64,000 nucleotides of DNA, taken from assembly GCF_033153115.1 (NCBI RefSeq), contig NW_026889803.1, forward strand, positions 42,966,001-43,030,000, read 5' to 3'. Numbering within the stretch: position 1 is the stretch's first letter; the number at the start of each line of letters is the position of its first letter. A program made the position numbers and the translations under genes. The notes beneath the pieces were generated by a model. That model was not told the DNA's origin, ran no database searches, and saw only the letters and a program-made list of their open reading frames with translations. The stretch is from Saccostrea echinata (taxonomy: Eukaryota). Positions 1 through 64,000 of this stretch are shown piece after piece.

Positions 1-13235: not shown

Positions 13236-14447
13236 TAAATGATAGCACACCAGAAAAGGCATATGCTTATACATAGAAATCAATGAATTTTACCTTGTCG
13301 AAAATACTTAGTTTCAAGTATAGTTCACCGTTAATTTTGTTTCAATCTGCATGTGTATATCGGTGACTCATTTTGTTTACTGAACATTGCATGCGTCCCC
13401 CAAACTAAGGATGGTAAATTGCACCTATTACGTACAGAGACAGACGCGACATTTGGAGGCAAGCCCAGATTTTCCAGATGATTTCGGAATTTGCATCCTC
13501 ACAATGTCAAGGTCAAAGACAAGTCATATTTGTTTACAAAACTAAAGCTGTTTTCTGATTGGTTCCAGTCCTAGATCAGGAACAAATGAAATAGTAACTT
13601 TCTAGCCCAATTTTTAAATAACGACTTACGTCAAGGGTTTGTGTGGAGTTCCGAAATCACAAAACCTTAACATTGTGAGGATGCGGTATTTTCTCCTATT
13701 TACTACTACAGCTTAACTCAAAATTGTATATTTGTTAAAATTTAGGTACCACGTCAAGATTAATATGCATCTATGAATGCTAAAAGTTGATCATTATAAG
13801 ACCATGTACATGTATATAGCCAGATTTGAATATTTTAAACAAAGTCGAGTCAATAGTTTCCATTTGAGGTATAAAACGGAATTACCTTATGCAGTATAGT
13901 TCTAATCCTGTTTTTCAATGTCCACTTTTTTTCATTATTTACTCGTATTTGACATGGCCAGAATCAACGGTTTCCATTTGGGATGTAAAAAGGAACTATA
14001 TTATGCAGGAGTACTCTGATCCTGTTTCTGTCCACCTTTTCATTATTTATTTGAAATGGCGAAAAGGCAAGATCTCAAGTATACAGTTGTTGGCATTAGA
14101 AATAAATTAATGTCACCTATATTTATACTACATGTACATGTATGTACATTCAATAATCATTTCAATCATGAAAAGAATAATTGAATTTATTGTCCCTTTT
14201 AATCTCATTTTAGTTTTTAATTACAATAAACAATAAATGGTAGAATTATATACGAGAAGGGGTAAATTTCATGTGTGACTTAAGGCTGGCAAAAGTTATT
14301 CAAATTAAGACTCGGCGAGGGAAGATTTGTGTACGCAACTTATGTCAAGGTGATCGATGAGCAACTAATCAATCTGTTATCGATTAAGATGAAGATGAAT
14401 TGATAAAATGGACTTTCATAATTATCATATATATATAGAGAGAGAAA

Positions 14448-14975
14448 CCGGCTGGACCGGCAATCGAACCAGGGTTCTCTGTATCACCAGTCAAGTGCTC
14501 TAACCACTGAGCTATCCAGGCTAATATCCACGACCCAAACCTTACATTCCTCCCTCCTTAAATTGTATTCGCCCTAGAAGACAACCCAAGTTCTTTTTAC
14601 CCCTGGCAGGACTTTCACCTACAAGTCCAGGGGTAGTCCGAAATATCTGACGTTTTCCTGGCTTTTTTTTTTACGATTTTGATATTTTACGTGCCAGCAT
14701 TATATATATTATTATAGTCCAGGGGTGGTCAATGGTACCAAATTATGTAACAGGAAAGGAGAAAATGTATGGCTGGACCGGAAATCGAACCCGGCCGGGA
14801 CTTCTGCATCACTCGCAGGACTTTTACAGGGTGTGCAAGTCCAGAGGTGGTCAAGTTCAACGGCACCAAATTATGTAGCAAAAAAGAAGAACATGTATGG
14901 CTGTACCGGGAATCGAATCCGGGACCTCGGTATCACAAGTCAGGAGCTCTAAACTACACTGAACTACCCAGCCTG
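14448..14975 (-). repeat. Cluster of three degenerate tRNA-like (SINE-head) sequences
   Basis: Reverse complement of 14448-14521 reads GCCTGGATAGCTCAGTGGTTAGAGCAC...GGTTCGATTGCCGGTCCAGCC; related copies near 14770-14815 and 14899-14973 within a duplicated ~130-bp unit. Confidence 0.65.
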
Positions 14976-16155
14976 ATATCCACGGCACAAAACCATATAC
15001 ATGTATATAATAGTAGAAAGTTTATCAATGTAAAACTCACTTTCAGTTTCCATCGTGGTGTCTGCCATTTTACTGTAAATCTAATTAAGATTCAGGCTAA
15101 GATCCCATATTCCTTTATGATTTACTATATCAAAAAGTGATTTACTTCAGTTATTTTAAACTTAATAATACAGCTGGTTTATGAGGTCACAGATCAAACT
15201 GGTCACGCGATTTGTTAACAATGTACATAGTCACACGTGGCAAATGAATCGAAGTTCTACTGAAGCAGAAATGAAAGTTTCCCTCACTGCCTACAACTGT
15301 AGTCAGTGACGGCCACTGTCAATATTTGGACACAGATCCTCATATGTTGCATAATGTACGGAGTCTGACATGCAAGGAAGCTGTCCTGTGGTGATAAGTC
15401 GAAGTTACAGTACACAAAGTGTTAACTTACTCCTACTTTATAAAAAATTATAATGCATTAGGCTTGATTTGTTCAGTCATCAACATAAATGCTATGTTTA
15501 CATTGTCATTTTATTTTTGCAGGTTTCATTAAAACGCTCAAATATAACGATGCATTTTAGTAAAGCGTTTAATCCGACTTTTTCTGATATACATACATAA
15601 TCATAATACTGAAAGTACTGGGATGCGCTGAACAATAATATATATATATATACCATAGCTGAGGACTACCCTATCCCATCCCTTCCCGGAGGTGTGATGG
15701 TTGGAACAAACTTGAATATGTACAGTGTGAGGAAGATTTCGAATAAATTTTATTCTTTCTATCTTATTTCCTGTTTATTGAAATTGGTTTTGTAGACTGT
15801 CTCGCATTGTAAGCGATTTCAAGTTAATTTGGACTCATTTTCAAGAAAAGTATCATGAAACATTTAAGTTTAACGATTTTAAGCCAGATAGTTCACATAT
15901 ACAACTTGAAAAAAAACCCCATAGTTTTACTCGATGTTTTAAAATTTATGGAAATTTACAATATAAATTCGGCCATTTCTGTCAAGCGTGAGGGATAGAG
16001 ATGTCGTTTTTTCCATGCAAAGATTATATTCGCCGGTATTGAATCCGAACGTGCATTACACCGTGAAGTCATTGACGGCAAGCAGCGGCAATCACATCGA
16101 TGGATCCCTTTCCGAAGTTGCGGCCATTATCTTTATGTTAAACTCTCTTAGACAT

Positions 16156-16820
16156 TAAAGAAGATGGGCCAACAAAGAGAGCAAAATGCCTTTTGTGCGA
16201 CGAATATGAAAGTGAAAAATTAATTCTCAATTATGACAAAATTTTTTTTTGATATTTCATTTAACATTAATAACGTAAACTAAAGATAAGTAAAATCTCT
16301 ACAAATTGCAACAATCTCACAAAGTATACATACACCAAAGACAAAAAATATTATCTTCATACAAAAAAAAAAATTTTCCATATGAGTGGATCTTCGCCCC
16401 CCCCCCTTTTTTTTTTTGAAAGATTATATTATGTGTAAAATATACATTTGTCAGTAAACAAAAAATGGAGCAAAGACCAACTATAACTTAAAAATACCTT
16501 CTATGACACAACATTCGTGTCTTTCTGAGAAATATTTGAAGTCCATTTAGTCAAGGGCCATATCACAAGCATGATTTAAATGCCGATATTTATTTTGTTA
16601 TGAGTGGTATAGCGTAGTGGTTAGCGTGTTAGTCTCGAAGGATCAAAAATTTATACTGAGGATTTTTATTACTTGCGTTCGAATCCCAAGAATATTACAT
16701 TTTTTTAAAACAGAGAATGTTTTGCCGAAAGACTTTTCCGCAGAAAAGTTTTATTTGTTATAATTTCATACCTTTCAATGATAAGAACTTTGCTCTAAAT
16801 ACTAAATTCATAAACTGAAT
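16156..16820. mobile_element. Dispersed DNA-transposon-like repeat homologous to 49097-49715, containing a tRNA-like segment
   Basis: Starts ttaaagaagatgggc; shared blocks taaaatctc..ttgcaacaatctcacaa, catacaccaaaga and atttaaatgcc; tagcgtagtggttagcg...gttcgaatccc at 16610-16687. Confidence 0.6.
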
Positions 16821-18733
16821 ATGACTATTACACATTTAGAGCTACAGACATTTTCACTTCTCCTTTGCTGCTGTTTTACTGTAATAGTTGAAACTCAAAG
16901 GTTCGTCTCAAAGCAGAAAGTTTGGGGGAAAATTAACTATCGATATCGGGTATTTACCGGTATGTTTTTGTTTTGTTTTTTGTTTGTTTGGTTTTTTTGT
17001 TGTTGCTTTTTTGAGATAAAATGCAAAATGTGATGACGTTGATACCGTTAAACACTGTTACAGCTTCAACATTATCAAATACTGTTAAATAGAACAATCA
17101 ATATAATGCAAATCCAAAATTGCTAGAATAATGTCATTTTAAATGTCATAAAGTAGCAAATAAATAGTCCAAAATGTCCAAATCGCAACCAATTTTTTAA
17201 AAACAGAAGTCTCTGATTAGGCTGTAGCTCTATTGGTTTGTACTAAGAAAAGGGAAGATAAAAGCTGCATCTTAATTTATAAGTTAGTATGACAACATCA
17301 ACAAATAGAATTATGATCTTTGTTTTATTCTACTGAAGTACCAATTAATTTTTATTGAAATCAGACCAAAAACAGTTGAAGGTGAAGCGTTTTGAAGGAA
17401 TTCCAAGACAATGTGATTTTAGTAAACCATTGGAGCATCGTTCTTCTGTAATCCAAGTGTGTATCTTTTTATACAAAGTAGTCGGACTGTAGAATACAGT
17501 GTAGGAAGTTTATTGAATCGGACTAAAATTTTAGGAGGAATAGTACAGAAATTTCTATTAATTTTTCATTTAAAATGGCGACATCCCCTTTTTTAAAATC
17601 AAAGTCTGTTGTGTTATACCGAATTGTGTATCATTGTGTAAAGTTTACTTTTACCAAGTTTTATTAAAATTAGACTAAAACTGTACAGCAAGAATAGCAT
17701 TTTGAAAGAATTTCTCCACAGTTGAGAATTTTACTCATCAATCCATAATTTATCAAATCGTAACTAATAATTAACCAGACATAATTAATGTTTTTAAAGC
17801 TTTTTTCATTCATATGAAAAGAAGCGTTCGTAGTTGTTGTTTTTTAAAGAAATGACAGAGTTGTTATTTGTTTTATGGAAAGTTGGAAACATGGGATGTC
17901 AACGAACAAAGTTAACCATATTTGACGTAAAGCAGACGATAACAAATCAGAGCTACTTAAATAAAGGAACTCCCCCGCTTTAATTTATCTTCTTAAGACA
18001 CACATATATACCTTTCCCTGTAATCTACACCTGTCTTTGAAATGATGCATTTTCTTGACTTTATTTTCTATACATATCCAAATCAACCAACGTGAATTGG
18101 CGTTGCTTTACACTTTCGAACTTTATTACCTGTGATAAAGATGAATTATTCATTTGAACCAGATAAGAGTTATTTTATTTCAATAGGTTTGAAATCGATG
18201 AACTTGACGTTGACACAATTGAATGTAAATGTAGTTCATATAGCAAAATAAGCATAATGTTTTTATGAAATATTATCTAAATAATGCAGTGGTAAAACTT
18301 GTTGAATGGATGTAGGTTAGGCTGTCACAGACTTAGTTTAGTGAAAAACTTCTGACGTGTCTTATAATTGTAGTATTTAGCCGCTGGCTACATTAAGTCA
18401 ACAAGTGTTCCATTGTAAATATGTATATACATATGCAGTCATTCAGTAGGTTTTTTCTCAGTTGAGTTTGAAGATATTTTTTTCTCTCAAATAGATCGCC
18501 ATGTACTTTATCTGATAAAATCCTATTCAATTTTTTTTAATACATTATCTGCAAAATCAAATGCCAGACACAAAAAAAAAAGGGACAGAAATATGATATC
18601 AAAGGTTGGTGAATATCCGAGGAAAGTAAAGACTTACCTATTTAGAATTAATGTACCGATAAACCCCTCGCCTTCTTCACAATTCTGAAGTATGTTTAGT
18701 TGGGTCCTATTCTTAAGAAGCCCACAGTTTTGG

Positions 18734-18747
18734 TGAGTCACGTGACT
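18734..18747. promoter_or_regulatory. Palindromic E-box/CLEAR-type motif AGTCACGTGACT overlapping an AP-1 site TGAGTCA; candidate UNC93A promoter element
   Basis: tgagtcacgtgact lies ~100 bp upstream (minus sense) of a consensus donor AG|GTAAGT at 18638/18637. Confidence 0.4.
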
Positions 18748-19949
18748 TCGGCTGTCATCTAGTAAAGAGACAAGAACAGACGGGAGTTTGTTTGTTTCCA
18801 TTATTTACTTCCTAAAATTTATACCTGTATTACGTAAAGCATATAAACACTTTAGGTGCAGCTGATACATTTTTGTAGGTCTTCACTGTTATCACTGTTC
18901 AAACGAAAAGAGTTCTTTATATGTAAGAAATAATTAAGTACTTGAACATGAGGGGCTATTTTGAATGATTTTTTTCACCGTCGAGAATTTTTAATGGAAA
19001 GATCACGGATTTTACTTTCCAGCAAAATTAGGCAATAAGCTTACTATAGTTTTCCAAAAGAAATGGTTAGCTGTTTTTCTTAGGTCTAACGTTTGAACGT
19101 TTCAAAGACGTTACTAGTATGCGTTGAGTGATCCTAGATCTGACATGTAGGACTAAATTACAGTTTGGACTGTTCCAGGAATAATGCAATATTTAAAGTA
19201 ACAGACTGATAAAATTGTTTTAGTTAACTGGAAGTGATGTGCTTTTGGATGAGGTAATGTGTTAAACTAAAATTTTAAATATTTTTCAATTTAGACAAGT
19301 CTATTACAATTGAGTTAATTCCCCGTTCACGATTCACGGAGGATGTAATACGATATAGCCAGGATTTTTGCTATTGCAGCTTTTTACAGACTTGTTTACA
19401 TTCATTATCCATGAAAGAAATGTTTAAACAAAGCCAGATATTTAAGGTTTAATGCTTCCGAAGGTACCATTATTATTAACGTTTAAAAGAAGTTTTACAA
19501 ATATTTGTCAATACTCTTAAAATTATTTTGCTCTTGTTTATACCTCACAGAATTTTTGCTCTACTGAATTCTAAATGAATTATCTTTTTTTCCTTAGATA
19601 GTTGTTTGTGGGCACGATCGAGTAACAGAAGGGAAATAAACTGGGCGAAATCACCTTTTTTTCCACAACTCTTGTCCTGCTTGGAGCCTTTAAACCATCG
19701 TCTAGTCATATTGCAGAATTTATTTGATAAAATAAAATATGTCAGAAAGGACATCAGCCTTAATTATGACAAATATATATATCGTAACCAGATGTTAATT
19801 GAGTCGGAGGATGGTATTACATCGAATAAAATGTTTTAATGCCTCAACATTAGAGTAAAGAGCTAGTTTCAGATGAAAAAAAGAAAAACTAGTGGGTATT
19901 GTTTTTTTCTTTTTACAAAAAAAAACACATGTCTCCCCTTCTTTACCAA

Positions 19950-21295
19950 CATTAACGAGTGCAATAATATGACCAGGGTCAAAAATAATAATGCAGTGAA
20001 TCTCAACTCAAATTCTGTGTACAAAATTTCAAGTTTTCATGTCAAACAGATCTCAAGTAATGGTCTGAATTTGATTTTCTTAATTTGACCTTGAAGAAAG
20101 TGGTCAAGGTCAAAATATTTTGATGCAGTGCATTTAGTCTCAATGTTGTCTTTCCTTGTTCAAAGTTTAAAAATCCTAATGTCAAATAGTTCTCAATTTA
20201 TGACCTAGACTGTATTTTCATGTAAAAGATTGACCTTGACTTTATTAATAGGTCAAGGTGAAAAAAATGTTGGCATTCACCCTTCCTCTATACCACCTCT
20301 CCATGTTCCAAGTTTGAAGTCTTAATGTCAGGGTTCTCAAGTTATGGTCTAGTCGTGTATTCTCTATTTGACCTTGAGGAAAGGGGTCAAGGTCAAAAAT
20401 TTGATGCGGTGCATCTTGTAACAATGTCTTCTTTCTATGTTACAAGTTTGAAGTCCTAATATCAAAGGGTACTCAAGCTAAGGCATGGACTCTATTTTGA
20501 TGTAAAAAAAAAAAAAAGACCTTGACCTTATAATAAATGGACAAAGGTCAAAAATGTTGGTGCCATGCATCCCTCCTTTATACTACCACTTCTGCATGTT
20601 CCATGTTTGAAGTCTTTATAACAAAGGATTCTTCAGTTATGATCTAATCAAGTTTTTTACCTATTTGACCTTGGAGGAAGAAAAGAGGTAAAGGTCAAAA
20701 TTTTGGAGTGTTGCATCCTGTAACAATGTCTTCTTTCTATGTTACAAGTTTGAAGTCCTAATATCAAAGGGAACTCAAGCTATGGCTTGGAATTTATTTT
20801 GATGTAAAAGATTGACCTTGACCTTATAAAAAATGAATCAAGGTCAAAAATTTTGGTGGCTTGCATCCCTCCTTTATACCATCTCTGCATGTTCCAAGTT
20901 TGAAGTCTTAATGTCAAAGGGTTCTCAAGTTATGGTCAGATCGTGTTTTTTCTCTATTTGACCTTGGAGGTAGAAAGGGGTCAAGGTCAAAATTCTAATG
21001 CAATGCATCTTGTCTCAATGTCTTCTTCCTATGTTACAAGTTTGAAGTCCTAATATGAAAGGGATCTCAAGTTATGGGCTGAACTCTATTTTGATGTAAA
21101 AGATTGACCTTGATAAATAGACCAAGGTCAAAAATGTTGGTGGCGTACACTCCTTCTCAGTGTCATCTATCTATGTTCCAAGTTTAAAGTCTTAATGTCA
21201 AAGGGTATTTAAGTCACGCCCGGACAAAATTTGGATGAAGAAGAAGAAGAAAATCGACAAAAACAATATGTCTCCCCTGGAAGGGGAGACATAAT
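19950..21295. repeat. Tandem array (~135-155-bp monomers in ~300-bp dimers) in a Helitron-like element
   Basis: About 8 recurrences of tcaaggtcaaaa and caagtttgaagtc; terminal hairpin atgtctcccct-gga-aggggagacat near 21268-21292. Confidence 0.8.
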
Positions 21296-23017
21296 AAAGG
21301 GGGGTATTTCAAAGCAGCTTAATCTGAGCTGCAGAGTCGTAGTATATTACTATGATACATGTATAAGGCTTAAAGAAAAGAGAAAAATTATAGAGTGTGT
21401 ACAAATTCCACATCCATGACCTTGTTTAATCTTTCATACATTAGACTACATTTGTACGATACTGTTGCAGTGGTACTTTGATATTTACTAGGCGGAATTT
21501 CAGACATTAGCAAATGGTAGGACGAAGATGCCGATGGATACCCAAAACCCAGACTGAAGTTAGGGAGTTGTATAAAATACAGTGATAAGCAGGGTAAAGG
21601 TCTTCTGGCCATTCAACTGGAATTCACATTGCTTGCAATTAAAGCGGATATTTTTCATTGAGTAAATATATAGTTTAACACCATGTTTGAATGATTGGCA
21701 GCATCTTTGATAAGAGTAAGAAGTTTTTTAGTGTGATTGACAAACTGTAGATTTATTTCTATAATTTTACTCTTGTTATGGAGATTGTATCTATTGTAAA
21801 AGTGAAAACCATTTTGTTCATGACACAATAAATATTTTAATATATTTTGCAAAGCATAAATGCACTTTGGTGATTCTTTTTCAAAGCAAAGTTGAATTTC
21901 GATATTTTTGTTGGACTTAAGTATAAATTAAATTTGTATGAAACAGTATCCAAACATTGTTTTGCATCTCATTTACTATTAAATTTATCTTCAGACGAAC
22001 TAGAAGAATTTTGTTGACAAGAAATAGACTGTTTTAACCAAATCCTAGCACCGTAAAAATTCGGAACACAACAAGAGGGCAACACCTTTGATAACCCACT
22101 ATGTACTAACCAATAGCCTCGTCCATTAGGGAACTGAGTAGGTATTGGACAAGGAAGTTGACACGTAGTATATAACCTCAACTTATTCGTAGAACCATCG
22201 ACATGGAGTACTGATCTTTAAATCATTCATAACTTTATCGGACATTCCATGGTTGTCCTGCAGACCAGACTGTTTTAAATTTCTTTTCTCTGTAATCCTT
22301 CATTTCAAACACGTATATCATAGTATATGTAACTCTTATCTCGATTTAAAAATTACGATCGCGTGGGTGACCTTTGAATTACTGTTACTCGTCAATCAAA
22401 GGTTTATACTTAATATATTTTTTCGTAGAGAAATTCATGTATGTCATCTGAATATAAAATAAAATGATATTTATATAGATCTACACGCAAACCATTCAAA
22501 AAATATTTCTTGTATGTCTTATTGAACAAATATTTAAAACAAAATGTTATCTATGATTTGTGTATAGCATATTAGACAATTTTCAATCAAAGGACGTCGA
22601 GATAGAACATTTGGAGAATTTGGACAGAAAAAAAATGTATCCTAGCAACGATATCTGACCGAGACTACTTAATCCTAGCGCACCCTTCTTAAAAGGTCAT
22701 CCTTGATATATTCTCCATGTCCATTTCCGCTTTTTATCGTACTGGTCCTCAAACATGTCCCATACAATGAGTTACCCTTTATCGTCTGCTTTATTTCCAC
22801 TTGTACAACGATTTTTTTAAACCAAAGAAGTATTCCTAAAATAATCTCTTTCTGACAGATAAATAATCCCACGTGACTTTTACAACCGGGAGAGCTAAAA
22901 CTAAGATAATATCCGTCTTTTCGTTTTTATATGTTTCTTTTGACAATTCAGGGGGTCAAAGCTTTGAAACGGTTTAGGACTCATCTTGACCCCAAAGATT
23001 TTGCCACAAACTTCACT

Positions 23018-23106
23018 CATCTTCGCTAGCCAAGGGTTTCTGATCCGCTGCTCTCATCACAAACACAGAAGACAAGTGGATCAGAAACCCTTGGCTAGCG
23101 AATATG
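23018..23106. mobile_element. 89-bp MITE with 29-bp TIRs and 8-bp TSD
   Basis: catcttcgctagccaagggtttctgatcc ... ggatcagaaacccttggctagcgaatatg, flanked both sides by acttcact; longer relative at 51502-51797. Confidence 0.85.
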
Positions 23107-23884
23107 ACTTCACTATGAAATTACATTGTGGTTGTTTTAAAAAAAGGATCTGCTTAACATATGTTGTGAAAATGTCAGTATCAAGAGACTAATTGTCAAG
23201 AAAAATATTAAACTTGATCCAAAAATAGAACTTTTGTTACTTTTCCAAACACTCCCTTCATCGGTATAGAACTGTCCTTTTTAAGAGGGGTTCATATTTT
23301 GGCACAATATTTCTTCAATCCTGTAAACTATATTACAGTACATAAAATCAATATCTACGTGATAAATAGTCCCAGACCTAACTTTGTTATTTTGAATACC
23401 AATACGCTTAAATAAGTACACGCATAGGATTTAAGAATTTAGACACACTTCATTAAAGGAAGCATAAATATCTAATTTTATTTCAGGTGATGACTTTCAT
23501 ATTAATTCCTAAAACATAAATCCAATTGGATTAAATTAAACCTATCAAATCATAAAAAGATCGGAAATCTCAATGTTTATAACCGTCCCTTGGAACTAGG
23601 GTATGGCCATAATAGGGGATCAAAATTTTACAGTATATTGTTTGAATAACTCTCATATTCACGATATGTTCTAGTGAAAAATCCAAAATATAACATTTGT
23701 TACGTGAATCAATTGATGGCTTCTAAAACGAGCTGGATCCGCAACTTCTAGAGTCAATCGAACATTGGAGAAATCGTCACAAAACTACAATGTGTCGGTG
23801 TTAGTCCTATTTAATTTTATAATTCTTTCGCACTTGTTCGAGTGACTCGATTGACACTGCTTTATATGGTGGTAAATATATATA

Positions 23885-25755
23885 CACTTAACAAAACTTC
23901 TAAGTTTTCACTCTTATAAATGTATTTATTCAAAAATTACATGATGGAATGGTATGATATTTTCAAATTATTAAACCAATGATTTTCCTTAAGGTTTTAC
24001 CAAAGGTCAACATGCCTAAAATTTTATTTTTACAACAGCTCCAAAACTATGTGAGGTATAAAGTTAAAACTTTTACAGTTTATAAATATATCATTGATTA
24101 ACAGATAGAAAGTATCACTTGATAACAAATACTTAAAGAAAGTATTTAACGAGAAAAATTCTTTTTAAAAAATGCATATATTTTTAAAAAAATACACCTA
24201 ATTAATTCCGTACTTTTAGTGAAAGCCATCATTGCAGAAACAATATATGTTTATCAATGAAAGGCAAGTTGGACTTCGATAGCCTCTGGAAAGTTGTTTT
24301 CTTTGTTTATTTTGTCCAAATATTAAGATTTGAAACCGAAAGTACATTGCAAATGGCGGATTTTATAGGGTACTTGTCTTTATACATGTCATGCTTTCAA
24401 TAATAGCCTTTCAGAGACCATTCACGTCCAACTTGCCCTTCATTGATAAACATATATTATTTCTTCAATGATCGTTTTCACTAAAAGTACAGAATTAAGC
24501 AGGTGCATTTTTTTAAAATATGCAAATTTTTTGAAATTGTTTTTTCTCAAAAAATATATTTTTTTTAAATATTTGTTTTTAAGTGATACTCTCTATCTGT
24601 TAATCAATGATATATTTATAAACTGTAAAAGTTTTAACTTTATACCTCACATAGTTTTGGAGCTGTTGTAAAAATAAATTTTTGAGCATGTTGACCTTTG
24701 GTAAAACCTTAACAATTGTGGAAAGAAAATCGAATATCACCGATGAAAATCAATGACCCATGACTAAGCTTAAAATCAATAAATCAGACTTTTGCGGCAC
24801 ATGTTTTGTGTAATCAGCTTCTTTTTGTGACCATTATTGATCTTTAATAACTGGTTTCATTAAAAAACACAAAACATGGGCAAAATGACTATTGAGGAAG
24901 AAGGGAGAGCCGTTGGAATATTGGTGTCTGGATCGTCCTTACGACAAGTAATACTCACTTTTATTTTAGTGTTTATTTGTCCTTGATATTACCTTTAAAA
25001 ATTAACAACCAGTATAAAACGCCATTTAAACACATTTTTCTGTAGGTTACGCTTCATTTTCATCGACAACTTACAACAGTCTGAAAGATTAGAGGCTAAG
25101 GTTTCGCGTCACAAACTAGTTAAAAGATTGTTACATGGTCCTGAACCACTTTAGAAACAGTTTTAAATCAATAACCTCAATGACAAGAAAATGACAACAA
25201 AATGATGCTCATGGCATTCCAATGTCATCTCAAACAGTCTGAATCCTTCTTAAAGAGGGACGCTTAATTACGTGCCAGCCGCCCGAGGAGGGTTTTAGTG
25301 TTGACCAAAAGGCATCTGTGTGATGCCCTGGCCTGCCAAATCAACAGATCAAAATCCCATTGAACTCATTTGGTTATTTTAAAAGGAATGTCAAACCCCT
25401 TCCCCCTCCACGGAATTTCAACGATTTAGATAGATCCATACAGCAAGTTTGGCAGCAGATGGGTCAACCTTCTATTCAGAGGTACATTCTATCCATGAGG
25501 AAACGATGTCTTGCAGTAATTAGAGCGAGAGGTAGTCTTTCTTAATATTGATCATTTTATGTGAATTTTCATTTGAGGGTACATCATATCCTTAACACTT
25601 TGTTTTGAAGTCTGACGAGATACTTAAATGAAATTTACGCAAAATCAACTGAAATATACATCATTAACAATGAATTAAAGATAATACTTATAGTATGCAT
25701 TTATCATTTATATCTAAAAAAATGTTGGGTCTACACTTGGAAGTTTAGTTCAGTG
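23885..25755 (+). mobile_element. Decayed, internally deleted Tc1/mariner transposon
   Basis: TA-flanked TIRs cacttaacaaaacttctaag / cttggaagtttagttcagtg; transposase remnants MGKMTIEEEGRAVGILVSGSSLRQV, PWPAKSTDQNPIELIW (cf. Tc1 WPSQSPDLNPIE) and SMRKRCLAVIRARG. Confidence 0.8.
23993..24708. mobile_element. Foldback MITE with ~300-bp inverted arms and TTAA TSD (Kolobok-like), nested in the Tc1 relic
   Basis: ttaa|ggttttaccaaaggtcaacatgc ... gcatgttgacctttggtaaaacc|ttaa; the arms stay complementary to about 24290/24405. Confidence 0.88.
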
Positions 25756-39000: not shown

Positions 39001-41575
39001 CTAATTTTATGTTTAAATTGGCTAAATTTTTTCCTGGACTTTCAGAATATATTTACTATATTTGTCACAATATAACAAAAGAATTCATAAGAAATAATTT
39101 AATAGATATTTCAGAACCAGCATAAAACATTTCACTGCAAAACACAGCCCAGTGTGCAACCAGCATGGAAAAATAGGAATCTAAACTTAACAGTACTGAA
39201 TATATTTCAAAAGGGAATAATTTATCAATTTCTCCTAAAAAACCTTCCGCCACAAAATATAGTTCATGGCTTAATCGTTTTTGAATGGAATTTAATCGCG
39301 GTTTTTTCCTTGGATATAGTTTAATTTGCATTGTAGAATCCAGATTTAATGTTTGAACTTAAAAATGATGCAGAATTTTATAAATAAAGATCCAGAGCAA
39401 AATCTGCTCAAAAGCTCAGGATCGAACCTCCTTAAGTATTTAACCATCGATATCTCCAACCCTCGGATACTTGAATTTTTTTTTTGGTCTCATCGAGTTC
39501 GAGATGATGAGGTTTGACTGTATATGGTTTAGGGGTGGGACGATACACAGATCTTACGATACGATACGTATCTCGGTACACATAACACGATACGATACGT
39601 ATCTCGATATTATGATAAATCATAAAACTATATAAAAAAAACTTTTTTTTAATTTCATTTTTGTCTTGATATTAAATCTACAAATTATTCTATATCAATT
39701 CATATGTGCTTTGAAATTAATACTTGAAGTTCATCAATTTCATTGACTTAAAATTTACAAAAACATTGTTACATCTACATATTGCCAAATATCTATAAAC
39801 AAGTTGTTTACAAATGGTTGTGTAGTTCATCAAAAACACTGTCTAAAAATTCATTTAAAAAACATCACATGTACATTAATATTAATTGCTGAAAGTCTGT
39901 AACCAAGTTGAGTTTAAAAAAAAAATCCACAATTTGTTTCAGAATTTCAAATTCTTGAAATTAGAGAATCCATACATTGTTATGAGCTGTTATAGTACCA
40001 GATGGACCAATATCAACTGTTGTGGAAACGACACGTTCTGTATATATGTAACACACTTTCCAAACTGAACTTTTCTTGTCCCATCTTCCGAGGATGCTTA
40101 AAAGTGAAAATGATTTACCCCTTATCTACACATTATTAGTTCTAAAGCGTGTTTTCAATATCAATATCATGTCTTCACTTCAAACAAGCCGCCATTTTCC
40201 AAGGACAACTACTTTCATTTTCAATTTTTTGATAGGTCGTTCGTGTATCGTTTCGTACCGATATTTTAAGACCTGTATCGTAAACCGTATCTTAGAAGAA
40301 AATATCGGTATGTATCGTTGTATCGGTATATCGTCCCACCCCTAATATGGTTGTATAAAAAATATTTTGTTAGGCTAGTAAAACATATACACTGGTGAAA
40401 CTTGTGATAAATATTGTGTGAAAGGAATCAAGTAACATTATAATGAGATACATAGTTTAAATACTGGCAATGAGAATGGCAAGTGTATAAAATTATCCAG
40501 TCAAAATTTTAGGATGTACTGCACAAGGTCGCCCCCAAATATTAGTTCAGTAATGAGAACGATTCCTGAAAAAAATTTTAACAATGTTGTTCAATGGGCA
40601 ATTGAATCTTATTATTGTCCCCTGCTTTCACAAAAGTGGGGGAACATTAAATCTCATTCGTGTGTCAGTCTCTCACAAAAACTTTAACCTTGGTCGTGAC
40701 TTTTGAATGAGAAAAGGTACGGTTTTTATATTTCACTTGCACATTACCTGTGACAAGACCTTTCCAAATTCACTATGATTTTTGACCCCATGACCTTGAC
40801 CTTGAAGTTTGACATACTTTTGAAAAATTTTAACATTTGTGATAACTCTTTGAATGAGAAAATACAGGTCATTCGTATTTAACATGTGTATTACCTGTTA
40901 CAAGACCTTTCCAAATGTAGAGTAATCATGCTTTTTACCTTGTGACCTTGAGTTTACCCTACAGTACTTTTAAAAATTTTAACATTGGTACTGGTAATAA
41001 CTTGAATGGAAGAAAATAGGGCTTTCGTTTTTAATTTTAGATATAGGTATATAACCTGTGATAGCACCTTTCAAAAGAATTATCATTTTTGACTTCATGA
41101 CCTTGACCTAGAAGTTTGACCTACTTATCTAAAATTTCAACTTTGGCAATAACTTTTGCTCCAGAAGAGACTTTTTTCCACATGTACATTACTTGTGGCC
41201 TTTCAGATTTTATTATTATATTTGACCATTTGTCCTTGATCTTGAAGTTTGATGCAGTTTTAAGAAACTTTCATCTTGGCCATGAATTTTATTAATTAAA
41301 AAATTTATATCTTTTTTGTGTGATGGACAGACAAGACAGGACAAACAGGGAAGACAGTTATAATATGCCCTAATTAATTGCATCCTAACCACTAACACAC
41401 CAAAAGCAAGGGACTACAATTCTTTGAATTTGCTTGTTTATTAAAATATGTATAGTGTATTTGATTAGATCAGATTAGCATTGACATATAAAAAGTATTT
41501 CAAGTCCCATTTTAATCATATTCAAGTCTTTTGGTTTTAGGCCTTTTAAAAGTACTGAAATTGATCTTATTATAA

Positions 41576-41622
<47 letters not shown>

Positions 41623-41683
41623 ATTTTGTCCGGCGTCCGTCTGTCTGTCCGTCTGTCTGTCCGTCTGTCTGTAAACTTTTCAC

Positions 41684-41738
<55 letters not shown>

Positions 41739-41741
41739 AGT

Positions 41742-41791
<50 letters not shown>

Positions 41792-44700
41792 ATTTCAAGG
41801 GGAGATAATTAGGAATTACTGAAAAATAATGGCATCATTTAAAAATCTTCTTCTCAAGAACCATAGGGCCAGGAAAGATGAAACTCATGTGGAAGCATCC
41901 TTAGGTAGTGTACATTCAAGTTTGTTCAAATCATGACCCCCGGGGGTAGGGCGGGGCTGCAATGGAGGATCAAAGTTTTACATAGAAATATATAGGAAAA
42001 ATCTTTAAAAATCTTCTTCTCAAGAACAGCAAAGCCCTAATTGGTCATATTTATATGGAAGCATCCTCAGGTAGTGTAGATTCAAGTTTGTTCAAATCAT
42101 GACCCCCGGGGGTAGGGTGGGGCCACAATGGAGGATCAAAGTTTTACATAGAAATATATAGGAAAAATCTTTAAAAATCTTCTTCTCAAGAACAGCAAAG
42201 CCATGATGAGTCATATTTATATGGAAGCAATCTCAGGTAGTGTAGATTCAAATTTGTTCAAACCATGGCCCCCGGGGGTAGGGCGGGGCTGCAATGGAGG
42301 ATCAAAGTTTTACATAGAAATATATAGGAAAAATCTTTAAAAATCTTCTTCTCAAGAACAGCAAAGCCATGATGAGTCATATTTATATGGAAGCATCCTG
42401 AGGTAGTGTAGATTCAAGTTTGTTCAAATCATGACCCTGGAGGGTAGAGCAGGGCCGCAATGGAGGATCAAAGTTTTACATAGAAATATATAGGAAAAAT
42501 CTTTAAAAATCTTCTTCTCAAGAACAGCAAAGCCATGATGAGTCATATTTATATGGAAGCATCCTGAGGTAGTGTAGATTCAAGTTTGTTCAAATCATGA
42601 CCCCCGGGGGTAGGGCGGGGCCACAATGGAGGGTCAAAGTTTTACATAGAAATATAAAGGAAAATATCTTCTTCTGAAGAACTGCAAACCATGATTAGTC
42701 ACTTTGATATGGAAGCATCCTGAGGTAGTGTAGATTCAATTTTGTTCAAATGATGACCCCCAGGGGTAGGGTGGGGCCCAATGGGGGAAGGAAAGTTTTA
42801 CATAAGAACATATAGAAAAAATATTTCTTCTCAAGAACAGAAAAGCTATGTTTAGTCATATTGATATGGAAGCATCCTCAGGTAGTGTAGATTCAAGTTT
42901 GTTCAAACCATGACCCCCGGGGGTAGGGCGGAGCCACAATGGAGGATCAAAGTTTTACATAGAAATATAAAGGAAAATATCTTCTTCTGCAGAACAGAAA
43001 AGCTATGTTTAGTCATATTGATATGGAAGCATCCTCAGGTAGTGTAGATTCAATTTTGTTCAAATGATGACCCCCAGGGGTAGGATGGGGCCCAATGGGG
43101 GATGGAAAGTTTTACATAAGAACATATTGTAAAAATATTTCTTCTCAAGAACAGAAAAGCTATGTTTAGTCATATTGATATGGAAGCATCCTCATGTAGT
43201 GTAGATTCAAGTTTGTTCAAATGATGACCCCTGGGATAGGGAGGAGCCACAATGAGGGATCAAATTTTTACAAAGGAATATATGGGAATTTTTTTTAAAA
43301 AATCTTCTCAAGTACAACAAAGCCATTTGTTATATTGACATGGAAGCATCATCAGGTAGTTTAAAATTCAAGCCCCCCCCCCTCCCCCGGTCTTTTCAAT
43401 ACTGAACTGATTGTGCTTTTGCTTAGCCAATGTGCTCAGGTGAGTGATGTGGCCCATGGGCCTCTTGTTTAAGACATTATATTAAATTTTTTTATGTGGT
43501 TGATAGTGTAGAAAAGGATTTACATGCATGACTCATTGTCATCGGTATTTATTCTTATTTGCCGTGTTTTTTGTACTTTTGAAAATTGTTCTGCAAAAAA
43601 GAATTATATCTTGCTTATGATATCAAGTACTGGATTATTGCATAATGATTTTACATTATCATGAATTTAAAAAAAAAAAAATTAGAACATCTTTAACATG
43701 TATACCATTACAATTCAGGATCATACATACAATAAATAAACTTCATATTTCCAGGACTGTACATGTGAAGAGTTTTGTCCAGAATGTTCTGTAGAGTTTA
43801 CATTGGACGTGAAATGTACAGAGGATCAGACCAAACATGTGACCAGTGCTGACCTTATGTCATCCAACCCAAAAGTTGTGCCTGTATGTATTCACTGCTA
43901 ATCATGTACATGTATATGATTGATAAATGTCAATTTCAGTCAAGGCAATTATCTTTATTGCATATTTATTTCAAAACAGTTACATTACAATGAAATACAT
44001 GTACATTACTTAAAATGCAGAATGATGCTTTTCATTGTCATGCAGGTGCATGTAGTTAAAATGTTTATTACACTTAAATTGATGCCAATTAATGAAAAGA
44101 ATTAAATATACATATGGATAAATCAATGATACATGGCTAAAATGTTCAAATCCAAAAAAAGTATTAAAAAGTGCTTTTTTTTCTCCAATGTAAAATAAAT
44201 AAATAAAAGATTAAAAAAAAAAAACTAAAAAAAAAACAAACAAAAAACTAGATACTAAAAGGGCAATAGGATTGGCACAATAAAATCAGTTATTACAATT
44301 TTAAAAAAATCTGTAAGCTTTTAGAGATATTGAAGGACAACCTGCTTGATATCCTGAAGACTATAGCGGTCAGCAGGGTTAGTGAAGAGACAATGTTTTA
44401 CTAAATTGGTCAATGATTCACTGGCAGTTGTAGGAATTTGTGGTATATTTCCCTGCATAATGTCCATGTATGCTGAAAATGGGTTCATCCCACTTCTGTC
44501 ATAGAAAGCTGGTTCTAAAGCAAGCATTTCATACACCAGGCAGCCTATGTTCCAGGAATGAGCTTTATCATCAGGTGTCTGGCGACTTAGTACTTCAGGT
44601 GCCTCATACACAGGGGCATTCATTCGGGCCTCCATGACTGTGACAGTTTCAGTTTCATCATCAGGTGGCAAGTCTATTGAAATTTGACCATTTTTGTGGT

Positions 44701-47700
44701 ATCTAATGTTATGAGATGATATTTTGCTGATAGGGGTGATATGGCAATAATTGAGAGTATCTATTATACACTTTAGGGTATGCCATATGGTTCTGTGATC
44801 TAATGTGGTTCCAGATTCTTTGGCTTTATCTATTTTCTCTGCTAATGATTCGGAAGGCAGTAGGATACAACAAAAGAAATCACCTTCTTCAAATAATCCT
44901 ATCAGATCAGGGAAAGTGAATTCAGTAACTGAAAGCATGAAATGATTCAGATAGTAAATATGTCAAACAAATGCGGTTGAAAAATTATTTAAATCATACT
45001 GTTATCAAGAGCATTGCCATTGAACATGCATATTATGACAAAGGTATAACAGTTTTTAAAACTAATACTAGTAGAAAATAAATGACTTTATTAAATTTTC
45101 AATCTTTTCAGCTGTTATTTTTTTTTAAATCATTACATTTTGGCATGACTCTTAAGATGACATCCTCATTATTGAGACAACAGGTTGCTGGGTAACACTG
45201 ATGGACATGGTCCTCTGGGCTTATACGTTCTACATCAATGATGAAGTCCTTCTTACTCAGGGTGCCAATGCTAAGCTGTATTGAGCTAGGTAGTGGGAGG
45301 TGATGAATCTATAAACAGAGAGTTTGGACACAAGTCGTGGTTGACATAATAATTTAAGTGTAATGGATATGTTTCTTGACATCTGAATTGTTCATTATTG
45401 GATGCACATATATATTTGTATTGCCCCAGTCTTTGCACATGTAAAAATGTATGGTTATATCAGTCCTAACTTTGCATCGATGCCTCTGTAAATTCCCACT
45501 CATCATTTTCAAATTAAAAAGAATATATGTGCCACTTTTTAAATACATGTACTGTGTATCACTTTAACCTTTAGCGAAGGTAGAGAAAAGGTCTTTTTAC
45601 TTTACTTCTGAGGAGAAAAAAAAACAATTTAAAAGTCTGACTTGAATGAGTTTAATTAAAACAAATCATTTTTACCAACAAAAAAAAACAACTTCTAAGC
45701 AGCGTGGGCAGTTAAATGAGGCAAAAACAATAAGCTAGACTGTTATAACCACAAATGAATATTATTTTATGCAACAAATACATCTATATAAATTTGAAAG
45801 CAGTAATAGAGTAAACATACCTGGTGTATCCGTTTAAGTGTTAGAGTCTGTATGATGACCTTTCTGCAGAGACTTTGTAAGGTGGATGGGTCCCTTGGCT
45901 CTTCTTGCTCATAGACAGTTTTGGAAATGGGATCATATAATCTTAACATAATTGTCTAACCCATTGCTGTCACAACCAATAAATAGCCTAGAAATTTGAA
46001 AACACTTCTTACACAATGCAATGAATGAATGCCTAATTTTGTACTAATGAAAAATTCAGTGGTAGAATTTTGTGTATATCTTTAAGGTCAATCAAAGTGT
46101 GTCATACATGTATTATATGTCATTGAAAATTTTGAAATAAGGCACAAACTGATTACAACTTATTGAAAAAAAAAATTTTCTTGAACAGGTAACATCCAGA
46201 AATAAAGAAGAAACAAGTGAATATGAAGACACAGATGGTAATTTTGTTGCTCCTCTATGTTGTTTGTTTTGTCTTCATGGGTCCTTATTTGGTGATAAAT
46301 TCATATTCCATCTTATTTTAGATTATTTTAAATTCTTTGAATTGTATTTTAAGCAATAGCATTTAGGAATGTCTAGTTTTATTCTTATTTTTTTAAATAA
46401 GAGGAAAAATATGTAGGATCTATTTTCATTATATCTTTCTGTAGGAAATATCCCTTACATGAAACAGGGAACAGATAAACTGTGATTTTTGTATTTTTGC
46501 CAGATATTTTGATTGTTAAACTTCGAAAAGGTCAGGAACTAAAGGTGCGAGCTTTTGCCAGGAAGGGGTTCGCAAAAGAGCATGCCAAGTGGAACCCCAC
46601 ATGTGGTGTTGCTTTTGAGTATGACCCAGACAATGCCTTAAGACACACTCTTTATCCCAAACCAGAAGAATGGTGAGTCATTTCTTGATTTTAATGTTAC
46701 TTTAATTCCTCGAGCCATTTCTATCTGTGCCTGTCTGTAATAACTGCCATTTGTTACTGAAATATCCCCAGACCAGCCAAAAACAATCATTTAGTTTGTA
46801 ATGAGCAATAAATGAGTCCTCTTAACAAAGGTTTTAAATTAATTAACCCTGACTTAGGATGTGTAGAGTTCAGACTTGAGGGAAAGGGCTTGGGGTTAAA
46901 GATGCTTATACATGTACATGCTTTTTAGAAAATAGCTCCCTTCCAGAATTTTAACATTTTACCCCTGGGTTAGGACCAAAAACAGGGATGGATTGTATTG
47001 AAAATGTATCATATCTTTGTATTTCCATCAAACAAACTGTTTATATAAGTATAATATGGCACCAAATTTGTGAAGTTCAGGGCCCTTAGGCCAATTTTAA
47101 AAAAATTAATTTGTTTGATGAAATCTGACCAACCCATTAAAATTTCCCCTACCTGATAATTATTTTTTTTTCAGAACTGCCAATTTAATGATTGTTTTTG
47201 TTTGCAGTGAAATATAGATTGCCCATATCATTTTGAAAGTTAAGGTTTTATCATTTCTCTAAGACACATTTGATTGAGCCTTTTTTAGCAATAAATATTA
47301 AATCTCTCTAGCTGTACTGTGTATATTGAAAACATACTGGTAAATAAATTTCTAAATCTTATATTTTTATTATGATTATTAATGTGTAAGATAATTTCCA
47401 CAAAAAATATGTTACCTACCTTCCCAACTTGAAAAATGTAGGTCAGAGTAAATCAATAAATAAATTTTTAATAAGGATGGTTATGTCCACAAGGGACATT
47501 TACTGTTTTATATCTATTGTTGTGCCTTATCTATGGAAACATTCTCTTAAAATGCCTCTGAAAATCCAGCAAACATATTGTTGCATGATTCAGGACCAAG
47601 GACCTGTACATTTGTTTAAATGTGCACCTCAATGAATTTTGTTGTACATGTACCATGAATTATTATAATTACAGTATTTAATATTTTTTAATTTTAATTT

Positions 47701-48930
47701 GTGATTATGTATTTAATATCTTTTAATTTTAATATCTTTTAATTTTAATTTGTGATTATGTATTTAATATCTTTTACTTTTAATTTGTGATTATGAAAAA
47801 ATTGCTCATCTGATTACAGGCCAAAAAGTGAATATTCAGAGCTAGATGAAGACACACGTTAGTATTTCTTTTTAGCTAACCTGAGCTAAAGCTCAGATGA
47901 GCTTTTCTGATCATATTCTGTCTGTCATCTGTCTGTCCATCTGTCTGTCCGTCTGACTGTAAACTTTTAGTATTTTCAACTTCTCCACCACCACTGGAAC
48001 AATTTCAACTAAACTTACCACAAAGGATTCGTGGGTGAAGAGGATTCAAATTTGTTCAATTGAAGGGTCACACCTCTTTTCAAGGGGAAATAATTAAGAA
48101 TTGGTGAAAATTCAATGGCATCTTTTAAAAATCTTCCTCTCAAGAACCCTTGGGCCAAAAAAGTTGAAATTTATGTGAAACTTTCGTTACATAGTGTAGA
48201 CTCAAGTTTGTTCAAATCATGACCCCAAGGGGTAGGGTAATGCTGGGCAACAATATGGGATAAAAGTTATGCATAGGAATATATAGGAAATATCTTTTTA
48301 AAAAAATCATCTTCTGATGACCATCAAAACCATGCTAAGTCATATTAATACAGAACAATCCTCATGTAATGTAGATTCAAGTTTGTTCAAATCATGACCT
48401 CCAGGGTTAGAATTGGGCCACAGCAGCAGATCAAGTTATACATTGGATTATGTAGGAAAAATCTTTAAAAATCTTCTTCTCAAGAAAAGTAAAGTCAGAA
48501 TTAGTCATATTTAAGAAGGAAGCAAGTTTCTTCATATCCTCATTCCCCTGGAGGGACCTCTTATATTTTTAAACTTTTCAGTACTGAACTAATATTTGCT
48601 TTTATCTAAACAAAGGGCCTATGGGGCTCTTGCTCATTTTGTTATTTGAGATTTTGATTATTTGAGAGAGTGCAATTGCACCACACAGAAGTTTAAATAA
48701 TTAAAAAAGATTCTTTCAACTTTGACTGACAAGTGTACAATTCCGTTACAGATGAAGCCCCATTCGATGGACTTGGACAGCCAAACAAATACTACATCAA
48801 TGTAGAATCATGTGGATCTCTGAAGCCAGAAAATATCATGTTCTCAGCATTAGCTGTTCTCAAAAAGAAACTCAGTGACTTACAAACTCAGCTCAGTCAT
48901 GAAATCCAGCAAGATGTGTTGGCCATTTGA
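36038..48930 (+). CDS. POLR2C: DNA-directed RNA polymerase II subunit RPB3, 273 aa, 8 coding exons
   Basis: Exons 36038-36123, 36645-36694, 38192-38313, 43755-43883, 46189-46237, 46504-46672, 47820-47857, 48752-48930; 822 nt in frame. [43 protein letters not shown], Zn motif [48 protein letters not shown]. Confidence 0.97.
36230..36400. repeat. Dispersed hairpin-forming repeat, related copy at ~53360-53470
   Basis: tgtccccctcgacagcaa ... ttgctgttgagggggaca inverted pair; the tatttactgg...ggacaata.caagtta block is shared with 53.4 kb. Confidence 0.6.
38406..39520. mobile_element. Tc1/mariner-type MITE (TA-flanked) split by a nested TTAA element
   Basis: ta|cagttgaacttcggtatctc ... gagatgatgaggtttgactg|ta; joining the two halves matches 32325-32505. 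Confidence 0.75.
38495..39431. mobile_element. Kolobok-like non-autonomous element with TTAA TSD
   Basis: ttaa|cgaggttggatcctga ... tcaggatcgaacctcc|ttaa; the same terminus caggatccaacctccttaa recurs at ~52617-52636. Confidence 0.75.
39530..40344. mobile_element. hAT-type MITE with 8-bp TSD
   Basis: TIRs taggggtgggacgata / tatcgtcccaccccta; atatggtt duplicated at 39522-39529 and 40345-40352; subterminal cgata repeats. Confidence 0.9.
40612..41390. repeat. Tandem array with tgaccttga core (~150-bp unit), Helitron-like
   Basis: Repeated tgaccttgacc..gaagtttgac and ttacctgtgacaagacctttc; terminal hairpin tgtcccctgcttt..aaagtgggggaaca. Confidence 0.7.
41580..43470. mobile_element. Young Helitron/Helentron-like element with ~9 near-identical 166/157-bp satellite units (Cg170-like oyster satellite)
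   Basis: Hairpin agctcacctgagc..gctcaagtgagct, gtct/gtcc microsatellite, units marked by gtagtgtagattcaa, end gctcaggtgag..ggcccatgggcctcttgtt; opposite orientation to the 12.1-kb copy. Confidence 0.9.
44321..45949 (-). CDS. Uncharacterised 302-aa protein: N-terminal SOCS box plus NEK-like pseudokinase domain, nested antisense in POLR2C intron 4
   Basis: Exons 45949-45821, 45308-45137 and 44928-44321 join in frame through GT-AG sites (phases 0 and 1; 909 nt). SOCS box [12 protein letters not shown]...[11 protein letters not shown] spans junction 1; kinase C-lobe motifs [26 protein letters not shown] and [13 protein letters not shown]. Minus-strand AATAAA at 44064-44069 and 43954-43959. Confidence 0.85.
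47680..47795. repeat. AT-rich short tandem duplication (~35-bp unit, ~3 copies)
   Basis: Repeated tatttaatatc.ttttaattttaatttgtgattatg just upstream of POLR2C exon 7. Confidence 0.7.
47873..48632. mobile_element. Helitron-like satellite-bearing element, short diverged copy in POLR2C intron 7
   Basis: agctaacctgagc..gctcagatgagct start, gtct microsatellite, two to three satellite units, gggcctatggggctcttg end. Confidence 0.8.
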
Positions 48931-49096
48931 TTTTTTTTTTTTAAACTTCTTTATACATTCATGTGACGAAAACTTTTTTTTTCATTTAACACTTCATTTC
49001 ATCGGAAGTTTCATTTTCATTAAAGCAGCTTTTTTCTGTGACATGACGTTATTTTATGTCTTTCATCAACATTTCCGATGTAATTTTTTTTTTTAA

Positions 49097-50700
49097 AAGA
49101 AGATGGGCGAACAAGCTGGGAAAATACCTATGGTTCAACAAATAAGAAAGTGAATTTTAATTATAGCACAATTTTCTTTATTATTTTAGTTAACATGAAT
49201 ATAAACTTCCTGTAAAATCTCCAAAATTTGCAACAATCTCACAAGTGTTAAAATTATTTGTCTTTGAAATACCATGCATACACCAAAGAGAGTAAAAATG
49301 ACCTTTTCTTCATGCTATAACACAATTTTTCTAGATAAGTGGGTTTTCCCTCCATTTTTTTAAACATATATTTTCAAATTACATTAAAAAATATACAGTT
49401 TTTCTTAACAAAAACACAGAGCAAGGACTTGTTCTATGTTAAAAATACACTTTTATGACACAAAATTCATTAGGAGAAATAGTTGGAAGTCCAGTTATTC
49501 AGAAGTCATATCACAAACAAAATTTAAATGCCACTACCTTTAATGAGCTGTGCAGTGTTAGCATGTCAGTGTCCAACAAAGAAAACTGATACTTAGGATT
49601 TTTATTGCTTAGGTTCAAATCCAAAAAAATCCCCTTTTTTACCATAGATTAATTTTTGCTGAGAGAATTTTATACCTTTCAATAATTAGAACTTGTCTAA
49701 TTACTGAGTTCACAAAGAAGATGGGCGTGTTTGGCGTGTGATCTGCAGGAATAAAGCGTACGAAACATTTATAGTTTAAATGTCTACGATTTGGTCGGCT
49801 GACCACAGCTGGGCATATTCTACAAAGTTACGCACATGGAAAAATGTTACATTTAGCTTGAAATACTTTGTCAAATTAATATATCAGTCCACTTATCTTA
49901 ATGATTACTACATGTAAAACTTAGTAACGCTTGACATAAATAATAAACACCTATAGCGTATAGTTAAATGCAATTACATGTATATAACTAAGTATCAGTA
50001 GGTTGGAAGAATTGCTTTCGCTTTCGGTGCAACAGAACCAGAATGTATCTATTTAAAAATAAATCAGTACATAAAATTAAACAGACAAACGAACTGATTG
50101 TTTGTACTAAAAAAAAAATATTAACGCTCCATGCGAGGATCGAACCAAAATATTTCTTTTACATTGCACTGTACAGGTAACGCATACTACTGAGCTATCA
50201 CCACTACACACACTTTATGGTTTTTAAAGCGACAATGAAGCACCGCATTTACACATCAGAATTTTTTTGGAAAAAGTTCATTTTTTATCGTCTCTGGGTC
50301 TTCTCTCCATTTTTTACGAATGTTTGTTAGTTTCTTTGCATTACAGTGCATACAAATAACGTTTCAAAATCATGGAGAGATGACCCAGAGGTAGCAAATT
50401 TTTAGAAAAACGTGTTTGAAAATGTAACATTTTGTATCAAATGACTCATCTAGCCAATTTTCAAATTCTTTTTTAGCAAATCAAAATAAAATATCGGGAA
50501 AATATTTCCCTTTCCTATTTCACAGGAACCCGATACATCAAAAGAATGCTAAAATTTCATGTAACAGGTCAATGAATTTTTCACTTTTCAAGTGCGCCCA
50601 GATTCCTGCCGAATGCCAATCAAAAGCGCCCTCGTTCTTTAATTTGATTTTATATATTTGAAGCTGTAGGCATTTTGCATGCCTTGTTCCCATCTTCTTT
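49097..50700. mobile_element. Composite DNA-transposon remnant(s) with AAAGAAGATGGG termini (Kolobok-like) and tRNA-like inserts
   Basis: aaagaagatgggcgaacaag at 49097, a second start at ~49714, inverted terminus cttgttcccatcttcttt at 50683-50700; tRNA-like stretch at ~50125-50200 (-). Confidence 0.55.
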
Positions 50701-51501
50701 ATAAATAATAAAGAAAAACATTTTGAAGCTTATTTTCAGGAGTTATGTAGAAACTAAGTTTTCATTTTGTTTTAGTCCCATTTATCAGTCAGACACAAAG
50801 GTTGAAGTATTTCTTTGTATTAGGAAGGAGAAAATGTAAATTTGCCAGGTCTGTTATTTTTTTTTAACACAGTTGAAATCAGTCTGGGGTGTGTTTTTGC
50901 CCACTAATTTAGGGTGTCCAATTCTAGCATTTAGTACGAACAAAAAATTGTGATTGGGTTGCAGTTCACATTTAATTGATTATTGCCTATTACTTGTGTG
51001 AAGATTGGAAGGGGTCAAATTACATGCACATATCTCTGAAGAATTTCTGATATAACGCGTGTACAGCACGAAATTAAATTGGGGACAGTTAATAAGGAAT
51101 GGAATACCGTATTTAAAAGAAAATCAAGAAGAACTTTAAGCGATGAGTAGGTAACTTCTAAAGTTAGAAGGAACTAATTCAAGAATTAAACATCACAAAA
51201 GCTTATCTGGAATGTAAAGGGTTTCTAAATAAACGTTCCATTTCCCCACTGTCTTGCAAATATCATTGAAATATACTATTAATTATCTGTGAATGTAAGA
51301 TAATAGTGAAAATCTTTCCCCGAGATGGGTACTAAGATTAAAAAAAATAAGATGAATACTTACTTTTTTATAAGGTTTCTTCTATTGTGACGTCAAGGAC
51401 TATGATGTCATGACTATGCATTCATTGTGACGTCATTGCCCCACGACATTGTAACATTTACCGCAACATTTTCAAAATGGTCATTACCACGACAAAATGG
51501 T

Positions 51502-51797
51502 CATGTTCGCTAGCCAAGGGTTTTCGGTCAGCATTTGCAAGTACTTGACGTTTTAAATATTTCTCTTTATTTATAAAAACATTTTCCATACTAAAATAAT
51601 AACTTTATATCGCATGGTTTTTCTAATAAAAAAAAAAGAGAAATATTTAGAACTTCAGATACCTGTGCCCAATTATATGGTGAACAGAGCGGACCAGAAA
51701 CACCAGGCACTTTTTTCATGTATTGGGTGAAAAGAAGGGAGTGGCCCCATATACGAAACTAGTTCCTGTGCCAGAAACCTCTTGGCTAGCGGGGATG
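51502..51797. mobile_element. MITE related to 23018-23106
   Basis: catgttcgctagccaaggg ... cctcttggctagcggggatg. Confidence 0.65.
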
Positions 51798-52982
51798 GAA
51801 CTATTTATATACTAATGTGTATATAGTAATCGTCTTTAATATCACGATTTCCTATGTTTGTACATTTCACGATGGGTTTAATTTCGCAGCAACTGAATTT
51901 TCTTTAGTTTATATTTACAATTTAATAAATTATTCTTTAAAAACAAAGAAAGTTACGGCATATTATTTAAAATTAACAGATACAGAAACTAACTTTAAAT
52001 CAACATAGTTATAATACGCTCGGCTTTCCTGCTAATTTTTAATTATTTACCATTTTACTTACAGGAAATGGAAAAGCAATTTTTTTGGGGGGGGGGGGGT
52101 ATAAATACGTGTAAGTGAATGCTACATTTAAATAACAGCAATAGTCACGATGGTTTTAATGTCGTGGAAAATTCTTTGATCGCAAACATAGTTAAATTAA
52201 AAATACCGCAATGTATTTCACTTTTACAGTGTATATATAAATAAGACACAGTATCGTAGTCTAGTGAGCTTGTCATTCTCATTTTTTGTTTATTTAGTTC
52301 TTTTTAGTTAGTTTATTTAGTTTTTTTTTTCTTCGCCTTTCTTTTCTTCTTTTTTTTTTCATATAGCGGTTATCAATTGTTGCGGTGTTGAACATTTTAT
52401 TTGAAGAAGAAATGTCGCAGTAATGAGTCGTAAATTCCTGCAATGTCGGGGTGATATGTTCTTCCATGTATACAATAAAAAATATCCAGGAAAGCACAAA
52501 ACACATTTTAACCTTTTGAAATAACAGCTTTCTACAATGCAAAATAATCTATATTCGATTAAATCCCCATGATTTAATTGAGCTATGTGTGTAGATTCTA
52601 AAAATATACTTTGATAGCAGGATCCAACCTCCTTAAACTTTGTTTCTGTTTATGGTGATAATGCAGAATGACCGTATGTAATGTTTGGGGTCGTCAGAAA
52701 GTTATCAATGTCCTTGATACAAGTATCTCTTGGATGTTTTATGGTTTTCCTTTCGAAATTGAATAAAAATACGTAAAATATACAGATCAAGCATAAACAG
52801 AACATTACTAATGCCTTTTTTCTTTTCTTTATTTATATATTAATTTATTGGGAGGGGGGTATGAATAGAAGTAATTTTTAAAAACGATGTCCGGAAAAGA
52901 GTATTCTGTTACGATTAACCGGTTAATCGGTCGGAACGCCTTACGGTTAACCGATTGGCAATTCTGTATTCGATTGCCATCC

Positions 52983-52985
<3 letters not shown>

Positions 52986-53043
<58 letters not shown>
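52986..53043. repeat. (AT)n microsatellite next to a hAT-like terminus (...ccatcccta)
   Basis: About 29 uninterrupted AT units. Confidence 0.95.
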
Positions 53044-53047
<4 letters not shown>

Positions 53048-55235
53048 AACCATAATCCCGCTCCCTCCTCTTTTCCTATCATATGAAAACACAAAGATAT
53101 ATATCGTAAGACATTTTCCCAAAATATTCAATGTATAAAAAAGTTTAATTGTGTATCTTTAATATAAAGATTTAGAAATCGTATACAGCTATATTTGATG
53201 CTTTTTTTAATTTGTCTTGAATTTATGACAGTGTGTGAGATGTGATATGCATTATACTCAAATTATGCATCACATATACTTATCCACTGGCTGTGAGAAT
53301 AGCTTTCAACAAACCCGCGACAGAACTATTCCCTGAGGGCTTGGTGGATAGTAATTCACCTATTTACTGGGTATGAGGACAATAGCAAGTTAATAGTCCC
53401 CCGAGACAGCAACTATTTTCCGAGATGTCATATTTTATATACATGTAGAAAAAAATACACAGAGGTAATATAACAAGCTATATCCCGGGTATACATGGTA
53501 TAGCTTTGCTATATATCTGAAAAATTTTAACTATAAAAAAAATAGTTAATTTACGTTCTGCACTTTATATAGGAAATATTTTAGCAGGAGTATAAATTAT
53601 AATAATTCTAGTTACCATATCTATCAACAGGCATTAAATTTATCTTCATCGTAACCCCCTTTATCCGATGGACTCCTAGCAGGCCAAGGATGAGAATGGA
53701 GGGGGGGGGGGTTCAAAAGAATGGCTTACACTCCTAGAAGTGAGTTAATTTAAAATTAGGCATTTTACAATGTTATACGGAAGCTGGCGTAATATTATCT
53801 GAAGTATGTAAGACCGCAATTTTTTTTTAAATAATGTTTCATGATAGTGCTTTAAATATTGAATCCATATATATTAGAACGTTTTCTTATTTCTTACTTC
53901 TTTTTTTACAATGAACAACCAAATTCATTTACCTTATTAGTCTACATATAATTAAGTATAAAATTGATTTAGATCTGAATTTATCTCCAAAGACATGAGA
54001 AACTCAAATATGAAGTAATGTATGTCTTTGGGAACATTTCATCTCGGTTATTTTCATTGTAAGGGACATAATTTTGTTCTGACAATATAGAACGTCAACG
54101 TAAGTTTTAAAAATTCTTTTTTACTTATACATTGAAAACACGATTGAAATCTTTTCCAAAGTTTAAATGCTGATTAGAACTAAATTCTAATTGCAATGTA
54201 CAAGTTTAAATCATTCCAAATTATCTAAAAAAAAAAAACAAACAAACATACAAAAAACAAGAGCCCCCCCCCCCCCCGAAAAAAAAAACAAAAAAAAGTA
54301 TTTTCTTCCCATGTAATGTTCCACGGTCTTTGATCATAACCAGATAGCCAGCTGCAGACAGCTGATTTGGTAATATGGGATATAGCAAATGTTCCATTCA
54401 CAGTCACAAATGACTGCAGCGATGGAGGAGACAGTGACGAGTAGCTTCCTTAGACCACAACGTGACGTTTATGTTACATTTAGATCCCCCTTTTCTTGGA
54501 TGAAGACTTTGTCTAATTAGAATCTTCATAATGGCTATTATTTTTCCACATATTGAACTAGAAACCACAGATCAAATGAAAACCAACTTGCAAACAAGAT
54601 TTTTCCACAGGAAACACATCTTATTTAACATCTGAGCAACTGTCGAAATAAAAAAGCAAAAAAAAAAGAAAAAAAGAAAAAAAGATTTACAGGAAATTTT
54701 TCAAATTCATATTTTCAATGAAGTCTCAAATCCCAACGTAATATGAAATACAAGTATATTCCAGGAGGAATACCCCCGTTAGTTTTACAAATCTGTACAC
54801 CCCCTCCCCCCAAAAAACAAACAAACAAACTTTAAAAAAATCTGTTGATTGGAATGAAGCAAAAATGTGTTACCTGAGAAAAATTTAGCCTAAATCGGGA
54901 AAGTTGGCATGTATGATCATTTAAACTGGAGCCTAATTCTACAGAAATATCAAAGAGAAATTTTACATAATTAAAAGATAAAAAAAAATGTAGTGTTTAA
55001 AGTCTGTAGACATTTGAACCAATTAACTTAACAATATAAAACACATAATGATCGTCACTTAAAAGCCTTTGGTCTCATAATGATCAATCAATATTTGTAA
55101 AATCAAAGGGTTTATGAATATTGAGCACTAATGTTATCTTTTATGCATCCTTTTAATATAGATGAAATCAATTTTTTTCATACACATCTGATTATAATTT
55201 AATTAAACTGAGTATAAAATATCAACTTTCATCAA

Positions 55236-58200
55236 TTATTTTTTTTCTAAAATTTCTCTGATTTGGAATGGAGTTTTATCCATCAAGTCAATTAAATCAT
55301 TAGTCAAAGTCAGTCTCTTTTCCTTCCAGTTGAAATGAGTTGGTGGATGATTTTCGCCATTTTCAAATTCAAAATATTTACTGAGTTCTATGGCAAGGCT
55401 TGACTTAATCAGTCCAATCCCTCCCAATTTAGCCATGGCTGGGTGGTAAACTCGCCCAGTATTGGGCAACATGCATATCCGTGTGGGCAAGAATTCAGTA
55501 GTCATAGCATTGCCAGCACCTCCATAGGATAAAAGTGCTTCTCCTGAATCTGATTCTATGAGGTGAGTATACACAATTGCTTTATCATCACACCGAATGT
55601 AATTCCGTTCCCTTCCACAAGGTGATAAATATGGAAATTCATCTGTATATCTGTCAGTTTCATTTAATCTCAGCCTTTGAAAAAAGAACACCAAGAAATC
55701 CTTTTCTGAAAGTTAACAAAAACAAGAACAGTGAAACATACATGTATTTATTTGCATGTTGAAATACATCAGATAATCATCTAAACAGTACAATAGATGT
55801 AATATACATTTATTCAGGTAACTAAGCTATTACTATACTTGTATTTCAGGATTTTACATTGAGCAAAACAGATTATGGCAATACTTTAGCATCAATGTGC
55901 CTGTGACAATGAAAGCTAACTATTGGGGCTTCTCACATTTCAGCAAATTTTGTACAATTTTATTTTATGCTTCTGCAAAAAGTTCTATAACATATATATT
56001 CTGGTACAAAATTTATACCCCATAGTGGTTTTGATAATAACTTTCATACAAACATAATAAACATTTTATGTAGTGTTACTCAATTATTATCTGTCAAATA
56101 GTAAGACATTGAATTTTTTGAACTATCATATTCACACATCCATTTTTAAGCAGTGCTAAAGAGTGCTATTTTATGAGTTTACAATATTTTACAGGTGTCC
56201 AGGAAACATATTTGCAGACTTATCTTACAATATTTTTGTGGAATCATAATTATTTTTGGCAGAAACATAATACTGATTTGCAGAAATTTGGAGTCAAAAA
56301 TAGAAGCCACTAGTCCTTATGGACTGGTGCTTATATGGACTAGTGCTTAACCAAAGGATGATAATTCTTCAATACACTGAAAATATTGATGATAGTATGT
56401 TTCTTGAATTTTTTTTATTGGAAATTAGGGGTGTTATAATTTCTTACTCCTCTTACAAAAAAAAGGGTGGGGGGATTACAGAAAGCTTTGATGAAATAAA
56501 AAAAATTTAGAAAATAATAATGATATTGATGTGGAATTGTTAGAATAGAGGAAGTGAGCTCTTGAAAATATAAGAAAGGAAAAACTACATGGACATATTA
56601 TCCAGAGCAAGATGGGTGGAGGAAGAAGAAAAACTCACAAAAAACTTTAGAACAAATTTTTTCAAATAAAATTATAAAAAGGGTTGAACTGAATGAAAGT
56701 ACATGTAATAGCATATTTGATCAATCAGAGATTTTGAATCAAGTTAAAAAGTGTTATCAATGTCCATACTCTGATACAGACTCTGAATTGATTGATATTG
56801 ATTTAGAAAAGAATCTAGCAGAAAGTAAAATATTGCAAGTTTAAAAAAATATGAAGAATAACAAATCTCCTTGAAGTGATGGTCTCACAATAGAATTCTT
56901 CAATTTCTTTTGGAGTGATCTTTAAGTCTGTATTATGCGAGCAATAAATTGTGTATTATTAACAAAATGAGAACTTATTTCACAAAGATTAGGGATAATT
57001 TCTTGGATACTCATTTGTGACAAACCTATACAATTTTTTTTAAAAATTGGTGACCAATAACTCTACTAAATGTGTTTTATAAACTCATATCAGGATGTCT
57101 AAGTTACAGAATAAATTTAAGAGTGTTTTTCATGGAAAAATATATTTCAATCAGCTAAAAACTGTTACATTGCTTCTATCAAGTTTTGATTTGTTTTTTT
57201 TTTATAGTAAATATATATTTAGAGTAGAATATGTAAACATGGTAAAATTGTGATTACAGCTGTATATAGATATACTATAGATCCTTTTCCAACCAATTTG
57301 TTACGATTATCGTCTAAAGAATGAGTGTATGTAAGCTAGTAAGTGTCTGTTGATAAAAGTGATTATAATTTAAAAGAAAAACAGCTGTAAAGTTTGTAAA
57401 CGTGTTATAATACTGGGCAGTAAAAGAGAAAAAAAACCTGAATGTAGTCAAAGATATCTGTATGCCAGGCGTTTTTCACAATTTTAATATTTGACGTGCA
57501 AGGAAATTTCACTGCCTCCAACTGAGGCCATCCTTAAAAAATGCTTGTTTGGAACTGTTGCCTTGGGGTTTTCAAACCCAGGAGGGAAAGAGGGAACTTA
57601 TCTTTTTTTTCAAAATTAAAGATAAATTAAATACTGTTGATAAAAATCTCCATAAGAAGTGAACACACTATTTTCTGACTTTTTTGTAAAGGTATTTCCC
57701 ATCAACAAAGAACCCAGTTTTTGCTTAGATATGACGCTAATTTAAAGTTTTGGTGGTGCATGTAATAACAGCCAAGAATTGATTGAATATTAAAAAAAAT
57801 CTTACTTTTGGTTAATAAAATCTTTCCAAGAGGGGTCATTTCAATGAGACTGGAGGCAATTCCAAACAATAATTTTATTTTTCCCTAAACTTGATTTTCG
57901 ATACATGCAAATCCAATTGAATGTCAAACTCAAAACTTATGCACAATGCTTCTAGTTCTCACCAATCTTACTTATTAAAAGAAAATATCACTCCACATTT
58001 CGATACAGGTCTCACAAGATTTCAAAATGCACAAACAAACCTCGACAGTTTTATAAAATGTTTTCACCAGACATTTTATATCACAAAGGAACAATAAAAG
58101 CGATATTAATAATTAAGTACTAGAAGCATTGTACTGTTGATAAGATGTCATGTGAGTTAGACAGTTAATTCGGTTCGCATATATGGAAAATCAACACAAG

Positions 58201-60840
58201 AATGACACCTCCAATTGGAGGCAGCAAATTTCCGCTTTTCATAATGGCGCCGGTTTTGACATTTTCCTGGCACATCAAATATAAAAATCATGAAAAACGC
58301 CTGGAAAACGTTAGATAATTCGAACTACCTGATCTGAACAGGTTGGGACCACTCGCCCAAATGGGATATAATAGCCCATTTGGGATATAATTTCCCAAAT
58401 GGGATATAAATTTACAGTGCAAAAAATGAAAAAAATTATTTTGGCTATAAATATCATAAATCCGCATCAAAACACTTTAAAAGGAATAACTTTTGGCAAG
58501 CAAGTTTTTCTGCAACCCTACAGTTTGTTAGATTGATCCCCAAGAAGTTTAGGAACTTCTGAGGGATCAATCTCCTAAACAGTGCATACACAGAAAAACT
58601 TGTTAAACTTGTTGTGGTCCCAACTAGTCCGAAATATCTGATGTTTTCCAGGCTTTTTTCACGATTTGATATTTTACGTGCCAGGAAAATGTCAGAACTG
58701 GCGCCATTACAAAAACTGGAAATTTCACCGTCTCCCACCAGAGCTGATTTTTGATACTTGCGAACTGAATTAAATGCCGAACTTAGAATTTATCAATAGC
58801 ACAATACTTTTTGTACTCACTAATATTAATGAAAAGAAAACATCACTCCACATTTCGATACAGGACTTGCAAGATTTTAAAATGCACGAAATGAAAAGAA
58901 AACCCGACGGTCTGATAAAATGTTTTCACCAGACTGTATTTTTCATAAACAAACCATAAAATCGATGTTGGTGAGTACTTTTTTTTTTTTTTTTGGTTGT
59001 ATAAATAGATTCTTTATTTCCAAATCAGGGCCCTTTCAGGCATCACAAACAACAACTATGATTTCTACAATTACAAACAGTACAGACAATTTATGTGTAT
59101 ACTAAATAATAATCTACAGTACATGTATTTGTATATTGTACAATTTGACACTGTATATGTAAGTAATGTTGATAAATGATATAGTACTACCGCGTACCCT
59201 AATGCAAAGTGGGGAGATTTTACAGTCCTCGCATTGCAAAAGATTCCATGTGGCAATGCAAAAGTACTAACTATTACAATACATGAAGTGTCAATTTTTG
59301 TATGTATTATTATTACATATATTTACATGTACTATATATTTAAAGAAAATGTTGCAATGTGACTTTATATGCATAATATTTTAAATGGTTTGTCTAGCTA
59401 GTTCACATACAGCAAAAAGCACAATATTTTCACAGTTTAGAACCCACAACAACTTATTTTGGGTAGACTTTACTTTACCGGTCCCCAGATCCGCAAGATC
59501 CGCGCGCTCATTGCACTATGACGTAAGATTTACGTCACTCAACTGATTAGGGTTAGTTTTACACATTTTTCGACTGGTTAGGATTAGTTTTGCACCCACC
59601 TGAAAGATTAGGGTTAGTCCTTGCACAAGTTTTCGACTGATTAGGGTTAGTCTCGCATCCATCCGAGAGATTAGGGTTAGTCCTCGCACATGGGTTAGTC
59701 TAGCATCCGCCTGGGAGATTTGGGTAAGTCCTCGCATGCCATCCGAGAGATAAGGGTTAGTGTCTTGTTTTTTTTAGATTAATTAGGAAATTCAGATGCA
59801 TCTGTGTTTTTGTAAGATCTTAATTCAGCTTCAACGACATCTCGTTGGTTTGTTTACATGAAAAAAATGGCTAAGTACGAAAGAAACGACATTAAGCATG
59901 CGCCGAACGCGCTTCGTTGACAATTATTTTTTTTCTCCTTTTCAATGAATAAAGTAAACAATATTTATTACTTTCTTCAGAGAATGAGGTTAAAAACTTC
60001 GTTTAAAAACAAAGTTTTAAACTAAACTTTTACCTGTAGAATTCGATTTTGGGATCAAAAAGGCTTAAAACCTCATACTTTTAATTTTTTTTTCGATCGC
60101 TCATGCGATCTCATATATATTGAAGTCGCCTACGGCAACACTATATTTTAGCGTGTTTTTCTGGGGACCGGTAAAGTAAAGTCGTTCCCTTATTTTCATT
60201 ATTTAAATGAGCAAAATTGATACAGTGTGTTTGTATAATATTCATCATATTTACTAAAGTACTAAAGGCATTGCACTATTAATGGTGAACCCTATTAATA
60301 AATTGTGGATTCAGCTTTTAATTCGGTTTGCAAGTATCGGAAATCAACCCGAAAATGCCGCTTCCAGTTGGAGGCGGCGAATTTCCAGTTTTCGTAATGG
60401 CGCCGGTTCTGACGTTTTCCTGGCACGTAAAATATCAAAATCGTTAAAAAAGCCAGGAAAACGTCAGATATTTCGGACTAGGTCCCAACCTGCTATATGC
60501 TGAATGAATGTAATGGTATGCATATCCCTTTAGAATTTATATCCTTTAGCTTACCTTTAAAGCAAGAGGTGAAATTCTTTATCCTGGCATCATCAAGAAA
60601 TAACTAAAAAAGAATTTACTGAAATATGTGATTTTCAAGAAAGTTTGTATATTCAAGTAATTTTGAGGAAATTCGAGCTACAATACTAACCTGGCCCTGA
60701 TGATCGATAAAATAAAAATATTCCCTTATTCTGGGTCCTAAATTCTGACCTTGTATATAGTGAACACATCGATTCGTATATTGTTTTGTTTGGACATGCA
60801 GAGCTCCTCGAAAAACTAAGGTGCTTGCAGTACGAAACAT
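55236..60840 (-). CDS. C8orf82: UPF0598 protein (C8orf82 homolog, DUF4505), 222 aa, 3 coding exons
   Basis: Exons 60840-60691, 60603-60555, 55705-55236; 669 nt in frame. YIQGQ..PRIREYFYFIDHQGQLFLDDARIKNFTSCFK, FPYLSPCGRERNYIRCDD, GRVYHPA, GGIGLIKSSLAIELS, PPTHFNW. Basic, acid-free N-terminus resembles a mitochondrial presequence. Confidence 0.93.
56380..57120 (+). mobile_element. Decayed L1/Tx1-type LINE ORF2 fragment in C8orf82 intron 2
   Basis: Remnant motifs RARWVEEEEK, NKSP*SDGLTIEFFNFFW and NW*PITLLNVFYKLI, with stops and frameshifts. Confidence 0.75.
57445..58330. mobile_element. Older, diverged copy of the long-TIR family at 58605-60480
   Basis: Inverted gccaggcgtttttcac...gacgtgcaaggaaa (57465-57505) versus ttttcctggcac...aaaacgcctggaaaacgttagata (58262-58318); internal block 57890-58075 matches 58745-58935. 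Confidence 0.65.
58605..60480. mobile_element. Non-autonomous DNA transposon with long TIRs, TAG..CTA ends and 9-bp TSD (AcademH- or MULE-like)
   Basis: ggtcccaac|tagtccgaaatatctga ... tcagatatttcggacta|ggtcccaac; TIR similarity over >130 bp; a TIR fragment also occurs at 14634-14695. Confidence 0.85.
59461..60188. mobile_element. Nested MITE with GG termini and 8-bp TSD (Merlin-like), carrying a TTAGGG-containing minisatellite
   Basis: TIR core gactttactttaccggtccccaga / tctggggaccggtaaagtaaagtc; cttatttt at 59453-59460 and 60189-60196; 8 units with gattagggttag-like cores at 59544-59760. Confidence 0.85.
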
Positions 60841-61154
60841 TTTACTTTCGCAAATTTCATAAGTTTGTTTACATCGGAAGACATAGTGTTGTCAAGCATG
60901 CGCAGAAAATAGGACAGTTGTTTGTTACGACAAATGTCATTGGAGATTGAAGCACTACCGGTTACGATAATAGCTAATCGTAAAAGGTTTTACAGGGAAG
61001 CACATTGTTCAGCCATATTTCATAGCAGTTTGGATGGTTGAGAGGATGACAAAATTGACGAATGTTGAATTGATTTCCTAATCACCATGAAGACTAATGA
61101 GCTGAATTCATAGAATCGAAAGAGGATATTTAATATCAGTAGACTTTAACCAAA
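60841..61154. promoter_or_regulatory. Candidate bidirectional promoter between the C8orf82 homolog and KATNB1
   Basis: 314 bp between divergent ATGs; NRF1-like gcatgcgca at 60896-60904 and ETS-like cggaag at 60875-60880. Confidence 0.7.
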
Positions 61155-61990
61155 ATGAGCCAAACAAAACGATCATGGAAACTTCGTACGTGTTTTACTT
61201 GCAAAAATAGCAATTTTGTCTTCTGTGTTTCATCTTTTTCTCCGCAGAGAAAACTTAATATATTTTGTAATCTAGTTAAATACTCTTGTTTAACATAAAT
61301 ATACAAAAAGTGTATAATTACATTTAATTATACTGCATGTATACGGAAGAAACAGAACAAAGTTTGTTCATAGCATTAAGAAAGTGAGAAAGGTGAATTT
61401 TATACGAATATTGTATGGAAAAGATGACGATGTAATATAATTGAAGAAATTGTTTACATTCTGCTGAAAATGAATGCATCTCCATTCTCTTTAACATGCA
61501 AGAAAATTTTTTTCCTCTTAGTATGTATGACTGTACAATTGTTGGGATGAGCACAGTTGTGTATTTATTACCGGACACTTAGCATACACTTTACTATAAC
61601 TTAGATCTGTCTCTTCAGTAAACTGCACAAGAGTCATTCTTGACTTTGATATCACATGATATGGTATGTTAGTTGCTTTTCCCATGGGCAAGAATCTTGT
61701 TGGATTCTGCTTAGGGGCACTTATTGACTAGTAACAAGAATTTCTCTCCAAGAGACATCAGAAGTTTTCATTTATTGAAACAAAATAAATTCAGGTTGAA
61801 TCTTGCAGAATGTCCATAGCAATCTTGCATTTTCTAACATTTCTCAGAAAAATCAGGTCTTGACTGGAACTAAAAGGTTAATGGGGGTATAGGCAATTCA
61901 ATCCTTGTTTACCTTCAAAGCCAAAGAACAGCTCTTCATAGAAAATTTTTATTGAAATAATAATATTACATGTATCTGAAATTTTTTTGA

Positions 61991-62041
<51 letters not shown>

Positions 62042-63895
62042 TATAAGGTGGAGAGGGCATTGGCATTTTCTCTTTACCAAGTTGTAAAAATGCAAATTTT
62101 AACAGCTTTCAATCCACTATCTGCAATTTGATTAGATTAAATTAAGTCTGTTAATTTTTCATTCGTTCTAGCAAGAGTGTAGCTTGGTAGTGAGATACAA
62201 TTTGCAAAGGATTGTGAGTTGGGAGATAACTGCTGAAAAAAAATTTAATGCCCAGACATTGCTTTAAGAGCTTGCTGTGCTCACTATAAAGGTGAATAAA
62301 ATGTAACATAATGCAGCAATTTTTGTTGTCGTGTGAACAAAATTTGAAACAAAATCAGTGCTGAGTAAACTTGTAACAAACATATCCAGCTTTAACCACA
62401 ACAATTTGAATCCCAAATGTCAAGTTAAGTGGTAATCATCACACAGAAGTCCAAACCTCTGATTACAAGTTACTTTTGTAAATTACAATTAACATGATTT
62501 ATATACTGATTTTATTGTTCATCATGGTAAAATATATCTGCTGTTCTGTTATGAACATTATGACTGAAATTTTGCCTTATTTGGGTATCCTTGACTTTTT
62601 CTCTTTAAAATAGGGTGAGCTTGCAACCAGACTCCAGGTTATGATTAGACTTGTTGACAGCAATTTGATGTTCTGTTTACAAGTTGACATGGATAAGATT
62701 GTCCTTAATATGTAAAAATAATCACAAGTCTGTGTCAATACTATTCAACATTAACAGATATGCAAAATAAAAGGTTTTTTTTTTAAATTTTATTTTCAAA
62801 ATAATTTTTTTTAAATTTTATTTTCAGAGGAATATGTTGCACATGGCAACAATGTAAACTGTGTTGCTTTAAGCAGGAAGTCGGGCAGAGTAATTGTTAC
62901 AGGAGGAGAGGACAGAAAGGTCAATTTATGGATTGTTGGCAAACCAAACTGTTTAATGGTAAGGAAATAAGATAATTAAGTAAAACCCTAATCATTGTTA
63001 CAGTTGTCAGGTTTCTACAACAATTGATCAGGATATATGTAAGAAATTTACAGTATTTATCATAAATGTACTTTTTTCCAATTCACAGGATGAAAATTTA
63101 TAGTGCATGTATTTTTCAATCGAGCACAGAAGTTCAATTTTTAGTTGGTGCATGCAAGAATTATATTGCTTTGATTGATATTGATAGACTGTACAAGTTT
63201 ACAGTGAAAAATGTAAAGGCAACCACTAATATTACACTTTTGAGTTTTGAAGTCAGATGCCTGAAGTATAATAGATTTTGACATAATTTTTTTTTTACAG
63301 TACATGACTACATGTATTATAACTTACAATATTTTACCATATTTCACAGACCTTTACTTATGCAAATCCTTTTAATTAATCTTGATTTATTTATGATTTT
63401 TTTAAAAGAGTCTATGTGGACACACTACTCCAGTGGAATCGGTCAGATTTGGACATGAGGAAGAAATGGTAGTAGCAGGGTCAATGTCTGGGGCCCTGAA
63501 GGTTTGGGACCTGGAACAAGCCAAAAGTAAGGGGGTTTACATATACAAGACAAAAGTAATTGTTAATTTATATTTGTAAAGGATCTTTGTTATTGAAGAG
63601 ATCAATATATCTGCTTAACTATTCTTAAATTGTATGACATTTTAGTTTTACCTTGTTGATTCAGAAAGACATATTACTAAATACAGAAACAGTGTACCAT
63701 AGAAAGAGTGGACTACAGTTGAAAGATTGTGCTTTATTTCTTTGTATTAAATGAAGTGATTAGTAATTGTTTATTTTCCTTGCTAACATTTTAGTAATGA
63801 GAACCCTAACAGGACACACCTCCAGTATTAAGAGCCTTGACTTCCATCCTTACGGTGATTACTGCACTTCTGGTTCCCTGGACTGCAATGTTAAG
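61155..63895 (+). CDS. KATNB1: Katanin p80 WD40 subunit B1, first four coding exons (gene continues beyond the window)
   Basis: Exons 61155-61185, 62828-62958, 63409-63526, 63795-63895 in frame: [103 protein letters not shown]. Confidence 0.95.
61995..62035. repeat. Poly(T) tract of about 41 nt
   Basis: Direct observation in KATNB1 intron 1. Confidence 0.9.
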
Positions 63896-64000
63896 GTAAA
63901 CTTCAACCACCTTATCACATCCATGTTGAAATACCAGACTGTAATGTTGAAAAACATGGTTACATCTACAGTAGAATTGCTTATTTTAGACAGATTTTTG

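Follow-up and report, generated by a model that had tools for sequence, protein, structure and literature searches.

A SOCS box joined to a predicted dead NEK-type kinase domain in the oyster Saccostrea echinata: a candidate class of Cullin-5-Elongin BC substrate receptor

A single-copy gene of the oyster Saccostrea echinata encodes a member of an old animal family, which consists of an N-terminal beta hairpin, a canonical SOCS box and a kinase domain of NEK descent, closest to Nek6/7, that is catalytically dead as judged from its residues. The protein is most likely a substrate receptor of the CUL5-Elongin BC ubiquitin ligase whose pseudokinase domain would bind the target, a ligase function that we infer with moderate confidence. 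About 25 clusters share the architecture of SOCS box and kinase fold, and a search for the same domain order across metazoa, proposed in the first-pass annotation, found it in bivalves, gastropods, an annelid and two cnidarians. Full-text searches of the literature gave no description of a SOCS box joined to a NEK or a pseudokinase. XP_061197882.1, the database protein of this locus, and its orthologues are already public as automatic 'Nek6-like / Nek7-like' predictions with a precomputed SOCS_box Pfam match. The initial claim of an undescribed class is thus retained for the class but not for the sequence: the family appears undescribed, and what is new is the class.

The gene lies within a window of 64,000 nucleotides (positions 42,966,001 to 43,030,000 of contig NW_026889803.1), in whose numbering all coordinates are given. 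Three exons on the minus strand, separated by GT-AG introns, yield 302 amino acids identical to XP_061197882.1 ("Nek6-like", Saccostrea echinata); the exon translations are exact substrings of this entry, starting at residues 1, 44 and 102, and the full-length analyses were run on it (P0001). Coding exon 1 (45821..45949, minus strand; start codon 45949-45947) covers residues 1-43 with the N-terminal beta hairpin and the first SOCS-box helix. Intron 1 (45309..45820, minus strand; 512 nt; GTATGT...TTATAG; GC 0.30) runs into a stop after 17 codons when its frame is read through. Coding exon 2 (45137..45308, minus strand) covers residues 44-100 and the first base of codon 101, and carries the Cul5 box and the degenerate N-lobe strands. 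Intron 2 (44929..45136, minus strand; 208 nt; GTAATG...TTTCAG; GC 0.245) splits the codon TTT of F101. Coding exon 3 (44321..44928, minus strand) supplies the last two bases of this codon, residues 102-302 and the stop at 44323-44321, and includes the remaining N-lobe and the entire C-lobe. The first-pass annotation gave the exon coordinates and the reading frame exactly as found here, and rightly stated that the list of open reading frames contains just two of the exons, which are exons 1 and 3.

The gene is nested antisense inside an intron of the RPB3 gene, a position that could point to a gene-prediction artefact or to a decaying pseudogene lying there by chance. We regard this as very improbable, since the open frame is intact, the splice sites are canonical, the GC content of the exons (0.40-0.44) exceeds that of the introns (0.25-0.30), the AlphaFold2 (AF2) model of the protein is confident, and many molluscs, an annelid and cnidarians have orthologues that match it in length and architecture. 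The whole protein is also encoded by intron-free transcript contigs of relatives, as a 302-aa ORF on a 1026-nt contig, as 310-aa ORFs on contigs of 1090 and 1163 nt and, in Mytilus, as 302-aa ORFs on contigs of 1.06-1.26 kb. Moreover, five transcriptome-sized runs, presumed to be RNA, contain 38-42% of the words of the queried stretch, which is near the coding-exon share of 48%.

Residues 21-54 of XP_061197882.1 match Pfam SOCS_box (PF07525) with 29.8 bits (E 7.3e-07) over profile positions 2-35 of 39, the gathering score of this profile being 23.5 bits. Exon 1 translated alone scores 19.1 bits, so the earlier reading of a BC box followed by an LPLP box goes beyond chance, and the expectation that a domain search would return a SOCS box and a kinase was borne out (exon 3, Pkinase E 1.1e-15). 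Among 26 aligned proteins, 24 match SOCS_box at E<=0.1, the best at 6.4e-13. The match lies above the Pfam cut-off in the S. cucullata orthologue (29.8 bits) and in Actinia (27.3), Dreissena (33.6), Mytilus (26.0), Patella (28.7) and Pinctada (27.2), and below it in Haliotis (15.1), Rhopilema (18.3) and Owenia (13.4); the search with the Pfam profile gave no SOCS_box match in Elysia. In the AF2 model (pLDDT 89.1, pTM 0.80), three helices (residues 24-36, 41-46 and 51-58; pLDDT ~87-92) precede the kinase fold, and they are themselves preceded by a conserved beta hairpin of residues 2-15 with strands at 2-6 and 11-15. Fold searches with the whole model return kinases, none of which covers residues 1-60. 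The N-terminal position of the box, as first proposed, is upheld, but it is less unusual than was then thought, because other Elongin BC receptors, LRRC41/MUF1 and ZYG11 among them, also carry their BC box at the N-terminus.

Both sub-boxes are conserved across the family as far as cnidarians, the second in its LPxP core. The BC box, T-L-x3-C-R-x2-I (residues 23-32; 45854..45883, minus strand), agrees with the consensus (S/T/P)-L-x3-C-x3-(V/I/L) at T23, L24, C28 and I32, and forms the predicted contact with Elongin C. Among 25 family representatives, its columns hold S/T in 22, L24 in 24, C28 in 22, R29 in 22 and I/V in 24. The Cul5 box (residues 44-57; 45267..45308, minus strand) has its LPLP core at residues 47-50 (45288-45299); in the same 25 representatives L47 and P50 are invariant, position 49 is always L, V or I, and P48 is found in 20.

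In complex predictions, XP_061197882.1 residues 1-75 docked on Elongin C with ipSAE values of 0.72, 0.70 and 0.72, the best control giving 0.00, so that the co-folding suggested in the first-pass annotation had, for Elongin C, the expected outcome. The Elongin C partner was residues 17-119 of a full-length spliced sequence (P0271); an Elongin C exon is present in the Saccostrea echinata genome. The same mark in docking score is attained by 51 of 78 solved complexes and by 2 of 108 mismatched pairs; contact agreement among the runs was at least 86%, and the pLDDT of the partner at least 52. The predicted interface joins residues 19-35 to residues 80-119 of Elongin C, and its error is lowest at L24, C28 and I32. 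The BC-box helix is thus predicted on Elongin C in the canonical place, which speaks of likeness and not of binding, and the pass may stem from the model's memory of the many solved structures of SOCS boxes with Elongin C.

As for the cullin, BC boxes are common to receptors of Cul2 and Cul5, the N-terminal placement recalls some Cul2 receptors, and XP_061197882.1 has a Cul5 box that is degenerate toward its end, with serine at a Y/F position that is occupied by Y or F in only 11 of the 25 representatives. A receptor for a Cullin-2 ligase of the VHL-box type is nevertheless improbable, because the match is to the Pfam SOCS_box profile and the two outer positions of L-P-phi-P, the core by which a Cul5 box is defined, do not vary. 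The preferred partner, CUL5, is older than the split between cnidarians and bilaterians (PMC2785787).

Residues ~55-302 form a kinase fold, and the full-length protein also matches Pkinase above the threshold. Comparison of columns with true Nek6 (P0109) shows that the glycine loop is absent, the beta3 lysine is replaced by arginine and no column corresponds to the alphaC glutamate. The remnant of the catalytic loop (residues 169-174; 44708..44725, minus strand) has lysine at the site of the HRD aspartate, and the DFG position (residues 185-187; 44669..44677, minus strand) reads I-D-L, being degenerate here and throughout the family; its aspartate is replaced in the long family forms, mostly by asparagine, and kept in Saccostrea and Haliotis. 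Mollusc and annelid forms have lost the alphaC region, so that in the AF2 model strands 92-99 and 109-115 are only about ten residues apart. A C-lobe of the Nek6/7 type is kept, comprising the P+1/APE segment, alphaF and alphaG; its A-P-E motif (residues 210-212; 44594..44602, minus strand) ends the activation segment, and its P211 and E212 do not vary within the family. The full catalytic set was found in no family member by column comparison.

If the automatic annotation 'serine/threonine-protein kinase Nek6-like' were right, the protein would be an active, if atypical, serine/threonine kinase carrying a SOCS box, and both the Pkinase match above threshold and the aspartate surviving at the DFG position in Saccostrea and Haliotis could be cited in its favor. 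We find this hardly credible for three reasons. First, the glycine-rich loop is missing and the alphaC region deleted. Second, lysine stands in place of the HRD aspartate, and arginine in place of the beta3 lysine. Third, no family cluster unites HRD, DFG and glycine loop, whereas most active NEK-like hits in the same list have all of them. Entries called 'Nek6-like' or 'Nek7-like kinase', of which the databases have dozens, are probably misnamed, and such members may inflate the NEK counts of oysters and cnidarians, possibly including the 19 NEKs reported for C. gigas (PMC4883820).

By structure and profile, the nearest kinase is NEK6/7. The ten best Foldseek matches are all human NEK7 (top E 2.4e-13), and a VIA comparison of model residues 53-302 with NEK7 residues 21-296 gives Z 21.6 and an rmsd of 5.4 over 232 aligned residues. 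With a family profile from which every true Nek6 was left out, the scores are 162.8 bits for NEK7, 110.8 for NEK1 and 96.4 for NEK2. In a tree with 43 active NEK-like kinases the family forms one split (SH-aLRT 100), and Nek6/7 is not resolved there as its specific sister group. A separate multi-exon gene for true Nek6/7 lies on another contig of the oyster genome (G000:C56:7841285-7845238); of the six exons matched, five show 68-83% identity to Nek6 and the first 47%, vs 29% for the SOCS-box locus. Orthology to Nek6/7 was rejected, because the SOCS-box gene is separate from the true Nek6/7 gene and the family makes a clade of its own.

In the preferred reading, the BC-box helix (residues 23-35) would sit in the groove of Elongin C, the LPLP box would select Cullin-5/Rbx2, and the pseudokinase, as a protein-binding module, would deliver a target to the ligase for ubiquitylation; a ligand or substrate of the Nek6/7 pathway is our guess for this target. 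Rather less probable is that the box binds Elongin BC in a protein that is not a degradative receptor, either controlling the protein's own stability or accompanying a pseudokinase that acts on active Nek6/7, Nek9 or the partners of these kinases, whether as a stoichiometric decoy, as a scaffold or as an allosteric regulator; many pseudokinases behave in this way toward their active paralogues. The Nek6/7-type C-lobe and the presence of a true Nek6/7 paralogue in the same genome would suit such a role, and SOCS1 and SOCS3 inhibit JAKs directly, apart from their box; however, the family-wide invariance of the Cul5-selecting core, besides that of the BC box, would be hard to explain if a cullin were never recruited.

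A more specific form of the receptor reading is a speculative one, which we consider unlikely: before cnidarians and bilaterians split, a Nek6/7 duplicate would have lost catalysis and been fused to a SOCS box, giving a 'substrate-trap' receptor that recognizes the docking surfaces or motifs of live Nek6/7 and sends its targets to CUL5 for degradation. Such targets might include Nek9-type activators, ANKS3-type partners and Nek6/7 substrates. If this were true, a kinase and its dead twin would write opposite fates on shared proteins, and cullin-RING receptors would gain, in this family, their first pseudokinase class.

The grouping of SOCS-box receptors follows the domain that binds the substrate, namely SH2, ankyrin, SPRY, WD40 or GTPase. 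A class with a kinase fold would be a new group among them, and an old one, because it occurs in cnidarians, annelids and molluscs. The oyster protein resembles the classical CRL5 receptors (SOCS/CIS, ASB, SPSB, WSB and Rab40) in having a bipartite box, with a BC box of the form (S/T)-L-x3-C-x3-(I/V) and an LPxP Cul5 box, in its three predicted helices and in the predicted site of contact with Elongin C. The spacing between its two sub-boxes is of the longer kind, which we take to be ASB-like (cf. ASB9). It differs in that its box is N-terminal, and preceded by the conserved hairpin, whereas theirs is C-terminal, and in that its partner domain is a kinase fold, which no classical class uses. 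For a CRL5 receptor that recognizes substrates through an enzyme-derived fold, a precedent is offered by PCMTD1/2, SOCS-box proteins with a methyltransferase-like domain (PMC12590147). Their recognition fold is isoaspartyl methyltransferase-like and has no sequence relationship to the oyster protein.

Nek6/Nek7 (NEKL-3 in C. elegans), the best match by structure and profile, have the C-lobe motifs in common with the oyster protein, a similar overall size and a short motif directly after strand beta2 (Y-K-A-T-C-L-L-D in Nek6). The oyster SOCS-box protein is only 23% identical to true Nek6, and its family differs in lacking the catalytic signatures, in the deletion of alphaC (in mollusc and annelid forms) and in the added SOCS box.

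In the Tribbles proteins (TRIB1-3), substrate binding falls to a dead kinase domain, and recruitment of the COP1 ubiquitin ligase to a short linear element. The logic proposed for the oyster protein would be alike, a dead kinase combined with a short E3-recruiting element, and Tribbles clusters are among its nearest feature-space neighbors in an Atlas search, which is a lead only and not evidence of membership. The means differ: Tribbles recruit COP1 through a C-terminal tail peptide, in contrast to a SOCS box for Elongin BC-Cul5, and descend from a CAMK-like kinase lineage, in contrast to a NEK. The oyster family would be a second, independent case, after Tribbles and COP1, of a dead kinase serving as the targeting arm of a ubiquitin ligase.

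The studied gene lies on the minus strand and consists of three exons: exon 1 (45949-45821) translates into 43 codons, exon 2 (45308-45137) contains 57 codons and one base, and exon 3 (44928-44321) opens with two bases and continues with 201 codons up to and including its final stop codon, which follows codon 201. Introns 1 and 2 (512 and 208 nt) have canonical ends, GTATGT to TTATAG and GTAATG to TTTCAG, respectively, and are poorer in GC than the exons (0.25-0.30 against 0.40-0.44). Read-through into intron 1 is terminated after 17 codons, and the codon split between exons 2 and 3 is TTT, corresponding to F at position 101 of the protein. With exon 3 as a query, a public 302-aa protein of S. 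echinata, XP_061197882.1 (hereafter P0001), annotated as "serine/threonine-protein kinase Nek6-like", was retrieved, and the translations of the three exons are exact substrings of it, starting at positions 1, 44, and 102. Therefore, the in-frame 302-aa splice predicted in the first-pass annotation is identical to an existing gene model, and its remark that only two of the three exons appear as open reading frames is also correct, because the ORF list of the window contains exons 1 and 3 only. The gene is single-copy in the S. echinata genome. All full-length analyses were performed on P0001, and the exons were searched one by one.

In close relatives, a single open frame encodes the whole protein on contigs that leave no room for introns of 512 and 208 nt; these contigs measure 1026 nt (302 aa, a Saccostrea), 1090 and 1163 nt (310 aa, the Magallana group), and 1.06-1.26 kb (302 aa, Mytilus). 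These intron-free, full-length contigs indicate that the SOCS-box exons are spliced to the kinase exon in orthologue transcripts. In S. echinata itself, five runs of transcriptome size (33-75 million letters of contigs) contain 38-42% of the words sampled from a stretch in which coding exons occupy 48%, a share that fits a spliced mRNA without proving one. That the gene is an artefact or a pseudogene is thus considered very improbable.

Several features surround the gene. A minimal upstream open frame (45956-45964, minus strand; ATG, one codon, and TAG) precedes the start codon by 15 nt in the would-be 5′ UTR, and a T-rich, low-complexity stretch (44190-44255) lies a short way past the stop codon. 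Two plus-strand open frames flanking the gene, 43803-43901 and 46482-46676, resemble consecutive exons of RPB3, a subunit of RNA polymerase II. The latter matches the Rpb3/RpoA insert domain with 32.8 bits, just below the cut-off of 33.9, and the former has no Pfam match, its likeness to RPB3 being judged by eye only. From these two frames, the SOCS-box gene appears to sit antisense within a putative RPB3 intron. A functional "Pol II cluster", which might be read from this nesting near an RPRD1B gene, was rejected, adjacency being its sole support.

P0001 matches the SOCS_box profile with 29.8 bits at residues 21-54 (curated cut-off, 23.5) and the Pkinase profile with 56.7 bits at residues 126-296, which is the pair of domains that had been expected; exon 1 alone scores 19.1 bits for SOCS_box, and exon 3 matches Pkinase with an E-value of 1.1e-15. 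Exon 1 alone, too short a query, found no match among PDB sequences. An AlphaFold2 model of P0001, built on a 26-sequence alignment of the family (pLDDT 89.1, pTM 0.80), contains an N-terminal beta hairpin (residues 2-6 and 11-15), three helices coinciding with the SOCS box (residues 24-36, 41-46, and 51-58), and then a kinase fold in which no long alphaC helix separates strands 92-99 and 109-115. The best ten PDB matches of this model in Foldseek are all human NEK7. VIA-align superposes residues 53-302 of the model on residues 21-296 of NEK7 (Z 21.6, rmsd 5.4, 232 aligned residues), with NEK7, NEK2, and Aurora tied within one Z unit. A profile of the family built without any true Nek6 ranks NEK7 (162.8 bits) above NEK1 (110.8) and NEK2 (96.4), and the pairwise identity between P0001 and a true Nek6 is 23%.

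The family was aligned to P0109, a true Nek6 that has the glycine loop, VALK, HRD, and DLG. Compared with P0109, P0001 lacks the glycine-rich loop and the column of the alphaC glutamate, and the beta3 lysine is replaced by R and the HRD aspartate by K. Two features that anchor the C-lobe structurally, the APE motif and the alphaI arginine, are retained. In a motif screen of the profile matches, no family cluster carries HRD, DFG, and the glycine loop together, whereas most of the active NEK-like matches do. Judged from these residues, P0001 is a pseudokinase, in agreement with the first-pass annotation, and there is scarcely any likelihood that it is an active atypical kinase. A separate multi-exon gene on another contig of the same genome (contig C56, 7841285-7845238) shows 68-83% identity to Nek6 in five of the six matched exons and 47% in the first, compared with 29% for the studied locus in the same search. 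Therefore, the oyster possesses both a live Nek6/7 and a dead, SOCS-boxed relative. The Nek6 search also detected, on many contigs, dozens of long, apparently intron-free kinase-like frames at 25-31% identity (for example, C4:2933418-2933999, C2:21966833-21967582, and C10:5590238-5634630), three of which fall in some 45 kb of contig C10; single-exon kinase genes seem to have undergone an expansion specific to this lineage.

A profile search across 1.84 billion representatives yielded about 25 full-length clusters whose match runs from the N-terminus through the end of the kinase-like domain. The named members of the family come from oysters (Saccostrea with two species, Ostrea, and Magallana), other bivalves (Mytilus with four species, Dreissena, Pinctada, and Tegillarca), gastropods (Haliotis with four species, Patella, Bradybaena, and Elysia), an annelid (Owenia), and cnidarians (Rhopilema and Actinia), and all are labelled by automatic annotation only, for example as "Nek6-like", "Nek7-like", "nekl-3-like", or "hypothetical protein". 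The studied protein is thus a family member and not a one-off. A word-index search with the family alignment returned 12 proteins, among which only those of Pinctada and Tegillarca were new, and did not widen the known range. An Atlas search returned generic kinase clusters, none with a SOCS box; it covers only clusters of at least 50 members and is no evidence of absence. P0070 (400 aa) and P0152 (413 aa) form a subgroup of the family with additional insertions, both in the N-lobe and ahead of alphaG, and one 90%-cluster member, P0233, reaches 556 aa.

SOCS_box is detected at E<=0.1 in 24 of the 26 aligned proteins, the true Nek6 being one of the two misses. Actinia exceeds the cut-off with 27.3 bits, which Rhopilema (18.3) and Owenia (13.4) do not reach. 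Among 25 representatives, position 23 is S or T in 22, position 24 is L in 24, positions 28 and 29 are C and R in 22 each, and position 32 is I or V in 24; L at position 47 and P at position 50 are invariant, and position 48 is P in 20. In motif terms, these columns are the textbook BC box and Cul5-box core.

Rows for a maximum-likelihood tree were chosen from the matches of the profile search, leaving out fragments shorter than about 270 aa. The 26 family rows are separated from 43 active NEK-like kinases by one split (SH-aLRT 100), and fall into two groups; one comprises molluscs and the annelid, short forms without the alphaC region, and the other comprises the two cnidarians and longer forms. 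In this tree, which has long branches and only one true Nek6/7 representative, Nek6 is not placed as the specific sister of the family, and the sister NEK is not resolved. Because the family is present in cnidarians as well as in molluscs and an annelid, the fusion of SOCS box and kinase most likely predates the cnidarian-bilaterian split. CUL5 is also older than this split, having been reported in Nematostella and Trichoplax (PMC2785787).

In the S. echinata genome, the strong matches to PF03931 are Skp1 genes, and Elongin C emerges only at a looser threshold. Two Skp1-type genes or copies are located about 11-13 kb apart on contig C20 (1546651-1548753 and 1559861-1559974; loci L001-L003), the second being diverged in sequence. 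The first coding exon of Elongin C is present on contig C22 (locus L004), and its open frame retrieved a full-length, spliced Elongin C of 119 aa, P0271, with 86% identity over the exon. Complex prediction between residues 17-119 of P0271 and residues 1-75 of P0001 gave scores of 0.72, 0.70, and 0.72, with none of the three controls above 0.00; 51 of 78 solved complexes attain the mark used, as do 2 of 108 mismatched pairs. At least 86% of contacts are common to the runs, and the partner pLDDT is at least 52. Confident contacts connect residues 19-35 of P0001, with L24, C28, and I32 among the closest, to residues 80-119 of Elongin C, which in the model is the canonical BC-box groove. Many complexes of this kind have been solved, and the docking pass makes the box look like a working one, with no binding implied.

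Most probably, the box would engage Elongin BC, and its LPLP core would recruit Cul5/Rbx2; use of Cul2 instead of Cul5 is improbable. The pseudokinase would serve to recognise the target. Conservation within the family is highest in the C-lobe, at the P+1/APE segment, at alphaF and alphaG, and in the stretch between these two helices, and these are also the parts common to P0001 and Nek6/7; our guess is that the protein binds something that live Nek6/7 also binds. Of the substrate receptor proposed in the first-pass annotation, the architecture, the dead kinase, and in silico docking to Elongin C are supported, whereas we only infer that the protein works in a ligase and captures substrates. 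Less likely, but more serious than use of Cul2, is a role as a decoy or scaffold that does not lead to degradation, or in controlling the stability of the protein itself.

Our full-text search, whose coverage leaves out most subscription journals, found no paper in which a SOCS box is combined with a NEK-type or other pseudokinase, including in oyster or Nematostella. The published kinome of C. gigas includes 19 NEKs, and neither SOCS box nor pseudokinases are mentioned in that paper (PMC4883820). P0001 qualifies at the sequence level as a SOCS-box protein and fails as a Nek6/7 kinase in both catalytic residues and orthology, and the database name "Nek6-like" kinase is therefore misleading. 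We regard the family as a candidate new class within SOCS-box receptors, whose sequences were already public but unrecognised. In Tribbles-COP1, which is among the closest functional analogues, a pseudokinase acts as an E3 adaptor, and Tribbles clusters are feature-space neighbours in the Atlas search. Also among the closest analogues is PCMTD1, which carries an enzyme-derived fold on a SOCS box (PMC12590147).
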